Of a stretch of DNA of 64,000 nt, positions 1-64,000 are shown piece by piece (the first letter of the stretch is position 1; every line of letters begins with the position of its first letter). The stretch lies in assembly GCA_964016885.1 (NCBI GenBank), contig OZ024743.1, positions 306,342,001 to 306,406,000 on the forward strand, given 5' to 3'. Source of the DNA: Eledone cirrhosa (lineage: Eukaryota). The position numbers were made by a program, and so were the translations under genes. The notes under the pieces are model-generated. The model saw nothing but the letters and a program-made list of their open reading frames with translations, was not told the origin of the DNA and ran no database searches.

Positions 1-470
1 GAGTAGAAATATGCAAAGTAGAAATATATAGAGAGAAATATATAAAGTAGAAATGTATAATGTAGAAATATATGAAGAAGAAATAAATATATGAAGTTGA
101 AATATATAAAGTAGAAATATATAATGTAGAAACATATTAAATAGAAATATATAATGTTAAATATATAATGTTAAATGTAGAAATATATAAAGTAGAAATA
201 TATAAAGTAGAAATATATGAAGAAGAAATAAATATATGAAGTTGAAATATATAAAGTAGAAATATATAATGTAGAAACATATTAAATAGAAATATATAAA
301 GTTGAAATATATAACTTAGAAATATATAGAGTAGAAATATACAAAGTAGAAATATGCAAAGTAGAAATATGCAAAGTAGAAATATATAGAGAGAAATATA
401 TATAGTAGAAATATATAAAGTAGAAATATATAATGTAGAAATATATAAAGTAGAAATATGCAAAGTAGAA
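1..470. repeat. 15-bp unit minisatellite (AAAGTAGAAATATAT-like)
   Basis: Repeating aagtagaaatatat units with variants; gives rise to the spurious ISTLY-repeat ORFs. Confidence 0.9.
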
Positions 471-857
471 AATTAAGTTCCGTGATACTGAAACTACAAA
501 AGACAATTAACGAGGGAAATGGAATAAGTAAATAAGAGAATAAATGAATATATGAATGAAAAAGTTAGTGAATGAGCGAATGAGTGACTTCAATGAGCGA
601 ATGGGTGAATAAAGGAATAAACAAAACTGAATATAAAGATGTGTAGAAAAGAAAAAAACTGTCCACTTAAGATTCTGAATGACAACGGCATGGAAAGTTA
701 AAATGTCCGTTTCTAGAGAAGACGATAATGTATTCCCTTTGGGGAGGTTTATGTCTTATTAAATCGATTCGTTTTAATCGGTCATGAATATATTGATTGA
801 TAATTCTCTTCTCACTTCTCCTTACAACATCTCATTAAAAGCGTGATCTTAGTGATT

Positions 858-952
858 CTGGTGGTGGCGGTGTTGTTGTTATTGTTGTTGTTGGTGATGG
901 TGGTGGTGGTGGTGGTGGTGGTGGTGGTAGTGGTGGTGGTGGTGGTGATGGT

Positions 953-984
<32 letters not shown>

Positions 985-1002
985 TGGTGGTGGTGGTGGA
1001 GG

Positions 1003-1033
<31 letters not shown>

Positions 1034-1570
1034 GGTGGTGGTAGTGGTGGTGCTGGTGCTGGTGCTGGTGGTACTGGTGGTACTGGTGGTGCTGGTGCTG
1101 GTGTGGTTGTGGTGGTGGTGGTGTTTGTAGTTGTTATAATGCTGTTATAAAGGTGGTGTAATGGGTTTGATTTTGAATCTAGTAATAGTAGTTGACACGG
1201 AGAGGTGGGGAGTTTTGTAGAATTGGTGGCGATTATGGTTGTGGTGATGTTGAAGGAGTGGTGGTCGTATGGGTTGAGATAATACATAGGATGATGATGA
1301 TCATCATCATGACGATGGTAGTGGTGGTGATGATGATGATGATGATGATGATGGTAGTGGTGACAATAGTGATGAGGATGATGTCGACGACGATGGTGAT
1401 GATGGTGATGACGATGATGTAAAACAAGACAAAACATGAATAGGAATGAGGAATGTCCCCGCTCCGCCTCTCCCTAGCAAATATTACAAGACAGGTCAGA
1501 TGTTACGTCCTGTGAAGTTTTTCTGTACTACTACTACAAATACCACCACCACCACCACAACCACCGCCAT

Positions 1571-1612
<42 letters not shown>

Positions 1613-1710
1613 GACTACTACTACTACTACTACTACTACTACGACGACTACTACTACGACTACTACAACCACCATTACTACCACCACCACCATTACTGCT
1701 AATAATAATT
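858..1710. repeat. Compound trinucleotide microsatellites (GGT/GTT/GGC/GAT, then ACT/ACC)
   Basis: Directly visible triplet runs. Confidence 0.9.
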
Positions 1711-1980
1711 GTTTCTACTTTTGGCACAAGGCCAGCAATTATCCAGTGTATTACTGGTACTTTATTTTATCGACCCCGTAAGGATAAAAGGCAAAGTTAA
1801 CCTTATATAAGCACAAGGCCAACAATTAAATAGACCTTCAGTGTATTACTGGTCCTTTATTTTATCGACTACGTAAGGTTGAAAGGCAAAGCTAACTCCG
1901 GCGAGATTTGAACTCAGAACGTAAAGGGCCGAGACTCTATGCTACAAAGCATGTTGTCCGACACTCTACCGATTTTGCCA
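1711..1980 (-). mobile_element. tRNA-derived SINE family A (one near-full copy plus a duplicated 3' part)
   Basis: Reverse complement of the repeat seen at 13660, 17741 and 21491 (B-box-like GAGTTCAAATC; body TTTGCCTTTCATCCTTACGGGGTCGATAAAATAAAGTACCAG). Confidence 0.8.
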
Positions 1981-2271
1981 ATAATAATAATTCTTTCTTT
2001 ATTAGCCACACATGTCTGAGATTAGGAAAACCTTCTTTACTGGCCACAAGAGAGCAAAGATCCAGACATAAATACAAAAGTATCATATAAAAAGATGTTG
2101 CAAAACGTCGTTATTGTTGTCATCGTTATCGTCTTCATTATCGTTGTCATCGTCGTTATCGTCATAATTGTCATTGTCCGCATAGTCATCATCGTCATCG
2201 TCGTTATTGTCCTCATATATACACACATACACTCACTCATGCACGCATACTCTCACACATACTCACTCATG

Positions 2272-2304
<33 letters not shown>

Positions 2305-2899
2305 ACTCACATTTAGACACATACACTCACACTTAGACACATACACACACACACACACACACATACACTCACACTTAGACACATACACACACACACACAC
2401 ACTCACACTTAGACACATACACACACACACACATACACTCACACTTAGACACATACACTCACACATACATTCACACTTAGACACATACACACACACATAC
2501 ATTCACACTTAGACACATACACACACACATACACACACACATACACTCACACTTAGACATATACACACACACTTAGACACATACACACACACATACACAC
2601 ACACATTCACATTAAGACACATACACACATACACTGACAAGAGAAGCTCTTGTCCTTTTACTGGTAATTATTAATTTTTCTCCTTGTACCATCTCAGATA
2701 TTTACATTAATTTCAATATCAAACAGTTTTTGAGACGGGATGGCGGTAACAGAGAATAGATCTGGGGGTGACTTAAATAGAGTTATGTCCCTTTGTGTAG
2801 TGTGCGGTATGTGGTGGTGATGTGTGTGGTGTATGGTGTATTGTGTGTACCTCTTTCTGTGTCGATGTGAATGTGTGGGAATGCATGTATGTTGTGTTT

Positions 2900-3210
2900 A
2901 TGTGTGGTCCGGACGTGTGCGTGTGCATGTGTGCGTGGTCCGAACGTGTCCGTGTGTGTGTGTGTGTGTGGTCCGGACGTGTCTGTGTGTGTGTGGTCCG
3001 GCCGTGTGCGTGAGTGTGTGTGTGTGTGTGTGGTCCGGACGTGTGCGCGTGTGTGTGTGTGTGGTCCGGACGTGTGCGTGTGTGTGTGTGGTCCGGACGT
3101 GTGCGTGAGTGTGTGTGTGTATGTGTGGTCCGGACGTGTGCGTGTGTGTGTGTGGTCCGGACGTGTGCGTGAGTGTGTGTGTATGTGTGGTAGGGACGTG
3201 TGCGTGAGTG
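2900..3210. repeat. Minisatellite of GTGGTCCGGACGTGTGC cores separated by (GT)n
   Basis: About 10 copies of a core containing the palindrome GTCCGGAC, with variable GT spacers. Confidence 0.85.
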
Positions 3211-4123
3211 AGTGTGTGTGGAGTGGATGTATGTGTTGTGTGTGGTGTAGGTAGGTGTGCTAAGATTCATGTATATGAATGGTTGTGTGTGTGTGTGGTA
3301 TGTGATGTGTGTGTGGGTGTAGGTGTATATATGTGAGTGTGTGTGTGTGTGTGTGTTGTGTATATAGGGGTATATGTGTATATGTGTACATGAATATGTG
3401 CGATTGTATTTGTGTGTATGTATGTGTGAGTATTTAAGTGTGTGAATGTATATTTGTGTGTATGCGTGTATGTGTATGCGTGATTATGCTTGTAAGTGTC
3501 TATATCTATGTATATATATATATATGTATGTGTGTATGTGTGTATGTGTGTATGTGTGTATGTGTGTATGCGTGTATGTATACATGTATATATGTATGTA
3601 TATGTATATATGTGTATTTATGTGTGTATGCGTGTATGTATATATGTATATATTGTATATATATATATGTATATATATGTATGTATATATGTATGTATTT
3701 CTGTATGCATGTATGTATGTACGTATGTTCTTCTTTTTGGTAAATATCATCTTGGTTAAGAGAGTGGGACTGGCTTTGTGCAGTGCCTTTGCTCACTATA
3801 AAAGCTTCACGGCACAGGCATTGCTTTATATCTGGAGATCTCTCTGCACTTGTTGTCACATGGTACCATGGGCCCAGCACTATGTGTCAATAATTGTCAC
3901 AAGTGTAGTGTTTGTACCAGAGTTTTCAAGTCGCTGGCTGGACTAAAATGTCAGACTCGTTCAGCGCATCGGTAGGGATTCTCCTACATGGATATAAAGT
4001 AGTGGCCGTACTCGAAAACGAGTTGGCAGCTAACATGTATGTATGTATAAGTGTGTGAATGTGTATTTGTGTGTATGGGTGTATGTGTATGCGTTATTGT
4101 GCTTGTAAGTGTCTATATCTATG

Positions 4124-4156
<33 letters not shown>

Positions 4157-4371
4157 GTGTATGCGTGTATGTATATATGTATATATGTATGTGTGTGTAT
4201 ATATGTGTATGTATGTGTGTGTATATATGTGTATATTTGTGTATGTATATATATATATGTATATATATGTATAGGAACGAACGATCGACTTTCGTCAAAT
4301 CGGACCGAGGGAACAATGTTTCCGTTGGTCTTTCCAATTGCTAATACTATCTATCGGCCGAAACTCCAGGT

Positions 4372-4491
4372 AGAAGGAGCAACGTGAAATAAAGTGTCTT
4401 GCTCAAGGACATAACGCATCACCTGGTCCAGGAATCGAACTCACAACCTTACGATTGCGAATCCAATTCTCTAACCACTCAGCCACACGCC
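4372..4491 (-). mobile_element. tRNA-derived CORE-type SINE (resembles octopus OR SINEs), family B
   Basis: Minus strand reads GGCGTGTGGCTGAGTGG (A box)...GAGTTCGATTCC (B box)...TGTCCTTGAGCAAGACACTTTA (CORE-like). Related copy at 7598-7720. Confidence 0.75.
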
Positions 4492-4513
4492 AATATATAT
4501 GTATATATATATA

Positions 4514-4888
4514 TATAAACGTTTGTATATGTATAATAAAGCCAAAACAATGCAGGTATAGACATAGAATAAAGAATGCAAATGCAAAAGATATTGTTGA
4601 CAATTAGTCTTTTACCTTAGATTTATTTAAATCTCCTTAATTTTCGAGATAATATCTCTTCTTCAGAGGGAAGTAAAGCGGTTAAACCAGTGTTCTAAAT
4701 AGCTTAGAACACTGGTTTAACCGCTTTACTTGCCTCCGAAGAAGAGATATTATCTCGAAAATTAAGAACATTTAAATAAATCTAAGGTAAAAGACTAATT
4801 GTCAACAATATCTTTTGCATTTGTATTCTTTATTTTATGTCCATACCTGCATTGTTTTGGATTTATTATACATATACAAACGTTTATA
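4514..4888. mobile_element. Fold-back element with about 185-bp arms, 5-nt loop and an HHR-like motif in each arm
   Basis: Arms are reverse complements around 4701. Minus strand 4633-4672 reads CTGAAGAA-GAGAT-ATT-ATCTC-GAAA; the right arm has the CCGAAGA variant. Flanked by (TA)n. Confidence 0.85.
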
Positions 4889-4925
4889 CCTCATTACACA
4901 ATGCTTCAAGTGAACTATAACTTCC

Positions 4926-4956
<31 letters not shown>

Positions 4957-4997
4957 TATACATATATATATATACATATATATATATATACACACAC

Positions 4998-5227
<230 letters not shown>

Positions 5228-5350
5228 GGTGCGGGTGAAATGAATTGAGCTTAGCGGAAAAGTCTGGATACGGCGTGGTAGGGTCGGAAAGTGCTCTACT
5301 ACGGGGGTAGGAGCTAGATAACCACCTGGTTCCTTACCACTTTTCCTTCG

Positions 5351-5398
<48 letters not shown>

Positions 5399-5470
5399 GA
5401 AAATTACAGTTAATGACTCCAATTGAAACCCTGTAATTATTAAGCTCCAAGTATAAAATACTGAGCCGTA

Positions 5471-5875
5471 TAATAATAATATATATGCAGTAAGAAACAC
5501 AGTAAACCGTGTGTCTAATATTACAAGGGTTGAAAAACCACATTTGTTTGAAATATTTAACCAAGAAGCAGACAGAATGATAAAATAAAATTATATTATA
5601 CAAACCGCCTCAATAACAATTACATCTCTCGGACAGATTATCCCTAATCTGTTTCGCCCTGAGTGTGTTTGCAACAGGTAATCCATGGGAATCATCAGCG
5701 AGAGAATCTGATTAAATGCGACAAACACTATGTACCAACGTTCACACAGAAAGATGAATTTATTTTATCATTCTGTCTGCTTCTTGGTTAAATATTTCAA
5801 ACAAATGTGGTTTTTCAACCCTTGTAATATTAGACACACGGTTTACTGTGTTTCTTACTGCATATATATTATTAT

Positions 5876-5877
<2 letters not shown>
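5471..5877. mobile_element. Fold-back element with about 120-bp arms (5471-5592 / 5757-5877) enclosing a hammerhead ribozyme
   Basis: Near-perfect inverted repeat, echoed by mirror-image ORFs in the track. Right arm abuts (TA)n. Confidence 0.9.
5625..5705 (-). ncRNA. Type I hammerhead ribozyme, canonical core
   Basis: Minus strand: TCTCTCG-CTGATGA-TTCCC...GGGC-GAAA-CAGATTA-GGGA-TAATCTG-TC-CGAGAGA. Stem I 7 bp, long stem III, GUC cleavage triplet. Confidence 0.9.
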
Positions 5878-5937
<60 letters not shown>

Positions 5938-5953
5938 AATGTATATATATCTG

Positions 5954-6089
<136 letters not shown>

Positions 6090-6106
6090 TATATATACAT
6101 TTATAT

Positions 6107-6181
<75 letters not shown>

Positions 6182-6357
6182 ATAATAATATATATGTATA
6201 TATGTATATATGTATATATGTATTTCTGTATGTATGTTCGTATGTATAAGGTGTTATTTACTCATATTAATGCTTTTGTTTTTGTTTTTGCCAACATCAA
6301 AGAAATAATTCTCTCGTTCACAATGAATAGTTAATTATTCTGTTGACTATTAGAATG

Positions 6358-6432
<75 letters not shown>

Positions 6433-6599
6433 TGCAGATATGGTAGTGGCAGTGGCATGTAGGCTGGTAGTATTGTAGTGTGGCAGTAGTATAGTGGTAG
6501 TGGTGATGTCTTCTTCTTCTTCTTCTTCTTCTTCTTCTCCTTCTTCTTCTTCTTCTTCTTCTTCTTCTTCTTCTTCTTCTTCTTCTTCTTCTTCTTCTA

Positions 6600-7240
6600 G
6601 TACCGGAGTTGTGATCTCTCAATTCGGAAAAGTAGTGGCTCTACTTGAAGTGATTCTCTGATCTCCAAGCTACGTATCCACCGAGTAACGTTACTCCAAA
6701 GACCCTTCGGAGGAACCCCATTTCGGCCGCTTGTATTCGCGATCGTATTCCTTCGTTCATTACCCAAGATTCATGACCATAGGTAAGGGTTGGCACAAAT
6801 ACCGCTCTGAAGGTAACGAGTTTGGTATTTACACCTACCCCCTTTTTCTGATTACCGAATGCTGAAGCTCACGAATAACTACACTAGCTCTGGTAATTCT
6901 TGCGCTTGTTTCAATGTCTTGCTTTCCACCACTCATGAATACAGTTCCGAGATACTTGAACTTCTCCGCCTGCTTCAGTGGAACTCCATTCACATGCAGA
7001 GTGCGCTACGCAGGCTTCCTTGAGAGGACAAGAGTTTCAGTTTTCACAGCACTGATTTTCATTCCAGCCATGCAGCACTCGGCATCAAACCTATCAAGTG
7101 CAAGTCAGAGATCACCTTCTGTCGGGTTAAGTAATAACATGTCGTCTGCAAATTCCAGCCGACTGATTCTACACTTGCCAGTCGTGATACCACTTCCAAC
7201 CCGACTACACATGTTAACCCTGTTAATGAAATCACGTATG
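6600..7240 (-). mobile_element. Decayed RTE-clade (Expander/Rex3-like) LINE fragment, RT C-terminal half
   Basis: Minus strand encodes LEFADDMLL, EKFKYLGTVF and FVPTLTYGHESWVMNEGIRSRIQAAEMGFLRR, typical RTE-clade motifs. Confidence 0.85.
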
Positions 7241-7597
7241 AGAATGTGTTATTGTTGTTGTTTAGCACTAGGTCGATCCTAATATGGGACACATATTCAA
7301 AGATATTCCAGCCATAATCACCCCATCTTTTTTCCCCTTGCATGTGTATTCTGGACCGCATTATATAATGTTTTTTCTTTTTAATGAGCCAAATTGTTGC
7401 ACGAGGTAGATCTGGTTTGATAGTTCAACAAAGTAGAGCAATTCCATAAATGTCTCTATATTAATTTGATGTTGGTGGTGTTGGTAGTTATGGTGTTCGA
7501 GGTTGGGTTTGAAATTGTATTAAATTGTTATTATTTGGCCCAGTAAGTAGGAGAATGGATGGTGTGGTGTTCGATAGAAGAAGAAGAAGAAGAAGAA

Positions 7598-7720
7598 TCG
7601 CTCACGATTGTACAGTCATGAGTTCGATTCCCGGTAGCTCGATGATTCCTTGAGCAAGACACTTTAATTATATTTTGGTCCAGGCCACTGTGTCCTTGAG
7701 CACGACATTTTATTTCATAT
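7598..7720 (+). mobile_element. Degenerate CORE-type SINE, family B
   Basis: GAGTTCGATTCC B box followed by CCTTGAGCAAGACACTTTA, with the CORE part duplicated. Confidence 0.65.
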
Positions 7721-8131
7721 TACTACTCCCCCGAAATGTGACGCATGACAATGATCTTCTTCTTCTTCTTCTTCTTCTTCTTCTTCTTCTTCTTCTTCTT
7801 CTTCTTCTTCTTCTTCTTCTTCTTCTTCTTCTTCTTCTTCTTCTTCTTCTTCGCCTGCCGAGTAAACTTCTGATGTAAGGCATTCCTAACCATTAACATC
7901 CCCTTTTACATATTTAAGACTCTAGGAGTCAGGCCGCCATGTAGAGGAGCGGTTCTCCCAAGGACCCCTTTTATTTTTATGAATGTTTCCCATGGACCCC
8001 CTCTCCCCAAATACACTGACTCTCCCCACCAGATTTTTATACAGTGATGATAAAGATTAAAAAAAAACATGTTTATAATTAAATAAGAATTAATACCTAA
8101 TATTTGTGTGTATATTATTTTAAACAAAATA

Positions 8132-8992
8132 CAGTTGTACCCCTGTATTTGCTGGGGTTACGTTCGTAAAGCACCTGCGATGAGTGAAAAAACGCGAACA
8201 TTGGACGTGGTCCATAAAGATGTCTATAAACGTCAAAATATAACGTAAAATATACGCCGGCAACTACGGTATCATAATATAATAAAGGGAGGAGTGCGGG
8301 ACTGTCCTGAATATACTTTTTTATCCCGTTAGTAAATTGGATTACTTTAAATAAATAATGAATAAATATTACATAATTTATGTGCTAAAGTTCGTAGCTG
8401 TTGATTAAACATAAATATTCTTATATATAATGATTGCTTATTTTTAGATTCACTTCTTTTAAAATTTTAAAATGTCAAAACTTCCGGTTATGATATAATA
8501 GATGCTATATCACATATCGCTTATATAAACATTCATATATTTGCATCGTTATATCATAACGTTTATATTTCCGTCGCTAATTTTCTCCTTTTTCGTTTTC
8601 ATTGCATTTCACCGTAATGCTGTTTATATATAATATCGTCTTTTTTTAATGTATCATGGATTTCTTTACTGATTACAGAAGAGAGTGTAACACAGTCGCT
8701 CTTCTATATCTGTGCATATTGTCAATTACGATCTTATTTGACGTATCATATCTACATGCATATATATTTGCGTATAATATCAATATGCACCCGGTGGGTG
8801 GTTTTTCTGCTAGTATTGTTAATAATTTAGCGTTAAAAAGCGTGAAAAAATATATTGCCACGGAAAGAGCTATAAAAGATCGCGGAAGATATGTACGATT
8901 CCGCAAATATCCGATGGTTTCCACGGACAATTATTAGGTTCTAAAAAAAAAATCCGGGAATAACTGGAAATGCGAATGACGATGGTACAGTG
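8132..8992 (+). mobile_element. Tc1/mariner Tigger-like (MER2-type) non-autonomous DNA element
   Basis: TA-flanked; begins CAGTTGTACCCCTGTATTTGCTGGGGTTACGTTC and ends GCGAATGACGATGGTACAGTG. Homologous, internally deleted copy at 21227-21728. Confidence 0.75.
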
Positions 8993-9424
8993 TACTTGAA
9001 ATATTTAACTAACCCTTAGTACAACATTTGCAGAATTCTAAGGATCCGAGAAACCCAAATTAAGAACCGGTGACGTAGAGATTCATAAGAAGGGTGTGTG
9101 GATAATGAGTGAAGAGCTAATAAAAAATCGCTCGCCCTGAGTTCGATCCGGATTACAGCCAAATCACTTCTCTTAGGCTATGGTAACCAATAAATTAGAA
9201 AAATATTTGAATGTCGTTAGGCAATCTCTCTCTTGTTGGTCTCTTTTATAATGTCTGACGTCTGATGCTTCATTAAAAGATCGATATCGAACTATGGCTG
9301 ACACCATAATTCAGTAGTTAGTCACAATCTTAGGGAAAGTTGCCAGTTGTACTGAAACGCACTGACTTATGAAATCAGACGTTTAACTTTATGTGTGTGT
9401 ATGTATGGATATATATAGATATAT

Positions 9425-9472
<48 letters not shown>

Positions 9473-9510
9473 ATGTGTGTGTATGTATGGATATATATAG
9501 ATATATACAA

Positions 9511-9594
<84 letters not shown>

Positions 9595-9819
9595 ACTCAC
9601 AGATAAACATGTATGTGTGTGTGTGTGTTTGTATGTAGATACAAATATATAAATATATACATGCATACATATATATATATATGTGTATGTATGTATGTAT
9701 ATACACACATATATATATGTGTGTGTATATACACACATATATATATACATATATATAATGTATATTAGTTATATTGTTTATGTATAAATATATATTTATA
9801 CATACATAAACATAAAAAT

Positions 9820-9886
<67 letters not shown>

Positions 9887-11979
9887 AATATACATAACAT
9901 ACATACAAACATACATAAATACATACATGTGTATATACATATGAACACTTAAATATGTCGAGACATTGTTGAATACCCACACGCTTAAACAAGCATATGG
10001 GTAAAGATACTTGCATAAGCATAGGCACAATGACTCTATATACATATACACACATACACATATACACATATTCAAATATATACATACACACATACTCAGT
10101 GTACCATAATGAGTAGTTTCTTCACAAAAGGCTGGCATGAATCTTACACAACACACACAAATACACACACACAAACGTACGCACACACTCACGCACGCAA
10201 AACTTATACACACACACACACACGCACGCACACACTCACGCACTCATAACTTACACACACACACACACACACACACACGCATACATACAGATTCACACAC
10301 TCAGACATGACCGTTTCTAGGAAAACTTTTATGAAACCACACACATACTCACATAGACGCACATACTTGTACACGCATACTCACACACACGTATGCTCAC
10401 ACACACGCATGCTCACGCACGTGCATACTCACACACACGCATACTCACACATGCATATACTCACATTAACGCACTCATATACTCACGTACTAACACACAT
10501 ACAGAACATCCCCACACACGTATATATGAAACTTTTACGCATGTCACATACACTTAAACACAAAAACGCACAAACACTCACACACAAACACACAAACACA
10601 CACACACACACACACACATAGCTACACACTCAACACAACGCATACTTATATATGAAATTCATGCACATGGTACATACACTTATACACGCACACACATATA
10701 CACAAAGACGAAGAGTCAAACACACACACACATGCACACATACAAACACACACGCACACATACACTCACACACACATTACCGCATTCACACACACACACA
10801 GACACTCACATACACACATGCGTACATACTCACTCACACACTCACACACACACTCACGCACTCTCTCTCTCTCACACACACACACACAGACACTCGCATA
10901 CTCACATGCGTGCATACACACTCACACTCACACACACACTCACACACACACACACACACACACTCACATGCGCACATAAACATTCACACACATACTCATA
11001 CCCTTACACACACATAGTCACACACACTCACATGTGCGCGTTCACATACACACACATACAGGAACACTGACCACAGAAACATTTCATCGTAACTTCAAGC
11101 AATGTTAGTTTCTGCCAAAATGGCCGACATCAATCGTGTTTGTTGTCCGTGGCTAGTTTCATAAATCTGCTGATTTCAAGGAATTAATTAGAATTAAGAC
11201 CAGGCTAATTTCGTTTTGACTTTTCGCCGGATTAGACAATATACCAGTAAATTGGGCTGTAAACCGGGGACATGAAACGATAGGAATAGACGGTCCAGAA
11301 GAGGCGAAAACCAATGAATCTATATCAGATTCCTCTAGTTATGTTTGGTTTGGCAGAAATTCGTCAAATTTGGATCATCAAAAGCAAATATTTTATTGTT
11401 AGTTTTATTAGATCCAATGTTTTGTTTGGTTACTAAATTCCTCGTCGGAATGATTTTACTCTTTTTCAACAATTTCTGCTGAGATTTTAAGATCCAGTAG
11501 TTATCACTGACAGATAGTATCAGAAAGACCAATGGAAACATAATTTCATTGGTCTGATCTGTCGGTCGTCTCTTCGATTTTTTTGTTTTCGATTTCTTTT
11601 AAGTTTTCGCATTATTATTGTTATAGACATTACTGAATTGCTGGGCTATTATCTTGTCTACTAGCTGGAGAATATTTGGTTCGTAACCAGTAAACAGTAG
11701 CGTGTTCGGTCCATGGTAATGACCGGTTATCTGTAATTAAAGAATATAAGTAACCATGGGTCAACGTTATAAGTAACCATGGGTCAACGTTGTTGCGTTG
11801 AAATAACTTTCCCTAAACACACGCCATCTAAATCAGGAACCATTGACGCCCTTCATTGACCCCGGTTATGTACAAAAATAAATAAATCAGTAAAGAGAAC
11901 ACACATTATATAGACAATAAAGTCTAATTATATCTAAATCAGAAACTTGTAGTTGTATTTTATTGTATTTATCCTTAAA

Positions 11980-12115
11980 CATCGGACTGAGTGCTTTACG
12001 ACATTCGTTTCGGCTCTCTACTCTCTCAGTTCAAATCCCACCGAAGTCAACTTTGCCTTTCATCCACTCGAAGTCTACAAAATAAGCACTAGTCTCGTAC
12101 TGATGGTCGATTCTC
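11980..12115 (+). mobile_element. Degenerate SINE family A
   Basis: CAGTTCAAATCCCACCGAAGTCAACTTTGCCTTTCATCC matches the other copies. Confidence 0.7.
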
Positions 12116-12468
12116 CCTCTATATTTATTTCTCACTTCTATTATCTCATTCTGTATCCTTCTCTAGAAGAAATCTGGTGTATTCAGATCTGGAGAGGAGA
12201 TGGGCTCTGCCAGGCATTAAAATGCTCTAGAAACGCCGTATATAAATAAGGTGCTCTTATGACTCCCTCGGAAGATACGGGACCATGCATAAACACCTTT
12301 ATCTCCCCAAATTGTCGACCTAAACAAACAATAAAACTTAAACCGTTCCCTTTAAACACGTTTTAAACGTTTTAATACATTTCAATTTATTTTCAGTTCT
12401 ACATTGTTTCATCTTATCTCTTTTCCTTGCTTACCTAACACAGTCTTCAACAGCAAACGGCTTCAGTG

Positions 12469-12544
<76 letters not shown>

Positions 12545-12587
12545 CACACACACAAAGTTAAATAATCTAGCCGTAGTTAGTTCTAGC

Positions 12588-12795
12588 TGCAATTATATCA
12601 ATAGGGACTACTCCTCTCTAGCCGGGAAATCTATCAAGGAATATAATTTATAAAAGTAAGGTTGATACACCTATTACTAGTAAGGCTTACATAAGGTTAA
12701 CTGCCAATAGATTTAAGCAGCGTCTATACATGCATTCTCATTCATTTTGAGACCCTTTAAGAAGGAATATGACTTCACTTTCAGCCTATATCTGG
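12588..12795 (+). pseudogene. Decayed GIY-YIG endonuclease of a Penelope-like element (possibly Naiad-like)
   Basis: Frame from 12640: NIIYKSKVDTPITSKAYIRLTANRFKQRLYMHSHSF*DPLRRNMTSLSAYIW (IIY...YI(G), FKxR..H..SF, LSxYIW). Preceded after a frameshift by CNY...LAGK, a decayed CNC..CPL.G.C linker. Confidence 0.7.
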
Positions 12796-13202
12796 ACGCC
12801 ACCGAACGAATCTTAAACAAAACATCTGAGGCAATTTCGGCTTGTAAGCATAAACTGTTTAAAACATTTTTGTATTCCAGCCAAAAACTATATCCTATAT
12901 GGTAGCTAAGAGTAATCTAACTTTATACTCAATTTATATAGAATTAAAATTCTAAAGCAAACTTTCCAGTCCGGCCTTTTGTTGTTTTAATGAATAATTA
13001 ACTTCGTTCCTGCGCCAGCCACTGGATACTACATTTACGATGGATCATTTGCATAACATTGAATGCTTTAATAAATTCGAACCCCAAATTCTATCCATTG
13101 TTAAAGGACCTAACATAAATTATATATATATGAATATATATTATATGCATGTAGGTGTATGCGCATGTACATATGTATATTGAATGTATATACGTATATA
13201 TG

Positions 13203-13240
<38 letters not shown>

Positions 13241-13250
13241 TGGGAGGGAA

Positions 13251-13290
13251 CGTCCTGATGAGGACCAGTTAAATTCGAAATGCAACGACG
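13251..13290 (+). ncRNA. Minimal type I hammerhead motif, cleavage triplet mutated
   Basis: CGTC-CTGATGA-GGA...TTC-GAAA-TGCA-AC-GACG. Stem I CGTC/GACG, palindromic TGCA loop III; U16.1 appears replaced by A. Confidence 0.65.
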
Positions 13291-13659
13291 ATTATCCCCC
13301 TTACTTCTGCTGGACACCACCAAAGGCACCTAATATTTTGCATAGCTACGGCTTTCTAAATGCTATAAACATACCGTATTTCTTTAGAAATACGAAATTC
13401 AAATACATATATATATATATGTTCTTACGCATGTTGTATGCGAATAAATGCGAGTATATGTATGTGTATGTATACATTTGTGTGCACACATAAAAACGCC
13501 TGTGCGTGTACATGTGTACATGCACACATGTGTATAAACGTATACATGGGTGAATAATTTCCATACACTATATTTTCGTTTCCAAATGCATCCACACCTT
13601 TCAGCGCATTTTTATATATGAGCCTAAATCTGAAACCTTTATTATTACTATTATTGGGA

Positions 13660-13842
13660 ACTTGCAGTATCGGTAGAAGGTCGGACGCCATGCCTTCTAG
13701 CATAGTTACGTCCTTTTACGGTCAGAGTTCAAATCCCGTCGAGGTTAACTTTGCCTTTCATCCTTACGGGGTCCATAAAATAAAGTACTAGTAATACACT
13801 GGATAATTGCTGGCCTTGTGCCAATAGTAGAAACAATTATTA
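13660..13842 (+). mobile_element. SINE family A
   Basis: tRNA-like head, shared body and AGAAACAATTATT end. Confidence 0.85.
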
Positions 13843-14082
13843 AGACATTCAATATCTTTATGTTAAATCATTTTACTACTATTAATTTCATTTTCTATAT
13901 ATTGTATTCGGCTATTCTAAAAATTCTCGTGAATTTTCCATGGCAAGAATTTGTTCTTTTCGCTTTTTTTAAATTTATTTTTCCATCTACCGATTGATTT
14001 TTCTCAGCTTCAAATGATTCCGCTTAGGGTGAAAGCGTAGGTTTTTTGCTTAAGCTTTTAATATGTACAAATAATTTATACT

Positions 14083-14144
<62 letters not shown>

Positions 14145-14200
14145 CTGTAAAATTACCTCCTGTGTTTTGATTGTATCATTTATTAACTTTATATATATAC

Positions 14201-14281
<81 letters not shown>

Positions 14282-14311
14282 AATAGAGGTGTAACACACA
14301 AGTTATGATAT

Positions 14312-14640
14312 ATTGGTAAAAGGAAAAGAAAATGTTGACAAATTGTTCCCAGTGAAAAATAGTTTAATTAGGAATAAGTAAAAATTAGTAATAAGTATTG
14401 GTTAGTATTCAGTTTTGGTTTTAAGTTTTACCGGTTGCGTATTTCTAATGCTTTTCAAAATTATATTTGAGATAGAGCGCCCGTGACGTTTGCTCTAATC
14501 TGATTACTTTTGGAAATTCTACCTGTTTTATGTAAAAAAAAGTGGCTCCAGATGTATGTAAAAATTCTTGTGGTCAAAACAATTTTGATTGGTCGGTAGA
14601 GGTCATGTGAATGTTAAAAATTGATTTTGCGCCAAATGTA
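14312..14640 (+). repeat. Direct repeat copy 1 (about 330 bp; copy 2 at 17941-18269)
   Basis: ATTGGTAAAAGGAAAAGAAAATG...GCGCCAAATGTA occurs twice with few differences. Confidence 0.9.
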
Positions 14641-14641
14641 T

Positions 14642-14725
<84 letters not shown>

Positions 14726-14768
14726 GGAAAACCAAGAATCAGTGATACATCGAGACATAATTTATTAA

Positions 14769-14859
14769 CGTATTACAATTGTTTCTCCGGTGAACAGCTC
14801 GAGGTACGATCTATTTGTGGATCGAACCTGACTCTGGATTCGCAAGTTCCTCATATACG
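14769..14859 (-). ncRNA. Degenerate hammerhead motif, same family as 58234-58437
   Basis: Minus strand: CGTAT-ATGAGGA...GAAAC-AATT-GTA-ATACG. Internal GATCGAACCTGACTCTG is shared with the 58.3-kb element. Confidence 0.65.
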
Positions 14860-15529
14860 TCTAGCGACTTCGAAGCAAATCCTCTGTCTGTTGCATTCCG
14901 TCCCTTCGAATTTCCTTCATCTGTCATCAACCTGATTCTTCGTTTTCCATATTATTCTACTCTGCTCCGAAGGAGCATAGAGTGCTCAACCGGCATGCAT
15001 ACCACCTATAGACGCATCCAAGCAAGCTTACTACAAATATATATATATTAGGATAAGTAGAAGGGGTATTTAATTTATTGGAAGTCCGACAAATATAGAT
15101 GTTTATAACTGATTTAGAGCACTCACCAGTTTACTGGAGTAAATATTCGATATTAAATAAATGGAAACTATATTTATAAAACCATATTTATTCTATTATA
15201 TATATTTCAAGGGTACCAAAACACTTAGGTACACTTTCATCAGATAAAATACAAAGTTTGTTTTATAAATAGAGACATACCCATGAAAATCATACCTTAT
15301 CGGTTGGAAATTCACTGGATAGTGGAAATATATTAGCGATTTTCCAAACGTATGTGTGAATATGCAAATGAATATGTAAATATTTGAAAAACAACCGTTT
15401 ATTTAAACGAGTATGGAGAAAGAGAGAGGAGAGAAGAAATAGGAGAGGATAAAATAGTGCTAGAGAGAGAAGAAAACGAGAGAAGATGAGTAAACCTCAT
15501 ATAACGTTAATTTGAGGGAAATATATTCC

Positions 15530-16488
15530 AGGGCCACCTGCTCAACAATCTCAGGTCACTTAACATGATGTTGTTTCTATTGTATTGATATTAATATTCA
15601 CAATATGTGTGCAGTGCCTAGTAGTGCTATTTTTTGGGTATGCTGTATACATTTGTATGCCTTGGTGTTTTGGGCTATGTATTTGTCCGTGTATCTATTT
15701 TATCATTCCTAGAGCACCTAAACTTATAACTATTGCTTCTGTCTTCATCTTTCACATTCGGGTTATTTCTATCTCTAGATCTTTATATTTGGAGAGTTTC
15801 TATATTTCTTTTGAAATATATTGCCGTGTGTGGGGATAGATACATCTATTAGAAAGCCTTTTGATTTCTTTGGGGTCTTTAACTATAATATCCGGTCGGT
15901 TGGCCTTGTTCTCTTTGTCTGTTTGCTTTTTCATTCCCTGACACTTTTTCTGCCGTGCGTTTCTACCTTTTCTTTTGGTATTTCATAATGTTGCCATAAT
16001 TTCCAGCAAATGAAGGTTCCAACTCTATAATGCCTGTGGATATATTCTTTGTTGGCTAGGGCTGGGCATCCATAGACTATGTAGTTGATTGTTTCTCCCC
16101 TCTCTCCACATATTATACAGTTACGTATTCTGCTTTGTTTCATTAAGTACTTCTGGTAGTTCCTGGAGGGTAGACGCTAGTCCTACGCTGCAACTAGAAA
16201 TCTTTCCGTCTCAGCTTTTGCTCTAGTTCTTCGGAGCCAGTTCTGTGTATTTTGTTCCTCTACTTCCTTTCTATTTAGCTCTTTGGGGGTATTGTCCATG
16301 TAAGGATTTATCTTGCCATCGTTTTAACATGGCATTCTGGGGATCAGTTTTCAATTTAAATTTTATGTCTTTCACAATTTCTGTTGTTCTTTTTTACTTG
16401 TTTTCATTTTCATCACAATTATCTGTTCGTCCAGTCTCTTATTTGAATTTTTTTGCTTCCTTGAAGACTGAGAAGAGTGTTTTTTTTT
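15530..16488 (-). mobile_element. 5'-truncated, decayed R4/Dong-like LINE (CCHC knuckle and restriction-like endonuclease)
   Basis: Minus strand encodes WQDKSLHGQYP, CIICGERGETINYIVYGCPALANKEYIHRH, ANRPDIIV and QKIALLGTAHIL. Confidence 0.85.
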
Positions 16489-17196
16489 TGTAAGATTTGT
16501 TTATAATATATTTTTCTTGTTTTAAAAAATAATTTATAAGAGATAAGTAATTTTTAAATAGATAAAAATTAAAGAAATAAAAATTATTACAATTGAAATT
16601 TAAAAAAAAAAAAATAATAATAATAATACAAAAAAAAAAATTAAAGTTAAAATTTTAAAAAAATTAGAATTATATACGTATATATTTTATGCAACTTTAA
16701 GAAGTGGAATTATAGCAAATGTTATAGATATGATTTATAGATATATCACTATATTAAAACCTAGTGGATGAGATTGCTATGGAAATAAGTAGAAATATTA
16801 TAATATCAAATGTTATAGATATTATGATTTAGAGATATCACTATATTAAAACCTATTGGATGAGATTGTTATGGAAATAAGTAGAAATATTGTAAGTATA
16901 TTTATAGGTTATATATAGTTCTGAATGTTGAATTCTGGCGATGTCTACAAGAATTAAATAAATTCGTTCTTAGATTAATAGAGTTTTTACATTTAAGTAT
17001 GAAAAAAATGTCCTCAATACACAATTTGCAATTTTAAGTTTAATTTTAATTTTAATTTTAATTTTAATTTCAATTGTAATAATTTTTATTTCTTTATTTT
17101 TATTTCTTTAATTTTTATCTATTTAAAAATTACTTATCTCTCATAAATTATTTTTTTAAACAGAAGAAAAATTTTATATTATAAACAAATCTTACA
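16489..17196. repeat. Nested AT-rich inverted repeat (16489-16602 / 17066-17196) with an internal direct repeat
   Basis: TGTAAGATTTGTTTATAAT... versus ...ATTATAAACAAATCTTACA. ATATCACTATATTAAAACCTA...GTAGAAATATT occurs twice inside. Confidence 0.8.
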
Positions 17197-17740
17197 CATA
17201 ATAATCGTAAATACACGTTCTATTAAGATATATACTTAGAATATATTTCCCTCAAATTAACGTTATATGAGGTTTACTCATCTTCTCTCGTTTTCTTCTC
17301 TCTCTCTCTCTCTAGCACTATTTTATCCTCTCCTATTTCTTCTCTCCTCTCTCTTTCTCCATACTCGTTTAAATAAACGGTTGTTTTTCAATTATTTACA
17401 TATTCATTTGCATATTCACACATAAGTTTGGAAAATCGCTAATATATTTCCACTATCCAGTGAATTTCCAACCGATAAGGTATGATTTCCATGGGTATGT
17501 CTCTATTTTTAAAACAAACTTTGTATTTTATCTGATGAAAGTATACCAAAGTGTTTTGGTACCCTTGAAATATATATAATAGAATAAATATGCTTTTATA
17601 AATATAGTTTCCATTTATTTAGTATCATCGTATATATTAGGATATGTGTTTAAATACCGTAGGATATAAAACATCCAAACATTAACTGGATGAGCAGAAA
17701 GTAGCAGTGATTTCGAAGTTTTAGCTTAGTTGTTTCATCT

Positions 17741-17922
17741 GGCTGCCAAGTATCAGTAGAGGGTCGGACGCCATGCTTTGATGCATAGAGTTACGCCCCT
17801 TTCCATTCTGAGTTCAAATCCCGCCGAGGTTAACTTTGCCTTTCATCCTTACGGGGTCGATAAAATAAAGTACCAGTAATGCACTGGATAATTGCTGGCC
17901 TTGTGCCAAAGGTAGAAACAAT
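17741..17922 (+). mobile_element. SINE family A
   Basis: Same head and body as the 13660 copy. Confidence 0.85.
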
Positions 17923-17940
17923 ATATATATATATATATAT

Positions 17941-18269
17941 ATTGGTAAAAGGAAAAGAAAATGCTGACAAATTGTTCCCAGTGAAAAATAGTTTAATTAG
18001 GAATAAGTAAAAATTAGTAATAGTATTGGTTAGTATTCAGTTTTGGTTTTAAGTTTTTACCGGTTGCGCATTTCTAATGCTTTTCAAAAATAATTTTGAG
18101 ATAGAGCGCTCGTGACGTTTGCTCTAATCTGATTAGTTTTGGAAATTCTACCTGTTTTATGTAAAAAAATGTGGCTCCAGATGTATGAAAAAATTCTTGT
18201 GGTCAAAACAATTTTGATTGGTCGGTAGAGGTCATGTGAATGTTAAAAATTGATTTTGCGCCAAATGTA
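17941..18269 (+). repeat. Direct repeat copy 2 of 14312-14640
   Basis: Near-identical sequence. Confidence 0.9.
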
Positions 18270-19041
18270 GGTTTGTCTCGGCTGATTGAGAAGTCACTGA
18301 AAAATAAGTCTTTCAAGACAAATATGTGTGTGTGTGTAGTAGTAGTAAAGAGGCTCGTTGTTGTGATAATGGTCAGCAGGGATGTGTGTGCGAACCGCAG
18401 CCTGTTGACAGTTCAAATGCCTATTAAGACAGGTGTGTGTGTGTGTGTGTGTGTAGCAGAGTAATTCGTGGTAGAGGGATGGTCAGTAGGAATGTGTCTG
18501 TACGTGTGTGGGGGATATTTTAACATGTTAAAAGATATTTTTCAGCTCTTGTCTTATACGGAGAAGTGTGTGTGTGTGTGTGTATGTCCCTTTTTTGATG
18601 TTCTATTGAGAGAATCGTTTTTACTGAAAATATCGAATAATGTACACCATTTTTACCAGTATCACAAAAATACTGGTCCACCCACACACACACACACACA
18701 CATTCTCACACACACACACACATATATATATACACACACACACAAATATATACACACACACATACACACGCGTACATTAACATACAAAGAGACATATACA
18801 CACACACTTCTCCGTATAATATATATATATATATATATATATTGTTATACTTGGGGAGGGTCATATTTGTGTAATATTGCCAGAATTAATAACAGAACAC
18901 ACTCACTGTTTGGTTGGTTTTCGCTTCTCGCTGTCTTTTATATCGGTAATCTAACTTACTCGGTCCTCAATGTTGCCATTGACTGACCGACGGTCAAAAA
19001 TAATACAGATACAATATAGACACAAACACATATATATAGTT

Positions 19042-19085
19042 TATCATAAATCTTTCGTTGCACATCTGCAACATCGTCAGTGGTG
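19042..19085 (-). ncRNA. Minimal type I hammerhead motif
   Basis: Minus strand: CACCA-CTGACGA-T-GTTGCA-GATG-TGCAAC-GAAA-GATT-TA-TGATA, with a 6-bp stem II. The element terminus at 18840 matches the arms of the 53690-54075 fold-back. Confidence 0.7.
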
Positions 19086-19431
19086 TTATATTTTCCTCCT
19101 GCTGTGTTGCATGTCTACGCCATTTTTATTCAGTCTGTCTATATATTTATTTATTTAAAATATTTAAAAAATAATGAATAAACAAAGAAACAGTTCCTTA
19201 TATTAAACAAAAAAAGTTCATTATTTTACGATCGTTTCTAGGACATATATGTGTTAGAATAATACAGATACAATATTGGACACTACCGAATAATACAGAT
19301 ACGGATTGGACACTACCGTAAACTTTTGGTAGATTTATCTACATATTTATTTATTTATATATATTCAGTCTGTCTATATATTTCAGTCTGTCTATATATT
19401 TATTTATTTATATATATTCAGTCTGTCTATA

Positions 19432-19463
<32 letters not shown>

Positions 19464-20559
19464 AGTGAAAAAATTTTATTTAGGGGAGTATAAGCCAGAC
19501 AGACCCAAAAGAAATGTAAATCTAGTCTATCTCATTTATGTATCAATCTCCTTACCATGGTTTCATTCGGGGAAGGAGCAAGTATTGGAGAAGACCAATA
19601 TTTGAAGAATTCACCAATTCATTTGGGAAGTATTCTTCAATTTTGGGACCATATTCAACATGAAATTCTACACACTAGTTGCCGATCCAGCATGATCTAC
19701 AAAAACACATTGTGTAATTGAACCATTACATGAATAATATGTCACTTAATATTAGGACTACTTGACAGGCTTTTAATACCACTAGAAATAGCAGCCAAAA
19801 TACCGTCTGACAGTTCCACGAAACAGGAGTAGCTTATAAATAATTAAATATTTAATTAGTCTCTGATTGTCTGCCTTTTACTATCATAAATAGAGTTTTT
19901 TCCCTTTAAATTTAAAATCTAATATTGCTTCTCTAATTGATATTCTATCTACAAAATTTATCCATTCATTGAGATGTTTAAGTATTAGAGACTAATTTAA
20001 TATTTAATTATTTATGTCTATTTAGAAGTGTGGAACATATCTTCTTTACACCTGCCGAGGAGTGGGTATGTTTCTTACATTGTTTATGGCGAAACATTCT
20101 CTTTGAGTCGATCCAGACGTTTTATAGTTATAAAGGTGGGTTTATGCATTTTGATTTATCTTTTTAATTATAATGTATTTCCCATAGCTTTCGTAGATTT
20201 TATGTTTTTCACCCTAGTAGCCTTCTACACCCTGTAATTGAAAACATACTCTTTCGTGTTTTCTTCTCTCTATATTGTATTATGAAGAGCCCGGTACTTA
20301 TTCCTTGAGCTCATTAAATTACGGGGGATAAATGCGAGTCTTGAACTCTGTTGTTTCGTTTGATATATATATATATATAATATATAATGTAGGAGGTGAG
20401 TTTTATTGTAGTACAATAAAGCAATGCAGATATCGGATAAGAAGCACTCTACAGTTTATATATATATATATTATATATATATATTATATATATATATATT
20501 ATATATATATATATATAATATATATATATATACAAATACCAAAATCTAGTGAGGACTAG

Positions 20560-20602
<43 letters not shown>

Positions 20603-21226
20603 CTGTGTGTGTGAGGAACGTGTTTATCTCTTCTTCCCCATTTATTGCAATGGCTTACATTTTTAATACGTTATCTTACTCTCTTCTTCTTGCTTCTTTT
20701 TCTTACTTTATTTTTTCCTCCTTTTTTCTTTGTTTCGTGTTATAAGAGAAACCACACTTTTTACCTAACGTCACACAAAATTCGATATGTTTTGTAGCTT
20801 AATTGCTATAAATTAATGTTTTATCTCTCGTTTCACTGGACAGCGTTTGGCGTATTTCAGACGCTGTGGCCCCGGATGGGCCAGCAGTACCGTGGTAGGG
20901 GTCAAAACTGCACAAGTTCATCTCAACCGCCGATGACCATGAAGTTCTGTGCTCTTCGTTTGTATTTTTTTTTTTTAATAATTTTCTCCTTTAAAATTGT
21001 TTTTCGTTTTGTTTTGTTTCCGTTGGTTGTCTTGTCCTCACTTTGTTAATTTTCTTAAGTTGTATATTTATATAATTATATATAAACCCGTAAGTCAAAT
21101 ATTCATTATTAGCACAGATCGAAAGTTTTAGGAAACAATTTCTGCATTCACTCTAAAGTAGGATCTTCTGAAACTGAGTGATATCAATCCATGGACGCAG
21201 ATGTAAATATTTCGGAAACATATATA

Positions 21227-21728
21227 CAATAGTCCCCCGGTATTCGCAGGGGTTACGTTCCTAGACCACCCGCGAAGAGTGAAAAACCGCGAATATTGGA
21301 CGTGGTCCATTAAAATGCCTATAAACGTCAAAATATAACGTAAAATATAGTAAAAAAGGGCGTCCAATAGACCGGCAAATACGGTATATTGTTATTAATA
21401 ATTTAGCATTAAAAAAATATTTATTGCCACGAAAAAAGCCATAAAAAAATCGCGGAAGTTATTTACGATTCCACGAACAATTATTATTTAGGTAGTATCG
21501 GTAGAACGTCGGACAACATGCATCGTGGCATTGAGTCACGGCCCTTTACGTTCCGAGTTAAAATCCCACCGGGGTTAACTTTGCCTTTCATCCTTACGGG
21601 GTCGATAAAATAAAGCACCAGTAATGCACTGGGTAATTGCTGGCCTTGTGCCAAATGTAGAAACAATTATTTAGGTTCTAAAGGAAATTCCGCGAATGAC
21701 TGGAGCCGCGAATGCCGGGGGTACACTG
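21227..21728 (+). mobile_element. Tigger-like MITE interrupted by a family A SINE (21491-21670)
   Basis: TA-flanked TIRs CAATAGTCCCCCGGTATTCGC / GCGAATGCCGGGGGTACACTG. The SINE is bracketed by a repeated ATTATTTAGGT (probable TSD), and the 8132 copy lacks the SINE. Confidence 0.8.
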
Positions 21729-23393
21729 TATACTACAAAATATATATATATGTACAGCCACCGGAAATAACAGCTGTGAAATATACAGCGCCATCTACCT
21801 GTTAGCTAGCTACTTCAACGTGAAACAAAAGAACCCTTAGAATCTACCAGAATTAGAACCTACCAGAATAAACGCCTACACATCGACTAAACAACAAAGG
21901 ATTGTTCCTGTTTAAATAGAGTGGTTCCTAACACTTCGCTAGTCGACTTTTGGCAGAGTCAGCTAGCGCATCGTTGTTCCTTTACTCTACCACGCTTTGT
22001 CACTCACACGCCTTGTACCCCGTATCGTCGCTTCATGTGAAAATAAATAGCTGATCGAATTTACATCTCGCCTTGCTTCGTCCTTTCAACTTGTGCTTTC
22101 GTCTGTCCATCTTCAACAGTTCTTTTAAGGGCTATATGCGACAACAGTCCTTTTAAGGTCTATCTCCATATTTGATCAGACCGTATGCGATAAGAGTCCT
22201 TCTAAGGGCTATTCTCGGATCTGATCAGAAGTAGTGACTAGACTGATTAACCAGCGTCGCTACATATATATATACGTTAATGTGTTTGTGTGTTTATGTG
22301 TAAATGTCCAAAGGCAAAGAAATAGGGTTAAAAACTATTGTAATTATCAGTATGTTGTGAGAAAATAATTTCGGAAGATTCATATATGTAATAGAGTTGC
22401 AAAACGTCTGTTAAATAACATCTGTGGATGACAATAACTGCCAGCGTATCTGTATATGAGTATCAGTGTACATGTGTGTGTGTGTTCGTGTGTTTGTGAA
22501 TCTATGTGTGTGTCTTCGTGTGTGTGTGATCATATGTGTATGTGTATTCGCGTCTATATCTGTGTAGATGTGCTTATGTGTGTTCGTGTGTGTGTGTGTG
22601 TATATATTCTCGTGTGTATGTGTGTTCGTACGTGTGTGTGTGTGTTCATGTGTGTGTGTGTGTGTGTATATATTCTCGTGTGTATGTGTGTTCGTACGTG
22701 TGTGTGTGTGTCCATGTGTGTATCACTGTATATGTGTTCGTATGTGTATTCGTGTCTGTATCTGCGTGTGTGTGTGTTCGTGTGTGTATGTGTGTTCGTG
22801 TGTGTATCTGTGTACATGTGTGGGTGGGTGTTCGTTTGTATGTGTGTTCGTGTACGTGTGTGTGTGTGTGTGTATGTATGTGTATGTGTGAATCAGTGTT
22901 TGTATGTGTGTATGATGTGTGTACTTGTGCATATGTGTGTCCGTGTACGTGTGCGTATGAGTGTGTGTGTTCGTGTGTGAATATGTATGTGTGTATATGT
23001 GTTTGTGTGCGTGTTCATGTGAGTATGTGTATGTGTATGTATGTGTTCTTGTCTGTATGTGTTCTTGTCTGTATGTGTATGTGTGGATCTGTGTTCGTGT
23101 GTGTGTATATGTGTTCGTGCGTGTGTATGTATATGTGTATGTGTTTGTATCTGTGTTCGTACGTGTGTGTGTGTGTATCTGTGTTCGTACGTGTATATGT
23201 ATATGTGTGTGTGTATCTATGTTCGCACGTGTATATGTGTATGTGTGTGTATATATGTTCGTGCTTGTGTATATGTGTATGTGTGTATCTGTGTTCGTGC
23301 GTGTATATGTGTATGTCTGCGTTCTTGTCTGTATGTATGTGTGTATCTGTGGTGTATGTATATGTCTGTGTGTGTGTGTATATATGTGTGTAT

Positions 23394-26300
23394 ATATTCA
23401 GTGTAGTGTGTGTAAGTATATATGTATATATGTGTGTGCATGTATATATGTATGCGTATGTGTGTGTATATGTATATGTGTGTGTATGTATATATGTATG
23501 TGTATGTGTGTGTATGTATATATGTATATGTGTGTGTGTGTATGTATATATGTGTGTGTGTGTATGTATATATGTATATGTGTGTGTATATGTATATATA
23601 TATGTGTATGTGTGTGTGTATATGTATATGTGTGTGTGTGTGTATATATTCAGTGTAGTGTGTGTATATATATATGTATATGTGTGAGTGTGTGTATGTA
23701 TATATGTGTGTGTGTGTATATATGTATATGTGTGTGTGTATATATATATATATATGTGTATGTGTGTGTGTATATATGTATATGTGTGTGTGTTTATATA
23801 TTCAGTGTAGTGTGTGTGTGTATATATGTATATATGTGTGTGTGTATGTATATATATATATGTGTGTATATATTCAGTGTAGTGTGTGTGTGTGTATATG
23901 TATATGTGTGTGTGTGTATGTATATATATGTGTGTATATATTCAGTGTAGTGTGTGTGTGTATATATGTATATATGTGTGTGTGTGTATGTATATATGTA
24001 TATATGTGTGTGTGTATGTATATATGTATATATGTGTGTGTGCGTATGTATATATATGCGTGTATATATTCAGTGTAGTGTGTGTATGTATATGTGTATA
24101 TGTGTGTATGTGTATGTATATATGTATATGTGTGTGTGTGTGTATGTATATATATGTGTGTATATATTCAGTGTAGTGTGTGTATGTATATATGTATATG
24201 TGTGTGTGTATGTATATATATGTGTGTATATATTCAGTGTAGTGTGTGTATGTATATATGTATATGTGTGTGTGTGTATGTATATATATGTGTGTATATA
24301 TTCAGTGTAGTGTGTGTATGTATATATGTATATGTGTGTGTGTAAGTATATATATGTGTGTATATATTCAGTGTAGTGTGTGTATGTATATATGTATATG
24401 TGTGTGTGTGTATGTATATATATGTGTGTATATATTCAGTGTAGTGTGTGTATGTATATATGTATATGTGTGTGTGTGTATGTATATATATGTGTGTATA
24501 TATTCAGTGTAGTGTGTGTATGTATATATGTATATGTGTGTGTGTGTGTGTATGTATATATATGTGTGTATATATTCAGTGTAGTGTGTGTATGTATATA
24601 TGTATATGTGTGTGTGTGTATGTATATATGTGTGTGTGTGTATATGTATATATATGTGTGTATATATTCAGTGTAGTGTGTGTATGTATATATGTATATG
24701 TGTGTGTGTGTATGTATATATGTGTGTGTGTGTATATGTATATATATGTGTGTATATATTCAGTGTAGTGTGTGTATGTATATATGTATATGTGTGTGTG
24801 TGTATGTATATATATATGTGTGTATATATTCAGTGTAGTGTGTGTATGTATATATGTATATGTGTGTGTGTGTATGTATATATATGTGTGTATATATTCA
24901 GTGTAGTGTGTGTATGTATATATGTATATGTGTGTGTGTGTATGTATATATATGTGTGTATATATTCAGTGTAGTGTGTGTATGTGTATATGTATATGTG
25001 TGTGTGTTTATGTATATATATGTGTGTATATATTCAGTGTAGTGTGTGTATGTATATATGTATATGTGTGTGTGTGTATGTATATATATGTGTGTATATA
25101 TTCAGTGTAGTGTGTGTATGTGTATATGTATATGTGTGTGTGTGTATGTATATATATGTGTGTATATATTCAGTGTAGTGTGTGTATGTGTATATGTATA
25201 TGTGTGTGTGTGTATGTATATATATGTGTGTATATATTCAGTGTAGTGTGTGTATGTGTATATGTATATGTGTGTGTGTGTATGTATATATATGTGTGTA
25301 TATATTCAGTGTAGTGTGTGTATGTGTATATGTATATGTGTGTGTGTGTATGTATATATATGTGTGTATATATTCAGTGTAGTGTGTGTATGTATATATG
25401 TATATGTGTGTGTGTAAGTATATATATGTGTGTATATATTCAGTGTAGTGTGTGTATGTATATATGTATATGTGTGTGTGTGTATGTATATATATGTGTG
25501 TATATATTCAGTGTAGTGTGTGTATGTATATATGTATATGTGTGTGTGTGTATGTATATATATGTGTGTATATATTCAGTGTAGTGTGTGTATGTATATA
25601 TGTATATGTGTGTGTGTGTGTGTATGTATATATATGTGTGTATATATTCAGTGTAGTGTGTGTATGTATATATGTATATGTGTGTGTGTGTATGTATATA
25701 TGTGTGTGTGTGTATATGTATATATATGTGTGTATATATTCAGTGTAGTGTGTGTATGTATATATGTATATGTGTGTGTGTGTATGTATATATGTGTGTG
25801 TGTGTATATGTATATATATGTGTGTATATATTCAGTGTAGTGTGTGTATGTATATATGTATATGTGTGTGTGTGTATGTATATATGTGTGTGTGTGTATA
25901 TGTATATATATGTGTGTATATATTCAGTGTAGTGTGTGTATGTATATATGTATATGTGTGTGTGTGTATGTATATATATATGTGTGTATATATTCAGTGT
26001 AGTGTGTGTATGTATATATGTATATGTGTGTGTGTGTATGTATATATATGTGTGTATATATTCAGTGTAGTGTGTGTATGTATATATGTATATGTGTGTG
26101 TGTGTATGTATATATATGTGTGTATATATTCAGTGTGGGTGTGTATGTGTATATGTATATGTGTGTGTGTTTATGTATATATATGTGTGTATATATTCAG
26201 TGTAGTGTGTGTATGTATATATGTATATGTGTGTGTGTGTATGTATATATATGTGTGTATATATTCAGTGTAGTGTGTGTATGTGTATATGTATATGTGT

Positions 26301-27708
26301 GTGTGTGTATGTATATATATGTGTGTATATATTCAGTGTAGTGTGTGTATGTATATATGTATATGTGTGTGTGTGTATGTATATATATGTGTGTATATAT
26401 TCAGTGTAGTGTGTGTATGTATATATGTATATGTGTGTGTGTGTATGTATATATATGTGTGTATATATTCAGTGTAGTGTGTGTATGTATATATGTATAT
26501 GTGTGTGTGTGTATGTATATATATGTGTGTATATATTCAGTGTAGTGTGTGTATGTGTATATGTATATGTGTGTGTGTGTATGTATATATATGTGTGTAT
26601 ATATTCAGTGTAGTGTGTGTATGTATATATGTATATGTGTGTGTGTGTATGTATATATATGTGTGTATATATTCAGTGTAGTGTGTGTATGTGTATATGT
26701 ATATGTGTGTGTGTGTATGTATATATATGTGTGTATATATTCAGTGTAGTGTGTGTATGTGTATATGTATATGTGTGTGTGTGTATGTATATATATGTGT
26801 GTATATATTCAGTGTAGTGTGTGTATGTGTATATGTATATGTGTGTGTGTGTATGTATATATATGTGTGTATATATTCAGTGTAGTGTGTGTATGTATAT
26901 ATGTATATGTGTGTGTGTGTATGTATATATATGTGTGTATATATTCAGTGTAGTGTGTGTATGTGTATATGTATATGTGTGTGTGTGTATGTATATATAT
27001 GTGTGTATATATTCAGTGTAGTGTGTGTATGTATATATGTATATGTGTGTGTGTGTATGTATATATATGTGTGTATATATTCAGTGTAGTGTGTGTATGT
27101 GTATATGTATATGTGTGTGTGTGTATGTATATATATGTGTGTATATATTCAGTGTAGTGTGTGTATGTATATATGTATATGTGTGTGTGTGTATGTATAT
27201 ATATGTGTGTATATATTCAGTGTAGTGTGTGTATGTATATATGTATATGTGTGTGTGTGTATGTATATATATGTGTGTATATATTCAGTGTAGTGTGTGT
27301 ATGTGTATATGTATATGTGTGTGTGTGTATGTATATATATGTGTGTATATATTCAGTGTAGTGTGTGTATGTATATATGTATATGTGTGTGTGTGTATGT
27401 ATATATATGTGTGTATATATTCAGTGTAGTGTGTGTATGTATATATGTATATGTGTGTGTGTGTGTGTATGTATATATATGTGTGTATATATTCAGTGTA
27501 GTGTGTGTATGTATATATGTATATGTGTGTGTGTGTATGTATATATATGTGTGTATATATTCAGTGTAGTGTGTGTATGTGTATATGTATATGTGTGTGT
27601 GTGTATGTATATATATGTGTGTATATATTCAGTGTAGTGTGTGTATGTGTATATGTATATGTGTGTGTGTGTATGTATATATATGTGTGTATATATTCAG
27701 TGTAGTGT
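23394..27708. repeat. 68-bp minisatellite array built from GT/AT dinucleotides with a TTCAGTGTAG marker
   Basis: Marker recurs at 68-bp period (ORF starts step by 68), with some longer variant units. Confidence 0.95.
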
Positions 27709-27811
27709 AAGCCATATTTCATGCAGTAATATGTTTGACTATGTCAACCTTGTCTTGTGTCACAGTAGATTTACTCCTGATTCGTTTAGAAAGATATTAA
27801 TGATGTTCAGT

Positions 27812-28254
27812 AGACAGACAGGCGGACAGGCGGACAGGCGGACAGGCGGACAGGCGGACAGGCGGACAGACGGACAGGCGGACAGGCGGACAGGCAGACA
27901 GGCAGACAGGCGGACAGGCGGACAGGCGGACAGGCGGACAGGCGGACAGGCGGACAGGCGGACAGGCGGACAGGCAGACAGGCAGACAGGCGGACAGGCG
28001 GACAGGCGGACAGGCGGACAAACGGACAGACGGACAGGCGGACAGGCGGACAGGCGGACAGGCGGACAGGCGGACAGACGGACAGGCGGACAGGCGGACA
28101 GGCGGACAGACGGACAGGCGGACAGGCGGACAGGCGGACAGACGGACAGGCGGACAGGCGGACAGGCGGACAAACGGACAGGCGGACAGACGGACAGGCG
28201 GACAGGCGGACAGGCGGACAGGCGGACAGGCGGACAGGCGGACAGAGGCAGACA
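27812..28254. repeat. (GGACAGGC)n 8-bp satellite
   Basis: Directly visible; abuts the 3' end of Tx1 copy 1. Confidence 0.95.
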
Positions 28255-28478
28255 AATTTCTGTTTATTTGCCACTAGGGCACAAAAGAAAGGGACATGTA
28301 CATGGGTGGGGGGAGTTTACATAAAAATCGAGTAAGAAAAATATAACAAACAAAATAATAACAAGAAGGTCCTCAATAGGGAGGGATCGTTTTGGGGTCA
28401 CACACACCCCCGAAAAAAAGTGTGCGACCCTTCTCCACGGGAGCACAAAGAGAGGGTGCTCCCTTCTTTCTGTTCCAC

Positions 28479-31400
28479 CTACAGGCTGAGGTAGAGAGAA
28501 GGCCCATTCACACGGGCCATTCTCGCAACTTTCACCCACCTTTCATAAAACTGGCTGGAGTGGAGCACCTCTCTCTCCATCCTGATCCTTCTTCCGAAAT
28601 GGTATCGGAAGAAAAGGACCAGTTGTTGGCCGGAGAGAAAGGTGTCCGACCTCAGCCCTTTCAGACGCGTCCACCATATAGCCTCTTTTACCATGGCTAT
28701 TACACAGAGGAAGACCGCCTCTCCTTCATTTTTGAAGGGGGGAGCTGGCTTGATCGTTACAATGGACTCGGTGGTCAACCTAATTGGTCCCACCCGTGAC
28801 AGCAGTCGTTCGACATAGCCCCACAGATCGGCAACGCCCGGGCAGTGCACCAATGCGTGCGCGACGGTTTCCTCGTCGCGCACGCATCTGGGACAGATCT
28901 TTTTCGAGGGGTCCCTACCCGGGCGCCCGTGTCTGTAGAGCTTATCCCGAACGGGCAGAGCCCCTCGGTAGCACTGCCAGGCCAAGGACTTCTGGAAGTT
29001 GTCCATAGGTCCCGGGCCGAAAGTCCTACCGAATAGACTGGCCAGTTCGTCCTCCTCCATGCCTAGGGCTTCTCCGAGGGCGTCGTCGCACCCGCTAACC
29101 ACCAGCCCTCTATAGAATGACGAGGTGGAGTCTCCGTCGATAGCCGGGTCCGCCTGCCAGAGAGCCGTGAGCGCCTGGGCACACTCGGTGTGCCAGTCGC
29201 CCAGTTTTCTCGGTCTTTGCTTCACCCAGGACTGCAGCTCGGTGAGCGAGACGAGCCTCGGGAAGGCTCGCCTCACAAACGGGGCCCACACCGGTTGACC
29301 GGTGAGGAATACGTGGAGGTGCCTTAGCCTCAATGCGTGTTTACGCATTTTTAGCCACGGCATCCCCAGCCCTCCTTTCAAAGGGTGTTGACAGCAGATG
29401 GATCTCCTCACCAGAGGAGACCTCTTCTTCCAAAGGAAATAAAAGAGGGCGCGCTCCATTTTGGCGAGGATCTCACCCGGGCAAGGCACGACAGTCAAGC
29501 GGTAATAGATGACGGACGCTATGTAAGCATTCGCCACCTCCGCCCGACCTTTTAGGGATAGTTTGCACTCGGCCCACTTCTGGGTCAGTGCAAACACCCT
29601 ATTCGTCACCTCACCCCAGTTTTTCTCCACCTGGAGGTCCGGTCCGAACCAGACCCCAAGCAACTTCACCGGGCCCTCCGTCCACCGTCCGACGATACCG
29701 TCGCACGACATCGCTTTGCCCCTCCACTCGCCGAGTTGCAAAGCGACTGACTTGTCCCGGTTCAGCTTAGCCCCTGTCAACCTTTCGTACTCCTCTAGTA
29801 AGGTGCCGATTGCCTCGATTTCCGAGGCGGTCGACACCATTACTGTTACGTCATCGGCGTAGGCCGACACCGCTTTGCGCAATCCCGGTTCCAAAGGGAT
29901 GCCCTGCAACAACTCCAACTTCCGCAGTAATGGCTCGAGAGTCAACACATACAGAAGGGAGGAGAGAGGGCACCCCTGTCGGATGGAGCGGGTGATTTCG
30001 AACGGCTCCGAAAGGTAGCCGTTCACCTTGACTCTAGAGCAGATGCGGCTGCTGTGCATGGCAGTGATCCAGCCCCTGAAAACGGGTCCGAACCCAGCCG
30101 CCGCTAGCACCGCATCCAGGTAACCATGGTCCACTCTATCGAACGCTTTAGACTGATCTAAATTTATCAGGGCCCCACCAAAGCCGGGTTCGTTCCCAAC
30201 CCTCTCTATGATGTATCGCATGAGGTGGAGGTTGTCGTGGATGGACCTGGACGGGATAGCGCATGTCTGCGCATCTCCCACCAGTCCCCCCACGACAAGC
30301 GCCAACCTCTTCGCTAACACCTTCGCCAAAATCTTTAACTCTGCATTTAGCAGAGTTATGGGCCTAAAATTACTAATGTCATCCCCCTTGTTCTCGTCCT
30401 TCCTCACTAGCGAGACTACGCCCTTGGTCACAGAACAGGGAATTCTCCCGTTCTGTTGCCAGTTGCAGTAGACCGCCTCGAGGAGATCGGGGAACAAGTC
30501 CGGCATATTAATATATAGTTCGTAGGGCAGACCATCGAGTCCTGGAGATTTGCGTTTGCCGCATAGGCTCAGCACGTCCCCTATTTCAGCAGCTGAGATC
30601 GGCCCGTCGCAGGACCTCGCCTCCCTGTCCGAAAGACGCGGCAGGCCGTCGAGGTATGGACCGAAATCCACACCTCCAACCGGCTCCCCGCCCCTCCCGA
30701 ACAATTGGGCAAAGTGCCTTTGAAAGGCCTCGCACATTTGCTTAGGTTCAAGGATCAGCCGTCCATCCTGGTCTCGCAAAGACCGGATAGTGGATTTAAT
30801 CCCACTTTTCGCTTCTGTCACGCGGGCCCAGCTAACAGCTTTGGTCCCCTCGTTTCCCAGAGCACGTATTTTGCTTCGGACAACGCAGCCTTCGTGTTTC
30901 GCGTCGAAGAACTGGTTCAAGACCGTTCTCGACGCTTGCACTCTGGCCACGTTGCCGCTTCTCATTGCCTCTTCAACATTAACTACCAACTCCCTTTCCT
31001 TCCTATTTCTATCTGAGGCTAACTCCTTACTAACTCCTATTGAAACTACTCTAATCTCTCTTTTTAGAGAGCCCCACCACCTGTTGTTGACGATGGCGCC
31101 CGTCAACTGCTCCTTAACTAAGGTTCTAATCCGGTCCCTGTAAGCTCTACTTGCCGGTAAGGACAAGTTGAGCTTCCAGTAACCGGGCCCCTGCCTATGC
31201 GTTCTATCAAGGTGGACTACGCAGGTCACTAACTTGTGGTCTGAATAGCCCACCATGAGCATTTCTGGACAACTTAAAAAGTCCCTATCCTTAATTCTAA
31301 CTAAGAACCTATCTAGGTACGATCTAGATTGACCACTGTTATTTGACCAGGTCCAGGTTGGTACAGTCGGAAAATCTAGTCGGTATCTATCGGCCAGGTC

Positions 31401-31916
31401 GAATCGACCGATTAACCCCTTAAGGCTGTTACACCCCCCTCTATCGGGACATGCCCCTACATAGTCCCAACGTGCATCTAGGATACCATTCCAGTCCCCC
31501 ACTAAAAGCAAGGAGCGGGACGTCCCTAGAAAAGTCTCCAGACGATGGAAGAAGTCCGACCGCATTGCCCCAAAAGGGGCGTATACGGCGACAAGCCTAA
31601 AAGCTTCGCCTTCGCCATTGCCAAGGTCCAGAACCACGAGTCGACCCTCCGGGTCCAAGTGTACCGTCTGTGTAGCGAGACCCAGATGTTTTTGCAGCAG
31701 AACGACAACCCCACCCCCACCTCCGGGCTGACAGAGAGATGCGTGCATCTCAAAGTCATCAAAGGTGGGGGTTAGCTGTCGCATGCTGCTGATCCGGGCC
31801 TCGCAAATAACCATCACATTTACACATTGTGACCTGAAGTCACTTAGAAGTTTAGCTTGCTTCCAAGGTGAGCCCAGGCCACGCGCATTTAGACAACCCA
31901 CTCTTAAGACAGCCAT
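28479..31916 (-). CDS. ORF2: APE endonuclease, reverse transcriptase and C-terminal zinc finger (1145 aa)
   Basis: LNARGL, VYAP, GDWN, YLDRF, SDH (APE); SPGLDG, FRPITLLN, LDQSKAFDRV, QGCPLS, YADDV (RT); CPRC...ETVAHALVHC; GPGYWKLN linker and HPLKGGLGMP typical of Tx1. Confidence 0.96.
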   Translation of the reverse strand: MAVLRVGCLNARGLGSPWKQAKLLSDFRSQCVNVMVICEARISSMRQLTPTFDDFEMHASLCQPGGGGGVVVLLQKHLGLATQTVHLDPEGRLVVLDLGNGEGEAFRLVAVYAPFGAMRSDFFHRLETFLGTSRSLLLVGDWNGILDARWDYVGACPDRGGCNSLKGLIGRFDLADRYRLDFPTVPTWTWSNNSGQSRSYLDRFLVRIKDRDFLSCPEMLMVGYSDHKLVTCVVHLDRTHRQGPGYWKLNLSLPASRAYRDRIRTLVKEQLTGAIVNNRWWGSLKREIRVVSIGVSKELASDRNRKERELVVNVEEAMRSGNVARVQASRTVLNQFFDAKHEGCVVRSKIRALGNEGTKAVSWARVTEAKSGIKSTIRSLRDQDGRLILEPKQMCEAFQRHFAQLFGRGGEPVGGVDFGPYLDGLPRLSDREARSCDGPISAAEIGDVLSLCGKRKSPGLDGLPYELYINMPDLFPDLLEAVYCNWQQNGRIPCSVTKGVVSLVRKDENKGDDISNFRPITLLNAELKILAKVLAKRLALVVGGLVGDAQTCAIPSRSIHDNLHLMRYIIERVGNEPGFGGALINLDQSKAFDRVDHGYLDAVLAAAGFGPVFRGWITAMHSSRICSRVKVNGYLSEPFEITRSIRQGCPLSSLLYVLTLEPLLRKLELLQGIPLEPGLRKAVSAYADDVTVMVSTASEIEAIGTLLEEYERLTGAKLNRDKSVALQLGEWRGKAMSCDGIVGRWTEGPVKLLGVWFGPDLQVEKNWGEVTNRVFALTQKWAECKLSLKGRAEVANAYIASVIYYRLTVVPCPGEILAKMERALFYFLWKKRSPLVRRSICCQHPLKGGLGMPWLKMRKHALRLRHLHVFLTGQPVWAPFVRRAFPRLVSLTELQSWVKQRPRKLGDWHTECAQALTALWQADPAIDGDSTSSFYRGLVVSGCDDALGEALGMEEDELASLFGRTFGPGPMDNFQKSLAWQCYRGALPVRDKLYRHGRPGRDPSKKICPRCVRDEETVAHALVHCPGVADLWGYVERLLSRVGPIRLTTESIVTIKPAPPFKNEGEAVFLCVIAMVKEAIWWTRLKGLRSDTFLSGQQLVLFFRYHFGRRIRMEREVLHSSQFYERWVKVARMARVNGPSLYLSL

Positions 31917-31939
31917 GTTGGTGGCAAAGAAAGAGGCAC

Positions 31940-33691
31940 TTACCTCTCTGCGTCCCGGGGTTCGGGTCGCTCAGTTTCCATGGGGCTGGTGGCGGGGTTG
32001 ACGGGTGGGGTGGTGGTTTGTGGTGGTGTGGGGGTATTGGTGTGTGGAGGGGTTGGGATCTTTGGAGTTGTGTGGGTGTTTGAGGAGGGGAGGGGAAAAC
32101 CTTTCAGGAGGACGCGGTTGAGTGGCCTGGTGCAGGGTGGGCCCACGTCCTCAGGGTACATGTCTTTTAAAGTTTTAAAAATGTCAAGTGGGATTTTCAC
32201 CATTTTCAGGTTAGGGAGCCCCATTGCCGTTACGAAATTCGGCCCTTCGGTTTGTATCGAAGGGTTGGTTTCTATTTTTAAAGTTAGGTTTTCATTGTTT
32301 TTGTTTATGTATGTGTAGAGTTTTTGTGTTGTTGTGTTTGTTTTTGCTTGTTGTTGTTGAGTGAGTTTGCGTTTTATTGTCTGTGTTGTGTTGTCAGGTG
32401 GGGTTATTTTTGTTGTTGTGGTGTGTGTACGTTTTTTTCTTTTCACTTTTTGGAAGGGAGCCCCCTCGTCTTCCGACGATATGAGCTCCTCTTCCGTATT
32501 GGAGGGGAGGGGTATATCTCCGGGTTGTGTATGAACTGTTTTTGTATTTGTGTTCTGTGGGGTGGGGCTGGGTGGGACCGTGTTTTGGGTTGTTTTCTTG
32601 AGCTGTTGTTGATGTTGTTGTTGTTGTGGTGGTGGTGGTGTTGTTGGTTTTTGTTGTTCTGGTGGAGATGGTAGTGTATTTTGTTGTTTTTGTGATGGTG
32701 GTGCTGGTTGTTTTTGTTGTTGTTGTGGTGTTTGTAGCAGTGGTTTTTTAGTTGTTAGTAGAGGGCAGGCCGTCCTCAGGTGACCTCTGCCAGCGCAGTG
32801 GTAACATGAGGGTCTCCTGCCTTCCACTGTGATATTTATGTAGGTTCGCCCATCCAGTAGCACTCGGTCGGGTATTCCGGAGATTCTCTCAGGTGTCATC
32901 TGTAAGAGAACCTCCAGACTTTTCCCCCCGAACAGTCCACTGGTGGACTCCCCTGCTGAAATTAGTATGTCCTTATCTAGGTCGGTAAATCCTGTTAGGA
33001 CGGACCAGATGTTAATTTCTGGCGTAGGGCTCCACATTCTTATCCTTTGTGTTCTTCTTCCTTTATATGTGGGGAAGAAGGTGTATTGTGGTGACACTAT
33101 AGGTGCCACCGAATATTTCTGAGCCAGCATTTCGTCCTTCATTCGGACCATAATGCTGGCATACAGCTTTCCTCTTTGAATAAAGAGTATGTCATTTTTA
33201 ATTTCTTTCAGAACCAGCTCGATTTGACTTTCGGTCAATTGCGCTGGCTTTCTCGTTTCGTTGGTTAGGGTTCTGAAGCTTACGGTATTCTTGTAAATCT
33301 GTTCACGCACTTCTTCTGGGGAGTTGATCGTAAAAGAACCATCCACCCCAAAAGATACGTATTTTCTAGCCTCTAGCAAATTTTCCTTGGCGTTCGTGAT
33401 GTCAATGGCTTTGTACTCCGTGGCTCTCTTGAGTGTTTGGGCAAAAGAAATTTTGTCTTTGTTTGTTGTTGTAATGTTGTTGGTTTCCTTATTTGTGGTG
33501 TTATTTTTTTCTTGAAAATTAATTTTTTCATTTGAATTGAAATTCTTTTTTTCATTGGAGAGGAGGGGTTGTTCAACAGTTTGAACTGTTGTTCCCTCTT
33601 TCCCGCTTGTTTTTTTGGTCGGCGTGGCGTTCGCTTCCAATATGGCGATATCGTTTTCGACGATATCGTTATCAACGATATCGATAAACAT
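31940..33691 (-). CDS. ORF1 nucleic-acid-binding protein with CCHC zinc knuckle (583 aa)
   Basis: CYHCAGRGHLRTAC knuckle and Q/P/T-rich tail; lies directly upstream of ORF2. Confidence 0.92.
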   Translation of the reverse strand: MFIDIVDNDIVENDIAILEANATPTKKTSGKEGTTVQTVEQPLLSNEKKNFNSNEKINFQEKNNTTNKETNNITTTNKDKISFAQTLKRATEYKAIDITNAKENLLEARKYVSFGVDGSFTINSPEEVREQIYKNTVSFRTLTNETRKPAQLTESQIELVLKEIKNDILFIQRGKLYASIMVRMKDEMLAQKYSVAPIVSPQYTFFPTYKGRRTQRIRMWSPTPEINIWSVLTGFTDLDKDILISAGESTSGLFGGKSLEVLLQMTPERISGIPDRVLLDGRTYINITVEGRRPSCYHCAGRGHLRTACPLLTTKKPLLQTPQQQQKQPAPPSQKQQNTLPSPPEQQKPTTPPPPQQQQHQQQLKKTTQNTVPPSPTPQNTNTKTVHTQPGDIPLPSNTEEELISSEDEGAPFQKVKRKKRTHTTTTKITPPDNTTQTIKRKLTQQQQAKTNTTTQKLYTYINKNNENLTLKIETNPSIQTEGPNFVTAMGLPNLKMVKIPLDIFKTLKDMYPEDVGPPCTRPLNRVLLKGFPLPSSNTHTTPKIPTPPHTNTPTPPQTTTPPVNPATSPMETERPEPRDAER

Positions 33692-33866
33692 TTCTCAAAT
33701 ATTTATTTTTCACCCCAAAAGGGGTGAAAATATATTTACCCGACGTCTAGAGTCCCAGACTAGGGGTTACAGTTAATTATACAAAATAATTCAAAAAAAT
33801 CCACTCACAAAATTAGCAGGTAAAAATCCAAATCACAGAGCGATATGACACACGTCTACTATCCTC

Positions 33867-36800
33867 AGACAGAGAGACAGACAGAGAGACAGACAGAGAG
33901 ACTGACAGAGAGACAGACAGAGAGACAGACAGAGAGGCAGACAGAGAGGCAGACAGAGAGGCAGACAGAGAGACATACAGAGAGACAGAGAGAGAGACAG
34001 ACAGAGAGACAGACAGAGAGGCAGACAGAGAGGCAGAAAGAGAGACAGACAGAGAGACAGACAGAGAGACGGACAGAGAGGCAGACAGAGAGGCAGAAAG
34101 AGAGACAGACAGAGAGACAGACAGAGAGACAGACAGAGAGACAGACAGAGAGACTGACAGAGAGACAGACAGAGAGACAGACAGAGAGGCAGACAGAGAG
34201 GCAGACAGAGAGGCAGACAGAGAGACATACAGAGAGACAGAGAGAGAGACAGACAGAGAGACAGACAGAGAGGCAGACAGAGAGGCAGAAAGAGAGACAG
34301 ACAGAGAGACAGACAGAGAGACGGACAGAGAGGCAGACAGAGAGGCAGACAGAGAGGCAGACAGAGAGACATACAGAGAGGCAGAGAGAGAGACAGACAG
34401 AGAGACAGACAGAGAGGCAGACAGAGAGGCAGAAAGAGAGACAGACAGAGAGACAGACAGAGAGACGGACAGAGAGACAGACAGAGAGACAGACAGAGAG
34501 GCAGACAGAGAGACAGACAGAGAGGCAGACAGAGAGGCAGAAAGAGAGACAGACAGAGAGACAGACAGAGAGACAGACAGAGAGACAGACAGAGAGACTG
34601 ACAGAGAGACAGACAGAGAGACAGACAGAGAGGCAGACAGAGAGGCAGACAGAGAGGCAGACAGAGAGACATACAGAGAGACAGAGAGAGAGACAGACAG
34701 AGAGACAGACAGAGAGGCAGACAGAGAGGCAGAAAGAGAGACAGACAGAGAGACAGACAGAGAGACGGACAGAGAGGCAGACAGAGAGGCAGACAGAGAG
34801 GCAGACAGAGAGACATACAGAGAGGCAGAGAGAGAGACAGACAGAGAGACAGACAGAGAGGCAGACAGAGAGGCAGAAAGAGAGACAGACAGAGAGACAG
34901 ACAGAGAGACGGACAGAGAGACAGACAGAGAGACAGACAGAGAGGCAGACAGAGAGACAGACAGAGAGGCAGACAGAGAGGCAGACAGAGAGACAGACAG
35001 AGAGACTGACAGAGAGACAGACAGAGAGACATACAGAGAGGCAGACAGAGAGACAGACAGAGAGGCAGATAGAGAGGCAGACAGAGAGACATACAGAGAG
35101 ACAGACAGAGAGACATACAGAGAGGCAGAAAGAGAGACAGACAGAGAGACAGACAGAGAGACGGACAGAGAGACAGACAGAGAGATAGACAGAGAGACAG
35201 ACAGAGAGGCAGACAGAGAGACAGACAGAGAGGCAGACAGAGAGGCAGACAGAGAGACAGACAGGGAGACTGACAGAGAGACAGACAGAGAGACAGACAG
35301 AGAGGCAGACAGAGAGACAGACAGAGAGGCAGACAGAGAGGCAGACAGAGAGACATACAGAGAGACAGACAGAGAGACATACAGAGAGGCAGAAAGAGAG
35401 ACAGACAGAGAGACAGACAGAGAGACGGACAGAGAGACAGACAGAGAGACAGACAGAGAGACATACAGAGAAGCAGACAGAGAGACAGAGAGAGAGACAG
35501 ACAGAGAGACATACAGAGAGGCAGACAGAGAGGCAGACAGAGAGGCAGACAGAGAGGCAGACAGAGAGACAGAGAGAGAGACAGACAGAGAGACATACAG
35601 AGAGGCAGACAGAGAGGCAGACAGAGAGACATACAGAGAGGCAGAGAGAGAGACAGACAGAGAGACAAACAGAGAGGCAGACAGAGAGGCAGAAAGAGAG
35701 ACAGACAGAGAGACAGACAGAGAGACGGACAGAGAGACAGACAGAGAGACAGACAGAGAGACATACAGAGAAGCAGACAGAGAGACAGAGAGAGAGACAG
35801 ACAGAGAGACATACAGAGAGGCAGACAGAGAGGCAGACAGAGAGGCAGACAGAGAGGCAGACAGAGAGGCATACAGAGAGACAGACAGAGAGACTGACAG
35901 AGAGGCAGACAGAGAGGCAGACAGAGAGACAGACAGAGAGACATAGAGAGAGGCAGACGGAGAGACAGACAGAGAGACATACAGAGAGGCAGACAGAGAG
36001 GCAGACAGAGAGGCAGACAGAGAGACATACAGAGAGGCAGACAGAGAGGCAGACAGAGAGACATACAGAGAGGCAGAGAGAGAGACAGACAGAGAGACAG
36101 ACAGAGAGACAGACAGAGAGGCAGGCCAAGAGACATACAGAGAGGCAGACAGAGAGACATACAGAGAGGCAGACAGAGAGACAGACAGAGAGACAGACAG
36201 AGAGGCAGACAGAGAGACATACAGAGAGGCAGACAGAGAGACAGACAGAGAGACAGACAGAGAGACAGACAGAGAGACAGACAGAGAGGCAGACCGAGAG
36301 ACATACAGAGAGGCAGACAGAGAGACGGACAGAGAGGCAGACAGAGAGACAGGCAGAGAGGCAGACAGAGAGACAGACAGAGAGACAGACAGAGAGACAG
36401 ACAGAGAGACGGACAGAGAGACGGACAGAGAGACGGACAGAGAGGCATACAGAGAGACAGACAGAGAGACTGACAGAGAGGCAGACAGAGAGGCAGACAG
36501 AGAGACAGACAGAGAGACATAGAGAGAGGCAGACGGAGAGACAGACAGAGAGACATACAGAGAGGCAGACAGAGAGGCAGACAGAGAGGCAGACAGAGAG
36601 ACATACAGAGAGGCAGACAGAGAGGCAGACAGAGAGACATACAGAGAGGCAGAGAGAGAGACAGACAGAGAGACAGACAGAGAGACAGACAGGGAGGCAG
36701 GCCAAGAGACATACAGAGAGGCAGACAGAGAGACATACAGAGAGGCAGACAGAGAGACAGACAGAGAGACAGACAGAGAGGCAGACAGAGAGACATACAG

Positions 36801-39473
36801 AGAGGCAGACAGAGAGACAGACAGAGAGACAGACAGAGAGACAGACAGAGAGACAGACCGAGAGGCAGACCGAGAGACATACAGAGAGGCAGACAGAGAG
36901 ACGGACAGAGAGGCAGACAGAGAGACAGGCAGAGAGGCAGACAGAGAGACAGACAGAGAGACAGACAGAGAGACAGACAGAGAGACGGACAGAGAGACGG
37001 ACAGAGAGACGGACAGAGAGACAGACAGAGAGACAGACAGAGAGGCAGACAGAGTGGCAGACAGAGAGGCAGACAGAGAGACAGACAGAGAGACAGACAG
37101 AGAGACAGACAGAGAGACAGACAGAGAGGCAGACAGAGAGACAGACAGAGATGCAGACAGAGAGACGGACAGAGAGACAGACAGAGGGACAGACAGAGAG
37201 GCAGACAGAGGGACAGACAGAGGGACAGACAGAGAGACATACAGAGAGGCAGACAGATAGATAGACAGAGAGACAGAAAGAGAGACAGACAGAGAGGCAG
37301 ACAGAGAGACAGGCAGAGAGGCAGACAGAGAGACAGACAGAGAGACAGACAGAGGGACAGACAGAGAGGCAGACAGAGAGGCAGACAGAGAGGCAGACAG
37401 AGAGACAGACAGAGAGACAGACAGAGGGACAGACAGAGAGGCAGACAGAGAGGCAGACAGAGAGACAGACAGAGAGACAGACAGAGAGACAGACAGAGAG
37501 ACAGACAGAGGGACAGACAGAGAGACATACAGAGAGGCAGACAGAGAGACAGACAGAGAGGCAGACAGAGAGACAGACTGAGAGGCAGACAGAGAGACAG
37601 ACAGAGAGGCAGACAGAGAGACAGACAGAGAGGTAGACAGAGAGACAGACAGAGAGACAGACAGAGAGACAAACAGAGAGACAGACAGAGAGACAGACAG
37701 AGAGACAGACAGAGAGACATACAGAGAGACATACAGAGAGGCAGACAGAGAGGCAGACAGAGAGGCAGACAGAGAGACATACAGAGAGACAGACAGAGGG
37801 ACAGACAGAGAGACATACAGAGAGACAGACAGAGAGACAGACAGAGAGGCAAACAGAGAGGCAGACAGAGAGGCAGACAGAGGCAGACAGAGGGACAGAC
37901 AGAGGGACAGACAGAGAGACAGACAGAGAGGCAGACAGAGAGACAGGCAGAGAGGCAGACAGAGAGGCAGACAGAGAGGCTGACAGAGAGACATACAGAG
38001 AGACAGACAGAGAGACAGACAGAGAGGCAAACAGAGAGGCAGACAGAGAGGCAAACAGAGAGGCAGACAGAGAGGCAGACAGAGAGACAGACAGAGAGAC
38101 AGGCAGAGAGGCAGACAGAGAGGCAGACAGAGAGACATACAGAGAGACAGACAGAGAGACAGACAGAGAGGCAAACAGAGAGGCAGACAGAGAGGCAAAC
38201 AGAGAGGCAGACAGAGAGGCAGACAGAGAGACAGACAGAGAGACAGGCAGAGAGGCAGACAGAGAGGCAGACAGAGAGGCTGACAGAGAGACATACAGAG
38301 AGACAGACAGAGAGACAGACAGAGAGGCAAACAGAGAGGCAGACAGAGAGGCAGACAGAGAGGCAGACAGAGAGACAGACAGAGAGACAGACCGAGAGGC
38401 AGACCGAGAGACATACAGAGAGGCAGACAGAGAGACGGACAGAGAGGCAGACAGAGAGACAGGCAGAGAGACAGACAGAGGGACAGACAGAGAGACATAC
38501 AGAGAGGCAGACAGAGAGACAGACAGAGAGGCAGACAGAGAGACAGACAGAGAGGCAGACAGAGAGACAGACAGAGAGGCAGACAGAGAGACAGACAGAG
38601 AGGTAGACAGAGAGACAGACAGAGAGACAGACAGAGAGACAGACAGAGAGACAGAGAGAGAGACATACAGAGAGGCAGACAGAGAGGCAGACAGAGAGAC
38701 AGAGAGAGAGACAGACAGAGAGACATACAGAGAGGCAGACAGAGAGGCAGACAGAGAGACATACAGAGAGGCAGAGAGAGAGACAGACAGAGAGACAAAC
38801 AGAGAGGCAGACAGAGAGGCAGAAAGAGAGACAGACAGAGAGACAGACAGAGAGACGGACAGAGAGACAGACAGAGAGACAGACAGAGAGACATACAGAG
38901 AAGCAGACAGAGAGACAGAGAGAGAGACAGACAGAGAGACATACAGAGAGGCAGACAGAGAGGCAGACAGAGAGGCAGACAGAGAGGCAGACAGAGAGGC
39001 ATACAGAGAGACAGACAGAGAGACTGACAGAGAGGCAGACAGAGAGGCAGACAGAGAGACAGACAGAGAGACATAGAGAGAGGCAGACGGAGAGACAGAC
39101 AGAGAGACATACAGAGAGGCAGACAGAGAGGCAGACAGAGAGGCAGACAGAGAGACATACAGAGAGGCAGACAGAGAGGCAGACAGAGAGACATACAGAG
39201 AGGCAGAGAGAGAGACAGACAGAGAGACAGACAGAGAGACAGACAGAGAGACAGACCGAGAGGCAGACCGAGAGACATACAGAGAGGCAGACAGAGAGAC
39301 GGACAGAGAGGCAGACAGAGAGACAGGCAGAGAGACAGACAGAGAGACGGACAGAGAGACGGACAGAGAGACGGACAGAGAGACAGACAGAGAGACAGAC
39401 AGAGAGGCAGACAGAGTGGCAGACAGAGAGGCAGACAGAGAGACAGACAGAGAGACAGACAGAGAGACAGACA
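33867..39473. repeat. 12-bp satellite (AGACAGAGAGAC / AGACAGAGAGGC) with higher-order variant blocks
   Basis: Directly visible; recurring strings of variant units. Confidence 0.97.
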
Positions 39474-39695
39474 AATTTCTGTTTATTTGCCACTAGGGCA
39501 CAAAAGAAAGGGACATGTACATGGGTGGGGGGAGTTTACATAAAAATCGAGTAAGAAAAATATAACAAACAAAATAATAACAAGAAGATCCTCAATAGGG
39601 AGGGATCGTTTTGGGGTCACACACACCCCCGAAAAAAGTGTGCGACCCTTCTCCACGGGAGCACAAAGAGGGGTGCTCCCTTCTTTCTGTTCCAC

Positions 39696-42600
39696 CTACA
39701 GGCTGAGGTAGAGAGAAGGCCCATTCACACGGGCCATTCTCGCAACTTTCACCCACCTTTCATAAAACTGGCTGGAGTGGAGCACCTCTCTCTCCATCCT
39801 GATCCTTCTTCCGAAATGGTATCGGAAGAAAAGGACCAGTTGTTGGCCGGAGAGAAAGGTGTCCGACCTCAGCCCTTTCAGACGCGTCCACCATATAGCC
39901 TCTTTTACCATGGCTATTACACAGAGGAAGACCGCCTCTCCTTCATTTTTGAAGGGGGGAGGCGGCTTGATCGTTACAATGGACTCGGTGGTCAACCTAA
40001 TTGGTCCCACCCGTGACAGCAGTTGTTCAACATAGCCCCACAGATCGGCAACGCCCGGGCAGTGCACCAATGCGTGCGCGACGGTTTCCTCGTCGCGCAC
40101 GCATCTGGGACAGATCTTTTTCGAGGGGTCCCTACCCGGGCGCCCGTGTCTGTAGAGCTTATCCCGAACGGGCAGAGCCCCTCGGTAGCACTGCCAGGCC
40201 AAGGACTTCTGGAAGTTGTCCATAGGTCCCGGGCCGAAAGTCCTACCGAATAGACTGGCCAGTTCGTCCTCCTCCATGCCTAGGGCTTCTCCGAGGGCGT
40301 CGTCGCACCCGCTAACCACCAGCCCTCTATAGAATGACGAGGTGGAGTCTCCGTCGATAGCCGGGTCCGCCTGCCAGAGAGCCGTGAGCGCCTGGGCACA
40401 CTCGGTGTGCCAGTCGCCCAGTTTTCTCGGTCTTTGCTTCACCCAGGACTGCAGCTCGGTGAGCGAGACGAGCCTCGGGAAGGCTCGCCTCACAAACGGG
40501 GCCCACACCGGTTGACCGGTGAGGAATACGTGGAGGTGCCTTAGCCTCAATGCGTGTTTACGCATTTTTAGCCACGGCATCCCCAGCCCTCCTTTCAAAG
40601 GGTGTTGACAGCAGATGGATCTCCTCACTAGAGGAGACCTCTTCTTCCAAAGGAAATAAAAGAGGGCGCGCTCCATTTTGGCGAGGATCTCACCCGGGCA
40701 AGGCACGACAGTCAAGCGGTAATAGATGACGGACGCTATGTAAGCGTTCGCCACCTCCGCCCGACCTTTTAGGGATAGTTTGCACTCGGCCCACTTCTGG
40801 GTCAGTGCAAACACCCTATTCGTCACCTCACCCCAGTTTTTCTCCACCTGGAGGTCCGGTCCGAACCAGACCCCAAGCAACTTCACCGGGCCCTCCGTCC
40901 ACCGTCCGACGATACCGTCGCACGACATCGCTTTGCCCCTCCACTCGCCGAGTTGCAAAGCGACTGACTTGTCCCGGTTCAGCTTAGCCCCTGTCAACCT
41001 TTCGTACTCCTCTAGTAAGGTGCCGATCGCCTCGATTTCCGAGGCGGTCGACACCATTACTGTTACGTCATCGGCGTAGGCCGACACCGCTTTGCGCAAT
41101 CCCGGTTCCAAAGGGATGCCCTGCAACAACTCCAACTTCCGCAGTAATGGCTCGAGAGTCAATACATACAGAAGGGAGGAGAGAGGGCACCCCTGTCGGA
41201 TGGAGCGGGTGATTTCGAACGGCTCCGAAAGGTAGCCGTTCACCTTGATTCTAGAGCAGATGCGGCTGCTGTGCATGGCAGTGATCCAGCCCCTGAAAAC
41301 GGGTCCGAACCCAGCCGCCGCTAGCACCGCATCCAGGTAACCATGGTCCACCCTATCGAACGCTTTAGACTGATCTAAATTTATCAGGGCCCCACCAAAG
41401 CCGGGTTCGTTCCCAACCCTCTCTATGATGTATCGCATGAGGTGGAGGTTGTCGTGGATGGACCTGGACGGGATAGCGCATGTCTGCGCATCTCCCACCA
41501 GGCCCCCCACGACAAGCGCCAACCTCTTCGCTAACACCTTCGCCAAAATCTTTAACTCTGCATTTAGCAGAGTTATGGGCCTAAAATTACTAATGTCATC
41601 CCCCTTGTTCTCGTCCTTCCTCACTAGCGAGACTACGCCCTTGGTCACAGAACAGGGAATTCTCCCGTTCTGTTGCCAGTTGCAGTAGACCGCCTCGAGG
41701 AGATCGGGGAACAAGTCCGGCATATTAATATATAGTTCGTAGGGCAGACCATCGAGTCCTGGAGATTTGCGTTTGCCGCATAGGCTCAGCACGTCCCCTA
41801 TTTCAGCAGCTGAGATCGGCCCGTCGCAGGACCTCGCCTCCCTGTCCGAAAGACGCGGCAGGCCGTCGAGGTATGGACCGAAATCCACATCTCCAACCGG
41901 CTCCCCGCCCCTCCCGAACAATTGGGCAAAGTGCCTTTGAAAGGCCTCGCACATTTGCTTAGGTTCAAGGATCAGCCGTCCATCCTGGTCTCGCAAAGAC
42001 CGGATAGTGGATTTAATCCCACTTTTCGCTTCTGTCACGCGGGCCCAGCTAACAGCTTTGGTCCCCTCGTTTCCCAGAGCACGTATTTTGCTTCGGACAA
42101 CGCAGCCTTCGTGTTTCGCGTCGAAGAACTGGTTCAAGACCGTTCTCGACGCTTGCACTCTGGCCACGTTGCCGCTTCTCATTGCCTCTTCAACATTAAC
42201 TACCAACTCCCTTTCCTTCCTATTTCTATCTGAGGCTAACTCCTTACTAACTCCTATTGAAACTACTCTAATCTCTCTTTTTAGAGAGCCCCACCACCTG
42301 TTGTTGACGATGGCGCCCGTCAACTGCTCCTTAACTAAGGTTCTAATCCGGTCCCTGTAAGCTCTACTTGCCGGTAAGGACAAGTTGAGCTTCCAGTAAC
42401 CGGGCCCCTGCCTATGCGTTCTATCAAGGTGGACTACGCAGGTCACTAACTTGTGGTCTGAATAGCCCACCATGAGCATTTCTGGACAACTTAAAAAGTC
42501 CCTATCCTTAATTCTAACTAAGAACCTATCTAGGTACGATCTAGATTGACCACTGTTATTTGACCAGGTCCAGGTTGGTACAGTCGGAAAATCTAGTCGG

Positions 42601-43133
42601 TATCTATCGGCCAGGTCGAATCGGCCGATTAACCCCTTAAGGCTGTTACACCCCCCTCTATCGGGACATGCCCCTACATAGTCCCAACGTGCATCTAGGA
42701 TACCATTCCAGTCCCCCACTAAAAGCAAGGAGCGGGACGTCCCTAGAAAAGTCTCCAGACGATGGAAGAAGTCCGACCGCATTGCCCCAAAAGGGGCGTA
42801 TACGGCGACAAGCCTAAAAGCTTCGCCTTCGCCATTGCCAAGGTCCAGAACCACGAGTCGACCCTCCGGGTCCAAGTGTACCGTCTGTGTAGCGAGACCC
42901 AGATGTTTTTGCAGCAGAACGACAACCCCACCCCCACCTCCGGGCTGACAGAGAGATGCGTGCATCTCAAAGTCATCAAAGGTGGGGGTTAGCTGTCGCA
43001 TGCTGCTGATCCGGGCCTCGCAAATAACCATCACATTTACACATTGTGACCTGAGGTCACTTAGAAGTTTAGCTTGCTTCCAAGGTGAGCCCAGGCCACG
43101 CGCATTTAGACAACCCACTCTTAAGACAGCCAT
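39696..43133 (-). CDS. ORF2: APE-RT-zinc finger (1145 aa)
   Basis: Same motifs as copy 1; five amino-acid differences seen. Confidence 0.96.
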   Translation of the reverse strand: MAVLRVGCLNARGLGSPWKQAKLLSDLRSQCVNVMVICEARISSMRQLTPTFDDFEMHASLCQPGGGGGVVVLLQKHLGLATQTVHLDPEGRLVVLDLGNGEGEAFRLVAVYAPFGAMRSDFFHRLETFLGTSRSLLLVGDWNGILDARWDYVGACPDRGGCNSLKGLIGRFDLADRYRLDFPTVPTWTWSNNSGQSRSYLDRFLVRIKDRDFLSCPEMLMVGYSDHKLVTCVVHLDRTHRQGPGYWKLNLSLPASRAYRDRIRTLVKEQLTGAIVNNRWWGSLKREIRVVSIGVSKELASDRNRKERELVVNVEEAMRSGNVARVQASRTVLNQFFDAKHEGCVVRSKIRALGNEGTKAVSWARVTEAKSGIKSTIRSLRDQDGRLILEPKQMCEAFQRHFAQLFGRGGEPVGDVDFGPYLDGLPRLSDREARSCDGPISAAEIGDVLSLCGKRKSPGLDGLPYELYINMPDLFPDLLEAVYCNWQQNGRIPCSVTKGVVSLVRKDENKGDDISNFRPITLLNAELKILAKVLAKRLALVVGGLVGDAQTCAIPSRSIHDNLHLMRYIIERVGNEPGFGGALINLDQSKAFDRVDHGYLDAVLAAAGFGPVFRGWITAMHSSRICSRIKVNGYLSEPFEITRSIRQGCPLSSLLYVLTLEPLLRKLELLQGIPLEPGLRKAVSAYADDVTVMVSTASEIEAIGTLLEEYERLTGAKLNRDKSVALQLGEWRGKAMSCDGIVGRWTEGPVKLLGVWFGPDLQVEKNWGEVTNRVFALTQKWAECKLSLKGRAEVANAYIASVIYYRLTVVPCPGEILAKMERALFYFLWKKRSPLVRRSICCQHPLKGGLGMPWLKMRKHALRLRHLHVFLTGQPVWAPFVRRAFPRLVSLTELQSWVKQRPRKLGDWHTECAQALTALWQADPAIDGDSTSSFYRGLVVSGCDDALGEALGMEEDELASLFGRTFGPGPMDNFQKSLAWQCYRGALPVRDKLYRHGRPGRDPSKKICPRCVRDEETVAHALVHCPGVADLWGYVEQLLSRVGPIRLTTESIVTIKPPPPFKNEGEAVFLCVIAMVKEAIWWTRLKGLRSDTFLSGQQLVLFFRYHFGRRIRMEREVLHSSQFYERWVKVARMARVNGPSLYLSL

Positions 43134-43156
43134 GTTGGTGGCAAAGAAAGAGGCAC

Positions 43157-44911
43157 TTACCTCTCTGCGTCCCGGGGTTCGGGTCGCTCAGTTTCCATGG
43201 GGCTGGTGGCGGGGTTGATGGGTGGGGTGGTGGTTTGTGGTGGTGTGGGGGTATTGGTGTGTGGAGGGGTTGGGATCTTTGGAGTTGTGTGGGTGTTTGA
43301 GGAGGGGAGGGGAAAACCTTTCAGGAGGACGCGGTTGAGTGGCCTGGTGCAGGGTGGGCCCACGTCCTCAGGGTACATGTCTTTTAAAGTTTTAAAAATG
43401 TCAAGTGGGATTTTCACCATTTTCAGGTTAGGGAGCCCCATTGCCGTTACGAAATTCGGCCCTTCGGTTTGTATCGAAGGGTTGGTTTCTATTTTTAAAG
43501 TTAGGTTTTCATTGTTTTTGTTTATGTATGTGTAGAGTTTTTGTGTTGTTGTGTTTGTTTTTGCTTGTTGTTGTTGAGTGAGTTTGCGTTTTATTGTCTG
43601 TGTTGTGTTGTCAGGTGGGGTTATTTTTGTTGTTGTGGTGTGTGTACGTTTTTTTCTTTTCACTTTTTGGAAGGGAGCCCCCTCGTCTTCCGACGATATG
43701 AGCTCCTCTTCCGTATTGGAGGGGAGGGGTATATCTCCGGGTTGTGTATGAACTGTTTTTGTATTTGTGTTCTGTGGGGTGGGGCTGGGTGGGACCGTGT
43801 TTTGGGTTGTTTTCTTGAGCTGTTGTTGATGTTGTTGTTGTTGTTGTGGTGGTGGTGGTGTTGTTGGTTTTTGTTGTTCTGGTGGTGATGGTAGTGTATT
43901 TTGTTGTTTTTGTGATGGTGGTGCTGGTTGTTTTTGTTGTTGTTGTGGTGTTTGTAGCAGTGGTTTTTTTGTTGTTAGTAGAGGGCAGGCCGTCCTCAGG
44001 TGACCTCTGCCAGCGCAGTGGTAACATGAGGGTCTCCTGCCTTCCACTGTGATATTTATGTAGGTTCGCCCATCCAGTAGCACTCGGTCGGGTATTCCGG
44101 AGATTCTCTCAGGTGTCATCTGTAAGAGAACCTCCAGACTTTTCCCCCCGAACAGTCCACTGGTGGACTCCCCTGCTGAAATTAGTATGTCCTTATCTAG
44201 GTCGGTAAATCCTGTTAGGACGGACCAGATGTTAATTTCTGGCGTAGGGCTCCACATTCTTATCCTTTGTGTTCTTCTTCCTTTATATGTGGGGAAGAAG
44301 GTGTAATGTGGTGACACTATAGGTGCCACCGAATATTTCTGAGCCAGCATTTCGTCCTTCATTCGGACCATAATGCTGGCATACAGCTTTCCTCTTTGAA
44401 TAAAGAGTATGTCATTTTTAATTTCTTTCAGAACCAGCTCGATTTGACTTTCGGTCAATTGCGCTGGCTTTCTCGTTTCGTTGGTTATGGTTCTGTAGCT
44501 TACGGTATTCTTGTAAATCTGTTCACGCACTTCTTCTGGGGAGTTGATCGTAAAAGAACCATCCTCCCCAAAAGATACGTATTTTCTAGCCTCTAGCAAA
44601 TTTTCCTTGGCGTTCGTGATGTCAATGGCTTTGTATTCCGTGGCTCTCCTAAGTGTTTGGGCAAAAGAAATTTTGTCTTTGTTTGTTGTTGTAATGTTGT
44701 TGGTTTCCTTATTTGTGGTGCTATTTTTTTCTTCAAAATTAATTTTTTCATTTGAATTGAAATTCTTTTTTTCATTGGAGAGGAGGGGTTGTTCAACAGT
44801 TTGAACTGTTGTTCCCTCTTTCCCGCTTGTTTTTTTGGTCGGCGTGGCGTTCGCTTCCAATATGGCGATATCGTTTTCGACGATATCGTTATCAACGATA
44901 TCGATAAACAT
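43157..44911 (-). CDS. ORF1 CCHC protein (584 aa)
   Basis: Same as copy 1 with about eight substitutions and one extra Gln. Confidence 0.92.
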   Translation of the reverse strand: MFIDIVDNDIVENDIAILEANATPTKKTSGKEGTTVQTVEQPLLSNEKKNFNSNEKINFEEKNSTTNKETNNITTTNKDKISFAQTLRRATEYKAIDITNAKENLLEARKYVSFGEDGSFTINSPEEVREQIYKNTVSYRTITNETRKPAQLTESQIELVLKEIKNDILFIQRGKLYASIMVRMKDEMLAQKYSVAPIVSPHYTFFPTYKGRRTQRIRMWSPTPEINIWSVLTGFTDLDKDILISAGESTSGLFGGKSLEVLLQMTPERISGIPDRVLLDGRTYINITVEGRRPSCYHCAGRGHLRTACPLLTTKKPLLQTPQQQQKQPAPPSQKQQNTLPSPPEQQKPTTPPPPQQQQQHQQQLKKTTQNTVPPSPTPQNTNTKTVHTQPGDIPLPSNTEEELISSEDEGAPFQKVKRKKRTHTTTTKITPPDNTTQTIKRKLTQQQQAKTNTTTQKLYTYINKNNENLTLKIETNPSIQTEGPNFVTAMGLPNLKMVKIPLDIFKTLKDMYPEDVGPPCTRPLNRVLLKGFPLPSSNTHTTPKIPTPPHTNTPTPPQTTTPPINPATSPMETERPEPRDAER

Positions 44912-45086
44912 TTCTCAAATATTTATTTTTCACCCCAAAAGGGGTGAAAATATATTTACCCGACGTCTAGAGTCCCAGACTAGGGGTTACAGTTAATTAT
45001 ACAAAATAATTCAAAAAAATCCACTCACAAAATTAGCAGGTAAAAATCCAAATCACAGAGCGATATGACACACGTCTACTATCCTC

Positions 45087-48000
45087 AGACAGAGAGACAG
45101 ACAGAGAGACAGACAGAGGGACAGACAGAGAGGCAGACAGAGAGGCAGACAGAGAGGCAGACAGAGAGACAGACAGAGAGACAGACAGAGAGACAGACAG
45201 AGAGGCAGACAGAGAGACAGACAGAGAGGCAGACAGAGAGACAGACAGAGAGACAGACAGAGAGACAGACAGAGAGACAGACAGAGGGACAGACAGAGAG
45301 ACATACAGAGAGGCAGACAGAGAGACAGACAGAGAGGCAGACAGAGAGACAGACTGAGAGGCAGACAGAGAGACAGACAGAGAGGCAGACAGAGAGACAG
45401 ACAGAGAGGTAGACAGAGAGACAGACAGAGAGACAGACAGAGAGACAAACAGAGAGACAGACAGAGAGACAGACAGAGAGACAGACAGAGAGACATACAG
45501 AGAGACATACAGAGAGGCAGACAGAGAGGCAGACAGAGAGGCAGACAGAGAGACATACAGAGAGACAGACAGAGGGACAGACAGAGAGACATACAGAGAG
45601 ACAGACAGAGAGACAGACAGAGAGGCAAACAGAGAGGCAGACAGAGAGGCAGACAGAGGCAGACAGAGGGACAGACAGAGGGACAGACAGAGAGACAGAC
45701 AGAGAGGCAGACAGAGAGACAGGCAGAGAGGCAGACAGAGAGGCAGACAGAGAGGCTGACAGAGAGACATACAGAGAGACAGACAGAGAGACAGACAGAG
45801 AGGCAAACAGAGAGGCAGACAGAGAGGCAAACAGAGAGGCAGACAGAGAGGCAGACAGAGAGACAGGCAGAGAGGCAGACAGAGAGGCAGACAGAGAGAC
45901 ATACAGAGAGACAGACAGAGAGACAGACAGAGAGGCAAACAGAGAGGCAGACAGAGAGGCAAACAGAGAGGCAGACAGAGAGGCAGACAGAGAGACAGAC
46001 AGAGAGACAGGCAGAGAGGCAGACAGAGAGGCAGACAGAGAGGCTGACAGAGAGACATACAGAGAGACAGACAGAGAGACAGACAGAGAGGCAAACAGAG
46101 AGGCAGACAGAGAGGCAGACAGAGAGGCAGACAGAGAGACAGACAGAGAGACAGACCGAGAGGCAGACCGAGAGACATACAGAGAGGCAGACAGAGAGAC
46201 GGACAGAGAGGCAGACAGAGAGACAGGCAGAGAGACAGACAGAGGGACAGACAGAGAGACATACAGAGAGGCAGACAGAGAGACAGACAGAGAGGCAGAC
46301 AGAGAGACAGACAGAGAGGCAGACAGAGAGACAGACAGAGAGGCAGACAGAGAGACAGACAGAGAGGTAGACAGAGAGACAGACAGAGAGACAGACAGAG
46401 AGACAGACAGAGAGACAGAGAGAGAGACATACAGAGAGACATACAGAGAGGCAGACAGAGAGGCAGACAGAGAGGCAGACAGAGAGACATACAGAGAGAC
46501 AGACAGAGGGACAGACAGAGAGACATACAGAGAGACAGACAGAGAGACAGACAGAGAGGCAAACAGAGAGGCAGACAGAGAGGCAAACAGAGAGGCAGAC
46601 AGAGAGGCAGACAGGGGCAGACAGAGGGACAGACAGAGGGACAGACAGAGAGACAGACAGAGAGGCAGACAGAGAGACAGGCAGAGAGGCAGACAGAGAG
46701 GCAGACAGAGAGGCTGACAGAGAGACATACAGAGAGACAGACAGAGAGACAGACAGAGAGGCAAACAGAGAGGCAGACAGAGAGGCAAACAGAGGGGCAG
46801 ACAGAGAGGCAGACAGAGAGACAGACAGAGAGACGGACAGAGAGACGGACAGAGAGACGGACAGAGAGACAGACAGAGAGACAGACAGAGAGGCAGACAG
46901 AGTGGCAGACAGAGAGGCAGACAGAGAGACAGACAGAGAGACAGACAGAGAGACAGACAGAGAGGCAGATAGAGAGACAGACAGAGATGCAGACAGAGAG
47001 ACAGACAGAGAGACAGACAGAGGGACAGACAGAGAGGCAGACAGAGGGACAGACAGAGGGACAGACAGAGAGACATACAGAGAGGCAGACAGATAGATAG
47101 ACAGAGAGACAGAAAGAGAGACAGACAGAGAGGCAGACAGAGAGACAGGCAGAGAGGCAGACAGAGAGACAGAGAGAGACAGACAGAGGGACAGACAGAG
47201 AGGCAGACAGAGAGGCAGACAGAGAGGCAGACAGAGAGACAGACAGAGAGACAGACAGAGAGACAGACAGAGAGGCAGACAGAGAGACAGACAGAGAGGC
47301 AGACAGAGAGACAGACAGAGAGACAGACAGAGAGACAGACAGAGAGACAGACAGAGGGACAGACAGAGAGACATACAGAGAGGCAGACAGAGAGACAGAC
47401 AGAGAGGCAGACAGAGAGACAGACAGAGAGGCAGACAGAGAGACAGACAGAGAGGCAGACAGAGAGACAGACAGAGAGGTAGACAGAGAGACAGACAGAG
47501 AGACAGACAGAGAGACAGACAGAGAGACAGACAGAGAGACAGACAGAGAGACAGACAGAGAGACATACAGAGAGACATACAGAGAGGCAGACAGAGAGGC
47601 AGACAGAGAGGCAGACAGAGAGACATACAGAGAGACAGACAGAGGGACAGACAGAGAGACATACAGAGAGACAGACAGAGAGACAGACAGAGAGGCAAAC
47701 AGAGAGGCAGACAGAGAGGCAAACAGAGAGGCAGACAGAGAGGCAGACAGAGGCAGACAGAGGGACAGACAGAGGGACAGACAGAGAGACAGACAGAGAG
47801 GCAGACAGAGAGACAGGCAGAGAGGCAGACAGAGAGGCAGACAGAGAGGCTGACAGAGAGACATACAGAGAGACAGACAGAGAGACAGACAGAGAGGCAA
47901 ACAGAGAGGCAGACAGAGAGGCAAACAGAGAGGCAGACAGAGAGGCAGACAGAGAGACAGGCAGAGAGGCAGACAGAGAGGCAGACAGAGAGACATATTG

Positions 48001-50800
48001 AGAGACAGACAGAGAGACAGACAGAGAGGCAAACAGAGAGGCAGACAGAGAGGCAAACAGAGTGGCAGACAGAGAGGCAGACAGAGAGACAGACAGATAG
48101 ACAGGCAGAGAGGCAGACAGAGAGGCAGACAGAGAGGCTGACAGAGAGACATACAGAGAGACAGACAGAGAGACAGACAGAGAGGCAAACAGAGAGGCAG
48201 ACAGAGAGGCAGACAGAGAGGCAGACAGAGAGACAGACAGAGAGACAGACCGAGAGGCAGACCGAGAGACATACAGAGAGGCAGACAGAGAGACGGACAG
48301 AGAGGCAGACAGAGAGACAGGCAGAGAGGCAGACAGAGAGACAGACAGAGAGACAGACAGAGAGACGGACAGAGAGACGGACAGAGAGATAGACAGAGAG
48401 ACAGACAGAGAGGCAGACAGAGAGACAGACAGAGATGCAGACAGAGAGACAGACAGAGAGACAGACAGAGGGACAGACAGAGAGGCAGACAGAGGGACAG
48501 ACAGAGGGACAGACAGAGAGACATACAGAGAGACAGACAGATAGATAGACAGAGAGACAGAAAGAGAGACAGACAGAGAGGCAGACAGAGAGACAGGCAG
48601 AGAGGCAGACAGAGAGACAGACAGAGAGACAGACAGAGGGACAGACAGAGAGGCAGACAGAGAGGCAGACAGAGAGGCAGACAGAGAGACAGACAGAGAG
48701 ACAGACAGAGAGACAGACAGAGAGGCAGACAGAGAGACAGACAGAGAGGCAGACAGAGAGACAGACAGAGAGACAGACAGAGAGACAGACAGAGAGACAG
48801 ACAGAGGGACAGACAGAGAGACATACAGAGAGGCAGACAGAGAGACAGACAGAGAGGCAGACAGAGAGACAGACAGAGAGGCAGACAGGGAGACAGACAG
48901 AGAGGCAGACAGAGAGACAGACAGAGAGGTAGACAGAGAGACAGACAGAGAGACAGACAGAGAGACAGACAGAGAGACAGACAGAGAGACAGACAGAGAG
49001 ACAGAAAGAGAGACATACAGAGAGACATACAGAGAGGCAGACAGAGAGGCAGACAGAGAGGCAGACAGAGAGACATACAGAGAGACAGACAGAGGGACAG
49101 AGAGAGAGACATACAGAGAGACAGACAGAGAGACAGACAGAGAGGCAAACAGAGAGGCAGACAGAGAGGCAAACAGAGAGGCAGACAGAGAGGCAGACAG
49201 AGGCAGACAGAGGGACAGACAGAGGGACAGACAGAGAGACAGACAGAGCGGCAGACAGAGAGACAGGCAGAGAGGCAGACAGAGAGGCAGACAGAGAGGC
49301 TGACAGAGAGACATACAGAGAGACAGACAGAGAGACAGACAGAGAGGCAAACAGAGAGGCAGACAGAGAGGCAAACAGAGAGGCAGACAGAGAGGCAGAC
49401 AGAGAGACAGGCAGAGAGGCAGACAGAGAGGCAGACAGAGAGACATACAGAGAGACAGACAGAGAGACAGACAGAGAGGCAAACAGAGAGGCAGACAGAG
49501 AGACAAACAGAGAGGCAGACAGAGAGGCAGACAGAGAGACAGACAGAGAGACGGACAGAGAGGCAGACAGAGAGGCAGACAGAGAGACAGACAGAGAGAC
49601 AGACAGAGAGGCAGACAGAGAGACAGATAGAGAGGCAGACAGAGAGGCAGACAGAAAGACAGAGAGAGAGACAGACAGAGAGACATACAGAGAGGCAGAC
49701 AGAGAGGCACACAGAGAGACATACAGAGAGACAGAGAGACAGAGAGACAGACAGACAGACAGAGAGACAGACAGAGAGACAGACAGAGAGACATACAGAG
49801 AGACAGACAGAGAGGCAGACCGAGAGACAGACAGAGAGGCAGACAGAGGCAGACAGAGGGACAGACAGAGGGACAGACAGAGAGACATACAGAGAGACAG
49901 ACAGAGAGACATACAGAGAGACAGACACAGAGACAGACAGAGAGACAGACAGAGAGGCAGACAGAGAGGCAGACAGAGAGACAGAGAGAGAGACAGACAG
50001 AGAGACATACAGAGAGGCAGACAGAGAGGCACACAGAGAGACATACAGAGAGACATACAGAGAGACGGAGAGACAGAGAGACAGAGAGACAGACAGACAG
50101 ACAGAGAGACAGACAGAGAGACAGACAGACAGAGAGACATACAGAGAGGCAGACAGAGAGGCACACAGAGAGACATACAGAGAGACATACAGAGAGACAG
50201 AGAGACAGAGAGACAGAGAGACAGACAGACAGACAGAGAGACAGACAGAGAGACAGACAGAGAGACATACAGAGAGGCAGACAGAGAGGCAGACAGAGAG
50301 ACATACAGAGAGGTAGACAAAGAGGCAGACAGAGAGGCAGACAAAGAGGCAGACAGAGAGGCAGACAGAGAGACAGACAGAGAGGCATACAGAGAGGCAT
50401 ACAGAGAGGCAGACAGAGAGGCAGACAGAGAGGTAGACAGAGAGACATACAGAGAGACAGACAGAGAGACAGACAGAGAGACAGAGAGACAGAGAGACAG
50501 AGAGACAGTGAGACAGACAGACAGACAGAGAGACATACAGAGAGACAGACAGAGAGACAGACAGAGAGGCATACAGAGAGGCAGACAGAGAGGCAGACAG
50601 AGAGGCAGACAGAGAGGCACATAGAGAGACAGACAGAGAGACAGACAGAGAGACAGACAGAGAGGCAGACAGATAGACAGAGAGACAGACAGAGAGGCCG
50701 AGAGATAGACAGAGACAGACAGACAGAGAGACAGAGAGGCAGATAGAGAGACAGACACCGAGATAGACAGAGAGACAGAGGGACAGACAGGCAGGGAGAC
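45087..50800. repeat. 12-bp GACA/GAGA satellite, degenerating at its right end
   Basis: Directly visible. Confidence 0.97.
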
Positions 50801-52037
50801 TGATATCTGTAATTATATACACACAAACAGCCAAACACTTCCACACAAACACACAGATGCTCAGACACACACATATGCGCACACACACATACACTCCTAC
50901 ACACACACATATATATGCACACATACACATACACACCTACACACACACATATATATGCACACACATACATGCACACACACATATGCACATACACACACAC
51001 ACACATATGCACATACACACACACACACACATATGCATTTATACATACACACATACACCTATGCATTTATGTCCATATACATATATATATATGTATACAT
51101 GCGCATGCACGCACACAGGCACCGGCTCAACATATTAAACACACGCATCCACACACAGACACACACTCATATACACACACACGCACGTGCGAGTGCATGC
51201 TACACCGACACACACACACACGTACACACACACGCACACACTCACATATACACACACACACTCATACGAGTGCATACTACACACACACACACACGTACAC
51301 ATAACACACGTACATACACACACGCACTCACATTTACACACACGCACGAGCGAGTGCATACTACGCACACACACACACATACACACACACACACACCCAC
51401 ACACACTCACATATACACACACGAAAGGGCGAGTGCGAACCACATCCCCCACACACGCTCGCATACACACACACACACTCGCATATACACACATGCATGA
51501 GTGAGAGCATACTACACACACTCACACATACACACACACACACGTACACACATATACAACCATCCGTTAGTGACACGTGCTCTGACCAGTCACGGAACAA
51601 TGACCAAGCTATGATTACATCTTCATCCAGTATCAATTTAGCAGCAAACCAACCATGGCCACGCTGACCATTTCAAGCGTGACTGAGCCTCTCTGCCCTT
51701 CAATTTCTGCTTCGCCTTCTCACTTTCATCTCACACTCTCACTCTTTCTCCACCACTCGTCTCATCCTCTCATATTCTTCCTTTCTCTCTCTCTCTCACT
51801 CTCTCTCTCTCACTCTCTCTCTCTCACTCTCTCTCTCTCTCTCTCTCTTTCTCTGCATATCACTCTATAGCTGTTTCTTTCTGTCTGCCCCTCTATCCAC
51901 CCTCACACATATGTGTATGTATATATATATATATGTCTGTGTGTGTGTGTGTGTGTGGGTGTGGGTGTGTGTGTGTGTATGTGTATGCGTGTGTCTGTGT
52001 ATGTGTGTGTGCGTGAGTGTGGATATACCGGCAGACC

Positions 52038-52126
<89 letters not shown>

Positions 52127-52129
52127 GTG

Positions 52130-52166
<37 letters not shown>

Positions 52167-52304
52167 ATATAAATATATATTTATGTGTATATATATATAT
52201 TTACATATTTGTATATATATATATATAACCAAAAGTTAAACAACTGCCGAGACTGGAATTGAACCAGCAGCACAGTTGAGGTATGTCATACATCAATTTA
52301 TATA

Positions 52305-52366
52305 TTTTATCTGATGAGGACGTACTGTAAAAACAGCACAGTACCTCCGAAATATATAAAATAAAA
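52305..52366 (+). ncRNA. Type I hammerhead motif related to family D
   Basis: TTTTAT-CTGATGA-GGACGTACTGT...ACAGTACCTCC-GAAA-TATATAAA-ATAAAA. The 3' half is repeated at about 52866-52905. Confidence 0.75.
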
Positions 52367-52609
52367 CATATATTTTGAGTACGTGAACGTCTCCACCACT
52401 CGTCTCATCCTCTCATATTTTGCTTCTCTCTCTCTCTCTCTCTCTCTCTACCTCCCTCCCTCTCTCTCTCTCTCTCTCTACCTCCCTCTCTCTCTCTCTC
52501 TCTCTCTCTCCCTCTCTCTCTCAATCTCTCCCCTCTCTCTCTCTCTATCTACCCCCCCCCCCCCTCTCTCTCTCTACCTCCCCCCTCTCTCTCTCTCTCT
52601 CTCTCTCCT

Positions 52610-52646
<37 letters not shown>

Positions 52647-52704
52647 TCTCTCTCTCTATATATATATACCTCCCCCATCCCCCCCCCCTCTCTCTCTCTC
52701 TCTA

Positions 52705-52808
<104 letters not shown>

Positions 52809-52961
52809 CCCTCTCTCTCTCTCTCTCTGCATATCACTCTATAGCTGTTTCTTTCTATCTGAAAAAAAACAGCACAGTACCTCCGAAATATACATAATAA
52901 AACATAGTAAAACATATATTTTGAGTATGTGAATGTCTCCATTTATTAATATTTTGAATTA

Positions 52962-53147
<186 letters not shown>

Positions 53148-53239
53148 GCAAAAGTTCTATTTAAAATTGTTGGGATACAACAAGTAAATATTTTTATAAC
53201 TGATATAAAGCACTCGACAAGTATTTGGAGTAGATATAC

Positions 53240-53555
53240 GATATTAATAAATGGAAACTATATTTATAAAACCATATTTATTTCATTATACATATTTCAG
53301 GGATACCAAATTAAATTATGGTATGCCTTCATCAGACAAAATACAATATATAACAGTTTTTGGAAGTCATCCGGATATCCGGATGACTTTCAAAAACAAT
53401 GGTTGCATTTTAATAAGTTACGTCAAAGCATAATTGTAAAACTGTTATATATTGTATTTTGTCTGATGAAGGCATACCATAATTTAATTTGGTATCCCTG
53501 AAATATGTATAATGAAATAAATATGGTTTTATAAATATAGTTTCCATTTATTAAT

Positions 53556-53558
<3 letters not shown>
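53240..53558. mobile_element. Fold-back element, family D (about 120-bp arms, HHR in each)
   Basis: HHR at 53456-53518 (+): CTGATGA-AGGCATACCA...TGGTATCCCT-GAAA, mirror at 53280-53342 (-). Spacer holds the palindrome AAGTCATCCGGATATCCGGATGACTT. Confidence 0.9.
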
Positions 53559-53621
<63 letters not shown>

Positions 53622-53689
53622 ATATATATATATTTCGTTTCTGAATTTGTTTAGCAAGATTCTTTATCTGAAATCGTGTGTTGAAACCG

Positions 53690-54067
53690 ATATTGTTATA
53701 CTTTGGGAGGGTCATGTTGCCAATAAGAAACACACGCACCAGTAGCTTTCACTTCAATTTATTATATATTTATAAATTTATAAATTTACAAATCTACAAA
53801 CCTATAAATTTCTGGTTGGTTGGTTGGTTCCACAACCAGATAGTTGTTTATATATATAGTCATAGTCCTTTCGTCACTGAAGAGGTCACAGAGTGTTTGA
53901 CGAAAGGACTATGACTATATATATAAACAACTATCTGGTTGTGGAACCAACCAACCAACCAGAAATTTATAGGTTTGTAGATTTGTAAATTATAAATATA
54001 TAATAAATTGAAGTGAAAGCAACTGGTGCGTGTGTTTCTTATTGGCAACATGACCCTCCCAAAGTAT

Positions 54068-54075
<8 letters not shown>
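53690..54075. mobile_element. Fold-back element with an HHR at the fold point
   Basis: About 180-bp arms. 53873-53915 (+): GTCA-CTGAAGA-G-GTCA...TGAC-GAAA-GGAC-TA-TGAC. Confidence 0.88.
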
Positions 54076-54108
<33 letters not shown>

Positions 54109-54304
54109 GGTCTGTCGGTCTATCCACACTCACGCACGCACACACACATATACACACATAACACACATATACACATAGAGGAGAAACACGAACGCAAATG
54201 TGTTTATGTTCGAGTTTCTCCTACGTTTTCTAAATAATATTTATTAGTAACCACCCACCGCTATATATATATATATTTATATATATATATATATATATAT
54301 AGTG

Positions 54305-54394
<90 letters not shown>

Positions 54395-54687
54395 CTGTGT
54401 GTGTATAAACAATGTACAAAGCTGAATTTTCAGCTTTTTATATATAAGTATAAAGTAAGCGCTTAAGCGCAGAGAGGCTATAAATGTGGTTTATGTCAAA
54501 CTGATCTCAGTTTGACAATCGCCACCGAATTATACGAGAAAGTTCTCCAAGAAAGTTAATCAGGAATCTTTTAAAATCTTCCCACTGAAGTTAACAAAGA
54601 ACTTACTAGATTTACCAACTCATAATATTATAAAATTAAATCAAATTATTTAGAACTCAAAGTGAAGTCATTCTTTTCCTTTTTTCC

Positions 54688-54815
<128 letters not shown>

Positions 54816-55306
54816 CTGTGTCTGTTGACACCAGGAATTTAGCTTAAGAGAAATATGACAATAATGATATGATAGGCACCCAATATTTTGAACTGGTTTA
54901 TAGAATTCTCTTGGCTTTTGTCACTCTAAGTAGAGCTTTAAAGAATTAGCTTTTAAAGAATTTCCCTTTTCTTTAAATCCATCAACCATGACCGACCCCC
55001 AACCATCTCATAGACCCCTGAAATATAGGCATTGTTAGCCTAAGAGAAACTTAAAAATAAGGAGTGGCTCCCCAACCTGAACTTGTTTATAGAATTCTTT
55101 CTTCCTTTGTCACTCTAAATATAAATTATAGCCTTAAAGAATTCCCTTTTCTTTCAACCAATGACCTCCACCCATCCCACTCCCACCCTCTCCTACCACC
55201 TGAAAAGTTATAAATACCACAACATTTATTTTGGAAAGTCAGATTCCTGATGATTTCTAAAGAATGAAGCAGTTCCAGTCATGTAGAATCTCATCTATAT
55301 TAAAAC

Positions 55307-55341
<35 letters not shown>

Positions 55342-55394
55342 GAGGTTTTTTTCACAAAATGAAAAATAACCGAGGTGTCCTACACGAGTGAAAG

Positions 55395-55887
55395 TATAAA
55401 GAAAAAGAGATGAAATCGAAAATGCAACTGAAGTCTTATTTTTTTTTTAAATATATATATTTATTTGGTTCCTTTACCGGTTTCGCAGTTCTTCTGCTTG
55501 TCAAAAGGTGAGTTGAGATGGAGGGTCTGTGGTTTTTCTCACATCTGGTTGGTATATTTCGTAGAAGAAAACTGAACAAGCGACCATCAATAGTAGGAGA
55601 CAAATTCTGGGTTTAGTCCCCTGTAGCATGGCTTATTTATATTAAATAAGCCATGCTACAGGGGACTAAACCCAGAATTTGTCTCCTACTATTGATGGTC
55701 GCTTGTTCAGTTTTCTTCTACGAAATATACCAACCAGATGTGAGAAAAACCACAGACCCTCCATCTCAACTCACCTTTTGAAAAGCAGAAGAACTGCGAA
55801 ACCGGTAAAGGAACCAAATAAATATATATATTTTTTAAAAAAATAAGACTTCAGTTGCATTTTCGATTTCATCTCTTTTTCTTTATA
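55395..55887. mobile_element. Near-perfect fold-back (about 245-bp arms, 3-nt loop) with U3:A8-variant HHRs
   Basis: Centre at 55641. 55774-55811 (+): CCTT-TTGAAAA-GCAG-AAGAA-CTGC-GAAAC-CG-GTA-AAGG; mirror at 55471-55508 has TTGACAA. Confidence 0.9.
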
Positions 55888-56002
55888 TATATATATATAT
55901 ATATATAACGAAGGAAATGTGGCAAGGAACCAGATGGACCATAACGCACCAAAGTACTCAATACTTAGGGTAGTAGAGTGGGTAATATGAACAAGTAGTA
56001 TG

Positions 56003-56098
56003 AACCCGACGACAGAGCTCAAGCTGTATCGACGGCTAATTCTGGACTAAATAAGAATTTTTAGCCTGGTAAATAAATAGCCGAACTTCTCAGGGGGT
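56003..56098 (-). ncRNA. Decayed hammerhead motif, same family as 59386-59481
   Basis: Minus strand: ACCCC-CTGAGAA-GTTCGGCTA...TAGCCGTC-GATA-CAGC...GTC-GGGTT. Confidence 0.55.
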
Positions 56099-57254
56099 AA
56101 TTCCTTATATGGGAAGATAGTATTTGTCAAAAGGATTGGTCAAAAATTTGTTGTAAAGACAGATGATTCTATCATGACATTTGGTTGGAGGTAGGGGTAG
56201 CTGAACTTGCCAGTAGAACAAAGAGGGAGTGGGGGAAACCCAGTCAAGCGTTGAAAGGGAAATCTATAGAGCAGATTCTAAGGATAGTGTTTAGAAGGTC
56301 GAAAAAAGTGTACTGGAGAAGGGGAGGGGGAGGGGTAAGTTGAAAGAATAGGTAAATCGAAAGGGAGTAAACAAAAAACCATTATAAAAATAAGGAAATA
56401 AATATATAAAACACAATTTCTGGCTACTACTCCATCTCCACAATCACCAAATCTCTCATTGGTATTGCTAAGCTATAGAAAAGTTTAATAGGTGGAGAAA
56501 AATACTAAATACGAGATTGTAGTGAAAGAATTTTATAAAGCCGGCTTTACAGGGGGTCTAACACCACTGCTATAGTTAGTTAGTAATCAGCCAATGCTAT
56601 CTTACAATGACAGGTTAATAAGTTGAGAAGAAAAATACTAAAATACTACTACAAAAATACTAATACAAAGTATTAATTCAGAATACTAATACAGAAATAC
56701 TAATACAAGAATACTAATACAAAAATACCACCAAGAAATTTAGAAATCACAGAAATGGAGCAGCAACCAGAAAGAAAACAATTTACTGGGGTCTAACACA
56801 TCTGCTATAAAAAGCGTAATCGGCCAATTCTATCTTAAAATTAGTGGGGGTGGGGGTACTGAGGCTACAGAGGACCGATGGGCTGCATCGGGATAGGCGA
56901 AAAGGTGAAAAAAAGACAAGGAAGGAGATCTGGAGTGGAAGGACTAGGAAGAGATAGGGGAAGAAGGAAATATAGAGGAAAGGATAAAAAAGTTACGTCT
57001 ACCTTTGTAAGCAGGGGTTACCCCTTACAAAATGGGCAAGTGGGGTGTTTCAGTCTTGCAGTCACAAGCGGTTAATCCTATATAAGCTTTGTTGGAGGTG
57101 TCCGTCCTCACGTTGCACTGGTAGGGATATGTATATATATATTTGAAAAAAAAGGAAAAGAATGACTTCACTTGTAGTTCTAAATAATTTTAGTTCTAAT
57201 ATATATATATATATTATTTGTTCGCTAAAATAATAAAATTAAATTAACTCAGCA

Positions 57255-57800
57255 ATTAAACACACATAGGAATGATGAGGTTGTTACCAAAGAGCCAGAA
57301 GATTGACAAGTCGACCCTAAATATGACTAATAGCTCTAGAAAAGCCATGAACAACACCACATATTTTTAAGTTTGATTTTGAAAGTAGGTTTATAATCAT
57401 TAATATTCACTATACTTTTGTAGCTGTCTCGATGGCCTAGTTGGAAGAACCATAGACGGTGATGATCCTGGGCTGAGGTTCGATCCTCGTCGGGAGAAGG
57501 TTACCCCGTAAAACTTTTCCATTTTTTTCAATGGGATGTAAAATGAAGAATGAAAAAAACTACATGTACCTCTCGACAATCATTTAACTCAAGACATGGA
57601 TCTCCACCGCCTCTAGTACATACTGCTAGACCACTGAGACAGCTACGAAAATCTACTGAAAATTCATACTTATAAACCTACATTCAAAATTTTCAATACA
57701 AAATGATATGATTTCGTTCATGTCTTTCTTAATATTATTCATCCTACTTAAGGTCGACTTCTAAATCATTTGGGTGTTCCATTAACTACATCCTCGTCTT
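57255..57800. repeat. Old, diverged fold-back with tRNA-like A/B-box heads facing inward
   Basis: GTAGGTTTATAA/TTATAAACCTAC, GTAGCTGTCTC/GAGACAGCTAC and AAGTCGACC/GGTCGACTT pair symmetrically. Left arm has TGGCCTAGTTGG...GGTTCGATCC. Confidence 0.7.
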
Positions 57801-57862
57801 GTTTCTCATCTATCTAGACTATATTTTAACCTGTAATCCATGTTTCATTTCTATTGCACCTC

Positions 57863-57921
<59 letters not shown>

Positions 57922-57999
57922 TTGAATCTACTATTTGGGCTTACCTTATTCATATATGTTTTGCATATCTGTTAGATTCAAAATTACAATATCTGGCCT

Positions 58000-58059
<60 letters not shown>

Positions 58060-58110
58060 GAGTGCTCAACCGGCATATAGCCTACGGACGCATTTTTCAT
58101 GCAACCATAG

Positions 58111-58162
<52 letters not shown>

Positions 58163-58179
58163 CGAAGAGCAGAGTATAA

Positions 58180-58490
58180 TACTATAAGGATAAAGAACAA
58201 GGATTCAGTGTTGCATCATGACATATTTAATAACATATTACATATGTTTCACTATCGATCAGCTCGAGGCAAGACCTATTATAGATCGAACCTGACTCTG
58301 TAATCGAAAGGTCGTCAGATGTACTTAGAATATGAATTCGTACTAAGCATATCTGACGACCTTTCGATTACAGAGTCAGGTTCGATCTATAATAGAACTT
58401 GCCTCGAGTTGATCGATAGTGAAACATATGTAATATGTTATTAAATATGTTATGAAGCAACACTGAATGCTTGTTCCTTATTCTAGTATA
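58180..58490. mobile_element. Fold-back element with an HHR in each arm
   Basis: 58348-58437 (+): CATAT-CTGACGA-CCTTTCGATT...GATCGATAGT-GAAAC-ATAT-GTA-ATATG; mirror at 58234-58322. Confidence 0.9.
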
Positions 58491-58536
58491 TATATATATA
58501 TTGGAAAATGTGTGAAATCCTTCGTACAGTTAGGTA

Positions 58537-58653
58537 TATTTGGAAAAAGGAAAAGAATGACTTCACTTAATTTTATAATATTATAATATTATAAAATTAA
58601 ATCAAATTGTTTAGAACTACAAGTGAAGTCATTCTTTTCCTTTTTTCAAATAT
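58537..58653. repeat. Short fold-back of a recurrent element terminus (also at 54632-54691 and, reversed, 57140-57190)
   Basis: AAAAAGGAAAAGAATGACTTCACTT / AAGTGAAGTCATTCTTTTCCTTTTT around a palindromic AT spacer. Confidence 0.8.
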
Positions 58654-58656
58654 GTG

Positions 58657-58691
<35 letters not shown>

Positions 58692-58782
58692 TCGCAGAAG
58701 ATTGTTTTGGTAAAAAGAGGAGTAAGCAGGAGAAAGCTCTCAACAATCGTTGTTTTTAGTTACGATGGAGAATGTTATAGAA

Positions 58783-59077
58783 ATAACAAAATAAGATGGT
58801 GAGGTTACATATATCGTTTAATCATAATAATTATTTCCACGGTTCTCCATGCAATCGAGAGGTATGTGCGCCCAACATACATATTATGTATGCTGGGCGC
58901 ACAGGCATTAGGATGTGTGTTTTCCTGCCAGCGATATATCAAATATATCGATTTTCATCTGAGGAAACCGTTCTCATAATCAACAGCAAATGCATTAAAG
59001 ACATCTCGATTGCATGGAGAACCGTGGAAATAATTATTATGATTAAACGATATATGTAACCTCAGCATCTTATTTTG

Positions 59078-59081
<4 letters not shown>
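58783..59081. mobile_element. Fold-back element (about 80-bp arms) with an HHR spanning spacer and right arm
   Basis: 58955-59042 (+): TCAT-CTGAGGA-AACCGTTCTC...GAGAACCGTG-GAAA-TAATTA-TT-ATGA. Spacer also contains the hairpin TGTGCGCCCAACATACATA/TATGTATGCTGGGCGCACA. Confidence 0.85.
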
Positions 59082-59146
<65 letters not shown>

Positions 59147-59242
59147 TAAACAAATAATGAATAAAACAATGAAACAGTTCCTTATATTAAACAAAAAAAG
59201 TTCATTATTTAACGATCGTTTCTAGGATATATATGTGTTAGA

Positions 59243-59375
<133 letters not shown>

Positions 59376-59385
59376 AAAAAGTATG

Positions 59386-59481
59386 ACCGCGACGGCAGAG
59401 TTCAAGCCGTTTCGACGGCTATTTTTGGACTAAATTAGAATTTTTAGCCTGGTAAATAAATAGCCGAACTTGTCAAGGGGC
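59386..59481 (-). ncRNA. Type I hammerhead motif, U3:A8 variant, GUC site
   Basis: Minus strand: GCCCC-TTGACAA-GTTCGGCTATTT...AAATAGCCGTC-GAAA-CGGC-TTGAACTCT-GCCG-TC-GCGGT. A 3' fragment of the same family is at about 63462-63512. Confidence 0.75.
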
Positions 59482-59703
59482 ACTTCCTTATATGGGAAGA
59501 TTGTAGTTGTCGGGTATTTTAATTTTAATCTTGCTTTGATCTTTGATTCTGTTTTAATGTAATTTTGATTTTGAATTTAAATTGCCATTCAGAAATAATA
59601 TAATATAATATATGTCACCCCACTGTACATCAATATATACATATGTATATGTATGTCTCTTGCGTTGGAAAGGAGGTCAAGTATGTGTACAAACATTGAA
59701 TAA

Positions 59704-59750
59704 TGCTCCGAAGACGCCAAGCCTAGGTTTGGATGAAACAATTGTAAGCG
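59704..59750 (+). ncRNA. Minimal type I hammerhead motif (U4C variant) followed by AATAAA
   Basis: TGCT-CCGAAGA-CGCCAAGCC-TA-GGTTTGGAT-GAAAC-AATT-GTA-AGCG-AATAAA. Confidence 0.75.
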
Positions 59751-59950
59751 AATAAATGCTTTGAACATAGCTTTGATTCTTGTGAATTCTATATAACTGC
59801 TCTGTAGAACAACTGATGTTATTACATTGAGCTATTTATCTTACTGGTAATAAGGTAGTAATAAATTACTGACTTTCACTGTTTAGGGTTTAAAATATAT
59901 ATAACTATAAAAAGTTTTAGTATATACATAACCATAAATAGAATCCTTAA

Positions 59951-60009
<59 letters not shown>

Positions 60010-60047
60010 TAAATATACACGGGTGTGTATGATTGTGTATAGAAGAT

Positions 60048-61627
60048 TATATTAATAAGAGGAATTCAAACTTTGTCTGATTTACTCGTTTTATTTACAA
60101 TCCTTTAAAATATATATAATATGGTATTATAATGAAATAGTATGATAGAATATTAAATTCTAAGTGTTAATTGAACAAGTACTTTCATGCTTTCGCAATC
60201 TTCAGGTTCATGATATGTGGTGACAGTCGAGTTTGCAATTTTCAACTGTAATGAGATGGGTAAATTTACTACCTTTTATACATTTTATACAGAGAAAAGT
60301 GGCTCCAGAATGCAAAGCTCTGTAAACTGTATTTCGACCAATCAGTGTGTAGTTTCACTGAATTACTACAGCTGATTGGTTTAAGAGTCACGGCTGGTTG
60401 AGCATGCTAACGACCAATAGTCATACCCAACGTATCAATTGTTTTGCTTTTTGAAATGACAACTTAGAACAACCCAAGGAAGAAGAAACCAAGAACTGGT
60501 CATACCATTTATAATGACACACAACCCATGTCACCAGAATATATTCAACACTGCCAAAGCAAACCTACCGATCATTGCTCAAAGTAATGAATTAAAAGGC
60601 TTAATCACAGATCGATCTTTGACTCTTAGTAAAAGACAGCCAAAAAATTTGAAGCAATTACTAACAAAAGCAAAGTTTGACCTTAACAACAAAGACCAAT
60701 CATTCACTGTATCTAAATGCAATGATAATCGATGCGGCACATGTCAATCCATACACGCCGGTCAATATATGAAAACAAAAACTGGAAAAATATTCCCAAA
60801 TGCAAATATGAACTGCAAAAGCAGAAATCTAATTTACTGCATTAAATGCCCGAATTGTGAAGAACTATATGTCGGTCAAACTGGAAATGCACTATCGGAA
60901 CGTGCACGGGTACACCGTCAACAAATCAGAGACCCAAATGTCCGTCAGATACCCCTAAGCGGCCACCTGGCAACATGTGGTCAGGGAATATTTATAATAT
61001 TCCCATTCTATAAATTACACAGCCCAAGTGAAATCAAGAGAAATATCAAAGAAAAGAATTTTATTGATAAATTCAAACCCAAGCTAAATGAACAATAATA
61101 ACGCCTAGGGGTATTACTTCTACTACCACTATGACCACGACCACTAACAACAACAACAACAACAATAATAATAATAATAAAAGTGATGTTGATGGTGATG
61201 ATTAATAGAAAATGCTATTTTCATCATTTCAAAAAGCAAAACAATTGATACGTTGGGTATGACTATTGGTCGTTAGCATGCTCAACCAGCCGTGACTCTT
61301 AAACCAATCAGCTGTAGTAATTCAGTGAAACTACACACTGATTGGTCGAAATACAGTTTACAGGGCTTTGCATTCTGGAGCCACTTTTCTCTGTATAAAA
61401 TGTATAAAAGGTAGTAAATTTACCCATCTCATTACAGTTGAAAATTGCAAACTCGACTGTCACCACATATCATGAACCTGAAGATTGCGAAAGCATGAAA
61501 GTACTTGTTCAATTAACACTTAGAATTTAATATTCTATAATACTATTTCATTATAATACCATATTATATATATTTTAAAGGAGTGTAAATAAAACGAGTA
61601 AATCAGACAAAGTTGGAATTCCTCTTA

Positions 61628-61633
<6 letters not shown>
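60048..61633 (+). mobile_element. PLE-derived element: about 410-bp inverted repeats (60048-60459 / 61224-61633) with HHRs, flanking a GIY-YIG frame
   Basis: Arms are near-identical reverse complements. HHR at 61473-61511 (+): TGAAC-CTGAAGA-TTGC-GAAA-GCAT-GAAA-GTAC-TT-GTTCA; mirror at 60172-60210. (TA)n on both sides. Confidence 0.92.
60460..61098 (+). CDS. GIY-YIG endonuclease domain of a Penelope-like element (Neptune-like), 5'-truncated, no RT; first ATG at 60514
   Basis: VIPFIMTHNP thumb/linker remnant, KRQPKNLKQLL, CNDNRCGTC Cys linker, NLIYCIKCPNCEELYVGQT, RARVHR, E...I...KPKLN. The frame is open back to the inverted-repeat junction. Confidence 0.88.
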   Translation, partial: QLRTTQGRRNQELVIPFIMTHNPCHQNIFNTAKANLPIIAQSNELKGLITDRSLTLSKRQPKNLKQLLTKAKFDLNNKDQSFTVSKCNDNRCGTCQSIHAGQYMKTKTGKIFPNANMNCKSRNLIYCIKCPNCEELYVGQTGNALSERARVHRQQIRDPNVRQIPLSGHLATCGQGIFIIFPFYKLHSPSEIKRNIKEKNFIDKFKPKLNEQ

Positions 61634-61706
<73 letters not shown>

Positions 61707-62201
61707 TTAGATTTGTTGGTTCACCACCACTGGATAGAACTGGTCATTCCGTATATTCAACCTTGATGTAATATTAGGAAGAGCACTCGACGTAATGCAA
61801 CTCACTCGTCTTCGTTTGTGTTGTTGGTGGTGCGAGTACGGAGTTAATTATTATAAAATAACAGGAGGCTAGACTGATGGTTTATTACACTGTGAACATT
61901 TCAATGACCGGGTTCAGTATGACTGGCAACTGTTAATTCTTTGGGCGCCTTCTCACCTCTCTGCTTTTTTAGCCCCATGGATTCTGTTGGACGGCCGGGT
62001 TGGAATTGGAAAAAATGTCTTCAGATAAAAATAACAGGTCAATTCATGTTGAGATCTCTTGCAAAACTGTTGGTGCTGGCGTTTTGTGCATGATTTATTT
62101 TTTTGAAAAGTGGATGAAGGAGCGCGTCTACCTGAAATGGAAAAGAAAAACGTTTTGTAAAAAGAGCTATACTTGTGCACGTGCGTAAGCATGTGTGTGT
62201 G

Positions 62202-62235
<34 letters not shown>

Positions 62236-62711
62236 CATGTGTGTTATTATACGTCCGTACGAAGCTAAGAAGAAATGTGTGTGTATATGTGAGTAAAAAA
62301 GTGTGTGTGCATGTAAGTACGAAGCTATGAGCAAAAGTATGTTAATATAAGGGTATGTATGTGTGTATACAGAGCAGTGAGGGGAAAAGTGGAGTGAGCA
62401 TAAATAGTCGGCATGTATTAGTTGTAAGAGAAGATGTTAATGATCAAGAGAAAGTGATAGGAATCTAGGGGTGTGATAATGGACGGGGGTATTAGAGAAA
62501 TTGGGGAGGTGAGTTGAGTCCAAGAGGGGAACAGGACCCGAGGCGGTGAATCAGACTTTGTTCAGTCCTGGTGCTCGAGGCCTGTAATCCATATATATAT
62601 ATATAAATTAGAAATTATAAGCTTTCACCGTATTTTAGACTAAAGAAATTTCTAGCCTGATAGTGGGGTTTATAACCCTCGGAGAAATGGAAAAAGATGA
62701 GTGTTGCCGTA

Positions 62712-62782
62712 CATTGGAGTCGAACACACATCTTTGGTTATCCAGACCACTGTGCTACCATTACACCAATACACATCCCGTC
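62712..62782 (-). other. tRNA-like Pol III head (pseudo-tRNA or SINE head)
   Basis: Minus strand TGGTGTAATGGTAGCA...GTTCGACTCC; acceptor and T stems are poorly paired. Confidence 0.5.
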
Positions 62783-62831
62783 TCCTTCCATTCGAATTAG
62801 AAGCTATGAACTTAGCAAGTGAATGATAAAG

Positions 62832-62904
62832 AAGCAAATTATAAATGTAAACATGTAAGTATGTTTCAAAAACATAGTTACATGTTTACATTTATAATTT
62901 GCTT
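62832..62904. repeat. Short fold-back abutting (TA)n
   Basis: AAGCAAATTATAAATGTAAACATGTAA / TTACATGTTTACATTTATAATTTGCTT. Confidence 0.85.
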
Positions 62905-62952
62905 GTATATATATATATATATTTATATACATAAATATATATATATATGTAC

Positions 62953-63088
<136 letters not shown>

Positions 63089-63122
63089 ATAAAATATGTA
63101 CATATATATGTGTATATATATA

Positions 63123-63324
63123 TATCAATGATATTAATAAATGGAAACTATATTTATAAAACCATATTTATTAAGATCTCGTTCCTGGATATGTCAATAT
63201 TTATAAAACAAACTTCGTATTTTATCTGATGAGAGCGTACCAAAGTTTTGGTACCCTTGAAATATATATAATAGAATAAGTATGGTTTTATAAATATAGT
63301 TTCCATTTATTAATATCATTGATA
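63123..63324. mobile_element. Fold-back element, family D (about 50-bp arms, single HHR)
   Basis: HHR at 63219-63277 (+): ATTTTAT-CTGATGA-GAGCGTACCAAA-GT-TTTGGTACCCTT-GAAA-TATATAT-A-ATAGAAT. The extension 63325-63415 matches those of the 15.1-kb and 53.2-kb copies. Confidence 0.9.
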
Positions 63325-63413
63325 ATATACTCCAGAAAACTTGTCGAGTGCTTCGAATCAGTTATAAATATATATATCTGCTGAATTACCAACAAATTAA
63401 ATATCCCTTTGCT

Positions 63414-63465
<52 letters not shown>

Positions 63466-63519
63466 TAGCCGTCGAAACGGTTTGAGGTCAGCCGTCGAGT
63501 CCTACTCGTTCCTATATAT

Positions 63520-63621
<102 letters not shown>

Positions 63622-63731
63622 GTATATGTATATATATATAATATATATATACAAATATATGTATATATATGTATATATATATATATGTGCATATATATAT
63701 ATGTATATATATATGTATATATATATCTATG

Positions 63732-63764
<33 letters not shown>

Positions 63765-63769
63765 GTATA

Positions 63770-63811
<42 letters not shown>

Positions 63812-63897
63812 GTATATATATATATTATATATATTATATATATATAATATATATATATTATATATATATTATATATATATTATATATATATATTATA

Positions 63898-63950
<53 letters not shown>

Positions 63951-63955
63951 TATAC

Positions 63956-63995
<40 letters not shown>

Positions 63996-64000
63996 ATAGA

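Follow-up and report, generated by a model that had tools for sequence, protein, structure and literature searches.

A nuclease frame between inverted repeats in Eledone cirrhosa as a very probable truncated insertion of a Neptune-type Penelope-like element

Introduction

Is a lone GIY-YIG nuclease frame between near-perfect inverted repeats a mobile unit of its own, or the remnant of a larger retroelement? The question is raised by a locus of Eledone cirrhosa at positions 59955-61704 of the window, the 64,000-nt stretch of DNA analysed here, to which all plain coordinates refer. A preliminary description of the locus had offered as its simplest reading a young 5'-truncated Penelope-like element (PLE) with an inverted pLTR, and as an alternative a discrete endonuclease-only unit resembling a TIR transposon.

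Results

Anatomy of the locus

The locus lies between two (TA)n target tracts, 59955-60007 on the left and 61636-61704 on the right, so that the (TA)n noted outside the arms is present on both sides. Over 412 nt, the arm at 60048-60459 is the reverse complement of the one at 61224-61635 except for 4 mismatches, in agreement with the near-identical arms of about 410 bp reported earlier. Relative positions are counted from the predicted ribozyme cut at 61506/61507, taken as 0. On this scale the left arm (minus strand) runs from +128 to -283 and is an inverted 5'-truncated second copy made of the pLTR and part of the 3' UTR. The right arm (plus strand) is the 3' UTR and pLTR of the longer copy, and its short (+128) end reads ..CTTATTAAT before the TA run. 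Outside the left arm lie 40 extra element bases (60008-60047, minus strand) that are absent from the right arm. This one-sided tail, 40-41 nt of 5' UTR past the short end, defines the long end class; it terminates with ..TTTACC at the TA run and contains a small AC-loop hairpin by folding.

The two copies meet head-to-head at 60459-60460 with one shared base (A), a junction that occurs once in the genome. From there the last 212 codons of ORF2 extend over 60460-61098 (plus strand), followed by the unshared part of the 3' UTR (61099-61223, plus strand), which holds an (AAC)n/(AAT)n run. The window copy thus comprises the last 1,176 nt of its source element in sense and the last 452 nt in antisense.

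A hand-written motif scan of the whole 64,000-nt window located the minimal hammerhead core CTGAAGA-ttgc-GAAA, with a 5-bp stem I and a 2-bp stem III, at 61478 on the plus strand and at 60205 on the minus strand. The corresponding minimal type I motifs occupy 61473-61511 (plus) and 60172-60210 (minus), one in each arm as first described, while Rfam returned no match over the window at gathering scores, hammerhead included. The label 'HHR' for both arms is accordingly a motif assignment, read together with the literature on minimal PLE hammerheads.

The nuclease frame

The frame at 60460-61098 is open for 212 codons, stop to stop, and covers the end of a helical thumb-side region, a Cys linker and a GIY-YIG domain. 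The linker, CNDNRCGTC at frame residues 87-95 (60718-60744, plus strand), is of the form CX4CxxC (C87, C92, C95) with Neptune-type spacing to the next Cys. The endonuclease domain at 60829-61089 (plus strand) is recognized by Pfam (GIY-YIG, E 1.3e-6, frame residues 124-210), carries LIY..YVG and has the CCHH residues together with R148, H152, E198 and N210. No RT was found in the window, where tblastn with an intact ORF2 matches only 60493-61095. An uninterrupted PLE-type GIY-YIG frame with a Cys linker and no RT, as originally reported, is therefore what the locus holds.

The attribution of an own in-frame start codon to this frame did not hold. The ATG at 60514-60516 encodes an internal Met within IPFIMTHNP, and the frame already starts 18 codons before it, precisely at the junction. 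Among 118 aligned homologs of at least 600 aa, none of the 117 rows with a residue in this column has Met. The functional residues are strongly conserved: each linker Cys is kept in 116 of 117 homologs, C130, C133, H152 and H169 (CCHH) in 114-115 of the 114-115 aligned, and the R, H, E and N residues of GIY-YIG are nearly invariant.

The parent element and its classification

Tandem copies at one locus (L052) define a 4,202-nt unit consisting of a pLTR with hammerhead, 5' UTR, ORF1, ORF2 and 3' UTR. ORF1 encodes 449 aa, for which Pfam gave nothing at curated cut-offs; ORF2 has 775 codons, overlaps ORF1 in the -1 frame and contains RT, Cys linker and GIY-YIG, the window frame being its residues 564-775. 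Two copies with both ORFs open lie head-to-head at L055, and their ORF2 matches Pfam RVT_1 (E 2.9e-6, just under the curated cut-off) as well as GIY-YIG. These two full-length copies (L055:393-9162) meet through a small palindrome at the predicted ribozyme cut, and comparison of their arms over 3,778 sites shows 2 differences. The heptamer TTTTTTA in the ORF1/ORF2 overlap (L055:6252-6258) is preserved in all 18 matches, a count in which some loci appear twice, and judged by its sequence is likely a -1 frameshift site; the fold downstream of it is weak (-5.7 kcal/mol).

The family is abundant, with 5,173 exact genome matches to the hammerhead 37-mer, and in the first 100 of these the spacing of opposite-strand pairs ranges from 91 to about 4,000 nt. 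ORF2 has 506 homologs at E <= 1e-20, and the named ones among the 120 matches listed come mostly from bivalves or bivalve-associated samples. Five close RT-EN homologs (P0006, P0010, P0070, P0092 and P0116) are named as bivalve gill symbionts; they are probably host DNA within symbiont assemblies. A PDB sequence search with ORF2 gave two weak, irrelevant matches (E 0.1 and 0.58).

Domain order and linker spacing place the source, a young and abundant PLE, as Neptune-type. As in EN+ PLEs, RT and GIY-YIG are joined in one polyprotein (ORF2 of L055), CCHH is present with two Cys between GIY and YIG, and the pLTR carries a minimal type I hammerhead motif; the family also has pLTRs, tandem and inverted 5'-truncated insertions and a one-sided tail (the 4,202-nt tandem of L052 and the 35 pairs described below). 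The C-terminal EN and the CX2-5CxxC linker are Neptune traits. The linker is of full length: by visual comparison with rows in the supplement of PMC8557442, its 23 aa between CxxC and the Cys that follows match the Neptune rows consulted there (25 and 27 aa in Neptune-1_Ac and Neptune1_Nv) and not three Nematis rows (<10). The Neptune-clade EN+ PLEs of PMC8557442, so far as its relevant passages go, share with the window family the order of RT, CX2-5CxxC linker and C-terminal GIY-YIG with CCHH, and also DKG, the pLTR hammerhead, (TA)n targets and tandem plus inverted insertions. Other clades were rejected. Naiad and Chlamys have an N-terminal EN, DKA and no canonical hammerhead, whereas here the EN is C-terminal, DKG is found and the hammerhead is present. 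By the definitions in those passages of PMC8557442, Penelope and Poseidon lack the CX2-5CxxC linker and Hydra lacks CCHH, both of which are present here. A literature search covering few subscription journals found no published name for the family.

The junction and the endonuclease-only reading

A 28-mer spanning the junction has a single match in the 3.0-Gb genome with up to two mismatches allowed, so the dispersed copies sharing it that the preliminary description had proposed to look for did not appear. When the whole 1,623-nt unit was used as query, the window alone matched end to end among the best 40 of 2,270 candidates, each of the 39 other long matches beginning at query position 450 or 452; this sample is biased to long copies, and a junction-sharing copy would have ranked first. 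In all 29 other copies fetched, the same upstream sequence continues in frame towards the RT, with YLDD within 1.5 kb upstream in 23. The 32-mer just after the ATG has 812 genome matches, against 760 for an RT active-site 32-mer (one mismatch allowed), so that there is no amplified RT-less class. Of 40 regions, taken mostly in the order of the listing and covering 46 of the 100 listed matches to the ATG 32-mer, 32 extend unbroken to the RT active site, 8 stop short at -992 to -1415, and none stops at -1048.

Some of the 5' truncation points nearly coincide, those of L003, L078 and L108 falling at -1411 to -1415 and those of L076 and L087 at -1221 and -1222. The upstream partners differ where seen, and the points are possibly RT pause sites.

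That the locus is a discrete endonuclease-only unit, mobile as such (TIR-like or as a non-autonomous PLE derivative) or supplying nicking in trans, is hardly credible. The frame is open and retains every conserved Cys, His and catalytic residue, an in-frame ATG lies upstream of the linker, and the inverted ends are near-perfect, all of which would suit such a unit. But an open frame is the family norm, the 212 codons being open in 23 of 29 other fetched copies, and the family is young (40 segments diverge from the per-site majority by a median of 0.7%), so openness needs no selection. The window copy differs from the per-site majority at 6 of 1,177 sites. Three of these changes lie in the frame, too few for dN/dS; the sole private one, at 61044, is non-synonymous (K to N), and the two lineage-shared ones are synonymous. 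Both promoters inferred in the window point outward, away from the frame, the fragment appears to lack a sense promoter of its own and likely would not be expressed, and intact copies already provide the enzyme in cis. RT-less fragments arise at many other breakpoints, and the matches at the ATG and at the RT are similarly numerous. Dispersed copies with the same ends and the same internal junction, by which a discrete or TIR-type unit would be known, were not found, 0 of 40 regions ending at -1048, and an amplified unit is refuted by the unique junction. TIR DNA transposons and free-standing homing endonuclease genes resemble the locus only in look, as a single nuclease-like frame between inverted repeats; unlike TIR transposons the window unit has no transposase and no dispersed same-ended copies, and its repeats are retro-copied pLTRs. 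The simplest reading of the preliminary description, a young 5'-truncated PLE, is the one that its unique junction, the low divergence and the continuation of other copies into the RT bear out. That description had itself named a unique junction, with relatives extending into RT at variable truncation points, as the outcome that speaks against a discrete unit, and this is the outcome observed.

Survey of paired insertions

The survey comprised 81 loci (L032-L111 and L001), 20 of which had been picked as opposite-strand hammerhead pairs regardless of their ends. All element ends that were scored map to either of two TA-like sites, at +128 and about +169, beyond which the sequence runs into simple repeat in nearly all cases; ends with more than three changes in the anchor are missed by this scoring. 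Outward-facing pairs combine one long and one short end in 35 of 35 cases (p 6e-11 against even odds), a count that leaves out L053 and L111, where short ends abut tail-to-tail in another configuration. Unpaired ends are divided into 26 long and 24 short. In the 34 pairs measured (one was skipped), the tailed arm is the longer in 11, the shorter in 9 and equal in 14; in the window the tail sits on the shorter arm. Junction overlaps of 1-13 nt occur in 18 of 34 pairs, 1 nt in the window, and the remaining 16 have none or contain inserted or rearranged sequence.

Alleles were compared in 16 young pairs that passed a 96% identity filter, of 20 tried. Rare alleles carried by both arms of a pair occur at 0.153% of 15,053 sites, compared with 0.0075% for random cross-locus pairs (about 20-fold), and differences between the two arms at family-polymorphic sites amount to 0.047%, against 0.232% in random pairs. 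Both measures point to the same source locus for the two arms of a pair. In the window, both arms carry T at 61297, which among 38 other copies only L002 has, alongside 4 private-site differences. Across the young pairs the arms disagree at 7 family-polymorphic sites, and at L036 the multi-base variants of one arm are not those of the other. A search for chimeric pairs, which would indicate an origin from two RNAs, turned up only L036 and a few sites.

The ribozyme and the 5' ends of the RNA

In L032-L071, 42 of 71 hammerhead-bearing arms start at -75 to -61, and in contigs from four public runs joints pile up at 61434-61440. These arm starts and joints suggest transcription from about -73; the interval from -75 to -61 corresponds in the window to 61432-61446 (plus strand). 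Given such a start site, the many short fold-backs would be two run-off cDNAs.

Raw pattern matches for a 5' end at the ribozyme cut show no excess, with 33 against 30 at -5. After point changes are separated out, 24 of the 33 at the predicted cut are true junctions, against 4 of the 30 at -5. At a +4 control, which lies inside a palindrome and has a similar junction load, junctions were found in 14 of 30 examined, of 67 matches. The 5' ends thus step near the cut without a resolved one-base peak, which is suggestive of hammerhead cleavage in vivo; RT stalling at stem I is a possible cause as well. The activity that minimal hammerheads have in vivo, and their role there, are described as unknown in a passage of PMC7761336.

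At L120/L121 (about 1501-2346), L115 and L123, the base that directly follows the predicted cut is fused precisely to internal coding sequence, and L120 contains repeats of an 845-nt unit. Such joints would fit cleaved RNA that served for template jumps or was made circular.

Discussion

We consider the locus almost certain to be a truncated PLE insertion. In full, it is very probably one 5'-truncated insertion of a young Neptune-type PLE, composed of two tail-end copies joined head-to-head at a unique junction, and likely dead on arrival. A single insertion event is what we infer, no target-site duplication being readable inside (TA)n. The RT-EN protein of an intact copy would nick both strands of a (TA)n tract, after which each target 3' end would anneal to one of two TA-like sites (+128 and +169, separated by 41 nt) within the RNA's 5' UTR/pLTR portion. 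Both cDNAs would be extended towards the RNA 5' end, with early stops at -1048 and -283, and their 3' ends would be joined via one base of microhomology and then filled in. One stop would by chance have fallen between RT and endonuclease, which would give the locus its 'endonuclease-only' look. The two cDNAs would share their source locus and, in the simplest case, a single RNA, with the trailing RT displacing the first cDNA.

Priming from both target strands appears probable: the 35 mixed pairs, together with a tailed arm that is about equally often longer or shorter, favour two cDNAs primed in this way. The strict rule of one long and one short end would follow most simply from one RNA whose two priming sites are each used once. 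Even so, a single RNA in place of two sibling RNAs can be put forward with slightly less than even confidence, as a strict one-RNA model does not predict the 7 differences at polymorphic sites or the multi-base variants of L036, and allele sharing through later gene conversion or from two sibling RNAs also fits.

Priming on both strands might instead involve two RNAs held by an asymmetric RT-EN dimer, each subunit being forced to a different start site. A dimer is predicted for the Poseidon protein in the part of PMC11167929 concerned, and a few pairs do differ at polymorphic sites, but the 35 mixed pairs would require the asymmetry to be built in, and the arms are so much more alike than random copies that both RNAs would nearly always have to come from one source locus; we regard this as rather unlikely. 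Much less probable is a snap-back, in which one cDNA folds onto itself and copies its own pLTR into the inverted arm. Self-priming is discussed for PLEs in a section of PMC3846280 and would account for shared rare alleles and junction microhomology. However, the right arm, which would have to be the template, lacks 40 nt that the left arm has; of the 20 pairs with unequal arms, 9 have the tail on the shorter one; and an extra step would be needed to strip the longer arm of its tail. More improbable still are two unconnected insertions into one TA tract, a rearrangement at a later stage or an artefact of assembly. The TA tracts in the window have been hit repeatedly, inverted repeats trouble assemblers, and no listed public-run contig spans the stretch, but the junction has no TA bases, the arms have a rare allele in common while 4 private sites set them apart, and the same architecture with its strict tail rule recurs in 35 pairs.

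For the family as a whole we tentatively propose, at rather less than even confidence, that integration proceeds by priming of both (TA)n strands on one RNA at TA-like sites 41 nt apart, leaving each two-armed insertion with one tailed and one untailed end. The RNA would have two kinds of 5' end, one made by hammerhead cutting in vivo and one at the start 73 nt upstream, and cDNAs would run off at both. Against TA pairing, Poseidon primes in vitro at sites not homologous to the target, according to a part of PMC11167929. No published one-RNA, two-site model was found in the literature search, in which most subscription journals were not covered. A passage of PMC8557442 names the origin of tandem and inverted structures and the microsatellite bias as open questions.

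Similar insertions have been described. Passages of PMC8557442 report 5' truncation, an adjacent inverted truncated copy and a 30-40-nt tail that is often confined to one end, and link (TA)n targets to the Cys linker; a part of PMC3846280 reports an inverted truncated partner with a one-sided tail in rotifers, for example Pen2a_Av. The window insertion shares with these the 5'-truncated copy, the inverted 5'-truncated partner and the tail at one end only. The passages of both sources call the tail 'often' or 'optionally' one-sided, whereas here it is so in 35 of 35 pairs, and unlike the insertions described there the window truncation happens to spare the whole endonuclease. The Poseidon of Anolis carolinensis nicks and extends both strands in vitro and has two RT start sites bounding the tail, as a part of PMC11167929 relates. 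The window family is alike in these bounding start sites and in an AC-rich stem-loop near them. Poseidon belongs to another clade and has a single ORF; the start sites described for it are not homologous to the target, whereas both in the window family are TA-like, and according to PMC11167929 no reads ending at its ribozyme cut were seen, whereas genomic 5' ends of the window family gather there. A two-ORF Neptune of killifish appears in a passage of PMC12602865.

In L1 twin priming, two target 3' ends prime on the RNA, and cDNAs joined by microhomology give an inversion. The model proposed here is alike in its two target-primed cDNAs and their microhomology joint. The L1 cDNAs copy different parts of the RNA, whereas here both would copy the same pLTR, resulting in an inverted duplication.

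The window contains further fold-backs that are unrelated in sequence to this family, at 55399-55883, 4518-4884, 53694-54071, 58187-58484, 53240-53558, 5471-5877, 58786-59078, 62832-62904 and 63126-63321. All nine show the same one-sided pattern, in which one outer end has additional non-repeat sequence and the opposite one a TA run, and they are likely stubs of other PLE families. Two of them enclose hammerhead-like cores with longer stems, at 53877 (plus) and 5698 (minus). Another dispersed repeat family adjoins TA runs at 55997-56128, 59380-59511 and 63465-63515, with 89% between two copies, and similar sequence flanks L039 and L074. A short match at 9390-9456 to the TA-rich end of the family unit is probably simple-repeat similarity only.

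The locus is thus an ordinary truncated two-armed insertion of a Neptune-type PLE, and the family-level counts outweigh the cassette in interest. The cassette illustrates how chance truncation of a PLE can mimic a nuclease-only transposon, and a single junction search filters out such loci. The family is young, includes intact copies and counts its RT-bearing members by the hundreds; with a strict one-tail rule and start sites that are defined, it would offer sharp predictions for an in vitro assay of a Neptune-type element.
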